Shown here in pieces: positions 1 to 64,000 of a stretch of 64,000 nt of DNA (within the stretch, counting starts at the first letter, position 1; every line of letters starts with the position of its first letter). Both the position numbers and the translations under genes were made by a program. The notes beneath the pieces are model-generated. The model was not told where the DNA came from. It did no database searches and saw only the letters and a program-made list of their open reading frames with translations. The stretch comes from Patellaria atrata CBS 101060 (lineage: Eukaryota): assembly GCA_010093705.1 (NCBI GenBank), contig MU006092.1:1010350-1074349 (forward strand). The letters are read 5' to 3'.

Positions 1-318
1 AAGCCGAGAAGAAAGGTCCAGCTCAGATTCAAAGGCGTCGAAAGTGAGTATAGATAAGGCGAACGTTACCGCAGAAATCCGCAACCAGTTGGCGATTTCT
101 ACTTTTAGGGGGGGGGGTAGTGTGACGATGTCACAGATTATCATTTCCTACTTTCCCTTATTAGTAGTAGTCGCGCCGAGGTTCTACCGCTACGTGCTTG
201 ATACTAGTAGATCGCGCGACTATAACTTCTTCTTTCCTTAACTTAATCTCTTTACACTGTAGTTAGGTTATACTAGTTGCAATCCAATTCGATTCTCTAC
301 AACCGCTACGCCGTCACA
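1..318 (+). mobile_element. 3' end of an LTR retrotransposon (family A): internal tail, polypurine tract and 198-bp 3' LTR (121-318)
   Basis: G-rich polypurine tract (~107-120) directly precedes TGTGACG at 121. The LTR ends CGTCACA at 318 (7-bp terminal inverted repeat, TG...CA). Bases 201-318 recur identically at 2151-2268. Confidence 0.85.
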
Positions 319-1781
319 CTCTTTATACTATAATTAGATTATACTAGTTATAATCTAATTCGATTCTTTATAACCGCTATACTATTATATTAGATTAAGT
401 TCTATTATTACGGCCTTAAAAAGACGATATAATATTTTAATCCGGTGCTTAAAAGTATTAAAACTAAAGACTATAAGTTTATCCGGCATCTAAAAATATT
501 AAAACTAATAATAATAAAAGAAATTTAGTGCTTAAAAGTATTAAAACTAAAGATTATAAGTTTATCTAATACTTAAAAGTATTAGAATCGATGATAATAA
601 GAGAAACCTAATATTTAAAAGTATTAAGATTAAAGACTATAAATTTATCTAGTATCTAAAAGTATTAGAACTAATAATAATAAAAGAAACTCGGTATTTA
701 AAAGTATTAAGACTAAAGATTATAAGTTTATTTAATACTCGAAAGTATTAAGACCGACGATAAATAAACTACTATAAGATAATTAGACTATTAGGAATAA
801 TAACGCGGGAAAATATTATAAAAGATATTAGACTTATAAACTACCTTATTATAAAGTATAATATTAAATTAAAAGGAAAGAGTACTAAATATAATCGATA
901 CTTTTTAAAAGTCGCGCTAGTTAGTATATCGATTATAGAGGAAATATTTAAGGAGAACCTTTAAGATATATTATAATAGTATAAGAATAGATATAAGTAG
1001 TAGAAGTTAAAATATAAAATTACTTTAAATTAAAAATATATTAATAATATTAAAGATATTAAATAAGTACTATAAGATAACTTAGATAATTTTATAGAAG
1101 AATATTTATAAAGCTTATTATAATTAGTAGCCCGCGAGAAGTAAATAAAGATACTAGCCGGAATAATTAAATAGTATTATAAAGAGATAGCGTAGAAGAT
1201 AGCTATATATAAAGCTAATAAAAAGATTATAAAGGATCTTTAAAATAAGAATTAAGCTTTATATAATTAACTAGCGCGAGTATAGATTAACTAGAATTAA
1301 ATCGACTATACTATAATAGAAAATATAATAGAAAGCGCGAGAACCTTAAAGAGTAAAAATAATAAATTAAGTAAGTTCCTTAATCTATTTATATTAACTA
1401 ATAATAAAGATTTAACTTATCGAATATAAAAGAGCTAATTAATAGATAAACTCGAGTGTAATACCGATTAGTACTTAATAGATAAAGATTAAATAGTATA
1501 TATTAAGACGAGGATAGATAGATAATTAGCCGACTAGATATATCTATATTTAAAGTTAAAAACGAAAGATAATAAGATTATTATACTTAAAAACCTACTT
1601 AAATTTATTTACTAGATTTATAAAGACTTTAATAGACGTTTTAAGATTAAAGATAAATTAAGAAAATTAAATTAAAGCTATCTAACGGATTTTATAAAAT
1701 TCTAATTAGATTTTATCTATTTAACTATAAAGGCTAAGTTATTTAAAGACTAATAGAAAAAAGAGATTTATAAGAAGCTAT
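319..1781 (+). mobile_element. RIP-degraded LTR retrotransposon relic (family A LTR end, leader with tandem repeats, probable decayed gag region)
   Basis: 319-389 aligns without gaps to LTR 248-318 with only C->T/G->A differences. The rest is extremely AT- and TpA-rich with no long ORF. Confidence 0.8.
451..780. repeat. 83-bp tandem repeat (about 4 copies, each made of ~41+42-bp subunits) in the RIP relic
   Basis: AAAAGTATTAA(A/G)A(C/T)TAAAGA(C/T)TATAA starts at 451, 534, 617 and 700 (period 83), with a related half-unit between each. Confidence 0.85.
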
Positions 1782-2043
1782 TGTGACAATGTAGTATAGC
1801 TGTAGTAATCGTATTTTGACTATCTCTATTACTAACTACTAAGTGTGGAGATTAAGTTAAGGAACAATAATATCGTGGGCCGAATGTCCGCATATAACAG
1901 TCCCGCCTTGCCAAGCCTCGGCCCGACTATCTTCCGTTTAACCAATCAGCGCTTAGAGATCTTTTCCGCGTCCGACCCGGCAAAGATCTCTTGCAAATAA
2001 ACCAAACACTCAGCATAGGAAATACGGGATCAGCATCGTGACA
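1782..2043. mobile_element. LTR (family B, ~262 bp), not RIP-damaged; element probably continues into the gap
   Basis: Abrupt shift from AT-rich to balanced composition at TGTGACAATG (1782). Ends CATCGTGACA (2043), an imperfect terminal inverted repeat. Flanks do not form a TSD. Confidence 0.6.
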
Positions 2044-2050
2044 CGTCGTC

Positions 2051-2150
2051 NNNNNNNNNNNNNNNNNNNNNNNNNNNNNNNNNNNNNNNNNNNNNNNNNN
2101 NNNNNNNNNNNNNNNNNNNNNNNNNNNNNNNNNNNNNNNNNNNNNNNNNN
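2051..2150. other. Assembly gap (100 N)
   Basis: Run of Ns. Confidence 1.
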
Positions 2151-2268
2151 ATACTAGTAGATCGCGCGACTATAACTTCTTCTTTCCTTAACTTAATCTC
2201 TTTACACTGTAGTTAGGTTATACTAGTTGCAATCCAATTCGATTCTCTACAACCGCTACGCCGTCACA
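2151..2268 (+). mobile_element. Family A LTR, 3' part (truncated by the gap)
   Basis: Identical to 201-318; ends CGTCACA. Confidence 0.85.
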
Positions 2269-2373
2269 CTTATCAAGACTGAACAAGACAAGTCTAGAAA
2301 CGCGCCAGGATTTTCATTAATGTGATCTTCCTCCAACAACGGCGTAGGTTTCGTTAGTGATAGGAGAACGCGA

Positions 2374-2912
2374 CGTTACAACGGGAGTCTATACTTATTG
2401 AGACGGAACAGGATAAGTCTAGAAACGCGCCTGGCTTCTCACTTAACGTGGTCAACCACTAGGGTAGGTTTGGCAAAGTGACAGGATACGTATAACAAAG
2501 GCACTTCAAGTTGACGACTCAACTTGCTGACTCCTTGACTTCAGGTGATGCTCGCAATGAGACAAGACGTACTGTATGGAAACAGTGTAACAAGTGAAGT
2601 CAAGTTCAAAACCGTAACATCCAAATCTATGGGTAAGATTGATGGTAAGAATAACTACGAAGAATCTCAATACATGAGGGAAAGACCGTCCTTAAATATT
2701 CCTATCCTCCATAGTCAATTTGGTGTGCCTACACTCTGGTCGTTCTGGTCGTTTGGTCGTCTGGTCGTTTCCTACGACCAAAACGTTCATACGTCCAAAC
2801 GTCCAAGTCACGTGATTTGCTACTACTGGTTCCACCCGTAGTTCTCCCGAGTGGTGTTCCTCCTTTCCCCTCACTCGTTGTCTGCATGCTTTTACAACTT
2901 GTGGCCGTAACA
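2374..2912 (-). mobile_element. Solo LTR (family C, ~539 bp) with 5-bp TSD CGCGA
   Basis: Ends (C)GTTACAAC...GGCCGTAACA. CGCGA at 2369-2373 and 2913-2917. Inverted homology to 3246-3761. Confidence 0.85.
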
Positions 2913-3245
2913 CGCGAACGGCTAGGCACTTCAAGTTAACGATATAACTTGCTAACTCCTCAACTCACTTTATCCTCTAGGGGGTTGGGTTAAGTAGAGA
3001 CAAGGTTCACTGTACGAATACAATGAGACAAAGGCTAGTTGAGTCCGAAGACTGTAACATCCGATCTTATAGTAAGATATCTTGGTAAGAAGAACTACGA
3101 AGAATCTAAATACATGCATAAAGGAGCGTCTTAAGTATTCCTTCTCTACAGTCCTGTTTCCTATTCTGATCGTTGATGCTCGACGACTGAACACCCTCGA
3201 GCACCCTCGACCATCGATCACGTCACGTGATAGCGGTGCTGGTTG

Positions 3246-3761
3246 TGTTACGGCCACAGGACAATAAGCGGAAGCAACAGCGAGTGGAACGCAGAGAGCC
3301 ACATCGAGCCGGAGAAACCACGACGGAGAATCACGTGACAGGGGTTAGTAAGCAGAGTGGTTCCAAGTGATCTCACTGCGGGAATGGGAGCAGACGAGAG
3401 CACACTCATTTCAGGACTGTGAAGAAGGAATACTTAAGGACGCTCCTTTACACATGTATTTAGATTCTTCGTAGTTCATCTTACCAACATATCTTACTAT
3501 AAGATCGGATGTTACGGTCTACGACTTAACCCTACTTTGTCACACTATTGCCATACAGTACACCTTGTCTCTGATTGTGAGCCTTGTCCAGAGAGAGTTA
3601 AGGAGTGAGGAAGTTATATCGTTAACTTGAAGTGCCTAACTCACACGACCTCCTATCATTAACGGAACCTACCCTGAGGTTGATCACGTTAGTGAGAAGC
3701 CTGGCGCGTTCCTAGACTTGTCTTGTTTCGTCTCGATAAGTATAGACTACCCGTTGTAACA
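3246..3761 (+). mobile_element. Solo LTR (family C, 516 bp) with 5-bp TSD GGTTG
   Basis: TGTTACGGCC...GTTGTAACA termini. GGTTG at 3241-3245 and 3762-3766. Confidence 0.9.
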
Positions 3762-5006
3762 GGTTGTTTCGTTCCGACTCTTCCCTCAGTGTAGGTATTC
3801 CCACTCTCCCCCACTGGTGGTGTCGTATCTTGTTCTTTGGCCGTAACATTAATATATAATTATATTTTATAACTTATATAAATATTTTTTTTTAGGAATA
3901 ACAAATATAATATTTAATATATTGTTTAGTAAATTAAAAAGTTATTCCTTTTCAAATTTAAGAAAAAGCCGTACATGATCTATGTCCGTGCATAACGTGA
4001 ATTAGACTTCTATCAGTACCCTCGGGCCGCACATGCCCAGAGCCGTGCCACGGTGTCAGAGCATTAGTAACGTCATGAGCAGGACCACACCATGGCCTTG
4101 TATAGATATATGTACCTTCCTTCACCTCACTGCACGTCGTGTTCTACGTTTATTTCAAATTATTACGTTGGTATTCATGACTATATCTTACCCAGCCTCC
4201 GTCCCATTATTATCGAATATCTCCCCGAATCCTTACTAAGGCCCTTTACTGGACAACACGGATCAGATATGGTAAACCCCCTTCTTTCGCCAGGGCTCAT
4301 ATGTATCACCGCATATGTATCCACAACCTTATATAAGGTATAAACTAGACATAACATAATCGTTACATGCTATTTTCATCACTTGTGCAGTAGAGCAGAC
4401 CCGCAGTAGGTGATAATGAGCAAAAATGTCGGTGGTAACTTAGTATAAATGTAAGTCGTGACGGTTGAGAACTAAGCCTTGCATGATCGACAACTGATGT
4501 CCCCAAGAAATCTCAACGATTGCTTAACTCGCCTTTCCCGATTACCGCTATTGTAGATCTTGACCTCGAGATAATCCTCAATCGTTTTTTATGCATCAAG
4601 CTGAGGTTTCAAAGAACTAATTAGGTATACACACATTCAGCAGACGTGGAGCCTCATTCAAGGATTGTTCACTATGATGTGAGCAGACGTCAGGCCTCCA
4701 AAAGCTGAGGTACAATCCTTCGAGATCGACGGTTCTATATCCTTGTTGTTGAGCACTCAAAGCATAGGATTCGTCCAAACGTTTGTTTGTTCGGTATTAT
4801 GGTGATGGGCGGTAGTACACAATCCTGGGACAACTCACTATAAAGCACCTGATGCTCCTGCCTCGCAAATACTTTCATCTTTTACAGCACTGAAGATTGT
4901 CTGTTTGATAAAGTCTTTTTTCTTCTACTCTAACACCCTCATTCATCATACCTAGAAACCTAATTTAAGTCTCTACCGACTTGACCACCCGACAGCATAC
5001 AAAATC

Positions 5007-7237
5007 ATGAACCCCCCAGTAAGGGTGAAGAAGGAGCGTCACCATGATGATAGGTAAGACATTTTTCTTTCTTTCTTCTGGATTCGAAGCTCATTGTCAA
5101 TCCCCATAGTCCAGGTAGCAATACCGAACACATCGAACACGCCGAGCATGAACACAAGGATCAAAGTCCTGTATCCTGGATATCATCCCCTATGAAATCT
5201 TGGGATGAAAGCTCGTCCAGCTTTAGTCAGCGTCACGAAGCAAGCACTATCGAGCTTTTTTTCGACCTGTTTTTCGTCGCAAATCTCAGCACTTTCACAA
5301 TTTATCATGCAATAATCGACAGGTCCGCTTTCTGGTCCTATGTAGGCTTCTTTATTATTTTATGGTCGACCTGGTTTCAAATAGTACTCTTCGACGTCAG
5401 ATTTGCAACCGACTCTGTGTGGGAGCGAGGTTGTAAGGTCGTCCAATTCCTTGTCTTCATTGCGATCGCTCTAGTTGGATACAATTTCAAAGTACTTGAT
5501 AATGACCTAGTGCAGTCACTGGACAATGAAGTAAGTTTGTTCCATTTCTAGAAGATCCCTTTCCTTGACTTTATATCCCTCAACTACTATACGACCCTGC
5601 TATACCGATCAGACAATTGAAGTTGAGAGAATGACGCTTAACTATACATATGACTTGCTCGTTACCGACACCAGAGATCTTTTCATACTTCGTACTTCAC
5701 AGCTTGACAGCATTTTTTTTTAGCAGGGGTATAGATAGCGAGGGATATCACCCCTGACATGGAGTGGGATATAACATCTTTACAAGCAAATTCTGATTTA
5801 TCATAGGTCTTTCGGACTCTGTGCTGGACACTTTTACTCTCTCGCTTATGGCTTGCACTACAATATTTGGTCGTATTAGTATTTGCTGCTTTCAGCCGTC
5901 CTCGCCATTCTGGGCTTATACTTCCATTATCACTATCCACGGGAACGTTTGTCATTGCGGGAATTGTATACGGAGTCCTAGTAGCAGGACTTCCACCGAC
6001 ATCAACTCACAACGGGGATGTCTTTGGAACGTGGTACGGCGTTATCGGATTCGAGTTCTTGAGCACTATGATCATATCGTGCGTCTGGAGGAAGCTTAGC
6101 TTCAAAAAAACCCATATTGGTGAACGAATGGGTCTTCTATGCCTGATTATTATCGGAGAAGGCGTTATCGGCCTTACGAAAACAGTGATCCGTACGATGG
6201 GGAAGAATGGAGTTAACTTCGACGGAACTGCGCAAATATTCTGCATAATTCTCATCCTCGTACGCCCATGTTCCTCCCCACCCCCTTTAATCGTCTTCCT
6301 TCTAATAAGATTATAGGTCTTTATATGGATGCTTTACTTCGACAACCTACCAAAGTATCATTTTAACACCATCAAACAACAATTCTACGTGTATCTCCAT
6401 CTCCTCCTCCATCTTGCTATTTTGGGAGTAGTAGAGGGAGCACAGCATATCGCCCAAGCTCATTACGTGCTCAAAAGCCATGGTAAGATCATGGATGCAG
6501 TTATCAACTACTGCGTAAAGCAACATCTTGACGAGCCCGGCCTTACTGGTCCCCTCAACGCCACCATCGCGTACTTCAAATTCTACTCGAGCTCGGAGTC
6601 CAACGCGACGCTACCTTACATCTCACTAGCGTTGGCAAAAATAGGTGCGTCCACAGGTGTCTGCTCTCAAGCAAATATTTCGGACCCTCAATTCGCACCG
6701 CTAGAGAATGAGCAAATCCCGTTGGCCTTCAATGACTTCCTTTTTTACTCCCTTGCAGCACTATTCCAATCTCTAGGCATTGCCCTTCCAAAAGGGCCCA
6801 AACCACCCGTTCGTATTGCGCTCGACACCTGGCGATTAGTGTATACATATTTCTGGTCCGCCATCATTTTGCTACTTGGAACACTCACCATCTGTTCGCT
6901 TCTGGCAAGGCGAAATTTCAGGTTCGACCCACCGGCTCTCGTCTCAATAATACCTCGTATCGCAATGATATTTTTCGCAGTTGGGGTATTAGTCGCTGGT
7001 TTGAGGAGTTCAACAGCCGGGTGGCACGTGGATACGTTCTTAGATCATTACATTTCCGGACCATGGATCTTGCCGGCGGTCACGCTGCAGTTGTGGGTTG
7101 TATTGCTGGGAGACCGTCTCAGTAAGTCGTGGAGGGCGAGGAGGGAGAGACTCAAATATTATTCGGTCAGCGAACAGAATGAAGAAGCAAGAGCAGCTTT
7201 AGGGGGAAATGGGGTGAGGCATGACGACTGTCACTAA
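5007..7237 (+). CDS. Low-temperature-requirement A (LtrA)-like multi-pass membrane protein; exons ~5007-5053, 5110-5530, 5807-6259, 6317-7237
   Basis: Motifs STIELFFDLFFVA, ERMGLLCLIIIGEGVI and YLHLLLHLAI. Three GT-AG introns join ORFs 5192, 5867 and 6329 in frame. Confidence 0.85.
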
Positions 7238-7306
7238 TTTACGAGACACTTCTCACAAGAGCCGAACAAGGGGAACTGAAAGCAGTTGGGAATGGAGAAA
7301 CATTAT

Positions 7307-7345
7307 GAATTGACGAATTGACGAATTGACGAATTGACGAACTGA
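7307..7345. repeat. (GAATTGAC)4 minisatellite plus one degenerate unit
   Basis: Read directly from sequence. Confidence 0.9.
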
Positions 7346-8633
7346 GGAATTTGCGCGCAAGGGAGAATGAGCATATTATCAAACCAGCCATCTAGGAAGG
7401 TAGCCTTTTGAACTGAAGAAAGAGCTAGACTAGAAATTGTCTGAAGTTAGAAGGTGAATTTTTGCCTGATTGTTGTCCTGTACTCTGTACACTGGTACAC
7501 TTGCATTTCTGACCCATAGTCGCTACCGTGAACAGAAGACGTCCGCACAGGTACCGATAACTTATTCTACCTTACTATCTCCTCCCTTGCAGGTTTAGCA
7601 CTCTTCGATTGTTGTACGCCCTCTATTCTCTGCTCGGTAGATACTCACACCACGACTCGAAAGCTGTTTGGTATTCTGTACGGTGTTGAAGTGTACGGTC
7701 GACAGTCTATTGTAGATTCTGATCCAGTACTCTACACAACAGCGGAGCCGGGAACAATTCTCAGATCAAGTGTATTGCACCGTATCCACGAAGTCCCCTG
7801 GAAAGGGAAAGGGTAGGTTTAAAGAATGCACGTGCTCTATGATAATCAGTCATAACTTCTAACGCTCCCTATTACCAGAACCCCTAAAATGAATTCCTAC
7901 AAGCCTCTCGCACGGACCTATAAGAGCTAAAGAATTTAGGTTTCAAATCCCGCAGAGAATATACGTCGTCAATGACTCTTCCGAGGATATCATCACTATA
8001 GCCGGGACGGTATTAGGGACGCTTTCTATTATCTGGTTTGCGCGAGACTGGTTTGCAAAGGATATGAAAGACATGGTAGCGATGTAGAGAATGAGGATCG
8101 AGCGTTTGGAGGGAAGAGTTGATGGATTCGTGGAGTTTGAAGCGGAGCATAAAGGGGAGTCGTCTGAGTTAAGGGGGTATATTTCATCAGATGTATAGTT
8201 ATCGATACACTAACAAAACCCTAGGATGACCAAGGGGCTGCTTAGTAAACGCGATGTTAAGCCGTCCGAGAAGTGAAAAACAATACCTTGTAAAGAGTCC
8301 GGCTACTGAGATCAGGTTCTCGTACAGCAGGCCTGAGTGCTTAGATGAAACCTCATTTGAAAATACTGTAGTATTCGTTAAGATCACGTAGGAAGTAACA
8401 ACGCCCGATCTGCAGTTATATCATAATCTTAACTATAAATTCTTCCTCAACACATTAAGAACCCCAATCAACCAAGCTTCTATGACTACCCAGGCCTTCC
8501 TCCTACTTAAACTACTCGAGTCCCCAATCCTCCTCATTGCTCTCCCCAACTATCTCATGAAGTCCCCCAGAAACCTCAAACCCCAAAGTCCCAAATCAAA
8601 TCATTTCGTTCACATTTCCCTACTAACCCCACT

Positions 8634-8990
8634 ATGACCGTAACTGACATACTCTACCTACGGCGCCGTGACCTACCACCCGAAGCCTTCAACCACTACT
8701 ACGAAACCATACACATTCCTCTCCCCTTTAACCCTTTCCCTCATGTCCGAAGTCTGGCCGCTAACGCACGCCCGTTCCTCTGCCGATCCGGAAAACCGCT
8801 CCCGAGGATCTGCTCAACTTTGATACGTACGCAGAACTCGTATTTGAAAATGAGAACCCTTTATGAAGTATGCGGGGAGAGATATGGAAGGATAGTTGTG
8901 AGGAAGTTGAGAGGATGAGAAGAGGGTTTTAGAAGTGGATTGCGGTTAGTGTGAAAGGGGGGTGGTCACTGAGGAGGCCGGGGCAGAGAT
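8634..8990 (+). pseudogene. Frameshifted EthD-domain (dimeric alpha/beta barrel) gene remnant
   Basis: MTVTDILYLRRRDLPPEAFNHYYETIHIPL in one frame; NFDTYAELVFENE and EDEKRVLE downstream in shifted frames. These match the start, middle and end patterns of fungal EthD proteins. Confidence 0.6.
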
Positions 8991-9397
8991 AGAGGTCGTT
9001 TTCTTTTTTTCTTCCTATTTGGGGGGGTGAAGGAAGTGGTGTGGCCAGGGAATAGCTTACTAGAGGTGGTATAGATAGGAATGTTTATATCTCTCCCGTA
9101 AAGTGTTCAGATGGTTCTCTTTCAAATTCTGTGTTCGTTTTTAATATTCTCACACATTTCAGCGGTTTCCTTCCAGCGAGCTCAGAAGCTTCGTTTAAAT
9201 GAGGTCTTCAATTTGAGCATAATATGGGCTACAAGCTTGTGGGGAACATATTTCAATATCATTTCGATACACAGACTACCCTACGACGATTGAAACAGGT
9301 AGAACCGAGCTTCCCCTTTTTCCTTCGCAACTCTACTATTCAGTCGACCGTTCTCAAAGCTTCCATACTACTAGCCTCCCCCTCATCATCCATACGC

Positions 9398-9827
9398 TTA
9401 AGGGCAACTTCCACTAAAAGATCGAACCAAAGCCCCATCAAACTGCAAACAGATACCAAAGTCACTCGCGGTTCTACTCTGTCCCGTACAGCCAGGCTGG
9501 TTCCAAACAGTAACTGTACCCAATTAGCTTTCGAACCCATACAGGGGAACAATACTCACTCGAGCACCCTGCCGAAAGTGCCGAGATCGAGGCAGAATTA
9601 TTACAATCCCCCTCTCCCCGGATTGGAGTGGCATCTTGGCATACACCGGCCAACACGTCTCCCTGCTCGCGAACGTGACACCCCTGAGTGCAACCGGCGG
9701 CATTGAAGCGGTCAATGGAGCCAATGATGGCTTGACGCCCTTTTAGGTGGTTGTCGTTATTGCTCACGGCGGCTGAGAGGACGCCGGAGGCGGAAAGGAG
9801 GAGCGGTAAGAGGGTTTGGAGTTGCAT
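9398..9827 (-). CDS. Small secreted cysteine-rich protein (127 aa, 8 Cys); exons 9827-9560 and 9513-9398
   Basis: Signal peptide MQLQTLLPLLLSASGVLSA. A 46-nt GTGAGT...CTAAT...CAG intron gives C-terminus ITVWNQPGCTGQSRTASDFGICLQFDGALVRSFSGSCP*. Confidence 0.8.
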
Positions 9828-12466
9828 GATGGATGATGGATGATGTTGAGAACAATGATTGAGTGCTGGTTACGGACTTTTTGTGAGATCAAATGTTTGT
9901 GGGGAGGAGCAGAGGCTTATATACGCAGTCCTTAACAGATGTAAGCGTTGAAAACCGAAGCAGTACCTGACGTAGCTTAACGGCTTATGATGCAGGATTG
10001 GGTATCAATCACTAATCCTTTTTAGCCGGAAGAGGTTGTGTTTCTCGTATTACGGTGTGTGACTGTTTTATTATTCAGGAAGAGGCGGTGACATGATGTT
10101 TCAGTTTCGAGAAAAATAACTCGAGCATACCAGGACAAATGTATAAGCTTTTGATGTATAAGCAACTACATAATACCTTCGACGAATCATGATGGTATTT
10201 CATATCGATTTACTAGACTTTAGCAGTAGGATGGTAAAGAAACAATCGTTGATATGAGAGATAGAGAGGACTTCTAAAATGCAGCTAGAGACGGGTACCT
10301 GGATCTATGCAGAGATGGAATATGAAATACTACCTACTATTAGCACTATAGCTTAGAGTAGACGCGTCAAGTAAGGTGATATAATTGCCGTTAGCGCATC
10401 CGGCGATTACCGGTACATTATTTGTGCCCAGATGGGGTAATGAGTGTGTTTTGGGATTAAACATCTCTCGGTAGATGGCGGCTGTGACTCTAGAAGTGAA
10501 GATAATGAGCCTACAACTACCCGTCGACTATAGCCACAGCATTGAATATCGGATCTCGCAGCCCTAAAAATCCTCCCGTAGACCTGGTAGTGTACAAGAA
10601 CACCTCGGAGGATTTATAGCACGGTCACTTCGCTTCTGGAGAGGTTAGATACCGATTCAATGAATTGACCAGTGCTTGCCCGTGATTCTAAGATTTCGAG
10701 AGCGTTGCAGTAACATGAGTAATGTTAATCTTCTGGTCTTCTTATTTCTCTGTTATTTCCTTTTGCGTGTGGAGAACCCACTCGTCTCATCCTCCTGAAC
10801 AGGGCAAAACGATGGATCGGTGACAGACCAGTTCGTTCCATAGAGGAATGATAAAAAGGCACTTGGCTTGAAAAATTTCCCCAGAACATGATCAAACATT
10901 GTGCTTACGTGCAGAACGGTGGCTTATTAAATGTTCCACAGTGGAACATCATAAACTCCGTATAAGAATACTATTAGTGCGAAGTAAAACGAAACATCAC
11001 AAACTTCTTATACTAACAATATCAGGTCAGAACTATAATAGAGTTCAACATTAATGCTGCAAGGTACCGGTTCCCCGAGCGAATCTGCAGGTGTAGGTGA
11101 AACGCCTCGTGCTGACAGGGTGTAAGCAGCACAGGGAACCTTAAGTAGACTGCAACCATGGGATACAGTAACTACAACAACGTAATCATAGTTCACAGTA
11201 ACGTGTGCTTTCTCGGATCGTAAAAGTGATAAGAGAAATGGCTGGACTGGACGACTTGAATCCTGGCGGATAAAACGGCTCGACCAAGACATTACTCAGA
11301 GCACGGGTGGGTATTCACACAAAGACCAATGCAGAGAAGCGTTTGGAAGCCTGATAAGTGAATGCATTAATCACTGTGTGCCCTAAAGGCGGGTTACTCA
11401 AGCTGACGGTTGAAATACGTGGATGGTGAATCCCGTCCAGTATGCTTGATATCCAGAGCGTCGACACTTGTGCAGTCTGGACACGAGTAGTATCTGAAGG
11501 GACACAGAATTAGGTAGTCGCTTATTGAAATTATTTGAAACGGTGGACTTGTAGATTTGACCAAGTAGCAGAATTATCCTTGGTTAGGCCTTTGAGACTG
11601 GATTATAGTCACGGTGGTGGACGTGTATGTTAATCAAGAGCCTTCAGCGTCCCATAAGACATGTAGGACAAAGTGCAAGGAATGTCTATATATCCACCAG
11701 TTGGAGGAGATTGATTAGGATATCATGAGTTTCGAGGAACTGTTCCATGTTTCGATAACCGTGTTGCTGATGTGACTCCCTTGACGAAGCGTGGTGTTAC
11801 GATACCAACTTTAGGTCAGATTGCTAATCTAGAGAGGTCGGTTGAGCTTCCCTGATGAAGTTTTTGAACTTAGGAAAGATGACGGTGTACGGCCTGAATT
11901 GAAAGAGGTGACTACCAAAGAATACTTAGAACTTAAATCTTTTGGTCATAACGTAAACAAGAAAATTTTGGGTTCATATGATCATGATTCCTTTAGGGTA
12001 AACACAAAATTATGGCCACTATGCCCTCTCATACCTTTGAAGCTTTTTCTATCTCCTTTTCTCGGTACGGCGAGAATTAACTCGTCCTTCGACGGCCGAG
12101 GTTCCTGATGAGCTGTACTTAGAGGTTGTAAGGGAGGCTTGAGTGGACCTTTAGGTCTGAGCTCATGACACTGTAGATCTGCCATTCAGCTAGAAGAACA
12201 ATTAGGAAAATGAAACTGCGATGAGATTGCTACGAGTTAATTCTCAATGTAAATGTTAGGTAGACTAACTTTTTGAGGAGCAGGAGTAAATGTAGAATCT
12301 CGGGAAAATCGCGGTTATAGACACCCCGTACAGAACGTCGCATTGCTTGACCGTCTGATCATTGGAATTGTATATTTTCTGATCAAAGTAAGGAAATTGG
12401 ATCTACCAGCAAGGGCAGATACAATCCTTTTCCGCAACACCTCTCATATCCACATCTCAAATCACA

Positions 12467-13183
12467 ATGTCCCTCCCATCCAGCTCACGCATCCTGAGCT
12501 CTCTCCGCTCGTCAACTACCCATACACTCCGTAAAACCCTTCTTCGACATCTTTGCCGTCACCGCCCACGCCCTATTCCCCAGTCCTCCTACCGCACATA
12601 CGCATCACGGCCCCCTAAATCGCGTGATCGCGGTCCTCGTAGCTCGGAAGACACGCAAACCGACTTCGCTGCGCTGAACATCCTTGCCTCGACACCCGCA
12701 CCTACCACCGGTATTGACGCTTGTACAACAGATGGCTTCCATCTGGACAATAACCTCAAGATCACCGATAGCGGTGTGCTGCTTGTGGGTGGGGAAGCAT
12801 TCCGATGGCGGCCCTGGAGACGACGAGATGGGACTGAGAAGCTGCAAGCGGAGCAGGGGAAGGGATGGGAGGCGGATTCGGATGCGTGGGGATTGTTAGA
12901 TGTGGTGTGGCCGAAACCTGGTGAGTACTTCTTGAAGTTACAGGAGGCAGGATGGTGGTAAAGAGAGCTAATGAGGGTTATAGATTTACTGATTGTAGGA
13001 ACTGGGTCATCAATTCAGCCCGTATCCGCGGCCACGAGGAAGAGGATTAATGAGTTAGGTATACGGCTTGAGGTGGCGGATACGAGGAATGCGGCTGCAC
13101 AGTTCAATCTACTGGCAACTGAGCGGGGAGTACAACAGGTCGCTGCCGCATTGGTACCAATTGGATGGAAGGAGAAACAATAG
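12467..13183 (+). CDS. NDUFAF3: Mth938/DUF498-domain mitochondrial complex I assembly factor; intron 12921-12983
   Basis: Arg/Ser-rich presequence. Motifs WPKP|DLLIVGTG and DTRNAAAQFNLLATER. Confidence 0.85.
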
Positions 13184-13522
13184 ACTTAGGTCAATTGAGG
13201 AGATGAATGTATAAATATTGGTCACTGGGAAATTCGGAAAGAAGGTATCGGAGCACATCATGATTAGAAGCATGAATATGCATTGTACGGTTTCAGCTGA
13301 ACGATCCGTACAGCTCAGAAACAGCATCAAATACGGCACCAATTGAGCAGTCCGTACGGCTTAGAAACGGCTTCGAAGGAATTATACGTACAGTTCAGAT
13401 ATGGGGATCAGACACGGCATCAACTGAACGATCAGGACAACTCAGAACCCAGTTGGGGGGAAACTTGGCGACGGACGACAGCCAATTAACCTTGATCCCC
13501 AAATTATATAATGATTATCACC

Positions 13523-15666
13523 TTAATATCTCGCACCTCTTCTCACGGTTGCCGTTCCGACCTCTCCCTTAGCATGTAAAGTTGCTTCCTCCTCCCTTAC
13601 CCTCCTCAACTTTTTGTATCTTGGCTCCCACATCTGCTCCCGAATCCACTCCTCCAACTCCTCGTCCTCCTCGGGAATATCTTTCTCCTCATTCAACTCC
13701 TCCTTGACTGCATGACGAATCACGGCCTTCGCAAGTTGGACACTAATGTCACGAACCTGGGTGACATCCGGAAGCAGAGGTTTCGTAGGGTCTTTTAACG
13801 CCGGTGATTGGTCCGCAAGAGCCTTAGTAGCAGCAACGAGGAGAGATGGGGGAACAAGGCGGGCGCGAGAGAGGATCGCCCCTAATCCAATTCCAGGGAA
13901 GGTGGTAGAGTTGTTGCATTCAGCTGTACAGAAGATTGATCATTAGCAATCACTGTTTCAGATGTTCTGACCATACGTACCTATCTCAAACTTCTTCCCA
14001 TTATACTCCACAGCCGGAAATGGGCTTCCTGTGGCTACCAGCGCTTTTCCTTCTGACCAGTCGTATAGGTCCTGCGGCTTTGCTTCATGTAATTTTGTTG
14101 GATTACTGAGTGGGAAGATGATGGGACGCTCAACATGTTTACTCATTTCTCTTACGACTTCCTCGGTAAAGGCGCCGGGCTTGGTAGACGTTCCGATGAG
14201 AATGTGGGGCTTCACCTCCTTGATTATATCGAGGAGATAATTGTGGTCTTTACCTTCCCATTCAGATGCTTCTCGTGCATATGGTATTTGGGCAGGTGTA
14301 AGAGAATCTCTCTTCGATGAAAGAAGGAGACCGGGTTTATCAACACACCTTCCATCACATCAACCTTTGTGAACACTGGTAGATATATGAACAAAAAGGG
14401 AGGAGACACTTACCATATCTGTTTCCCAGCTTCCTCTTTTGATTTATCGGTATCCGTAGAAATTGCATCCTTAATGTGGTCTCCAATTCCCGTTCCAGCC
14501 GTTCCAGCGCCAAACAGAACGATTCGAACGTCTTCCCACTTCACCTTGCTGACTTGGAGGCCAGCCATAATTGCGGCTAACGTCACGCAACCTGTACCCT
14601 GGACGTCGTCGTTAAAGCAAGGGATTTCAGGGGTATACTTATCGAGGATACGCCTTGCGTTGTTCAAACCGAAATCTTCCTAAGGAATGTCAGCATGTGG
14701 AAGAGTCCACTCTAAATCTTCGACTCACAAAGTGAATGTACGCCTTAGGATAACGCTTCCTCGCGGCACGTACGAATTTCTCAACAAAAGAGTCGTACTC
14801 CTCGCCACGCACTCGTTCCATCTTCAGACCCAGATACAGTTCGTCATCTAAGAGATCTTTGTTCTGTATAAAGTTAGGCCGTTACTTTAAACCAACGAGG
14901 AGCTTGGAGGTGACTTACATTTGTTCCACAGTCTAAAACGACAGGTAGAGTTCTTGACGGATGGATCCCAGCGCATAAGGTATATATGACCAATTTCGCT
15001 ACGGAAATTAGTATCCCACCCACGCCTTGATCTCCTATTCCTAGAATCTGCTCTCCGTCACTGACAACGATGATGTCAATATCCTCGGGCTCGCCCCATT
15101 GGTCCAGATCTTCATCAACGCGATCTTGATCCTTAGTGTTCAGAAAACAACCCTCAGGTCTCCTGAATAGTCGAGAGAAGTTCGCGATAGCATCTCCCTC
15201 CGTTGGTGTGTAAATCACGGAAAACATTTCCTTCAGATGGTCTTCCACAAGCTAAGAGAATGGGTCAGTATGAACCAAATATAACGGTGGAGTTTTTCAT
15301 CATTAACCTTATAGTACAACACAGTATTCTGCTCCTTCATGCTCGACATGAATGTATTCTTGGCCAGGTCATTAGAACGACTACAATATTGGTCGTACGC
15401 CCTTGCGACCTGCTCATCTAGAGTTTGCACATTTGGTGGAAGAAGACTATGGAGCTTGAACTCTGCTCTCTCCTCCGCAGTGAACGCGGACCCCTTATTG
15501 AAGTACGGCGACCTTAAGAGCGCGGCTCCCTACACCACTTTATGAGAAAGGGCCCCATAATTTTTGAAGTCACGCTCACAGTCAAAGCACAATCTTGAGG
15601 TCCTGATGTTGCTAGCGGTAGGTGTCCGAATTTAGGATGCTTCTCGTCTTTTGAGTTTGATGCCAT
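13523..15666 (-). CDS. Malic enzyme (NAD-type signature), multi-exon
   Basis: YTPTEGDAI, VVSDGEQILGIGDQG, FNDDVQGTG, FGAGTAGTG, PIIFPLSNPT. ATG at 15666 (MASNSKDEKHPKFGHLPL). Confidence 0.92.
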
Positions 15667-16163
15667 CGTGCTGCACACAACAGCTAACGGAACGAATTGG
15701 GCACTGATATGACCTTAGGTGATCATAAACCAATCTTGATATCAAGACCTCTTCACAAAATTGTCTACTCCGTTCAAATATGTCAGTAAAGCTTAGATAA
15801 AGCTTAGGCTATAGCCTAAGACACTATCTTAACGATATGCCTTATCGGAGATTCCGTATCATTAAAGAATCTTAGTCGCGAATCTGCTTTAGAACATTCC
15901 GTAGATGCTTACTGCATAAGATGTACACTGGGAAAACCAATCTGACTACCGACTGTTGACAAGAGAAAGTTGCTGAGAGTTGTGAAAACCTTTGAGGGCT
16001 CCCGAGGAACACCTTGGAAGATGGTGGAGCGGAACGCCGGGGCGAGATGATGATAGAACTAGTGGGGTAGCTTTACCTCCCGGAATGTCATTCATGAGTA
16101 ACTCTCCATCAAAATTTTATAGATGCTAGTTCAGCGGCTATAGCTTCGACAGTCCCAGCAAAT

Positions 16164-16913
16164 GTGACCGCAAAAGATTCGAAAGTTTCGAAATATAGCA
16201 AACACTTCATACCGTTAAAATCCAACCCGGATGTCTTCAGGAGTCTCATCCACTCACTGGGTGCTTCACCATCACTTAATTTCCAAGATATCTACTCTAT
16301 CATCGATGAGGATCTACTTGCTATCATCCCGCATCCTGTGCTCGCTCTAGTTTTGGTGTTCCCTACCACAGAGACCTATGAAGAAGCTAAAACAGCTAAT
16401 GAAGCAAGCAGAAAAGAGTACGCTGGGAAAACAGAAAACGGAGATGAAGACGTTGTGTGGTATAAACAAACGATCAACAATGCATGCGGGCTCTACGTGA
16501 TACTTCATGCTGTCTCTAATGGCCCGGCTAGAACAAGTGTACTACCGCAATCCACATTAGATCAGATCGTGAGAACGGCCGAATCACTTGATACCGGAAC
16601 TACTGCGAAGTTTCTGGTGGAAAGTCAAGAGCTTGAGAATGCATATACTGCTGTTGCGCGTCAAGGTGATACCCAAGCTCCTGATGACCCCGAGGATGAA
16701 GTTGATTATCACTATATCTGTTTCGATAAGGGGGGTACTACTGGACGGCTGTATGAACTCGACGGGGAGAGGAAAGGCCCCATAGACCATGGCTCATTGG
16801 CACCCGACGAAGATTTGCCTTCAGAAGCTGCATTAAGACCTGTAAAGGAATATATCGAGCGTGAAAAGGATAGCAATATTAGGTTCAGTCTTATGGCACT
16901 GGTTCAGGAATAA
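16164..16913 (+). CDS. Ubiquitin C-terminal hydrolase (peptidase C12, YUH1/UCH-L3-like), intronless, no in-frame ATG; possible pseudogene
   Basis: QTINNACG, HYICF, LYELDG and FSLMAL present. The frame is closed upstream by TGA at 16095 with no ATG before the domain. Confidence 0.75.
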   Translation: MTAKDSKVSKYSKHFIPLKSNPDVFRSLIHSLGASPSLNFQDIYSIIDEDLLAIIPHPVLALVLVFPTTETYEEAKTANEASRKEYAGKTENGDEDVVWYKQTINNACGLYVILHAVSNGPARTSVLPQSTLDQIVRTAESLDTGTTAKFLVESQELENAYTAVARQGDTQAPDDPEDEVDYHYICFDKGGTTGRLYELDGERKGPIDHGSLAPDEDLPSEAALRPVKEYIEREKDSNIRFSLMALVQE

Positions 16914-18191
16914 ACGATGCGCTAATTGGAATATTATTTCTCAGAACTCTGTATAACCAAGGGACTCAAGTCTTTTAAACTGACAGGAACTATTGTGAAG
17001 CATGGGCTGTTTTGAATGGCGGTCTAATGTATACAAGAACCAAATTATAATGCAATGACTCGTATAGCATATCAGCCCCAAGGCCGAACCATGGAAAAGG
17101 ACATTAACAGAACCAAAGAGTGAGTTGCTACGTTCTACGATGCGAGAGAAAAATGAAAATTTGCCTATTTGAGCAGCTTGCAGCTTTAGAACCGCTGAAT
17201 ACACTCTCCTTCGTTTCCCCAAATCATTCGGGCTAAGACAACGGTACGTACCTATACAATTCAATAATCCTAAAAGAAGACTAGCAACATATGAACCCTT
17301 GCGAATATGGAAATAGAAATGTTGGAACGCTTGGAGTCACACTCTCTATAGTTACTCTAATGAGCAAGAGTGAGTGAGAACTATGATGATCCTTAATTGC
17401 TCTTGCAATTTTCCCCTTCGCACATAATGTACGAAGACGATATCCCAGCCCACGGCCATCACAAACACAAGACGTGAAATATGACAGCCGCGCTTCGAAG
17501 AAGAGCTTATGGTTTCCCAATAGGGGTAAGTGGCCGGTTAATCAATTGCGTTTGGTATATGTAGTCGATTGATAGATGACTTTTGATGGTTGGAGAATGA
17601 AACAGCTGAAATATTAGGGAAGCTGCTGCATAAAACTCATCTAGTGAGATTCCTTTGGGTGCTGTACAACTTATAGCATCCTATTGTCTATATTATGACC
17701 CACAGTATCGATACAAAGGGTATCCCATGCATTTGCTGAGTCAGGAGATGGCACCTTTCTCCTTATCAATTCGTCGATGACGATGGTACTGTAAATTTAG
17801 AAACAGATGGCTTTCAAATTGATGAGTGCGCATTAAGGTAGGGGACATCATGGGATCGAAATAGGGGAAGAGGGAGTGGTGTCGGGTCGAAGATGAGACG
17901 TGAAGGTTTTCGCAAATTTCTTTAGAACTATCCTAGTTCTATTTAGGCTAGCATATCTCTTAATCAAACCTCCCTGCTATTACCCGAGATGGAACCACGG
18001 CTTCGGGGCGGATCTACGTCACGTTAACAGAGCTGATTAAATAATCGGCATTAACACATGTCTACATCACCATGCTTTCCTCTCGTGATAGAGATATCAA
18101 TTGAGATGCATCGACTGATGTATTCAACCTTTTACTACTCATTTATCGCATATCATCTCTTTCACCCACCTTGAATCCTCACTAATACACA

Positions 18192-19900
18192 ATGTCATCC
18201 TCTGTTAACATCAACAAGGTAAATCAGCTTAATCGATAACCTAACATAGTGAAATATCTGATTTCCAAACAGCTTGCCATGATTGGCTGCGGCAGTATGG
18301 GAGGAGGGATGACTCTCCTCTTTGCTGAACACGGTATCCATGTATCATTGCAAGATCCGTCTGAAGATGCAATGGACAATGTCATCAAAACAGCAAAAGA
18401 TGCAGGCGTTGAAAAATACGTCTCAAGATTTAACGGTACGTACCACGGTCTGACCTCTATACTCTTGTCATTTCTGACATTATTAGATTACGAATCCCTA
18501 TGCAAGTCACTTGGAACGCCCAAAGTTCTCGTGTTCAGTCTTCCACATGGAAGTGTAGGCGATACGGTTCTAAGCGGGCTTCTACCATATCTCGACAAGA
18601 ACGACATCATAATTGACGGAGCAAATGAACATTGGACGAATACTGAGAGACGACAAGGCACTTGTTATACGAAAGGGATACGATATATCGGGATGGGTGT
18701 CTCTGGAGGCTACCAATCCGCAAGAGAAGGCCCATCGATGTGTCCCGGCGGAGATGATGAGAGTCTTGATATCGTACTTCCACTCCTTCGAAAAGTTGCA
18801 GCGAAAGATAAGAAAGGAAACCCGTGTGTGGGTAAAGTAGGCACAGGAGGTTCTGGACATTATGTCAAGATGGTTCATAATGGCATAGAACATGGGATGA
18901 TGAGCGCCATTTCAGAAGCTTGGCAGATGATGAACGTTGGCTTAGGTATGGACTATGATGATATAGGTAACGTACTTGATAGTTGGAACAAGGACGGACC
19001 GCTGGTAAGTCTTAGCGTATGCTCTCAAAGAGCAGGAATTCTATCTTCTAACTCTAGATCAAGCGTGGGACATTTTTGATTGATATTGGAGCACAAATTT
19101 GTCGCACTAAAGACGAAAGCGGCACCAAAGTGCTTGGTACCGTACAAGATAAGGTTGTTCAAGATGTGACAGGAGAAGAAGGAACCGGGATCTGGTCAAA
19201 TGATGAAGCGGTTATGCATCATGTTCCGGCACCTACTCTTGTGGTCGCTCACGATATACGACTAGCCTCCTCTGACCGAAATCTACGTATCCGATCGAAT
19301 GAAACAATGCAAGCAGATTTCCCTCCTAAGAAACTTCGCGGCGAAACCGACAAGTCTACCTTTATTAAAGCCCTTGAACAAGCTGTCTACATTGCGTGCC
19401 TGGTTTCTTTTGTACAAGGCATCAACGTCATAGACCAGGCCAATCAAGACAACAAATGGAATATTGACTATAAAGCGGTGTTACAAATCTGGAGAGCAGG
19501 ATGCATTATCCAGGCCGATCATATTGCAGAATTGCTCGAGCCAATCTTCGACAGATATAAAGACATGGACAGTATGAATCTTTTCTTTGAAAGGTCCATC
19601 GCGAAAGAGATCAAAGACGGAATGCCATCCCTACGTCGGGTAGTACTGTCCGCCACCGAAGGGGATCATATCGTTCCTGCATTGAGTGGTAGCTTGGAGT
19701 ATGTTAAATACCAAACAAATACAGGTAGGTATCGGATCGTCGTAATTGTATACACTTTGCTCATATCCCTAGATCTACCAACCCAGTTCTACGAGGCCGA
19801 ATTAGACTTCTTTGGGGCGCATATGTATGATATTAAGGGTGAGAAGGGCACAGGTGCACCATCCGAAGGAAAACATCATTTCGAGTGGAAACCTGCGTAA
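18192..19900 (+). CDS. 6-phosphogluconate dehydrogenase, decarboxylating (divergent paralogue), 4 introns
   Basis: GCGSMG, GMGVSGG, GHYVKMVHNGIEHG, IWRAGCII, DFFGAH. ATG at 18192; first intron 18219-18272. Confidence 0.92.
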
Positions 19901-21036
19901 GTTATCAACTGTCCAAACGAAATTTCAGATTACCTGACAACGAAGTAGCAAGAGTTCAAAATCGTAGTTCGCGGTATTTACAGCGGTATATGAGAATAAA
20001 ATCCACACTTCAAGGATATTACAAAAACGCACAGTACGACAACTCACTTTCTTTTCCGATAAGAAGCGAAATAAGGTGCAAGTGTTTTAATTCCATCGAA
20101 GAATTGAAAGGTAGGACGGAAAATGTAGAATCGATTGGCTCAGGGGCCAAACACCAATTCAGGTAATTCACTCGCCTTTACTGCTTCTTTATATGCATAC
20201 GTACGTATCGCTTCATTCTGTAGGATTGAATGTAAAGAGCATTAATCCACAGGCTTGTCACCGAGTGCAGGAAGTTACATGCTCACTTCGTAGGAACACC
20301 TTGTCCGCATACCGTGCGTAAGCAAGAGGATCGATAGAGAGTGCAGAATATAGACATGGAACACATAGATCAACTATCTGATACAGTATTTGGCACCAAA
20401 GGAGAGTTTCCAACAGCAACGTTTAAACGTTTGCCAGGGATTCGTAAGATGCAGGATTATCTTTGACCGCTATTCGTCTCAAAGTTGGAGTGAAAGGCTG
20501 AAAAAGTAGGAGTAGAAACAAGTTAAGTTGGATGGCTTACATGCGCTGGAAGTAAATGCAAGCCTCAACTTCTATGCATGGAAACATATTGAAGGAATCA
20601 TTGACGACATGAATTGGACAGATATGATCGTTGTGGCCGTTGCGGGCGTTACGGCTGAGAGAAAGTGCCAAGGTCGTCGAGCTTACGTCCGTAAGGTACT
20701 TCTTGCTTCTCACTATCGCGCCCTCTCCTCCGTGCCTACAGTACCTTACATCCGTTACTTGCGTATGCACCTGAATTATCATCCGTTGTAGAATATGAAG
20801 CACGTAAGTCCATTGAGGCTGTAACAAAGCCCTTTACATACTTAAATCTGCAAAGCCTTAAAGGTAAGCACTTTCTATTCACTCCTCAGTCAGCAACATC
20901 TTGAACATAGCATATCAGAACAGTCTTTCTTCTTCGTTTAGAAAAGGAGACATTTTACCTCTAGTTCTACTATCTCTCGTATTTTCCATCTGTTTCCTTA
21001 GAGTCATTAAGAAGTAAAACAACAACCATAAGCACC

Positions 21037-21966
21037 ATGTCTTTCTCCCTCCTCCTCCCGCGAGTGGACCTCGAGTGCACCAAAGACACCTGCGACGCTA
21101 TCGAATCTATCATCGGCTACGCTCCCTCCCTAGCCGCTTCGGTCATCTTCACCACCCTCTTCGCCCTCATGACCATCGCTCTCACAATCCAAGGCATCCT
21201 AACCCGCACGCCCTCCTTCACCATCGCGATGACCCTCGGTTGCATCTGCGAAGCAATCGGCTACGCCGGCCGCATAATCCTGCACTCCGACCCCTTCCAC
21301 GACGCCGGCTTCAAGCTGCAAGTCGTGCTCCTCACCTTCGCGCCCGCCTTCCTCGCCGCAGGCCTCTACCTCTGCCTCAAGCACCTCGTCATCATCTTCG
21401 GGGCCGAGTTCTCCCGCATCAAGCCGGCCTGGTACACCTACCTCTTCATCTCGTGCGACGTCTTCTCCATCGCGCTCCAAGGCGCCGGCGGCGGGTTAGC
21501 CTCCGCGGCCGACGAACCCGGCTCTCTACTCGACGCGGGCAATAATCTCATGATGGCCGGTCTGGCGTTTCAGGTCTTCACGCTCACTGTCTTCGCTGCT
21601 ATGTGCGCTGAGTACGGGCTCCGCGTGTACCGCAACCGGCACGGGCTGAACCCCGCCACCGAGGAGCTGCGTCGCAGCGTCAAGTTCAGGGGTTTCTTGG
21701 CTGCGCTTGTGGTTAGTTATCTCGCTATTCAGATTAGGTGTACCTATCGTATTGCGGAGATGAGCGGGGGGTGGGGCAGCGAGATCATGAGGGACGAGCC
21801 GTTGTTTGTGGGACTTGATAGCGTCATGTGTGTGCTTGCCGTTGCGGTCCTAGTTGTGTTTAATCCGGGGTACTGTTTTAGGTATCAGAGTTTCGGGCGG
21901 AAGGAGGAGGGTGAGAAGGGGGTTGTTGGTGGGGACAGTGAGAGTGAGATGGCTGGGAGGGTATGA
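21037..21966 (+). CDS. RTA1/RSB1-family lipid-translocating exporter, intronless
   Basis: GYAPSLAAS, EAIGYAGR, APAFLAAGLY, FISCDVFSIALQGAGGG, IRCTYRIAEMSGGW. Confidence 0.92.
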   Translation: MSFSLLLPRVDLECTKDTCDAIESIIGYAPSLAASVIFTTLFALMTIALTIQGILTRTPSFTIAMTLGCICEAIGYAGRIILHSDPFHDAGFKLQVVLLTFAPAFLAAGLYLCLKHLVIIFGAEFSRIKPAWYTYLFISCDVFSIALQGAGGGLASAADEPGSLLDAGNNLMMAGLAFQVFTLTVFAAMCAEYGLRVYRNRHGLNPATEELRRSVKFRGFLAALVVSYLAIQIRCTYRIAEMSGGWGSEIMRDEPLFVGLDSVMCVLAVAVLVVFNPGYCFRYQSFGRKEEGEKGVVGGDSESEMAGRV

Positions 21967-22142
21967 AGGGGGAAGTATCGGGCTGAGTTATAGACTTAGG
22001 TATTAGATGGCATGGGCGTGGCGTAACTTGTCCGTACAGTGCCGGTTCGGTTTTCAGAGCGATTAGCGTTTTGCGATTATCATCGGAATCATAAGCTTTG
22101 CTTTAGACCTTAATTACGTCCCTTTTCCCTCGCATCCTGACT

Positions 22143-23499
22143 TTAAGACCCCCTCAAAGCCATCAATCCTAAAACAACACCCTCAATCTCCCTTCTTTCC
22201 CTCTCCCTCTCCTCCTCTACCCCATTTCCCCCATTCATCTCTATCTTCCCCTTCCCCTTTCCCATACCACCGACCTTATAAACCTTCCTCACCCTCCCCA
22301 GGTCCGTAAACCTCGTCAACGCCTTGTCGGTAAAGGGGATCGGTGTTCCCTCTACTGCAGCGAGGAGGTGGGACGATATGGTGTTTGGGGAAAGGGAGTT
22401 TGATGGGGCTTCTTGCGGTGGGGTTTGGGTGATGGTGTTGGAGGGGTTGGAAGGGATAGAAGGGATTTTGATGGCGATGAGGGAGGTTGTTGTTGGCGTG
22501 AGGCCGAAGTATCGGAAGGAGTCGACGATCTGGTGTTTTCAGTTCGTGTAGGAAGAATGGGTGAGTGGGTGGAAAGACTGTTGGGACGGGAATAGGAGAA
22601 AGAGTTGGTGATGGAGGGATATGAAAGGGGTATGTAACCCAATGTAGTGGAGTAGAGATAGATGGGCACTCACGTTATTATTCCCACTCAAACAGAACAC
22701 AACTTCCGAATGCACATTCCGGCTCTTTAACCTCCCGTATCTGGCGTCATTCATGGCGCGGAAGACAGCGGCTAGGACGTGTCTGGTCGATAAGATCTAT
22801 GTACTCACTGTATTAGCTATTAGTTCTGGTACATACTGGTGATGCGAAAGAGGTTGCGCGGTTGATGGTATGAGGGTAGTGGGCTTTGGTATGGAAATAT
22901 CTGTGTAGCACTCCTTGGACTTGAATGTCGAAATGCGCGCAGATTCCTGGGTTGTCCGAGTTTGGATGCTCTGGTGGGCGGGGTAAATGGCTGTGAGATG
23001 TATGTTGGAGAAGTGGTGCCTGAAGGACTTAGGGTTAATATGCTCCGTATTGAACATTTCCTTGCGGGGAGTTTTCCTATGTAGATAGGGGACGCACGAG
23101 CTTCTATACAAGAAAGAGAAGAGACCATCGTTTCTGCTTTTGATATCTGAAGGGGTATAGGAGTCCTCCATGCTCCTATATTTCCCCGATAACAATAGAA
23201 GAGAGAGAAATCCTATATTAAACCACAAAGCCAAAAAGCGAATCCAAAGCAGCAACCAACAACAAACTATCACAGAAATCCGAACTCCCCTAAAGCAAGA
23301 AAAAATACAAAAATAAAAGAATAACAACAAAAAACCGCACACTCACCGTGGCACAGTCCAAAAACGCATACTCAAACTCCCTGTTTCCCTCGATGAGCTG
23401 CTGTCGCAGAAACGCCGCGTTCCTGACGTCTTTGAAAGCGGCAACGTGAACTGGGACGTCCGGTAGGTGTGGCAGATGGAGTGTTGTTAGGTTTGCCAT
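22143..23499 (-). CDS. CGI121: KEOPS complex subunit Cgi121; exons 23499-23347, 22796-22674, 22529-22143
   Basis: [14 protein letters not shown]...[47 protein letters not shown]. Confidence 0.88.
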
Positions 23500-24284
23500 G
23501 TTGAGACCGGTTGGGAGTTTTTGATTTTGTTTGATGGTGCCGGGGGGGTTTCCTTAGGAATCAAATTCGATAATGTTCTATGTCACGTCTGTTTCTATTG
23601 ATGGCTTTTTTTTTTGGGGGGGGGGGGGGGGGGAAACTTTGTTATACGAATATTCGAATTCTGAAGGTAGACTGAGATGGAGTGGAGGTCGTTGATGGGA
23701 CTTGGCGCTGGGGGTCAGCATCTCAACATCACACAACGACGAAGAAAAAAGCTACCCATAAGATATCTATATGCATAGAGGGAAATCACAAGGCAGTAGA
23801 CAGTTGTTAAGATCCCGCGGGATAGGTCAGATCGTTCCGAAACTAGAATATTACTTCTGTATTCCTATTTCCGAAATAAACTTATGCTCCTATACTAGAA
23901 ACTAGCAACTACCTACGACAGCTACGACTCTGGGTAAACGAAGATAAACGTAAGCTATCGAAAACCTATAAACATAGAAAAGTTTAAACACGACCAATTC
24001 CCTAAAGGCTCGCAGCCGAAGAAGATGTCCCTACAGTACACCGAGAAGGCCCCTGAATATGAACACTTATCTAAATATATGGACGAGAAAAGCCGAACAT
24101 CCCACTTGAATCGCGAAAGGTAATGTTCAGTCATACTCAAACGCACCGAAGCCAGGTAGAGGCTCAGAATTACGTTTAAGAATATTTTTCTTGGTTGATC
24201 ATGACGCCTTCAAACTCCATCTCCCAAGTCTGTACCTTCAACTCCGAATGTTGAAAGATTAGTGATTATACGCATTGGTGAGCT

Positions 24285-27128
24285 CTACTGCTGCGTGCCT
24301 CCATTTTGACTGATGTTGAACATCATCAATGGCCACACAGCTTGGCCTTGTTGCACTGCCGCCTGGGCTGCTTGTTGAGCGGCAGTGCTGACAATACCAT
24401 CAGAGACTGGCTGGACTCCCTGTCCCTGTCCCGTTGGAACACCACCGTCTGCTTGTCCAACGTCTCTACCAGCCATGCTCATCAGAACACTAGCTGAGCC
24501 TAAATAGTCCGAGTGACCCATATTGGTGGATATGTTCTGAGTCCACTGCCGCCACATGTCAGATCCCGCGTCAGGATGTGGCACAGCAGATGTCGAATAA
24601 GAAGGCACGTTATGATTGGCGGTTGTTGCGTTTTGGTACATGTATGTCTGCGCGGGAGGATCTTGAGAGACAGTATGGATGTTGCTATCAGGTACCTGAT
24701 ACGCTGGTTGGTTCATGGGCGTTGGATTCGGCGGGTAAGGTGGCATGGATGTAGTAGAGGGATCGGGATAAGCGTATTGCGCTTGTTGTGGATATGACGC
24801 TGAACCCGCAGCTACAGGTCGTTCTTCTGGTGGTGTGATATATTTGACATCATTGACTTCTGCATTAGATATGCTCGTAGATCGGTTTGGAGGTTGCGTC
24901 TGTTGTTGTTGTTGAGGTATCTGTTTTAGGGAAGCACTTGCGATAGCTGCCGCAGCGGCAGCATTACTCTTCTTTGTGACATGATTACCAATGCTCCGCA
25001 TTGCTTGCTCTACTATCGCACGGATTGCTTCTTGTAATCTTTTCCCAGAACCTGTAATATAATATGAGTATAGACAGCATCAAAAATAAGTTGTTGCAAC
25101 TGACCAAGTAAATTGCCGTACTCTCCCATGATCTCCAGCCATGATGCCATATCAGAGTTGAGTCTGCTATATTCCGTAGACGTCATTTTGTCCTGTCGTT
25201 GAGACCATACAAAGAGTGTTGTAAAAATAGCAGCAAGATGAACCGTCAATTGCATCCAGTTGCTGTCCAGACATTTGTATTTGTTCACCTGTTCAGCTAC
25301 TCGGAGAATATCCGTGGCAGCTCCTAAAGATTCGTCCAGATTTGTCCTGATAACATTGGGATCAGGGGATCTGCATATAGCTGGATGATGCAGAAGTAAT
25401 CGGGCCTCGGAAGCAAAGACCTGAAGATACAAAGAGAAAATCCGATCCTCGTCAACGGCTTGAGCAGGATCGGCTAGTTCCGGTGGTATCTGCCTACGCC
25501 ATTTCTGGAGATCTTCATGGAGTCTACGGACCGTCGATTCGTAAAGATGCGCTGAGGGTGGATTCACCGAATAGATTGTTTTATACATTGGGGCATATAC
25601 AAGCCATATTTTGCAAATTTGAAGGCCAACCAGAAAGGAGCATTTGGGTTCTTCAGATGGTAAATTATCATTAATGGGGTTCGGTGGTTCCACATCAATA
25701 TCATCCGGCATGACTGACATCGGTCGACCCAATTTACCACTAAGACCAATGTAGAGACCGTGTAGGACCCAGAATACCCTACGTCTAGTCTCGATTTCGA
25801 GCTCGTCCATTTTAGGAGCAGGGTCTGCCCAAGCTTTCACGGAACGGTGCAATCCTAACTCAACGGCAAGACCAAAGGCTGTATGGGTTAAGAACCATGC
25901 AGCACCGGGCTTGGGAAAGTTCCTTATATGGACGGCAATCATTGTCAGAGCTTGGACATCGGCAAGGGTATGGCCAGCGATTAATTCATGAACGAAGCTC
26001 AACGCATAACTGTAATGTGAGTGAGACGATACGAGAGCGGCTTGGTCTGCATTCCTGACGGAGAATTGGTACTGAATAAGTGCAATTACCATATGAACTT
26101 GAACGATTTCGGCGTAAGATGGTCGGAATTGTTGGTCATTATATATTCGTGAGAGCTAGGTGAATTTTTTTTTTAGCACTCGAGAGATCTTCACCTTGTC
26201 GGACAGGGATACATACCATTGTCATAAATGTCGGTTTCCATAAACACGGTGTATATGGATGAAGAGAACGAAAATACCAAGTAGCATACATTTCGGCCTC
26301 ATTGTATTCTTGAGGCAAACGGACCGATTCGTCCCGGGGTTTGCGATTGTAAACAATGGCAAGGAACTGATTATACGCAGCTGGTGATTTCGTATCGTCG
26401 ATATGGTTTGGCGCAAAATCTGCAATATCTATTTCCATTCCGAAAAGTGACATAGATGTTCCCTTGATTGGACTTAAGACCGAGTTCGCCGAGGAAACGC
26501 CTAGGTAATTATCGCCATTACAGCCCGTTCTGAAAGCGGGTAACGCTCGAAATAAGTTTGTCTCCCTCCCTTGCGCTTCTGTTGTTCCATTATTTTGAGG
26601 GCTCCATGGTACTTGCGTTCGAGAAGGCTGTTGAGGAGTCGCGGGCACCCAATTCTGACCTTGTGGAGGAGAAATTGGGTAACTCATGCTCCTAGGCATC
26701 GGTTTGAAATCGCCACCAAGGTCTTTCACCTGCTGTTGTAGTTCGTAAACATAGCTTTTCAAGTGTTGGTTCTCAATCTCGAGAGCCTCTGTATGCCCTC
26801 TGACCGTAGCACGGCCAGTGATCCTGTCGGTCGTCTTGCATTCGGTGTTGTTCTGAAGACATGGCGAACATCCACCTGCTCGGCCGTCGCAACGAATTTT
26901 TCGAATCTGTGCGAAGAGATGAAAGTCAACATGCTGTCTTGATTGCACTGTACAACGACATCAATCGAGATGAATAGTTACCTTGCAACGGTCGCATGCC
27001 TGACCAGTTCGGGTGGAGTTTGTCAGTTTCTTCTTGACAGAGGCCGAGTAGTCAGAAGGATGTGCAGGTGGTGATCGAACAGGCTCTCCTTCTGCAGGGC
27101 GTTTGGCTTGCTGTGGAGGAGGAACCAT
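24285..27128 (-). CDS. Zn(II)2Cys6 transcription factor with fungal-specific TF domain, multi-exon
   Basis: RTGQACDRCK|IRKIRCDG...CSPC...C cluster split by an intron; LGLHR...ETRRRVFW...LGRP middle homology region; Q/P-rich C-terminus. Confidence 0.9.
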
Positions 27129-28075
27129 GATGCGGTGGAGATCGCCGTGGAAAGCGCCGTCTGGTCGAGTGTTGAGTGATGTAAACCACAAAACGTCGAA
27201 CTCGAACCGTCAAGACTTATCCAGCCATTATTGTGCGCCCCTGGGAGATTTCGACGCGCGAGGGCGAGGCGACGAAGGGAGGGAATTCCTTTTCACGAAG
27301 AAGGTCGGGGAGATGCAAGCTGAAAGGGATTTGCGACCAGAAGGGGAAATGGGACTAAGGAAGAACCCCAAGCAGTACCTGGGGGTTCTGGGGGAGGTTA
27401 ATTTGAACTACAGTAGTAGATACCTGCACTTGATAGAACCGCCCGTGATCCACGATTGCTATCGCGCTTTGACTGCAAAATTATAGGCGTCGAAGTGCCC
27501 GCAACTCCACCTTTTGAACCCTTTTTTCCTGCAAAACCCCCCCAGGCCCGAGCGTGAATGGCCCAAAGTTGTACAAATTTAGCCCTCACGACAGCCTTCT
27601 ATTTCTTTATTCGCAAGGAGGTACAGCAGGATCGCAATTGGGGATACCTTTGTAATAGAGAAAAAAACTTAATCTACTTATCACTGACATTTCGAGTTAA
27701 GGCTACGGACTTGAGCCGACTTCTATACCAACTTTCCGCAGCCACAGCAGATAAACGAACCAATTCAATCAATTCATGAAGAGGACACAGGAAACATCAA
27801 GAGGGTTTCCTGGGTCAAAGGCTTTCAAGGTCCCCTACGAATGGTAATTCCAAGATTCCCAGCTTGCGGAGTTTCCGTTAATAGGGACAGGTCCTGGTTG
27901 TCCTGACCCAGAGGCGTAAAATAGCCTGACGGGCAAAGACAAACATCCATCACCGCCTAAGTTCTTTCGCGCGTGAACCGTTATCCACCGTTATCCTCCG
28001 ATCATTTTTAGTCTTACGTGACGGGGCCTCTGACCGTCTGACGGGCACCGTGCAGACCCCATTTGGTCCTTCACC

Positions 28076-28844
28076 ATGTCTTCGTCCAACACCACTTCTT
28101 TCAAGCCCGCCATCGTAGTCGTCGATCTCCAAAATGACTTTTGTCCTCCAGTAAGACTCCGAGTCTGCCTCATGCTTTGACCTCCCTGCTGATAGTGCAT
28201 CTCCCTTTTTGTAGAATGGTTCTCTTGCCGTTGCTGGAGGGAGGGACATAGCTCCGCTGATCAATGACCTACTATCTCTCCCCTTCGCGCTCAAAGTCGC
28301 TACAAAGGACTTCCACCCTCAAGATCACATCTCCTTCGCGTCAAATCACCCAGCTCCAGATAATAAACCATTTGAATCATTCGTGACTATCACCAATCCC
28401 TTAAACTCCTCCGAAACCGAAGTATCGAGACTATGGCCCGATCACTGCGTACAAGGCACTCCAGGCTCTGAGCTCATAGAGGAACTGGACAAAAACAAGA
28501 TCAATGTCATAATCGAAAAGGGTCAGGACAAACGCGTTGAAATGTACTCTGCTTTCGCGGACCCATTTCCTACCACTGTCTCCAGCAGTAGACTGGGAAA
28601 GACCCTGAAAGATGCCGATATAACACATGTATATTGTGTAGGTATTGCAACCGACTACTGCGTCAAATATACAGCGTTAGACTCTGCGAAAGAAGGTTTT
28701 GTTACCTATTTCATTGAGGATGCTACGAAACCAGTTGACCCATCTGCGGTCGATGATGTGAGAAATGAGCTTCAAAAATTCGGAGTCACATTTATACAAT
28801 CACAAAGCGAAGAAGTACAGAAAGTGAGGAGTCTCACTGGCTAA
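28076..28844 (+). CDS. PNC1: Nicotinamidase/pyrazinamidase; intron 28151-28214
   Basis: VVDLQNDFCPP|NGSLAV, TKDFHP, LWPDHCVQGT, EKG...YSAF, GIATDYCV. Confidence 0.93.
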
Positions 28845-29065
28845 AACCCGTACAATCACTACTCTTGAAAGTACAGAATTTGTTGAGTCTTACTGATTGG
28901 TCCTCATCTCCAAGTCATAACAAAATTATAAGGAAATTCATTTTGTTGAAGCCGTCTCATCATAATCATCGTCGGTATCTCAATGCCCCCATTTTCCGAA
29001 AGTGTTGAACTTTTGTCTTTCTCAAAAACACACTATCCGCCAATGCAAGTGACCATGTAAAGCGA

Positions 29066-30178
29066 TCATTTTGATAAATCCTCGCCCCAAATCTCTTTTG
29101 CGATCTCGACCTCCTGTCGAACCTTAGCCCACTGCTCCTCCTCAGTCAAATCATTTCCTTCCGCCGTGGAGCTGAAGCCACACTGATGGCTCAAACACAG
29201 TTGATCCAACCCCTTTGGACAATACTTCGCAGCCTCGTGCAACCTCTTCACGATATTTTCCCTACCCTCCAACGTATTCTTCTTGCTCGTCATAACCCCC
29301 AACACGACAACCTTATGCTCCGGCAAATGTCTCAGGGGCGCAAAATCCCCACTCCTCGCATCATCGTACTCCAAAAAGTACGCATCCACATTGAGTTCCT
29401 TAAACAGCACTTCGGCAACCGGTTCATATCCCCCGCTCGCAAACCACCTGCTCCTGTAATTCCCCCGGCACAGATGAATTCCGATCTTCATGTCGGCAGG
29501 TCTCTTCTCGATCGCCGCATTGATAAGCTGCGCATACCGCCTCGGCAACGTCGTCAAATCCTCATTCCTTCCCTCCGCCGCCTTGCGCATCTCCGGGTCA
29601 CACAAATACGCCAAATTCGTATCGTCCAACTGCACGAACCTGCACCCCGCCTCATACAAATCCGCCAGCTCCTCCTGATACACGCGCGCAAGGTCCGCAA
29701 AGAAGCCGTCTAGCTCCGGGTACGCGACGTCATCGATACTCTTGCGGCCGCCGCGGAAATGCAGCATCGTCGGACTCGGGATCGCGACCTTCGTCGTCGC
29801 CTTTCCCCCCGCGATCGCCTTCTCCAGGAACCGGAAGTCCTCGACCTGGATCGCGGCCGGGTGGCCCAGCTTCCCGCGCACACTCAGCCCGGGCGGCGCG
29901 TGGATGTTCTCGAGCGAGGTCGTGACCTCGACGCCCGACAGGTGCTTGAGGAAGTCCAGGTGGAAGTAGGCGCGGCGGAACTCGCCGTCCGTGATGCTGC
30001 GGAGGCCGCTCTCGAGCTGCTTCTGCACCACGCTGCCGATGTGTGCGTCTTCGATCTCGCGCAGTTGGGACGCTGTAATCTCACCGGAAGCGGATTTCTC
30101 GCGCGCGGTGAGGACGGCGGAGGGCCGGAGGAAGGAACCGACGTGGTCGGCGCGGTAGACGCCGTGGGGAAGGGGCAT
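29066..30178 (-). CDS. Cobalamin-independent methionine synthase catalytic-domain-only protein (MetE C-terminal/YxjH-like), intronless
   Basis: RADHVGSFLRP, ITDGEFRR, HLCRGN, LEYDD, SHQCGFSS (Zn ligands His, Cys, Glu, Cys). Confidence 0.9.
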   Translation of the reverse strand: MPLPHGVYRADHVGSFLRPSAVLTAREKSASGEITASQLREIEDAHIGSVVQKQLESGLRSITDGEFRRAYFHLDFLKHLSGVEVTTSLENIHAPPGLSVRGKLGHPAAIQVEDFRFLEKAIAGGKATTKVAIPSPTMLHFRGGRKSIDDVAYPELDGFFADLARVYQEELADLYEAGCRFVQLDDTNLAYLCDPEMRKAAEGRNEDLTTLPRRYAQLINAAIEKRPADMKIGIHLCRGNYRSRWFASGGYEPVAEVLFKELNVDAYFLEYDDARSGDFAPLRHLPEHKVVVLGVMTSKKNTLEGRENIVKRLHEAAKYCPKGLDQLCLSHQCGFSSTAEGNDLTEEEQWAKVRQEVEIAKEIWGEDLSK

Positions 30179-31032
30179 GATTGCAGTTTGGAGAGAGGGT
30201 CGATGTACGGTAGGAGAAAGAGAAGATAAGGTAAGGTTTGTGAAAAATGTGAATGAAAGTTTTTATGGATGGGTGTAAGAGGCCTGTAAGCACGGCGTAG
30301 ATCGCAGGGGGGTTGTATAGTATTGTGGCCAATCCGTATATTGGAAGAAAAAAGCCTGTATGCAGGGCTCACCGAAAGCCAGGAAGAAGAATTAAGAGGA
30401 GGATAAGGTAAATGGGAGTTCCCAAGTCGAATGTGTATGTAACTTGTACCTGTGTGCCTGTACCAGGACCTCTATCTATGTAGCAAAAGTCCCCTATGCT
30501 CAAAGTACTATACAAAGACGAAGTGTAAAGGAAAGTAGGACAACGGGGTGGGCACAAAAGAGACCTTTATTATATTCATCCTATCTTACCTTAGGTTAAG
30601 TTATAAGGGGAGACCTCATTAGCAACATCACTCAGCATGCTAGCACTCAATTGTTGTAGTGGAGAGGTTACCCCACACGGCAAAAAGAGCTTGCATGACA
30701 GACAACTGCCGCCGTGGTACCGGCATGATGGGCTGCCATCTTACGGAATACGCCCTACAAATTTCCTTAGTTTTGTCTGTACGTTAATAAGCGAGAGGGG
30801 AATGTGGTTTGGGAGGGAGGACGAGGTAATCCTGTATAACAAAGGTTCAAAAGCTAAAAACACAATTGAGCTACGCATAGTACAATATCACACCTGCTGA
30901 GCATGTAAACTGTGATTGTATGACTATCTTTGTCGCAAGATCATTCCGATATTTCCTCGGTGGGATTTTGGATTCTCTTAATAAGATGAGGTTATATTTC
31001 TGCAGGATTGGTCCGAAAATTGCTCTCTTGCT

Positions 31033-31056
31033 TTCTCTCTCTCTCTCTCTCTCTCT
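31033..31056. repeat. (TC)n microsatellite
   Basis: Read directly from sequence. Confidence 0.85.
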
Positions 31057-31436
31057 CATTACTGTACTCATAATTAATATGATTGTTTTGATACAGGTAC
31101 AGAGTCAAAAAAAAGAATAGGAAGATGGTAATAAGGAGATTGAAAATTCCTGATACCTTTTCATTTAGGTCAAAAATGGAGCGTTGGAGTTTAAGATTTA
31201 TTCGCCAGGGATGGATACACTTACATCAAGGTCCAGCAAATACAATAGTAGAGTAAATAGTTCGACTGGCCCGAGCTATCAGGACCATTTTTGAATCCTC
31301 TCATATTCAAAAAGATAAGCATTCAAGAATTTGGATTCGACATTGCTATACTACACGTTTCTAGCTCTTCACACCTCGCAAAGGGAAATGCAAACTGTAC
31401 AACGCACTCCCTCCACCCCTAAAAACCAAAACTCGT

Positions 31437-32387
31437 CTATCTATATTCCGGACGCACAAAGTCAGCCATTGTCTTTGGCTCCTCGTAAGTGTGATGGTCG
31501 CCGTGACCGTGATCGTCGTGATGAGGATCTTCTTGAGGTCCTACATATTCCATCTTAAGAACGTTGCCGCACTCGGTGCAACGTTCGACTGGTCGTGCGC
31601 GAGACATCTAGAGGGGATATGTTAGATTGTGCACGAGAAAGAACAAAGTAAGATGTGTATACGTACCGTGAGCCATTTGACGACGTGGGAATCTGCGGGG
31701 AAACCGGTGCAACCGGCGTATTGCTCATCGCCGAACGAACGGACGATAATCGGGTCGTCGAGGGTTCCTATTCGAGGCGAATATATCAGACCAGAGCTCC
31801 TTGGTTATGTATCCCCATAGACTAGTTCGGGAGGGTCCATATATAGCTGTCGACATAGCCTGAATTTCGCACGTAGCTCTGGAGTGGGAGAAACACACCT
31901 TTCCGTGAGGAATCAAGCGGCTTCATATCAAAGATATCCACACCCTGCATCTTTCCAAGCAATTCCAATCGCTCCAAACCCGTAGCCTGCTCCATATCGG
32001 TAGGGACGGTACCCGGTTTAGCACCGGGGGGAATAAGGTCCTCCATAGACTTGATATCTATAATTTAACGATAATCGTAAGCTCAATTCATCGATTGTAT
32101 AACATAGACCTTAGAGTACAAGTCTCTATCCACAAAACGGGAGTTGTAAGCATGACGCACCTTCAAACTTCTTCAAAGTCTTACTCTCGCCACCCGGTGA
32201 CGGATCATCCTTCGTTAATCCTAGCATTGACTCCGTTAGTACCACTATTATTTCTCAATGGTATCTGCTACGTGGGAAGGGAGCTCCTGGGCTTACGGAG
32301 AACGACTGAGCTGGTGAAGGTGCGTGTAGTAGCGGGGCGGAAGGCTACTCGCCTGGCGAGGGCAAAGGCGGAGCGTTGTACGAGCAT
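31437..32387 (-). CDS. COX4: Cytochrome c oxidase subunit IV (yeast Cox4/mammalian COX5B), multi-exon
   Basis: Presequence MLVQRSAFALARR; PGTVPTDMEQATGLERLE; YAGCTGFPADSH; ERCTECGNV; ends FVRPEYR*. Confidence 0.93.
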
Positions 32388-32647
32388 GTTACTATGCAAT
32401 TGAGGGAGTGGAGATGGGATCGGCCGATAGGGTGTTGATTCTTGCTTGAAGCTTGAAGCGGTCGTGGTGTTAGGTGAGGTTTCCACCTCAGAAATGCCAA
32501 GGCTCCCGGCTCTGCGGCATTCCCTTTCAACTTCAACTATAAAGATATTTTCACCATAATACTTCAGATTTGGTTATGATTAATAAGATGTATTAAACAT
32601 ATTAAATTTTGACTCTCTCCTTCTATCAATCTAGAGGGAGAACCAAA

Positions 32648-34667
32648 CTATAGCTTCGCCGTGATCCCCTGATCATCTCTTCCAAACACTATCACCTTAT
32701 CCCAATAGCTCTGCTTTCCAACGTCCTGAGCTGTTTCTGCGTGGACATTGCTCTCTGATTTGAGTATCCACCTTCTAGCCACCTCAGCGGCTATCTGATC
32801 CTCATCTTTCCTAAAATCTTCAACGAGTAGAATGCTGCAAATTATCCAGTTCAACTGTTCTAAGAGATAACGGCTACGATATTTCAGGACTTGTTCCTCA
32901 GTCCTAGTCACAAAGGTCTTGAAATCAGACCAAGCATTCTGGAGAACGGTTACCCATTTCCTGAACTCTGCCACTTGGAGGTTTTCATCGCCTTGAGGCT
33001 GATTGACCAATCCGGACCATTCGTATAGTAATTGGTCAATCCAGCTGTCTAAAGCTCCGGTAGCTTTCTCTCCAGCCCTCCCTTTCAGCACCCTGATTAA
33101 GTCATCTGCTAGTACATTCGTAGTCCCTTCCCAAATACTCAACACATTAGCATCCCTGTACAATCTAGCGATATTCAGCTCAGCATCCAGATTCTCAAGA
33201 TAACCAATACCACCTAGTGATTCCATGCAGGCTTGAAGGCCACTGATAGAGATTAAAGCAGTACAGGCCTTGGTGAGAGGAGTGATTGTTCGAAGAATTT
33301 GCACAGCCCCGTGTGGGTCTGGCATAAGACGTGATGTCACGGAGGATTGTGCGATGGACGAAGGAGGCGATGGTCGTTCAACCAGACCAAGAAGCGCCAC
33401 AACAAAGAAGGTAAGGTGGAGGTGTGCGCGATATTGTACGTGAACATCAGCCATCGTTCGAACATGAACTGGCGTTTCGATCAGTAGTTTGCCCCCTATC
33501 TTCCTAACCTTTGCAAAGGCCCTAGAGATACCCAAGCCTCGACCCAGGTAACCCATGGCAGTAACAGCATTGTGTACTCTACTGATATTCAATATTGTAG
33601 ATATTTCTTTTGTACCTTGACCGGGGCGGCCGATCATCCAGGCACGAGTGTTCCGTAGGACCAGTTCGGCGGTTGGTAAAGGCCTTGTCCCTAGTTTGGA
33701 CTTTAGACGTTGAATCTGAATACCATTAAGCTCGGCAACCTGGCCTGCAGTCTTATTAGCTGCAGAGCTGGGGGAAGTTCTTCTCATAGGAGCAAAGAAT
33801 GCAGATATTTGCGCCCCTTTCGCGGAGTCTGAAGATGTACGGGCAAGTAGAACGCTCATATTACTATCCGTCGCTGATGAGAACCATTTGAAACCATCAA
33901 TAGCCCAGGGACCTAGGGAATGGCCTTCTGTATCTTGAGAACTTTCGTCCGCACTGAACGACGGCTGATATCGGGCCAGTGTCTCTGTGTTCCTAACATC
34001 GCTGCCACCAATGCGTTCAGTCATCCACTGCCCACTTGTCCATGCTCTTTCCGGATCCCGAGATATCAAACGGTTGTATGCGTCTTCAAAGATCTTCCTT
34101 TCCGTCTCGCCTACTCCTGGATTGTCAAGCTGATTCTTTAGAAGTCGCGCAGCTCCATCCGTCATGGCCGATGGACAAGTAACATTAGCGCAGCTTCCAC
34201 TCCAAAGATGATATTTTAAGAACTGGTATAACCGGGCGAATCTTCCAAAGTTTTCATCATAGCCCAAGCCCACAATCCCTTCTCTTATACCCAATGCTTG
34301 CAACTCTCGCCATCCTGCAGGTGTGACCAGCTTGTCCTGCCGCACCCCGAAGGTGTCCCAGGTCTGAAGGTAAGGAGGATTTGCTTCAGCATCTAATATC
34401 GAGGAGAGCACTGCGGGTGACAAAACTAGAGACCCAAACCTGTCCAAAGAATCCTCAAGTGTCTCAAATAGCTCTAGAGGCAAATGGACTATAGTCTGTT
34501 AGTCTCTGCTTCCCCATTACAGAAACGTGGTGCATACGTGCTACTACACGGCGAAATGCTTTGTCGTCATGGAACTGGTTTAGAACCTCTGGACGCGATT
34601 GAAAGAAGCCGGCCGTCGAGCTGGAGGGGACCGGTTTAATGGTCTCATGATTAGACTGAGATGCCAT
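32648..34667 (-). CDS. AidB-like acyl-CoA dehydrogenase; intron ~34537-34489
   Basis: CPSAMTDGAA, SGQWMTERIGGSDV, GFKWFSSA, LKSKLGTRPLPTAE, RDANVLSIWEGTTNV. Confidence 0.9.
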
Positions 34668-35182
34668 AATGGGAGGATAGCATCCCTAGAATGATCATCC
34701 CCAGCCATTGTGATATAAGCAGTCCTTTCTCAAGGACGTCCACATGCGCGTGACTACTATACTACCCGAGGAGTGGTGGGGGGAAGAGAGAGCAGGTATT
34801 GAAGGGTCAACCGAAGGTAGCTGAAGTCAAAAATCACCGAGGCTCATCTAAACCGACCAATGAAAGTCACAGCTTGGCAGTAACATCAGACGAAAGAGTA
34901 CCTGAAGAATCCAGGTATCAAGAACGAAGAATTAAGAAACATAATTCTATTATGATTTTAGATTAGCACCAGCCTTCTAGAAAACAATTGAAAACCGAAC
35001 TCCTTCAATCTCGCTTTTGGTTGATATTACTGCGCGCATTACATCCTCTGTTTAAGCCGCCACCACGCATCGCTGACTCCAGTTTAGTCTTCGCACAACT
35101 CGAATCAGCACTTTCTATCATTATTCATCGAACCAAATTTCCCGTAGAATGTAGGGGCAATTACAGGCTATTATGAACCCTT

Positions 35183-35887
35183 TCAAGCTTCAGCCTTTGC
35201 CGGGGCATTGGCCTTCTTGTTCTTCATGAACAATGTGGGAAGGAGAGCGCAAGAGGTAGTAAACAGGATGCTAGAATCTGTTAGAGTATGAACAGATGAA
35301 TTTAGGGTATTCGGAACCTACCAAAGGGCAATGCTCAACCCCCAAGCAGCTTTAGACTCAAAGCAGTTGGTCTTCGTGGTCGAAGCTAATAGTTCCCACT
35401 GCGACTTTGAACCACTGACGTTGATATTGTCCGTAATGCTAGCAGCGAATGCATATGCTGCTTGAGCATCTGCTGCCGCAGAAGCATCTCCGATTACGTA
35501 GCAGTTTAAGTAGGACAGAGGCTTGCCGAGACTGACAGCTACGACGATCCAGGCAATGAGAATAAGACCATCGAGACCGGCCATAACGAGGAGACCAAGG
35601 TTGGCCTGAGCCCAGTAGAATGAAATGCTAACAAGAGTGTACAGGGTGGCGATGCATGTCTAAATCATCCTGTTAGATCATATTCTAAGTAAACGACCGG
35701 AGACAATACGTACCACACTTAATGCACCAACGACTTCTTTAGGAGGCTCCTTGTTGCTTGTAACCATTTTTGAAACGAAGTCCGACATAAGGCCAACGAT
35801 GGTGACCATGGAGATGAGTGCTAGAACACGGACAATCAGGAAGGTAGCGCTCAAAGGAGCAGCTCCATAGCTTGGAATAGAAGGCAT
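35183..35887 (-). CDS. MARVEL-like four-TM membrane protein, 2 introns
   Basis: MPSIPSYGAAPLSATFLIVR..., LGKPLSYLNC, CFESKAAWGLSIAL|CILF; four hydrophobic segments. Confidence 0.75.
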
Positions 35888-37340
35888 GATGTATTTGTTT
35901 GGTGGTGATTGGTAAAGACTGCCGAGTTTATAGATTGATTTCTGAGTCTGGAAAGATTGTGAATTGCAGAATGAAAAGAATGAAATCTGCCCGGCAGATA
36001 TAAATATCAAAAAAAAAAAAAAAATGACAGCGATGACTCTATGAAGGAGAGCAAAAACCGTGACAAAAGAAATAAGGAAAGAAAACACAAGGAAATTCGT
36101 GTGAGGTGGTGTTTGATCGATGTGATGACTTTGTCTGAAGATGAGAGAATCTGTAGGAGATACCTACGTGTCTTAAGTATCTCATCGTCCTCCATGTAGA
36201 ATCACAAACATACAAACTAAGTTCGAGAGTTTCTATAATTGTATCTGTTTGCAATGGTTGAGATTTGAGTAGTCGCTGGTGTGGCCAATTAGATAGCAGA
36301 AGTCCATTTTGCGGCTCAAGCCGAAACGAACGTAGGGGAGTTTCATAGACAAGACGTCCCCACCAAAGTGAGCGCTTACATGAAGTAGAGGTACCTGAAA
36401 GACTTGATCAACTGAGACCACTCAGATCTTCTGGATGAAACTATAGCCTCATGCATGTGGTAGCCACATCGACCGGCATTGATTTAGAGCCTCATTGTTT
36501 GGTTGCCATCCGTTGATCGGATAGTTTCAACGGCTTCCGCGGTCGCATCCACCCTAATTGCGCGCGAAACAATTCTATTTTGAGATTCAATGGCAATACA
36601 AATTGGAAGACTTTTCGTCATAACATACACCTTTGAGCTTGTCTGATGTTGTGGTGATTCGTAAAGCAAGCGTAGAGCTGGAAGACGCGGATCGGCATAC
36701 TGCGCTGTAGCTTAAGTTTGTCTTTGTCGAACCAATTCAATTAGGTGACCTGCAAAGTATTGTCGTAAGATAGATGAGAAGTTTTTGGATTAACCGAACC
36801 TAAATCGAATGATGTAAAGTATTGGAGGATGAAAGCGCGAGATGATTGTTTGTGAGCAAATGTCTTTGCTTGTTTCTCAGCGTCAAAATGATTCAGCTGC
36901 GATTTCGCACTAAGCTCAACCTGGATACATGAATTCTGCTGCTTCCATTGTCATATGTGTATGTACATTGGAAAGAAAGTAGATGTGAGAAAGGAATTGA
37001 GCCTATACCTATACAAAAAACGTAATTCAACGATATGTAATTCAGATCACGGTGGAATTTGATTTCTCGGTCATGTTGTAGATAAGTCTCTATTGAAGTG
37101 TGAGATGCATGAATCATCTTTTAGTCCGAAGCTATGCTGTCTGAGCTTGTAGAATTAGCTGCAACGGGCTGAGAATTATTTGATTCTGAAGTCTCAAAAT
37201 TAAATCATAGCCGTTCGAAAGACCACTATTTCAGCATCAAATGGTCCTCTCAGTTATCAGACCACCTGAACTGCCATCTTCCAGTACCCTGATCGGATAC
37301 TTGTACAGTACGATGAGGATTTCGAATTTGCCCGGAATGC

Positions 37341-38950
37341 TCACCTCCCAAATCTTTTCAATTCCCACCATCGTAATGGTGGAAAAGTGATTGCAGCCCA
37401 CGCAAATCCGACATAGTTACCCATCTACACAAGGTTAGCCATTGAGAGACATGACACGCAGTACAAATGTAACTTACATCAGCTCCATACTCTCCGACGA
37501 GTGCAGCAACTGGGCCGATATACCATACTTGTGCCATGCAAAGGATAGCACCCACCCAGCCGACCAGAAATGCTACAATGGCAGCTATCCCTAACGGCAA
37601 TTGTTCGCTTCGATTCCAGATATCCCATCTCCACGCTCTTTCATTGTTCCTTCTGAACAACAGATGTTCCTCCAGCGTGATAGCAATCCAAATCGATACC
37701 CAGTAACCCATGAGCGCAAGAAAGTTGGTGAAGATCGCTGCAAGATGGTCGCGGCCAGCTAAAGCACACACGGTATAGATGACCACTCCAATGGTATTCC
37801 ACACAACCCTAGGGACACGTTCAAGGTACCGGCCCAGGATCTGGAAATCTATTCCACTGGAATAGGTCGGAGGGACAAGGTTCGCAATAAGTCCTAGGGC
37901 CACAACAACGCTGCAAAAGCTGCCGAAACTTCCAAGTGGTCGATAACCTTCGACGATAAGAGCTCCTTGAGAGACATTGTAAGCTGAGTGGAAGGTTTCA
38001 TCTGTATGTGTTCCCGATGCTAAACCTATTCCGAGCATGAAAGCAAATGTAAAGCTAAATGACAACCCAATCATAGTGATGCCAAAGATTTTCCATCTTG
38101 GTGTCCTCTCCGGATAATATACGAGGTAATCTGCAGCTCCACCACCATAGGTTATCGCAGCCGCGAGAGATAGGCTGAAGAATGATATGCGATTACCGAT
38201 TACCGTGCGTGGATCTCCTTCTGAAGTGCTCGATACGTCAAACTTAGGACCGGCCACACCAGCAAGGATAGACAATACTACGAGCTGTGGAAGCCAAGCG
38301 TACCGTTCGTAATAGTGGAACATCTGGTATCCAAAACTCGTGACAACCCAAGCAATAATGGCAACAATGACTATTCCTACAGCAATAGACATGTTATTCG
38401 TAGACACAAATGAAAGTATTTGTCCCGCAATGACACAGTCGATGAGGGCGTAACCGAGAAGGACAATGATATTGAGTAAGACAACAATCTTCACAGGATA
38501 CCAGCCCATAGTGTACCTTGCAAATATCATTGTCCGATTTCCTGAACGAGGCCCGAATGTTGCGGTATAGGCGACTGCAAGGCATCCAACCAGCATTCCT
38601 AGGACAGAACATAGTACAGAATCCAAAAACCCCAAGTGGAATATGGCAGGCCCCAGCATTCCCAAAGTGATGTTGTTCGCAGCAAGGTTGATAGAGAACC
38701 ACATGATTGCAATCTGCATATATCCGAGGGATTTCAAGTCATGACGTTCGTCTGGCTCAACCCTTTGTATGCCTCGAGCTTCCAAATTGTAGGCAAGCAA
38801 TCGTCGCTCAAATGACTGGAGAAAGTTTTTAAACTTTCCAGTTAAGTTTTCGTGGTCCCGTATCTGCTCATTGGGGGTAGCATCACTCTCTCCGAGCTTT
38901 GGAGCAAGGACTGGGCCTTTCTCAATATCCTGACGGTCGTTAGCCCTCAT
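37341..38950 (-). CDS. Purine-cytosine permease family (NCS1; FCY2/TPN1-like); intron 37477-37425
   Basis: EARGIQRV, FGPRSGNRTM, YERYAWLP, FLALMGYW, AQVWYIGP. Spliced end MGNYVGFAWAAITFPPLRWWELKRFGR*. Confidence 0.92.
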
Positions 38951-40543
38951 CGTAACCTATTACTGTCAGCTATTCTTTGATCCGAATTAATGGGGAAGCA
39001 TGAATCCTTTCGCAGGTATGAACCTGATCAAGTTCAAGCCGTCTTTCTCAGAACGCCTCCTTGCAATTGTCTAACCTCTCCGTTGGAAAGATAGAAAAAA
39101 TTACTTGGTATGACGAACACCGGCTCATGCATTTTCGAAAAGATACCTTGATCCAGCCAGATATATCTGCTCCATGATTCCCGCTCCATATGGGATCGTA
39201 CTTAAGTACTTTTTGTCACTGTTTAAGACCGCTTAATATCTTTTTAAGTTGCGCTACCGCGATATGCCGGTCTTGATTCAATTATAATGAATTCGAAAAA
39301 TGCTGAAAGGGCTTGCGAATCTGTAGAGACAATTGATAGACAACTTAGATTTGAAATTCAAGACTTGAGAAAATTCTGATGTTAAGATAGGTTGCTTAAG
39401 CCGGCCGGCATAAAACCCCACATGCCGTACTTCGGCGTCATATCTGTATTTTTTTTTCTATCAAAATTTTCATTTTCAATGCGGAGGCTTCCTTTAAATG
39501 AAGAGTTTGACTTTGCTTTTGCCAACTAGGAACTGAAAGAAAATCTAAAATATAATCGAAGTAGTTTCTATCCTTATCGTTGTATTCATAGCCTACTCTA
39601 CGCTAGCTCTCAAAGTCGTTTCTGACTGACTTCCCTTGATATGGACATCCAAGCCATACGAATGACCCCAACCGTACGTAGGAAAGCACCGAACAGACAA
39701 TAGAGATTGGTTGATACTGTGAGAATTCAAAATTCGCCAGTAGCTGCTCGGCAAGTGTACAGATTTCGTAAGTCCTAACCATAGTAGAGAAGATTAGAAG
39801 ACAGTCTTTCTAAAGCTATCGAGAGGTACATCTGATGGGAATTAGGACTATATTTGCTTCTTTCATCCTGAGTCTATATGTGCTATTTGGTCAGAAACGC
39901 TTGGTAGTTCAGCACTTGGCGCATTGCAGAATCTGCTCTTCTCGTTGTATCTTTAGTTCTCTGCGACTGAACTCTTGGTCTTCAAACCGGACGAGTTCTC
40001 AAGACCCAATACGCAGATGATATTCTGCGAGTGATATTGAATACTGAATGTAAGGGTCACACAGAATGTTGTATCCGCCACTAACACCAGCGAGGATGAG
40101 ATTAACACCAATGGTGGAGGACCTCTGTGGTTTCGAAGCAAGAAAATTGTTTTGCAACGGGACAGGATGGTTCGTCTGAACATAGTATTACAAACAAACC
40201 CCTCTTTAGATTTCACAATCATTGAGCGAAAGATCGTCCTTGGGTCTTTCTACACATATATCATTCATTTCGCCCTTTCTCACTGATTTTTAACCTCATA
40301 TTTGATCCACAACGCAAGCCTTACGGATTATGATCGGAACCAATAGCCGTCGAGAGTGCACATTTGGATGTCCATAGCTCTCATATGGGGTTATGTGCCG
40401 GCCGATAATTCCTATACCTCGGATGAGAAGCACTACGCAAGGTTCGGACGCGATATCTTAATAGAACCTCTCGATCTACGCTCGTCGTGCTGCGTAGAAT
40501 TGTTTCCTCTCATTTACCTTATTCGCAAGAAACAAGGGCATCT

Positions 40544-41344
40544 TCAATTTTCGGTATTGCGTTTTGTTCCTTCCCCACGGTCTTCTGAAAGATACTCTCG
40601 AACTTTCTTTTGTCGTCTCATGGCCTGCCAATCCATCACTTTGCCAGGGACATCTGACACAAGATCCACATACCACAAGCGATTCCCTCTCGCTAAATAG
40701 AGCACATCTTGTATAAACCCGAATCCTATACCAGCTAGGAGGCCAATACGTGCAGTTCGCGCTGCTGTAGGTAATGGAAATTTATCTTTGCAAACGCATT
40801 AGCCACCATTTGGTCATGCTCAAATGGGGAAGAACATACTCCACAAACTAAATGCTCCCGCCGATCCCAACCCGGCACAAACAGTATTCACTGCATCTTT
40901 CTCCCCTAATCCTAACCGTCCGGCAACTCCAAAAAGCCCACCGCCTTCAATCTGCCCCCATCTCCAATCACTTCTTGTTCCTACTAAACCCTCCCTGAGT
41001 CTATCTACCGCCTCTTCAATGGTAAAGAACAACAGTGTCCAGATTCCTACCTTGATGCCCATGAGAGCACCCTCTCGTACAGCCCCCAAAGCCACGTGGT
41101 AGTTTTTCGTCTTGTGGTATAGGAACCATCCTGTCTGCGATTTGGGTAAACGGTGGGCGTTTTCGGCGCGGTATCGTAAACCGGCCATCAAGCCGCCTTG
41201 TGTCATTCCAAGAACAACGCCGCAGAAGAAACCAGCGGATGTGGAGAGGACAGCGCGGACGGGGTAGGGCATACCCAGGCGACGACGGTCATAGGTAGGA
41301 GTTGTTGAGAGCACAGAGGGTTCAGTAGTAGAAATTGAATCCAT
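40544..41344 (-). CDS. Conserved fungal membrane protein, Tim17/Tim22-like glycine-rich TMs; one intron (~40838-40787)
   Basis: RYRAENAHRLP..TGWFLYHKTKNY and AGLGSAGAFSLW|NKFPLPTAARTA; splicing extends ORF 40820-41356. Confidence 0.7.
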
Positions 41345-42428
41345 TGCGGGTATCACGACGGATTGGCTCTGTGTAAAAAAACTTTTATGGTGCGACTTTT
41401 GCGCATCTCTACTATTTCTCTGCTATGAACGGAAAGCTTCCAGGTTGAAGCCTTCCATTGAAACTGATGAGAAGCTTGGACCATCACCAGCCGAGGTTCG
41501 TAGGGTGGCAGCCAAGCACACTAGCTGACTCATTCGCTTTGTGGTCCGTGCCTGAATTCCATTGGTATAAGAACTTCGCCCTTCTCCCTCTCTCTTAATT
41601 TCTTTTTTCCTTCTTCATACTTACCTTCTTGGGGTCGCTTGGGATCAAGAATCCGAGCACCTAGAGAACCGTCCTGCATTGCACAACGCGGCGATCGGAT
41701 CTCTACTGTTCTCCTTCGGGGGCACAGCTGGGGCAATTTTTGCTGGCAAACCTATCCTTTTTCATTGATCTGCTCATTATTGGTGGGCTGTTTAGGAAAG
41801 AGTTCGGTATCTACTGTCTTGTGATTGTGAGATTATGGATCGTCAGCTTGCATGATTCTTAAATGTCTTGTTCTTTTGTGAAGGTATGACTCTCTTGGAT
41901 ATCTTACGGCTAGATCGTAGCTTAGAATTCAAATAGCTTTCATCAAGTGCGAGCCTATCCTTCTCCCTGTTAGGCCGTTGGATGCTTGTCCATAGCGTCC
42001 GTTATCGCCTTTCCCCATCTAGTTACGTTCCATGGCCGCACTGGACGTTATCACCTACGTCCCGTAGAATATGTAATCCCTAAATAGTATAATAGGAACA
42101 AATCCGACTTTGGTTCACTCTGCTTCTGCAGCATTGATCCATTAGCCGCCTCTTACGGCAACGGATGCTTGAACGTCGTGAGTACCTAAAGAATCTACTG
42201 CCTCAAGAAATGGTCCCGAGTTCTCATTTCCATAATTTGAATGCACCTCATAACACACGAAGTAGGAACAGAGCTACCACAACTGAGTGTAACTTTGATT
42301 ATCCTGTATAGGGACACGATAAGATCAATACAATCTGGGAAATTATGCTTGTGCGTCTAAAGGGACATTCCTTTGGTAAATCGGAGATGGAATCGGCTTG
42401 TCATCCCTTCTAACATCTTTAATATTTA

Positions 42429-43409
42429 TCAATCTTTGCTGATCGTCGGATCCCAGCCGGAGGACTCATAAGCCCCAGTATCCAGTTCCTTCATATCTTC
42501 CTCGTCTAACTCGAAATTGAAGACGTCCGCATTTTCCTCAATCCTCGTTAAATTAACCGTCTTCGGTAGCGGAACGAAACCCTACACAACCGAAACATTA
42601 GCATCTACCCCTACATTCGCGCATAATAATTGAATCAGAACAGCTGCTTTACCATTTGGAGACTCCATCTTAAGAGCACCTGCGCAACACTCCTCCCATG
42701 CTTCTCCGCCAACTTCACCAAAACTAGCTCGTCGTTCCTCGTCGCTCTAATCAGCGGCGAATACGCCTCCATCACAATCCCCCTCTCGCGACACCAGTTC
42801 ACGATATCAGGCCTTGCCATCCACGGATGCAGCTCCACCTGATTCACACTAATAACGCCCTCCTTCCCCCACCCTTGCTCCTTAATATACGCCTCCAACT
42901 CCTCCAAATGATGGTCCCCATAATTACTCACCCCGATACTCCTAATCTTCCCTTCCTTCACCCCCTCGACCAGCGCCTTCCACGCGCCTAGCCTGTTCTC
43001 TTTTCCGCCATAGGGCGCGTGCAGGAGGTACAAGTCTATGTAGTCCAGCCCGGTTTTCTCAAAGGTCCCCGCGATGGCCTTTTTGGCGCCTTCATAGCTG
43101 ATCTCGCGTGGAGGGACTTTGGTGGTGTAGAAGAGGGCGGAGCGCGGGAGGCCCGAGGCAAGGAGCGCTTTGGCGCAGGGACCTTCGTTGTAGTAGCCTA
43201 CGGCGGTGTCGACATGGCGATAGCCCGCTTTGAAAGCGTGGGAGACCAGGGCTTCAGCTTCAGCGGCGGGGCTGAGAAGTAAGTTAGGAGGGATGGTGTA
43301 TGGGGAAGGGAAAGGGGTGTTACGTTTGGTAAACTCCGAATCCGAAGATTGGGATATCATAGCCAGAGGGCATGGGTAAGGTGGAATCAATTTTGAGTTT
43401 GGAGGTCAT
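42429..43409 (-). CDS. Aldo-keto reductase, 2 introns
   Basis: IPIFGFGVYQ, GYRHVDTA..Y.NE, DLYLLHAP, IRSIGVSNY, NQVELHPW, LRWSLQ|GFVPLPKT. Confidence 0.92.
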
Positions 43410-43998
43410 GGTGGAGGAGAATCGGGCTGATTGCTGAAAAGGGGAAGATAATAATAGTTTAGGATGGGATGTCTTCAGTTCGTTGATAATTCGAAATGAA
43501 TTCAAAGCGTATCGCATAATAGTCTTACTGAAGCGTTACACGAGATAAAATGTTCTGATAACTTCTTGATATGATATCTAATCGTTCGGTGAAAAGTACA
43601 GTATGAAGAGCGAGGCTCGGATTTATTACATGATGTCAGGACGGGAACGGCGTTTAAGGTTAGTAATGAGACCTCCGGAGATAGACGGTTATAACTTTGA
43701 AACAACTCTAAAAGCTCTTGATGGATTACACTACCGTAAATGCTACCCTTATGCGTCTCTAACATGTAGTGATTATTAACGTTGTAAGTCGTTGTACTTT
43801 AGGCAAACCTGAAGTAGAATGTATGTTGACAGATGAATAAGTTCTATGACATTGTGTTTGTCTTGTTTGTTAGAACTATGTAACACGTCACAGGTCAATC
43901 TCGGCAACAGCGATTTCTATTCGAACAAGCTCTCGTGAATATGATAACCGAAACACATCAACTTCCCACAAGCGGAAGGCGCTAGAATAGTTAGCAAA

Positions 43999-45287
43999 AT
44001 GCGTCTGATAAAAAACAACATAGAAAAGAAGGATGGCTCGAGTAGTGCAACTCTTCTCCCTGAGGAGCCTGAGGATATGGTAATCCTTTACCCCACGTAC
44101 TCGTCTTCACGCGTCCTGCATCTAGCATTTTTATAACTCCTACCTCTCAGTGGCATGCCTACAATCTCATCCGCCCAACCGATCTGATCCGCGCGTCTGC
44201 AATTCGGCGAGTCACCAATGAATCCAGCACTGGGAGCACTTCCTCCCAGCGCGTCCATACCAACCTCACCTTACGCGTCACATCGACCAATTTCGACACC
44301 GCAGCATCCGCACTCCACGTTTCCGGCCGGGTCGCAGTCGAAAATCCATACGTAAGACTCGGCGGCTTTCACACCCTCGACCTTGAACTGCAGCGGAACT
44401 TCACGCTCGAGAAAGCCGATGGCTGGGACAGCGTTGCGCTGGAGATTCTGCGGGAAGCCACGGATCAGACACGGAGAGTCGAGGTCTGGGCGGTGATCAT
44501 GCAGGAAGGGCTCGCGAACATCGTGCTCGTGACGGTGCATCAGACGATCCTGAGACAGAGGGTCGAGGTGCCAATTCCGAGGAAACGGAGAGGAGGTATT
44601 GCGGACCATGAGAAGGCGCTAAATAAATTCTATACGACGACGCTAGAGACGATACTAAGACAGGTGGATTTGAGCGTTACTCCTCCGCCACCGTTGCTAC
44701 TTGCTTCTCCCGGCTTCACTGCTGCGGGTTTTCAGTCGTTTATCAAGGCGCAGGCGCAGTCGAAGGGGGATAAGGCGCTTTTGGCGCTGCTTCCGAAGAT
44801 TATCGTAGCACACTCGAGCTCGGGACATGTACATTCGTTATCTGAGGTCTTAGCCTCCCCCGCTATCACAGCTCAACTGTCAGACACGAAATACGCGAGA
44901 GAAACGTTACTGATGGATAAGTTCTTCTCGCTACTTCGTGCAGATGATGCACGGGCCTGGTATGGGCCCAAAGAAGTAGAAAGAGCCGTTGAGAAAGGCG
45001 CAGTGGGTCGTGGAGGCGGAATCCTGCTGATTAGCAATTCCCTATTCCGTAGTAATGATATTGCGGAGAGGAAACGCTGGGTAAGGCTCGTAGACCGGGT
45101 AAGAGACGTGGAGGGTGGTGAGGTAAGAATCCTGAGTAGCGGGCATGAAAGCGGCAAACGACTTGAAGGTCTCGGTGATATAGCCGCGATATTAACGTTC
45201 GCTATCGAAGATTTAGATGAGAGTGATGAAGAAGAGGAAATTGATAGGATACCTGATAGTGGCGATGGCGAAAATGCCCAAATATGA
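43999..45287 (+). CDS. DOM34: Pelota/Dom34 ribosome rescue factor; intron 44080-44150
   Basis: MRLIKN...PEEPEDM|WHAYNLI, GGFHTLDLEL, LASPGF, AWYGPKEV, HESGKRLEGLGDIAAILTF. Confidence 0.95.
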
Positions 45288-45569
45288 TTTCCGTAAGCAG
45301 ACTCAGTCATAGAACAATGAGACATGCAAATATTGCATATGGAGAGTAAATAGATTGGGCATCTCAGAAACTGGTCTTTGATTGAGTGACTAGCTAAATT
45401 CTGAAATAAGGTAGGAAATAACTCATCGACCCTACGATACTGACTAGGAAAATCAAAAAAGCAAAGTGAATATTTACATGGGAAGCTATGACTCCAAGAA
45501 ATGAAACATATCGCAAGATATTCGATCTTCAATAAACAGCAATCCCGTTGACGCCACCGGTCCAATTGA

Positions 45570-46043
45570 TCATGCAAGTCTGACAGCATTTCCTGCCTTG
45601 ATAATCAAGGTGAAGATGGCCCCTATTCCGATGAAGAAGACTGCGGTTCTAACTTCGGGAGCGACGTCGTCGTTGGCGATGTACACCTTGTTGTAAGCAT
45701 ATCTGCTGGCGATGTAGGTTCCGGACAGGATGTTTAGCCACTTATTATCGACACCGGCGATGTTAGCCGCGACAACAGCAGCGGCGTAGAGACCGAGATT
45801 CTCGAAGCCGTTAGCTTGAGCGCCCTCAGCACGTTGGATGCGGCCTTTGGTTTTGGCATCGATGGTCTCGTCTTCTTCAAGACGGCGGGTGAAGCTGCGG
45901 GGCTCGCGCATGTGGTAGGGTTTCTTTGAGGCAGCCTCATATGTGTTTACTGAGTAGACATGAGGGGCGAAGGCGAGCATCCATGCAGCGGGGATGGTGT
46001 AGAGAGAGTAGTTGCCGGAGAGGCCTGAGAAGAGGGAAGCCAT
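45570..46043 (-). CDS. MAPEG-family membrane protein, intronless
   Basis: NYSLYTIPAAW, RAEGAQANGFENL, YIASR.AY. Confidence 0.85.
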   Translation of the reverse strand: MASLFSGLSGNYSLYTIPAAWMLAFAPHVYSVNTYEAASKKPYHMREPRSFTRRLEEDETIDAKTKGRIQRAEGAQANGFENLGLYAAAVVAANIAGVDNKWLNILSGTYIASRYAYNKVYIANDDVAPEVRTAVFFIGIGAIFTLIIKAGNAVRLA

Positions 46044-46963
46044 TGCTGATTGGTGTGGTTGGTGGTTGAGTTTTCGGACGAGTGAAAACGGTGCTTATGC
46101 TAAGCCTTTGAGAGGAGCAGTAAATGGTATGTGCGAGTAGCGAGTTGAGCTTAAGAGTGAAAAGCTATGGTAGATGCTTTGGAGCTTTGAAGTTGATGAT
46201 TCTGGTTTGGAGATTCTGATATCAAGTTCGACGTTCCCATCAGGCCCCTTTATGTAGTTCATGAGCCGTCTCATATGTGTATCAACGACCCCACCGCCAG
46301 TTGCTTGTTAATTGAAGGATATGGATAAAAGATAGCGGTCTGCAAGCCCAAATGGTCATTCGGCGATAAAGCAGGGTTTGTGGAACGCTCGACGACGAAT
46401 GAAGAGTCTGGACATTTGGAATGAGGAATGAGGATCAACCTGGGGGAGCAAGCCTCAAATGACACGACATTCTTTGCTATCATGATGTCTTGGAACAAAG
46501 TGAGCGAAAGGATGAAAAAATGCAGCCAAGTGAAGGAGGTATCCATGTTATTCTATGTTGATTCCATGTTCTGAGTATCTTGGTGTTCGATCTGAAGTGA
46601 TACAGTGGGGGATCGACTTTCACTCCGGACGAAAGTATTCGGGAAATGCTCCTGGTTGGTCAGAACTTGCTCACCTTGCATGATATATGGCAGTACATGT
46701 ACATGAAATCAATACAATCCTATCGAAGAATTTCTATTGTGGAGATAGCTTTTGACGCACGTTCATACAAATCTATGTTGTTGTACCTCGTTGTCCTTAA
46801 TATCGTTTGGAGTTGAGGTCGGCGGCCACGGCTGTATTCTTCCGCTTCAGGTCGCCAAGGTAATTCACGTGCAGCGAGACGCCTTCGCGATCTGCAACAA
46901 GCGGCAAAACATTCCTACTCCTGCCGAATCAACATGATAATATCCTGACAGCCAACGCTCGTT

Positions 46964-48406
46964 ATGAGCACACGATCGATCGGTAATCGGATCCAGACAA
47001 CCAGACAAGCAAATGCAGCTCATAAAAAATGCGGGCCGGTCCTGAGCGAAAAAGAGAGACGCAAGCTCGACCGAGAGATAGAACTCCATGAACGTGCTGA
47101 GCAGATTAAAGCTCGTGAACAAAGGAAGAAGATAAACGCAAAGCGAAAGATAGAGAGGGAGCAGAAGGAGAACAATGCACGACAACAACTAGGGATCGGG
47201 GTGGCCACCCAGTTGGCAGGGTTTAGCCATACACAAAAGAAGTTGAAGACAGGTATGGAGGCATTTTTGCGCACGGGGAAGCTCTCTGCTAGGCGATATC
47301 GGTTTGAAGTTTCTAAAGTCCCGAAGGAGACTTTGAAAACTCTGGAGGATGAGCCTGGGGATAGTCATGAGCTGGATGACGAGCTTCTGCGTGGACTTGA
47401 TGAAGTTGTGCAGATATCACCAAAGGGGAAATCGAAGGATCCCTGGGACGATAACTTACTAGACGATGAAACACTACTGCAATCACTAGTAGAGTCAGGG
47501 TCAGAAATAAATCTAAATCCGCAGTCGCGGAGTGATAATCATATATTGGCCGTCGGACCCAAGGACGATCGTTCACAGCATAGGGATCCTGACGAGGATC
47601 TAGGTGAAAATAAATTCTCGCAAACCTTTTCCCATTCGACTTCGAGAGTAGGTAAGATACACGCACTATGTGAGGCCAATATACCCATAACTAGAGAGGC
47701 TCATGGTGGCGATGAATCAGCCTTGAAGGCAAAAATGCTCTCTCCCTCGATCATCGAGACGTTTGTGGAGCTTTGGGAGAGTGATTCTGAAATCGAGCGA
47801 GACCTCTCACAACATCAAGTTGGACATAGGGAGCTGTCGCCTAAGGCTCCCGAAGTATCGATAGATGCTCCCGTCAAAATCCTGAATGCTACCATACCTG
47901 ATCCTGTTTTTATGGCAGCTGGGTTCTGCTGGGATGCTTTTCTGGAAAGCAATACGCAGATATCCCGCGATCTCAATGACAACTCTCCATGCTCCAAATC
48001 ACCTAAAAAGCAACCAAAGGTCCCGTTGTTTATGGAGCCCACGTCTAATCGGCCAAGTAAGACTGAAAAAGCACCCAGGTGTGACAGCCGAAGCAGAAAC
48101 TCTATCCCTTCCAAACGTTTGAATACTTCAAGGACAGACTTTGTTACGGCATCGACCATGCATATGCCTCCTCCTCGACTCCTTCCAAAACAAACGTCCC
48201 TCCCCGGATCAGAGGCGAACAAGACTTTTAGCCTCACCAACCTGGGAATTTTCACACAGGATCTCCAAGACATTGTCAACGAAGACTTTCCCTTTACTCA
48301 AGGGAACGAAGCAAATAAAATTGACAATGACTTTCCCAGCATTTCCACGCAAGACATGGAGGAGCTTGCTAACGTCAATGTATCCTTCTCCAGCGAAAAT
48401 GGATGA
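46964..48406 (+). CDS. Hypothetical 480-aa protein: N-terminal basic coiled coil, long disordered acidic region with TQ motifs
   Basis: Uninterrupted 1443-bp ORF with ATG. No domain recognised. Confidence 0.75.
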   Translation: MSTRSIGNRIQTTRQANAAHKKCGPVLSEKERRKLDREIELHERAEQIKAREQRKKINAKRKIEREQKENNARQQLGIGVATQLAGFSHTQKKLKTGMEAFLRTGKLSARRYRFEVSKVPKETLKTLEDEPGDSHELDDELLRGLDEVVQISPKGKSKDPWDDNLLDDETLLQSLVESGSEINLNPQSRSDNHILAVGPKDDRSQHRDPDEDLGENKFSQTFSHSTSRVGKIHALCEANIPITREAHGGDESALKAKMLSPSIIETFVELWESDSEIERDLSQHQVGHRELSPKAPEVSIDAPVKILNATIPDPVFMAAGFCWDAFLESNTQISRDLNDNSPCSKSPKKQPKVPLFMEPTSNRPSKTEKAPRCDSRSRNSIPSKRLNTSRTDFVTASTMHMPPPRLLPKQTSLPGSEANKTFSLTNLGIFTQDLQDIVNEDFPFTQGNEANKIDNDFPSISTQDMEELANVNVSFSSENG

Positions 48407-49028
48407 ATCTGTATTGGAAACGGACAGTGTTTAACCCATTAAAAAAAGGGGTTCGATTAGCTCTATGTCGAAGCTTCGCGGAGCATCCATCCCTTAGAGC
48501 GATGTCTCCACGACTATCGGCAAGCGAATTAGTATACCTGGAAGATGTGCATAATTGATAATCTTCGTGGACTCGTCAGAATTGATTCGTATAACAATGG
48601 AAGTCCTGCTTGATCCGAGAAGGTTTTTGAAGCTCGTTAGACAGGGCATGGAAAGTTTCTGAGCAGATCATAGCAACGGCAGGAGTCAGGAGTAAATACG
48701 TGCTTATAGTCTAGATAGCATTGTTTTCCGTTACATGACTGTACTGTGCTAAAAGATAAATATACACTGCGAATTAATCATTATTGTGCAGTGTAATTCA
48801 GTTCTCAAGTAATGGAAAGAAGACATGTCTTGAAGGTGATGTTATAGGGTACCTTCGGTACTTTTGGTACCGTACTTCTGTACGTTGCAGATGCTGTCTG
48901 TGCTGCCAAGATATTCTGCCGAATCGGCCCACAACACATTTCGAGAACTTCAACCTCAAGTAACGAACTCCTCATCCACAGCCTCAGACACTCTATCCCC
49001 AAAGTCATAACCATATTCCGACGTCAAC

Positions 49029-49375
49029 ATGGAGAACGAACGCGGTGAACTCGTCGATCTGTAAGTCGCATCAACTCAGCTCGTGGGAGGTTGTGAACTT
49101 CTGCTCAAACGAATTTCGAGTTTGCGGCTAACAACTAGTTTTACAGTTATGTCCCTCGCAAATGCAGCGCGACCAACCGTATCATCAAGGCTAAGGACCA
49201 TGCTTCAGTACAAATCTCAATCGGTAAGGTTGATGATAATGGACGCTATATCGGAGAGAACCAGACCTATGCTCTATCTGGTTTCGTCAGGGCGATGGGC
49301 GAGTCGGACGACAGCTTGAATAGACTAGCACAGAGAGACGGTTTCCTGAAGAACGTCTGGAGTGCAAGCCGATAA
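49029..49375 (+). CDS. RPS21: 40S ribosomal protein S21 (eS21); intron 49061-49146
   Basis: [34 protein letters not shown]...[15 protein letters not shown]. Confidence 0.97.
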
Positions 49376-49744
49376 ATGTGTCGGTATTCGGGCATGAGTA
49401 CGTATATGGATTCCCTAGCATACGCTACACCGAATATTTAGGGGCTGATTGCAGAAGCAGGCATTTGACTATGGCGTACTATGACTTCACGGCTTCGATG
49501 GGAGGTGGAATAAGGGCTGTAGTGTCTACGATAGATGGAATTGGGTGCAAGATTCTATAAACTAGAAACAGTCCATGAGCAATATCTCATCATGTGCTCG
49601 CCCGTACCATTTCATAGTTAAGCTTGCACGTGATCTACCCGACCACGCCGACGTGGAGCCGAAGCTCTTTAAATATTCATCCTCTTCCTCTTACTTATAT
49701 CTAACCTTGAATATCAGCAAGTTTTTGTTCCTCCTAATAACGCT

Positions 49745-49980
49745 GCTTCGGCCGATCAAGGCTCGCCCATTCGCACTTCGGTGAACTCAATGATTGGGCG
49801 AGCAGAGTTAATACGGTCCGTAGAACAAGTTTGTCGTCCTAGAACCGCTTCCTGCGGGTGGCTGGAGCTAGAGCCGGAACCTCACTCTGTCAGGCGTGAG
49901 CGTTCCGGTAGACAGCGATCACCTTCAGAAGTCCCGAGCAGTTAAGTCTTTGCCGGGTTACAGATACGGGTGTCACATAT
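49745..49980 (+). ncRNA. Predicted box H/ACA sno/scaRNA (~235 nt) with an inserted internal domain
   Basis: Layout is hairpin 49749-49820, H box AGAACA (49822-49827), internal hairpins, hairpin 49917-49974, then ACA (49975-49977) plus 3 nt. Both pockets have plausible antisense targets. Confidence 0.75.
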
Positions 49981-52879
49981 CATTCTTCTTCGACTTTCGG
50001 ATGTGCAATCCTCAGAATTGGATTTCGCACCGACGCCTTCTATTGTATTTGTCCCGTGTAGCTGCCTCGATGATTCCCTTTCCCTAAGAATGTTGTGGTA
50101 AGTAGAGATGTATGGGATTTGCAACTCCCCTTAGAAGTTCTTGCTATACGAGTGCGTCCACGTTTTGAATATAATAGTTAGCACAATTTTTCCTATACAT
50201 GCGTTTAACTATCATGTGGATCAATACCGAAGACTTACCCATCGTGCGCGAAATAGACTCGATAAAATTGAAACCATGCGGCAGACCGGATCAATGAGGG
50301 CATATGAGACTCTAAATTACCTTAACTTACGGCAGACCAATTTCTCTTCTCACAAAGCCATAAATACACATAATATTACTAGAAGAAGGCTGTTGGATCA
50401 TGGCGACTCCGAAATTAGTTTACTGAGCTTATAGATGGCATAAGGCTCTTGGAGATTACGTCTTCAAGCGCAGGAACTACATCCATCTCACTATACGTTT
50501 ATCACTAATCAATCTTATCCTTATACGTACCACTCACTATAGGTATATACAATAGTTTCTATACCTAATCTCACAAAACATTTCGAATCTTCCTTCGCCT
50601 CTGTGATCTCCGCAAGCATAGAATCTAATTGACTGCATCATTGAATCTCATTTCTTCACTTAGAATAACGCAATCTCTTTGAATTCAAGTCATGTTATTT
50701 TGTTTTTCGCACGGAAAGGGTTCATCCGGGGATTCAGGTTTCCATTTTAGGACACGCCAGGGCAGATGTATCATATCGAGAACCGCAGTTCCTGAAAGTG
50801 TTAAAGCACCTTTTGCATTGCGCAAACAAGTCTGCATAAGTGTTCCATATCATATTGCTTGATACATTAGAAACTAATCACCCCAGGTTTCTCCCTGAAT
50901 AATGGAGAGCATGTCATACGGTAGTGAGACGGTTTCTCTCGAGGTCAGGGTTCTAAACATGTCGCAAAAGCTGGGTTATGCCAGCCCTATGGTGGGCTGA
51001 TGTTCTCTGGGGCTTATTTCCAGCGCAGAACAGATGATGATATCATCAAACGGTGGGTTTTGCGGTGAAGCTTAAGACGTTACATATGGCATTAGGTTCA
51101 AGGGGTAGTTAAGGTTGAGTATAGTGACTAAGCAACGTCGAGCACGAACCACGACCGTACGAGAGATGTCGGGAAGATGTTGACGGCACTTCCAAGGATG
51201 ATATGCACTTAACCTAGAAAAGAGTAGTGACGAAACCGAAAGTGCGCATGGCAGCAGCAAGCCCGCACGACAACAGGCACAATAAGGTAAAAGCTGTCAC
51301 AAAAGGAGCCTATTAGGACTTCAATAATTCATCGCCAATCGACTTTTCCGTCGGTCGAGTTTATTGCTATGACCTTCTAGGGAAGATGGCGGGAACGGCG
51401 CGGGTTCTCCCTCCTCCGCTTTTAACCTTCCCCAGCAGTCACTCTCCCCCAGCCTCCAAAGTTTGCTTTTTACTCGAGTTAACGAGTTTCCAGGTTACAA
51501 TTTACAATTTATCATTGTTACGTTCACCATAGGTTCCAATCTCTAAGAGGCGGGGTAGCATATCCAGCCGGAGGGAGTACAATTCTGGTTCACTAAGGTA
51601 ATACTGTAGTTCTACCTTCCCGGTCTACACAGCCTGTACACGACTTTATACAAAGCATGGGTTGCATTTCTTGTATATTGCGGCAGTCCCCTTGATGGCT
51701 TGGGCGACCCCACGAGAAAGAATGACGGGTACGATGCCCGTATGGGAGGTTTATGTACCAATGGAAGCGAGAAACGGGGCGAGACTAGATCAATAAGCTT
51801 CGAAGCGGGATCGGATTTTTATGTATTGCTTGCATGAGCTTAGGTTGAGGAGTTATGAGGAAACAACAGCATCTTCAACTCTTTACCACTTAACTACCTT
51901 ACCTACTCCTCGGCCTAAGGTACCTAGAACTTGCCGTCGCCCAGCTCACAATCCAGTTACAGCGCGTGACAGGTTAGTATCTCGACCTTGTCTAACCTTG
52001 CTGCATTTCCCCACCTATTAGGCCTGGTTATGGCGTTATATTCCCCCCGACATAAGCTCCCGTCTGCTTCTATCTGTTGCTGCCACCCGACTGCCACACA
52101 CTTACACTTACACCCACACCCACACACACACCCATCCACCCACACGAAAGAGGCTGGAAGGGACACGGTTCGACAAGCTTCTCGGGGATGTATGAGAAAG
52201 AGAAAGCAGACATTTGACACTTTATGAAAGAGGAGGCTAGGAGGGATTGTCCATCGTTGCTAGGCATTCTTTTCTGGGGACCAGTTAAGGTAAGTGGACC
52301 TGGAAGTAGTACCTGAAGGTGAGTGAATGATTCGAAGTGGCGCTAATTCCCAGCTACCCCGCTTCTTTAGAAAACCTTACCTTACTTACTTTACTGGTAG
52401 TCCAGGTACTTGTACAATACTTGTACAAGATCCATCATATCCTTCATACCAAGTTTACACCACGACTTAGGTACTGATACTCATCTTCGACGATCATTCT
52501 TGCGTCTTCCAAGGCGTAGACAAGCTTGCAAACTGTGTACTGGTCCTCCCCCCCCCCCCCGGGCTTGCTCTACTATGGATCTTTCCAGCCTCCCACCTTT
52601 TTTGATGTAAGAGCCCGTTCTCGTTACCCTTGCAGACTTGTGATCTCCATATGCACCAGTTCGTCCATCTACCTACTTCAATATCATGACCATGAACCCA
52701 AGTTGAAACCTTTGATCATTTCGACCATCTGGTCCTCTCGAATAGAAGGAACGCGCAGAAAGTGAATTTCAGTGCTGTCCAAAAGGCATGAGAGCTATTT
52801 GACATTCACCTCTCAGTCATACCGCCCAGCGCGTGCCCAAGGACGCCAGAGTTACGACCCCTCAGTACCAGGCGATACA

Positions 52880-54148
52880 ATGTCGTAAGGTGTCCAGATC
52901 CCTATACTTTTGTCACCAGTACCTCTGCACTTATTTTAGTGAATATTCTTCCCAAGTTTTTGATTTTGAGCCTCCTGCACTCATGTGATGCTGACGTAGT
53001 AACTTACCGGTATAGAACCTCACCAACTACGAAGCGCAACCTTAAACCGATGCCGATGACAGCATCCCCTTCTCAACTCAATATTTCTGCTGCGGATCCT
53101 ACCACTCTTCATGGTATGAATCACCAAATGGATCCGTTCGGCTCCTATCATCCGGCACAAGCACCTCCGCCCATACCAGCAGCAAGCCAGGCATCGACGA
53201 ACCCGAGGAAACGGCGAGCTTCCGAACAGCATCTGATGCAGAACCCGACCATGGCCGGGTCTGCATCAGCCGCAACCGGTTATGCTGATCCGGGAGGCCT
53301 TGTCTCAGGAGGCGCGCCTGCGGATATCGAAACACCGACGCAACCGGTAGCGAAAAAGGGTCGCACAAACACGCCGTGGACACCTGCTGAGGAGCAAAGA
53401 TTGAAGCAGATGAGAGATGCTGGAAACAGCTGGAGTGAAATAGCAAAAGTAAGAAACTTTAGAAGATTATCTGGTCCCATGATTGTATGCTCGGAATCGC
53501 CTGTCGTTGCTCCAACCTCTCAAGGGTGACGACTGCTAGGGCTGAAACCTACCTACCCATCAGACCCGATTCGATCAGACCGGTTTGATCCTTCCGTCGT
53601 TTCCTTCAACCGAAGTTGATCGACATGTGTCGACCGACTCAAAATGGTCGACGTCAAATGAAACAAAGCAAATCCCTAGAGAAAGAGAGTGGATGCGCTG
53701 ACTGTATTTTGTGAAACTAGACATTTCCAACAAGAACGGAAGGGAGTGTTAAGAAACATTGGTATAAGGTACTTCGTTCCTAAAGCTACCCGAATGAAAT
53801 GAACAAATACTCACAGCGGATATTATTAGGATATGCATTATGCTGAGTTTGCCGAAGATGAGGTTTGTTTGATGCCCAATTCTGGTCCCCGGATACGAAT
53901 AATGCCCATATCTGACTTGAGGACCAGAGCGCTGCACTCCTCGCAGCCATCAAAGAGTATGAAGCGAGCAAGTGGAAAGTTATAGGCGCCAAAGTTGGCA
54001 AACCCGCAAAGGTACTTAGAACATTCCGTTACCAACCGACATGTCGTATATTTCCCGTGATCCTTACCATTGCGCAATTGCTAACTTGACGTGTTTGCCA
54101 CAGGCATGCGAACAGTACGCGAAGGAGCATTTCGGCGGGAAAATTTGA
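52880..54148 (+). CDS. Myb/SANT-repeat protein A, 5 introns; start may lie further upstream
   Basis: PWTPAEEQRLKQMRDAGNSWSEIAK|TFPTRTEGSVKKHWYK|DMHYAEFAEDE|SAALLAAIKEYEASKWKVIGAKVGKPAK|ACEQYAKEHF after splicing. Confidence 0.85.
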
Positions 54149-57100
54149 TCTTTATCATCACGGTCTGCATCTTCCCGGTTTAGCGATCTTGTTCAATGAT
54201 ACCAGCTCTCTTTCACGATGGAGCATTGCATGTGCACGTCTTGTCCGCAGCTGTCCAATGTTCTGGATGGATAACGAGTCTACTTTCTATTTGGCAAGGT
54301 CAACCGGCATGGCTCAAGGGTTCAGGTGGGCGCATGATGGTCAGTTACTCAACCACTTCGGCGACTCATCTTCTTTCTTATCTCTTGCCTTTCATTCGTC
54401 TGTTTACCAAGCAATGATTCTTCGGATAGCTGGACAGGGTAAAATGGTGTCATTTTGGTCTTTGAAAGGTCTGGAGGCGAAAACATTGGATCAATTTCCA
54501 AGCTCGCTACGAAGGAGACCTTGGAGCGTGGGCAATAATTGAGATGTAATAATCGGGTCAGGAGGGGAGGCTTCCGTATCCCCAATCCTGTCCCTTCTTC
54601 TACTTTTCTTGTGTCTTCTGCTTACCGTCGTTGATGACTGAATACCTTCGTCGAAGTCGATGGCCGTTCATTTACTCTTTTTGCCCCACAGTCACTCCCG
54701 TCCTACAGTACGCATCGCTCCCGCAGGTGGCACATATGCGGGCTGCCTGGCGAGATCGCCTCATCTGCACTGATCACCCAACATCCGCGCGCTCAGATTC
54801 AAACTCTGTGGGCTCGTGCTACGGTCCATCTGGTCCCTGAGTCCTCGGATGGTAGACCGAACCAGCATGTTGGGCGACGACCAGGTGCAGGAAACGATTT
54901 GAAGATCATTGTTTCGGCCAACCCGTTTCGCAAAGGAGAATGCCGTCGAGAAGGTCCATCACTCCATCCTTCAAGGTTGGCAGCGTTGTATCTGGGGCTG
55001 GAGCGGCAAAGTGCGGAAGCCCGTTGGAGGGGCGATACGTATATGCCCTGGTGACGATAGATGGGGCCCTCCACTGATCCAACGTGCTCCCAGGTGAGAG
55101 CTTGTCGGTACCTTGTTGTTCCTATGCTGTTGGGGGGCTTAATAGGCTAAATTAAGGCCGTAAAGGGCCCAACTTGAGCGCTGTGACCTACTGGCCTTTC
55201 ATATCGAAAACCGTATCAGGTAAAATTTCAGATGAGGAAAAGGATAATACTGACCAGTCAACGGTGCGCAAAGGTCGCGAAAAGAAAAAGTGGCTAGGAC
55301 AGATGACTGGGTTCATTCGGATTATTTTTTAATTGTTGTCTCGCTTTTACTCGAGAATCTGCCTCTTTTCCCTGTTCTTGATGCTGGTAATAATCATGCT
55401 CGCCGGTCATCAAAGAATTATAGAATATGTCAGCCATGATCATGGGTAGCCGATGCGGTAGCGTTTGGACTGGATGCAAAAACAAATGGAATTGATACAA
55501 ACACCAGCCTCCACAACCTCCACACCAATTATTATTGACAGCAAAAAATCGACAAACAAACCTGCCACGCCTGCCTAGCTCACGCAAAAGCTCTGCGGGC
55601 TTGTCTTGGCCCAACGGACGACCAGCGCCATGGTGTTCTCCTCAAAACGCCTGGCACAACGGTTCGTTCGGCGCGCCTGGAGAAGCGGTTCGCCGAAGAG
55701 ATCAGAAGATGGGAAATTTGGTGCATTCATGCCATGAGCCATGAGGGAACCGCTCATTTTTTTTTTTGGCGCGTACATTGACGATAATGTAACACACTTG
55801 ATGGATGTTGAGGAAAGCACAAGATCCGGTCCGATGCTTTCCAATCGTCATTTCCTTGTGCGCTGTGTACTCGTACAGTACGACAGGAGAGTACCAGCTG
55901 AGGCGCTGAGGCTCCTATTCTTCCTTCTTCCTGCTGGTACCAGTCCTCATGCACAACATAAGATTAAGGCCTTAAGATGAACAGCGCTTGATGAAGTGAT
56001 ATCAGAGAGAGATGAGAGAAAGGTAGCATATCAATTTCCCATGAGACGTCCAGAAGTACAGTAAAAATAAACCGTGCGCGCCGGTTGTTGGTTACGCCGA
56101 TACAGTAAGATACTCGTGAGTACATACTGGTACTGTACGTACATTTGGATGCGTAACTGCTGGTTATGGCCCTGCCCTGATGGGAAGGAAAGCCCTGATG
56201 GGAAGAGGAAGGCATGCACAGCGGCCACTGCGGCTAGCTACGATCGGTACTAGAGTCGACTAGAATTTAGACGACACCTCAAGACCCAAAAACGCATTTC
56301 CAACCTAGCCAAACCTCAACCGATCCCCCAACTTCATTATTCATTATTATTATCCTCCAAGACCAGATCGTTTCTTGTCTATCACCCAACCGGACCGTTT
56401 AGTTTTCAATTAGCAATTAATTCGGAGCTATAAGTGAAGCCATTCAGATCTATCAAGGAGCTGGTTACTGTAGCTGATGCTCGATTATTGCGACCTCGTG
56501 GAGGGCACGCTGCGATCTTCAGCAAGCTTTCGTTTCCGGGCACCCGCTAGGAAGTGTAAGCGCATATAGGCAAGGCCCTTTGTTATACCTCCTACCTCCT
56601 GAAACGGCATCCGCATGAGGTAGAACTCTTGACGCCAGCCAGCATGATTTGCGTCAGAGAGGGAATACAGATGTTCAAGATCAACATAACGGCTAAGTGC
56701 ATATTCCTAGTATTATTAGTGGTTCCTTGTTATTCCTCTTGTCTGCAATACCAAAGTTTGCCAGCTGTTTGTTCCCCAACGGCTACAGTACCATACTTGT
56801 TCTACACAGGAGATATGACATGCTGCTTCTTCCCCGGTAGTAGACTGTGCACAACCCCCCCAATCCCCCATCATTCCCATCCCCCATAGTCCCCGCTACA
56901 GGGAGCGGAGCGGCTTCTGCTCCTCGCTGTGTCTTCCCTGAGTTTCCCTGTGCTCGCTCGCCAGTCCAGCCTGTCGTTTTCATGGTGATGTGCACGCGCG
57001 GAAGTCGAACATCGTTCCCCCCTCCATACCGGGTTGCCCTCCAAAATGCTCACGCAGGCTTGCTAATCTTAGCCACAGCGTAATCTGTATCTGGCATAAA

Positions 57101-57973
57101 GGGACTTACCTTCATGTGCCGGAAACATCAATTGCCACAACATCGAATGGCAAAGCATTCATTCATTCAAGCATCAAGCATGCAAACTCCTGCAACGGCT
57201 TGGTAGATCTTCTGCGGACCTTCTAGAAATAAGGCTACCGCTGGGCGCAGAGGTCAGATCCCATATGGTTCCAGCGCTTTTCTTCAGGAAAGGCCTTCAA
57301 TTTGCCCCGGTAGCCACTCAAAAGTCGAGGCCTGGCGCATTGCAACATGCTAGATAATTACGATGACTCTCAACGATCTAGTGCTGGGGGCTGGTGATCC
57401 CGGCAAATGATCACCGCATTATGCTTGCAGCAGAATGGCTATGAAGCTTGCCCATCTCAGGTAATTGACTACTGTTCAGGAACATTGACCGTCTCGTGGA
57501 AGAGCCATTGCTCTTGTGCTTGGACTTGTACCCGTGTGGCAATTGCACGGGACCGCTGGCTTTGATGTGGATAGAAAACCTCCGGTCTACTCAATGCTCT
57601 TGATCCTGCGCGACTTTGCAAAGTTATAATGCACAGCGCACCCGACCCGTAGTGAAAAGGTCTCGTTGCCTCAAGGGCTATATCATAAAATCCTAAGGCT
57701 TAACACGGAACCATAAGATTCCTACTGTTCATGGCGCGTCGCCCCAGTCTGCTTCAGCTGCAACATTTGTCAATATAGCAAAACACAAAACCCCAGACAC
57801 GTGCGATACACACTTCTCGAGTCGGTACCAAACCTCAAACGGGTTTACTTCTGGCTCAGGTCTCACCGCGGCGGCCTGCCAGAGCAACCTAGCTCTGGTA
57901 GTCCTCATGCATATTCGCAACGCTGGCGAGATCCCACCCACATCGAGAATCTTACCTCGACGACTACGGCGCC

Positions 57974-59183
57974 GTGCAAGAACATGCGGGAGAGGAGCAA
58001 AGTCAAACGTCAAACGTCGACAGTCAAAATTTATTTTCATACGGGATACCGGCCCCAAACCCCTTCGTGCATCCGTCACAGCATTACCCACCTGTTCTCC
58101 CGCATGGTCACCATGGTCTCCAAGTCAACACAAGTATGGAGGTCCACCCGGGCTTACAAGCACACCATCTATTCTCACATCACCATCCGCCGCCAATGCC
58201 CAGGCAACCGCAATCACCATCATCCTACGGCCCCGGTCCGGCCCATCATATCGAGTACACCCCACTACCCCCGCAGCAACCCAGTCGCAAGCGGCCACGG
58301 CACAGCGAGGAATCTCTACTCAACCTGGAGTCCCAAGGTCTAATAACAGATGTCCCCCAGGCCGGCGAAGGGGTTCATGGAGAACATACTCCCCACAGCG
58401 CTCACCCTCAGCCTCCGCAAAGTCAGTTTCAATACCAAACCGGCCCTCTACCCCCTCAACAGCAGCCACAACCGCCGCCACCTCCTCAACAGCAACCCCG
58501 CCAGTTCCACGATCATCATCTACCGCATCAGCCCTCCGCTCCCAAGATGGCGCGTCCCGAGTCTGGTCAAGAGCAGAGTCATGGTGGAGGCGCTCCCAGC
58601 GCGGTGGGGTTGCCAGGGATGCCTGCGCCTGCACCAAAACCACGAGGCCCAAAGTTGAAATTCACGCCGGAAGACGACCAGCTATTGGTGGACTTGAAGG
58701 AGAAGAAGAACCTTACCTGGAAGCAGATCGCCGAGTTCTTCCCAGGGAGGAGTTCTGGGACGTTACAAGTGAGGTATTGCACGAAGCTTAAGGCGAAGAC
58801 TACAAATTGGACAGACGAGATGGTACGTCATTGGTTCCTGAGCTCAGGAAACCCCAGAAAATTTCCCAATCCGTAGCTCCCCCAGCACGCCTGAGACGCA
58901 TCGCGTTTGGCGAGAAATTTCTCAAACGAGCATTAGTGAGTTCGGGTGGCTGACAGATGGAACCGGGTTCAAGCAGGTCGAGAAACTACGCCATGCCATG
59001 CACGACTACGAACAGGATAAATGGCGCATCATCGCGGCGAAAGTAGGAAGCGGATTTTCCCCCGTCGCCTGCAGGGACAAAGCATCAGAATTAGAAGCCG
59101 AAGCAGAGGTCGAGGCGGAGGGCTACACGACAGCAGACATCGCGGGATCCTCGACCGATCCATACGGAACGTCCCAACAATGA
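57974..59183 (+). CDS. Myb/SANT-repeat protein B; intron 58823-58976; start uncertain
   Basis: KFTPEDDQLLVDLKEKKNLTWKQIAEFFPGRSSGTLQVRYCTKLK...WTDEM|VEKLRHAMHDYEQDKWRIIAAKVG; P/Q/H-rich N-terminus. Confidence 0.85.
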
Positions 59184-62100
59184 TTACGATTCTGCTTGCA
59201 GCATCCGGGTTTGGTGTTTCGGTCGTGTGGGTTTGTGCTGGTCACACTTCGCCTTACTGCATTGGGTGGGAGTTGTTCTGCTTTTCCTGGAATAATAATG
59301 AGGAGGAATTTACACTTTAATATCCAATGAGCCCCTCTAGTTAATATCACACAGAACCAGATCATCCCTTTTTTACTCGAAGTCGTCGTCAATTTCCAGG
59401 TGGGAGAGTCACTTTTGGGGTTACCTCGCTCTCTGAAAACTTCGTTTCCTTCCTGGGGCTTCGGCATAAATCGTATGCCCATTCGGCTTTTCTCCTATTT
59501 CTCAATGGGTATTTTCTCATACGGAGCGCGTGTGGGCCAACAGCAGGTTTTGGAGATGGGAATCCTTCTTAGGTAGCGGGAACAGCATCAACAGCAGCGG
59601 ATTTAGCATATGGAATGGCGTTTGAAAAGAGTTTGTGGATGGTTACCTGGGTCTGGATCGTGGAGCCGAATTTCTCGAAGGGCCAAGCCGCACGCGAACG
59701 TTTTGGAACCGCATACGGTTTCAGGATACAACGGTTCTTTCGATCCGAAGCATATTCAGACAATCGACACTCAATGGGAAGATCCGGGGGACACGAATAA
59801 TTGTCGCGAGTTGCGGGACATGGAGGAACATGCATTTGGGACGAAGCTGACTGAAAGCGCATGGTGTTTTTGGTGGTTGAATGTTTTTTGTCCTTTGAAC
59901 GTTTTCGCATACGTCCTGCATTCTTTTTGCTTGAACATCAGCGGTTGCAGGATTACAAATTGGCATTGGAATGGAAGAGATACCCCATGGCTAGAATGTT
60001 GCGAAGGGTTTGCGAGTCGACTTTATGCGTTGCGAAATAGTGGTGGATGATTTTCCTTTGTTACATCTTTCGTCTCCTCCTATGACCTTTCTTCGTCAAC
60101 ACCCTTTTTCATTTTTACTATTCTATGCGTCAGCATGCGTACAACATTTTACGCTATTATCTTCATGATTTACAAACTTCTTTTCTATATCCGACCCTTT
60201 TTTTCATGCCCGTTCTACCCAATTATTATTTTTAGTACTTTGCGTTTACTACTTCTTCGTTCATCGTCCGTATTCCACCCCCTTGTCGAGTATCACTATT
60301 TTGTATTGTAACACCAAACCAGAACAGAAAACGAATCAAATTACTTTGAGAACAAACTGGAGAAATGGTTTAAACTAACAAGAAGGATAGCACGACCTCA
60401 ACGACATCTAAATACTGCAGCACGGTTCAACAAGAATCTCGTCAAGGTCAAAAGCATTTTTAAAGACTGGTGCAGCCTTAACGATGGTACAAAGTTTATT
60501 TCTCAAAGTAGCTGCGGTGCGATATTGCGAGTTTGAGCACCGAACTGCGTGCACAACTACCCCCTCACCAACTCCCTATCAGGCTATCAGCTTTATAACC
60601 CCCCGCAGAACAACAATCCTAGCTACTTGCAATATCCTTTTCACCACCTCCTACTTTATAAATTCTTGAAGGCTTGAAGCCGTTCCTTTCTTCCATCATG
60701 ATCACGAGGTGCACGATAGAAAGATAATCAAATGGATGTAGGTGTGGGCACACCGCACATTCAGTTTTCCATCTCAGAGTACAGCACCATACACAGAGGA
60801 CCATGTCTCACGCATGCGGCGCCAGGCCAACTTATTTTAATATCGTCAGGGCAACATCCGAAATTGGTTGATTTTATCTTCCTTTCTCTCCCCTCCCTCC
60901 TTCACGACTCCATGGCGCAGCACGGTAATTGAACCAACTCCCGGCTCCTCGTTCTCAGGATGGAGATGCTTGGAGGTTCCACACCACCTCAATTGATGAT
61001 GGAAATGAAGCTACGGGCACCACGTGCTCGACGCACGCGGATTAGATGAAAGAGTAATTAAAGATGGGTCATGCCTTCGCTGTGGGATGAGGGGATCACG
61101 AAGGTAGTGCGTCAAACCTCAGTTTCATCGGGAAGTTGGAACGGAAAAGATGTCGAAGACGCGACCTCTCATCGCGATGTGGAAATGTGGAGTGAGAGAG
61201 AGGCCTGATGGTGATGGATGGATACAGCACGGCAAATGATACCTTTCCCTCTATCCCTTTCTGGTACTTCGCCGACCAAGAAAAAAAAAACCGTTTGGCC
61301 GTTTTGTCTTGCTGCAACGAGAAGCCCGGCTTGTCTCTGCCTTGCCGTCTTGTTCGAAAACGGAAACGGTTCCTGGCCCCCAAACCACCAAAAACGAGGG
61401 ACGTTGAAATTAGAGAGAGGATTCGGCTTCTGTGCGCGGATGTTTCGGTGCTCCAGTGCTTCGACGTCAAACTGATTCCTTATCCTCTTACTCCCTACAA
61501 GGTTATGACACAAAACCGTGGGATCAAGTATTTGTCTATCCTTACAGTACAAGTATCACCATCAGTCCCATCCTCTCTATGTGATAATCCTCCTTCGACA
61601 AGAGGAATCCAGCAACGCAAAGAAAAGTGAGCCCCAGCCATAGGCACAGGGCGCGCACGCACCAGTTCCCGCCTGATGCGATCCCTCCGAACGGCATCCA
61701 TCACACCCTTATCCAGGCCGTCGGCATCGGTCGGTAATGAGGTACTCCTAGTGGCTGAGAAAAGTACTGTGAAAGCCGAAGCTAAACCCACAGCAGGAAC
61801 ATGCAGTAACAATCCTTTTTCGGGTCTTAAAGATGCGCAAGTCAGTATGTAGTCGAAGTGTGGCTTTCGTTCGAGATTTGCTCCTTATGCGCCTCAGGGG
61901 GGGTCAAAGCAAGTACTGTACAGTAAGCAAGTAATTTCCTATTATAACTCTACTGCTATGCTGTAGGGGAGGGCAGCATGTCAAAATCATCCACCTCGAA
62001 TCCGTTTCGCTCGATGGAGAGAACGAGGAAGGGGGGTTGCAGCGTCGAGTTTGTCTTCCCTCCACCAAACTCCCCCTACAAAAAGCACAAACCAAGCAAG

Positions 62101-63718
62101 TACAAGTGAGCAGGTACAGGTATGTCTCGGCCTCCAAACCGCATCGGGTAATCTGTCAAGTTTCGGCTCTTCCCACAACGGCCCTGCGGATGCCATGCAG
62201 CGGTGCAGGGAACGGCTAAGTTTGCTAGGGAAGGGGGGGGGGGGGCGGTTAGTTGCCCGCTGATCGAGAACGCCGCGGTGCAGGACGTCATTGTTGGCTA
62301 GATCCTCTCCCTTTTTACCTCTTTCTCCGAGTTTTGGTCGAGGTATGTAAATCATAAAGGTGAGTTATAGAGGGAATTGGACATTGAGTTTCACGTTCGG
62401 ATTAAAGATGGTTATATTGGGATGTACGCCGCGGATGACTCCATCTGGTATCCCGTTGCGGTACTGTACCTGCGACCCTTTTTTTTTTTTCCTTTTTTTT
62501 TCCTATTTTTTTTGACGCCCAGATCCTCGAATCTACTCGGAAATCCTCCATTTCGCTGTGTGATGGCGAAAAGAGATAATTATAGTTTAAGAAATAGAAT
62601 AATGCAGGGGAGTTCTACTTAACCTTTCGTTCCCTGGTTTGGACGGCGATCTTTAACTACTCTTTCTCTCAAAGGATAAATTCCACGTTGCTTTCTGATC
62701 TGCAATCCGGAGGAATGGACCGGAGAGGGAATTCCAAATTCTCCAATTCTAGTAGTGCTCGATGAGTTGTTAGGCTGCAGGTCAATTTTCTCACGCTGTC
62801 TTATTTCCATAAGGCCAGGACTGGAAAGTTGGAATATCTGTTCTGCTTGTCAGAGGTGAAAAAGCATCAATAGGGATACAAGGGTATATATACTTGTATC
62901 ATCAGTCCTAAACTAACACTAATATCAACAACTGTCTACAAATACACGATATATAATACAAACATCCACACATCACACTATTCTTAGCATTAAACCTGCA
63001 CACACACGCAAATCCCCCATCCATCGGGTCAAAGGGCTCAAGAGCATCCGACGATTCCCTCATAAGGTACGGATGTAACTACAGTAGCATGCTATAACAC
63101 TTTTCCGCTTTTCCATATAGCATGACGTTAAGAGAATCGTACCTTAATCCACCCTCCCCGAGATCCATACACCATATCACAACTCCCTCCTATATGACGA
63201 TCACCTAATTCGGTTCCCCTTGCCCTCGAAGATCTCGAAGAAAATTCTTGAGCTGGTTAGTGACGATCATAGAGCCAAAAGAGGTTAGCACGAGAATGGT
63301 GCAGCGATCACCACGTTGTGCGAAAACCTTGATATTTTTAGAAAAACTAAAGAATTCTAGATTGGTCCCTTTTTTTTTTGAGAGAGGTGGGGGGGTTCAG
63401 TATGGTACTTACGAGGTATATTTGTGTACGTACTGGTTTGGAGATGTACATATGTGTACCTTTTGTTTCTTCTGCAAGCTTCGATGCGGTTTTTGGTTAC
63501 CCTGCAAACGAAGATAAGACTGGTAGTTTGAATGGAATAGTATTAACACACGACCTAAAACTACATGTTTAAATTCCCTCTTCACCTAAGCGCTCCAGAC
63601 GCCTATCTTACATGCACTCTGCGTGTAGCAAATATACCTTACACTCCCCATCGCGAGCTCCCTTCCCCTTGCCACTTCCACTTCCCACCATTCCCCAATT
63701 TATCTCCCTTCTCTCACA

Positions 63719-64000
63719 CTAAGCGAAATTATCCTGCCTATCCACCCAAATATCCTCCAGCTCGGCAAAATTGACGAAATGAATACTCCGATGCTGATCG
63801 TCATAAAACCTGAGCGGTGTATCAATCTTGACCTCGACATCCTTCTTCTCCACGCTCCCAAACGCGCTGCCCATGAAGCTGTAATTCCACTTACTATCTA
63901 CTGGCACTAAGAAATATCCCCTGATCTTGTCGCTCAACAGCAACTGGCACTTCTCCCCGAACGCGGTGCTGAAACCTGCGGGCTGGTCGGAGGATAGGTC
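63719..64000 (-). CDS. PRP8: Pre-mRNA splicing factor Prp8, C-terminal end (gene continues beyond the window)
   Basis: EKCQLLLSDKIRGYFLVP...WNYSFMG...TPLRFYDDQHRSIHFVNFAELE...DNFA* matches the Prp8 C-terminal (PROCT) region. Confidence 0.92.
   Translation of the reverse strand, partial: DLSSDQPAGFSTAFGEKCQLLLSDKIRGYFLVPVDSKWNYSFMGSAFGSVEKKDVEVKIDTPLRFYDDQHRSIHFVNFAELEDIWVDRQDNFA

Follow-up and report, generated by a model that had tools for sequence, protein, structure and literature searches.

The pseudouridines adjoining the branch-site recognition sequence of U2 snRNA are among the most conserved of RNA modifications. The route by which they are made differs by lineage: budding yeast relies on Pus1 alone, whereas fission yeast and vertebrates employ Pus1 together with a guide RNA, the two routes being known to overlap in S. 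pombe and mouse. In Saccharomyces cerevisiae, Psi44 is made by Pus1, a protein-only enzyme. The Schizosaccharomyces pombe guide for U2 Psi43 and Psi44, pugU2-43/44, was found in a BLAST search with ggACAGATACgg (Deryusheva & Gall 2017, PMC5473140), and this RNA proved able to form both Psi44 and Psi45 on the U2 of S. cerevisiae (PMC5473140). The same report describes the strand ACAGAUACGG as conserved across species in the animal RNA SCARNA8, or U92 (PMC5473140). Knock-out of human SCARNA8 abolishes both Psi43 and Psi44 of U2, and its re-expression restores both (PMC8763049). As a U2 guide, this same pocket strand has been verified experimentally in S. pombe, Xenopus, mouse, and human (PMC5473140, PMC8763049).

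Less is on record for the filamentous ascomycetes, for which no U2 pseudouridylation guide is listed in the literature searched; the supplements to Canzler 2018 and Gao 2021 may list such an RNA. A survey of Neurospora crassa predicted no snRNA guides and left six H/ACA RNAs as orphans. In its supplements, a motif search matched nothing beyond the hinge of Nc ACA13, an unrelated hit, with the reservation that line breaks in the PDF could hide matches. The motif was not found in the T. rubrum supplements, and the literature retrieved under the names of the S. pombe RNA contained nothing on filamentous fungi. One intergenic family, termed "H/ACA snoRNA 3," has been found in 181 genomes by covariation (PMC8216456).

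The DNA analyzed here, referred to as the window, is a 64-kb stretch (64,000 nucleotides) from Patellaria atrata CBS 101060. Positions 49749-49980 on its plus strand quite probably encode a box H/ACA guide RNA of ~232 nt with a 3' pocket directed at U2 near yeast U44/U45. The gene for ribosomal protein S21 and the predicted elements of the RNA are as follows.

49029-49375, plus strand: RPS21 gene, with exon 1 at 49029-49060, an intron at 49061-49146, and exon 2 at 49147-49375 including the TAA stop codon
49749-49980, plus strand: whole predicted H/ACA RNA, ~232 nt, consisting of a 5' hairpin, an H box, a hinge with an insert, a 3' hairpin, and ACA plus 3 nt
49749-49820, plus strand: 5' hairpin, from reading of the sequence and a match to model R2
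49749-49754 (CGGCCG) and 49814-49820 (CGGTCCG), plus strand: lower stem of the 5' hairpin, with one bulged T
49755-49760 (ATCAAG) and 49804-49813 (AGAGTTAATA), plus strand: putative 5' pocket strands, forming an internal loop
49761-49769 (GCTCGCCCA) and 49795-49803 (TGGGCGAGC), plus strand: upper stem of the 5' hairpin
Apex of the 5' hairpin, plus strand: CAC-TTCG-GTG mini-hairpin
49822-49827, plus strand: H box AGAACA, one nucleotide past the 5' hairpin
49828-49916, plus strand: lineage-specific hinge insert, from fold prediction and the gap between model matches
49874-49885 (CCGGAACCTCAC) and 49896-49908 (GTGAGCGTTCCGG), plus strand: strong hairpin of the insert, from fold prediction
49917-49974, plus strand: 3' hairpin with the putative pseudouridylation pocket, from a match to model R3 and covariation
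49917-49924 (GATCACCT) and 49968-49974 (GGGTGTC), plus strand: lower stem of the 3' hairpin, requiring a bulged T
49925-49932 (TCAGAAGT), plus strand: 5' pocket strand of the 3' hairpin
49933-49936 (CCCG) and 49954-49957 (CGGG), within 49933-49957, plus strand: upper stem of the 3' hairpin, with a GCAG/TTGC extension in the fold
49958-49959, plus strand: two extra T (U in the RNA) between the upper stem and the 3' pocket strand
49960-49967 (ACAGATAC), or 49958-49967 with the preceding TT, plus strand: 3' pocket strand of the 3' hairpin
49975-49980, plus strand: ACA box (49975-49977) plus 3 nt (TAT), with the mature 3' end predicted at 49980

The boxes and stems described in a first-pass annotation of this DNA are all found in the sequence at the places it had given. 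The window reads ttACAGATACgg, followed by 7 nt and then ACA. The distance from the start of ACAGATAC to the ACA is indeed the 15 nt reported earlier; it is the same in the homologs described below and lies within the canonical range of 14-16 nt. The upper stem of the 5' hairpin ends 18 nt from the H box, outside the canonical 14-16 nt.

The position downstream of RPS21, likewise part of that annotation, is borne out by exon 2, which matches Pfam Ribosomal_S21e with an E-value of 9.3e-35. The intron displays a GTAAGT 5' splice site, a CTAAC branch site, and an AG acceptor. The H/ACA RNA begins ~370 bases 3' of RPS21, its conserved upstream neighbor, and the motif ACAGATAC lies ~588 nt past the end of the gene. 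Contigs from two public runs (X1 and X2), probably derived from DNA, span 47500-52000 without differences. Upstream of the RNA, the window contains CACGTG at 49627-49632 and TTTAAATA at 49668-49675. With respect to a promoter belonging to the RNA itself, 10 of 47 sequences contain CACGTG within 220 nt upstream and 11 contain a TATA-like word, and neither is general enough to serve as a candidate. As the RNA always lies on the RPS21 strand, it might be co-transcribed with that gene instead of being the stand-alone guide of the first-pass annotation. Speculatively, the fixed tandem arrangement may couple expression of the guide to ribosome synthesis.

Taken by itself, the window provides weak evidence for an RNA. 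The 8-mer ACAGATAC occurs four times in the 64 kb against 1.49 expected, and 6 of 100 shuffles reach four. Folding-energy z-scores for the locus are -3.07 on the plus strand and -3.11 on the minus strand; the folding energy is thus unusual on both strands, and the strand is not picked out by folding.

The comparative evidence was drawn from 80 metagenomic contigs chosen solely by similarity to the RPS21 protein (exon 2 as query; 85-93% identity). The same element, on the RPS21 strand, is present in 57 of the 80, which suggests a widespread guide. In these 57 contigs, ACAGATAC lies 386-880 nt past the end of RPS21, the element being kept despite the varying distance. A 58th locus (L059) carries the start of the 5' hairpin, with the contig ending inside it. 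No other match at an E-value of 1 or less was found on either strand of the 334,866 nt searched. Among the 23 loci lacking a match, 12 extend no more than 322 nt past RPS21 and are too short to include the 3' hairpin. The remaining 11, with at least 584 nt downstream, were searched with the speed filters off and yielded no motif-variant copy, the best score being 7.2 bits. These 11 lack the RNA although five of them have at least 1957 nt downstream, and thus the linkage to RPS21 is not universal. A typical homolog is 153-165 nt long.

A covariance model of the 3' hairpin (R3) was built from 43 metagenomic homologs with the window excluded. Its single match in the 64 kb, both strands considered, spans 49910-49981 on the plus strand with 26.0 bits and an E-value of 1.1e-05. 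The corresponding model of the 5' hairpin (R2), built from 14 sequences other than the window, matches 49747-49827 weakly (16.3 bits, E-value 0.06-0.095). Across 44 distinct sequences, both sides change in 13 of the 15 base pairs of the 3' hairpin, and 88.3% of its paired cells are able to pair versus 35.9-46.2% when the strands are slid against one another. None of 500 shuffles reaches any of the five measures employed. The hairpin also contains frequent U-G pairs (for example, in 20 and 36 sequences at two of the pairs) that fit the plus strand only.

For the 5' hairpins, stem length differs between clades, which left a MAFFT alignment (A3) out of register; RNAalifold gave no structure on it, and A3 was replaced by a covariance-model alignment. 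In the latter (A6), which is fitted to the model, 97.2% of cells pair versus 32-50% when slid, and both sides change in 5 of 13 pairs. An ANA lies 1-2 nt past the 5' hairpin in all 38 aligned homologs. The full H box, ANANNA, is present in 16 of these, most others reading AGANNGA, and the AGAACA of the window fits the consensus. At the position of the ACA box, 41 of the 44 distinct homologs have ACA, two have ATA, and one has AAA. The predicted architecture is that of the box H/ACA class, namely hairpin, hinge, hairpin, and tail. Judged by these comparisons the RNA is real and conserved, with covarying stems.

These results bear on whether there is an RNA gene here at all, as opposed to a structured part of the RPS21 3' untranslated region or its terminator, or a chance structure. 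The element always lies on the RPS21 strand, close behind the gene, and the two strands have similar folding z-scores, as might be expected from such a reading. It is nonetheless extremely improbable. Covarying stems that enclose invariant loop strands are the signature of a guide RNA, the ANA motif follows the first hairpin in 38 of 38 sequences and ACA follows the second in 41 of 44, and the element itself is kept while its distance from RPS21 ranges over 386-880 nt. The assignment to the box H/ACA class made in the first-pass annotation is therefore upheld by the conserved boxes and covarying stems of the homologs. Among the examinations which that annotation had proposed, an alignment of the region downstream of RPS21 shows the boxes and stems conserved in 57 of 80 contigs, with the stems covarying. 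An Rfam search, likewise proposed there, gave a divided result in that SCARNA8 was reached below threshold among the homologs and not in the window.

Specifically, the window contains no Rfam match at the gathering score. When matches with E-values up to 10 are admitted at 49500-50200, the sole one is to ceN65 on the minus strand, which we attribute to chance; the window has no SCARNA8 match even at that level. Among the homologs, SCARNA8 (RF00286) alone of the Rfam families gives a match, with 25.5 bits for locus L068 and 24.7 bits for L011. No family reaches its gathering score, which is 53 bits for SCARNA8, and at these sub-threshold scores the alignment of the SCARNA8 model to the homologs places the pocket strands, the loop, and the ACA in register.

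Pairing with the presumed target was computed solely against nucleotides 31-55 of S. cerevisiae U2, as printed in PMC4712673; none of the 80 RPS21 loci contains the U2 motif. The 3' strand, ACAGAUAC, is invariant in the 44 distinct homologs. Since these were initially picked by that very 8-mer, its invariance is partly by construction, and the 8 base pairs that it forms with yeast U2 in 44 of 44 sequences are likewise a product of selection. The strand is identical to the published guide strand for U2 Psi43/44, ACAGAUACGG (PMC5473140). At 49960-49969 the window reads ACAGATACGG, and the published BLAST query was ggACAGATACgg. The other pocket strand of the family, CUGAAGAG, pairs with yeast U2 C46-G53, directly after the target. 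This 5' side forms 8 contiguous base pairs with C46-G53, one or two of them G-U, in 31 of the 44 sequences and 10 base pairs in 5 of the 44; at least 7 base pairs in the right geometry are found in 40 of the 44. In the window, it forms 5 base pairs with yeast U2 in one register and 4 in another. The weak pairing of this strand that had been noted at the outset is thus a feature of the window, with 4-5 base pairs versus 8 in most homologs. In H/ACA guides, 8 base pairs in total are the minimum, an uneven split between the two sides is allowed, up to four unpaired nucleotides are tolerated, and the 5'-most unpaired U is modified (PMC6049503). With 8 plus 4-5 base pairs, the RNA of the window conforms to these published rules.

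Given that the 8-mer alone is not specific, a genuine H/ACA RNA might instead use its 3' pocket to guide the modification of rRNA or of another snRNA sharing GUAUCUGU. We consider this very unlikely: both pocket strands fit the U2 geometry in 40 of 44 sequences, with at least 7 base pairs on the 5' side, experiments in S. pombe, Xenopus, mouse, and human have established the same 3' strand as a U2 guide, and SCARNA8 is the only Rfam family that aligns. The RNA most likely directs formation of a pseudouridine adjoining the branch-site region of U2. Both the published guide strand and the pairing of the family's 5' strand next to the target agree with the original proposal of a 3' pocket aimed at U2 near yeast U44/U45.

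By analogy with characterized relatives, the RNA would assemble with Cbf5, Nop10, Nhp2, and Gar1. The internal loop of the 3' hairpin would then pair with U2 just downstream of the branch-site recognition sequence, its 3' strand ACAGAUAC with G37-U44 (S. cerevisiae numbering) and its 5' strand from C46 or U47 onward. The first unpaired uridine, U45 (U44 in S. pombe and vertebrates), would be the target. The neighboring U44 could be a second target reached through an alternative register, as in SCARNA8 and S. pombe pugU2-43/44. In this scheme we infer expression, protein binding, the host U2 sequence, the modification, and the choice of uridine.

The copy in the window is the most divergent member of the family. 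With a model that includes the window it has the lowest of 58 scores, 42.9 bits, and with one that does not it scores 26.0 bits. The inserted domain noticed earlier in its hinge, ~82-89 nt in size, is real: the gap between the 5'-hairpin (R2) and 3'-hairpin (R1) matches is 82 nt in the window (49827 to 49910) and 131 nt in locus L057, against 0-4 nt in each of the 19 remaining sequences that match both models. Between ACAGAUAC and the upper stem, this copy has two additional U. The 5' pocket strand, CAGAAGU, is two positions off the CUGAAGA of the family, resulting in 4-5 contiguous base pairs, and the terminal loop reads UAAG where 30 of the 44 sequences have nGAG.

Such features would also be expected if the family of U2 guides were genuine but this copy were decaying or retargeted, and hence nonfunctional, conditional, or directed elsewhere. 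The lowest of the 58 scores, the 26.0 bits with a model that excludes it, a 5' side with 5 contiguous base pairs against 8 in 31 of 44 sequences, the altered terminal loop, the two additional U before the 3' strand, and an insert of a size seen in only 2 of the 21 sequences with both model matches can all be read in this way. We regard it as unlikely. In each hairpin the two stems are preserved through compensating sequence, the H (AGAACA) and ACA boxes are canonical, and ACAGAUAC is preserved 15 nt from the ACA. The pairing of 8 plus 4-5 base pairs exceeds the published minimum of 8, and extra unpaired nucleotides are tolerated (PMC6049503). Moreover, this is the sole copy in the window and occupies the syntenic place, and its altered 5' strand could match a changed stem IIa in the U2 of the host. 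The lineage-specific 5' strands, CAGAAGU in the window and UGAUGAG in locus L005, may track stem IIa of U2 and reflect co-evolution of guide and target.

The 5' pocket is partly conserved, with two motifs kept in 26 and 28 of 38 sequences. U35 of U2 (Psi34/35) was considered as its target and rejected, for by inspection against yeast U2 neither ATCAAG nor AGAGTTAATA can pair with the sequences flanking U35. The AGAGTTAA of the window and an N. crassa 26S fragment, UUGACUCU, form 8 base pairs, one of them G-U. As a target, this fragment is doubtful: in the canonical register AG, rather than UN, is left unpaired, and the match does not recur in the homologs. It is probably due to chance.

Several known systems invite comparison. 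The S. cerevisiae RNA snR81 likewise belongs to the fungal box H/ACA RNAs and acts on U2 in the branch-site region; the literature mentions Psi42 and the inducible Psi93 in its connection. Its target uridine (U42) and its guide sequences are different, and neither the window nor any of 20 homologous loci matches the Rfam snR81 model. The "H/ACA snoRNA 3" of Gao, Jones & Rivas 2021 (PMC8216456) is intergenic in Pezizomycotina and has a mean length of 161 nt, as compared to 153-165 nt here; according to its published description, its first hairpin was assigned to SSU-203 of A. fumigatus (PMC8216456).

Vertebrate SCARNA8 (U92, pugU2-34/44; RF00286) and Drosophila scaRNA:PsiU2-35.45 have the same strand, ACAGAUAC, in the 3' hairpin at the same spacing from the ACA. 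A G-U falls at the corresponding site of the 5' strand, which reads UUGAUGA in the SCARNA8 consensus of Rfam and CUGAAGA in the fungal family, and the GAG of the fungal terminal loop is found at the position of the SCARNA8 UGAG. SCARNA8 is a dual guide for U2 Psi43/44, as demonstrated by knock-out and rescue (PMC8763049). Its 5' pocket guides U2 Psi34, a site that, on inspection against yeast U2, does not suit the 5' pocket strands of the fungal RNA, and the human RNA is intronic (PMC8763049) whereas the fungal one is intergenic. That the entire 3' hairpin aligns to the SCARNA8 model, with GAG where the Cajal-body (CAB) box would be, points to orthology. A true SCARNA8 ortholog inherited from the common ancestor of fungi and animals, as opposed to a convergent guide, is nevertheless a tentative and rather doubtful reading. 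If correct, a CAB-like sorting signal would exist in filamentous fungi, nGAG being present in 30 of the 44 fungal sequences, and the U2 pseudouridine at the 44/45 position would be RNA-guided in these organisms.

A further comparison is with S. pombe pugU2-43/44 (SPNCRNA.1709, BK009173; PMC5473140), likewise a fungal box H/ACA RNA, which has ACAGAUACgg on the 3' side of its 3'-terminal pocket and an ACA downstream. That RNA was shown to guide U2 Psi43/Psi44 (yeast 44/45), and the likeness drawn here is from published pocket strands. It too lies just 3' of a housekeeping gene and on the same strand, the neighbor being RPC10 in S. pombe and RPS21 in the present case. On the 5' side, UGAAAA stands where the fungal family described here has UGAAGA. 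In the copy of the window, moreover, ACAGAUAC is preceded by UU where gg/GC would be expected, the 5' strand is weaker, and the hinge holds an insert of 82 nt. The finding most likely supplies the missing U2 guide for filamentous fungi and, for annotation, a locator in the form of the region downstream of RPS21 together with covariance models. It also makes testable whether, and by which route, the equivalent of yeast U45 is modified in these fungi. The gain is one of annotation within a known family and entails no new mechanism: in filamentous fungi the RNA corresponds to what pugU2-43/44 is in S. pombe and SCARNA8 in animals, and it does not represent a new kind of RNA.

The predicted box H/ACA guide RNA lies downstream of RPS21. 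Its elements, as read from the sequence, and its upstream neighbor are as follows.

49029-49060 and 49147-49375, plus strand: RPS21, coding region read from the sequence (exon 2 is Pfam Ribosomal_S21e, E = 9.3e-35)
49749-49820, plus strand: 5' hairpin, with an internal loop formed by ATCAAG and, opposite it, AGAGTTAATA
49822-49827, plus strand: H box AGAACA, 1 nt past the 5' hairpin
49874-49908, plus strand: additional, strong hairpin inside the long hinge
49917-49974, plus strand: 3' hairpin, with an internal loop of TCAGAAGT (5' side) and TT plus ACAGATAC (3' side)
49975-49977, plus strand: ACA box, followed by 3 nt

All of the elements named in the first-pass annotation were located where it had placed them, and ACAGATAC starts, as claimed, 15 nt ahead of the ACA. 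The lower stem of the 3' hairpin is present but requires a bulged T, and the CCCG/CGGG upper stem is longer than had been described, with a GCAG/TTGC extension in the computed fold. The open reading frames overlapping the intergenic stretch downstream of RPS21 are all short (50-97 aa). A CACGTG motif is found at 49627-49632, ∼118 nt upstream of the RNA, and TTTAAATA at 49668-49675, ∼77 nt upstream. CACGTG also occurs within 220 nt upstream of nine homologs (thus 10/47 sequences, against a background of ∼0.05 per 225 nt), the regions bearing it being mostly from one clade.

Taken by itself, the window makes a weak case for the RNA. The 8-mer ACAGATAC occurs four times in 64 kb versus 1.49 expected, and folding energies are as extreme on one strand as on the other (z = -3.07 and -3.11). 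Rfam gave zero matches in the window at the gathering score and, at E ≤ 10, no plus-strand match in the RNA region.

The comparative evidence is decisive. Metagenomic contigs, presumably from Pezizomycotina, were picked by RPS21 protein similarity alone; 471 stretches matched the pattern, 263 encoded relatives, and the best 80 (85-93% identity) were retained. The 8-mer is present on the RPS21 strand in 57 of the 80 loci (counts here are of sequences rather than independent events, the effective number being 9.5-11), and it lies 386-880 nt past the end of the RPS21 match, as compared to ∼588 nt in the window. A covariance model of the 3' hairpin that included the window matched exactly those 57 loci and the window, with no further match at E ≤ 1 on either strand of the 334,866 nt searched. 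Because this model contained the window, it was rebuilt from the 43 other distinct sequences, and its sole match in the 64-kb window was to 49910-49981 on the plus strand (26.0 bits, E = 1.1e-05). Twelve of the 23 loci lacking a match extend 322 nt or less beyond RPS21 and are too short for the 3' hairpin; in L059, one of the twelve, the contig breaks off within the 5' hairpin, whose beginning is present. Six others have 584-942 nt and five at least 1957 nt. These 11 longer loci, re-searched with the speed filters off, gave nothing above 7.2 bits, and linkage to RPS21 is thus common, not universal. In one RNA-less locus, ACAGATACGG occurs upstream of RPS21 (L020:1802-1811), probably by chance, with neither an ACA at the right distance nor a model match.

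The 3' hairpin was evaluated in a plain MAFFT alignment (A2) of 44 distinct sequences, window included, with a hand-written structure of 15 pairs. Standard pairs fill 88.3% of the cells, versus 35.9-46.2% after shifting the partner by one to three columns, and none of 500 shuffles reached any of five measures. The covariation called for in the first-pass annotation is present, with changes on both sides at 13 of the 15 pairs. U-G pairs are frequent (at two positions, in 20 and 36 sequences, for example) and, since each would be A-C on the opposite strand, they place the RNA on the plus strand. Three pairs above the pocket the upper stem is broken by a conserved non-pair (A2 columns 29/57; alignments A2 and A7), with G opposite G in 28/44 sequences and G opposite A in 4/44.

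RNAalifold found no structure in a MAFFT alignment of the 5' hairpins because clades of differing stem length had been misregistered. A model of 14 sequences from a single clade gave 21 distinct-locus matches at E ≤ 0.15, among them the window (49747-49827; 16.3 bits, E = 0.06). In the model-fitted alignment, which is biased towards the structure, 97.2% of the cells are paired versus 32-50% when slid, and 5 of 13 pairs display both-side changes. In all 38 sequences an ANA is found 1-2 nt beyond the 5' hairpin; 16 of these have the full ANANNA H box, and the remainder mostly AGANNGA. The box past the 3' hairpin is ACA in 41/44 sequences, ATA in two, and AAA in one. By these comparisons, the RNA appears to be a genuine, conserved box H/ACA RNA. 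In one locus a ∼100-nt near-perfect hairpin (L002:1272-1371) matches the mir-9080 model in both orientations (53.9 and 50.4 bits versus a threshold of 100); it looks like an inverted-repeat element unrelated to the H/ACA RNA.

From stem to ACA plus 3 nt the window copy measures 232 nt, as compared to the ∼153-165 nt typical of homologs (e.g., L032, 1196-1358), because 82 nt separate its 5'- and 3'-hairpin model matches. Of the other sequences compared, L057 has 131 nt between the two matches and the remaining 19 have 0-4 nt; the inserted domain noted in the first pass is thus real and lineage-specific.

The S. pombe guide for U2 Psi43/Psi44 (U44/U45 in S. cerevisiae numbering, used hereafter for uridines) was located by BLAST with ggACAGATACgg, the matches being filtered for TGAAAA upstream and ACA downstream (Deryusheva & Gall 2017, PMC5473140). 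According to that report, it lies downstream of RPC10, was validated by RACE and northern blotting, and on S. cerevisiae U2 makes Psi45 and, in pus1-delta, Psi44 too. The functional assignment proposed here is based on the match of the pocket strand to this signature: the window reads ttACAGATACgg-N7-ACA and the homolog family GCACAGATACGG, with CTGAAGAG across the loop. Pairing was evaluated against S. cerevisiae U2 nt 31-55 as printed in PMC4712673, which may differ from this organism's U2. ACAGAUAC is complementary to G37-U44, and the 5' strand forms 8 contiguous bp (1-2 G-U) with C46-G53 in 31/44 sequences and 10 bp in 5/44. As long as the closing G-C pair of the upper stem is maintained, U45 and C46 would be left unpaired as the canonical 5'-UN-3', 15 nt from the ACA. 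The closing G can also pair with C46, and this may permit an alternative register in which the neighboring uridine is positioned; such a register has been described for SCARNA8 and for the S. pombe guide (PMC5473140, PMC8763049). Human U2 loses both Psi43 and Psi44 upon knock-out of SCARNA8 and regains them upon rescue (PMC8763049). The first-pass reading of a box H/ACA RNA with a U2-directed 3' pocket is thus supported. The Infernal/Rfam search that it had suggested, extended to 20 homologous loci and all 4227 families, returned no family at the gathering score, and SCARNA8 alone touched the RNA, below threshold (L068, 25.5 bits, E = 0.53; L011, 24.7 bits, E = 0.83; over 38.9 kb; gathering score 53). 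In that alignment the lower stem, both pocket strands, the loop, and the ACA are all in register.

Among the family members the window copy diverges most. Two positions of its 5' strand, CAGAAGU, depart from the family CUGAAGA, and by the pairing test and inspection the strand forms 5 contiguous bp with yeast U2 at C46-U50 or, in a second register, 4 bp at U48-C51; two U lie between ACAGAUAC and the upper stem. The copy may be weakened as a guide, or the U2 of this organism may differ such that the strand fits better. In L005 (3360-3433) the 5' pocket strand, TGATGAG, resembles the vertebrate SCARNA8 consensus and forms only 3 bp with a yeast-type U2; this strand and CAGAAGT of the window (49925-49932) may each follow changes that U2 stem IIa underwent in their own lineages. 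As reported by De Zoysa et al. 2018 (PMC6049503), 8 bp in total are the minimum, an uneven split between the sides is allowed, up to 4 unpaired nt are accommodated, and modification falls on the unpaired U nearest the 5' end. Under these rules, U45 should still be guided by the window copy.

The 3' terminal loop (A2 columns 36-41) carries nGAG in 30 of 44 distinct sequences, mostly TAGAG or TTGAG, and the window (49940-49949) has UAAG (TAAG in DNA), not nGAG. Infernal places the fungal nGAG on UUGAG of the SCARNA8 consensus, the Cajal-body box site, and nGAG is possibly a CAB-like signal in filamentous fungi.

The 5' pocket strands are partly conserved (TC[AG]A[AG] in 26/38 sequences and NAGA in 28/38), and the upper stem of the window 5' hairpin lies 18 nt from the H box. 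U35 of U2, also guided by animal SCARNA8, was considered as its target, and the window strands do not fit. AGAGTTAA (49804-49811) pairs over 8 bp, one G-U, with a Neurospora crassa 26S fragment, UUGACUCU, from a paper supplement, and CAAG of the opposite strand (49755-49760) could pair with UUUG after it. This pairing is probably due to chance: AG is what stays unpaired in that register, and homologs do not retain the match. In L044, L045, L046, L049, L051, and L054 the 5' strand, TACTAC, is perfectly complementary to GUAGUA, by which U2 recognizes the branch site; TTCGAA or TTCAAA is found in most relatives. TACTAC may have arisen by chance, or it may make a second contact with U2 that is specific to this lineage.

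For filamentous ascomycetes, no U2-Psi43/44 guide was found described in the literature searched, although the Canzler 2018 and Gao 2021 supplements may list one. The N. crassa survey predicted no snRNA pseudouridine sites and reported six H/ACA orphans; its supplement, as searched, has the 8-mer only within an unrelated hinge. The covered passages of the fungal snoRNAome paper name no Pezizomycotina U2 guide, and in the literature searched the S. pombe RNA is named in three papers, none dealing with filamentous fungi. "H/ACA snoRNA 3" of Gao 2021 (Pezizomycotina, 161 nt), compared by description only, falls within the ∼153-165 nt of the homologs and is a candidate for the same RNA, although its description fits poorly. 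By its defining pocket, the RNA is best regarded as a new member of the known U2-Psi43/44 guide family. The fungal RNAs fall below the Rfam cut-off for SCARNA8 (25.5/24.7 versus 53 bits) and differ from the animal members in lacking their second function, the U35 site. With the U2-Psi43/44 guides, the RNA shares the defining 3' pocket and is predicted to act in the same manner.
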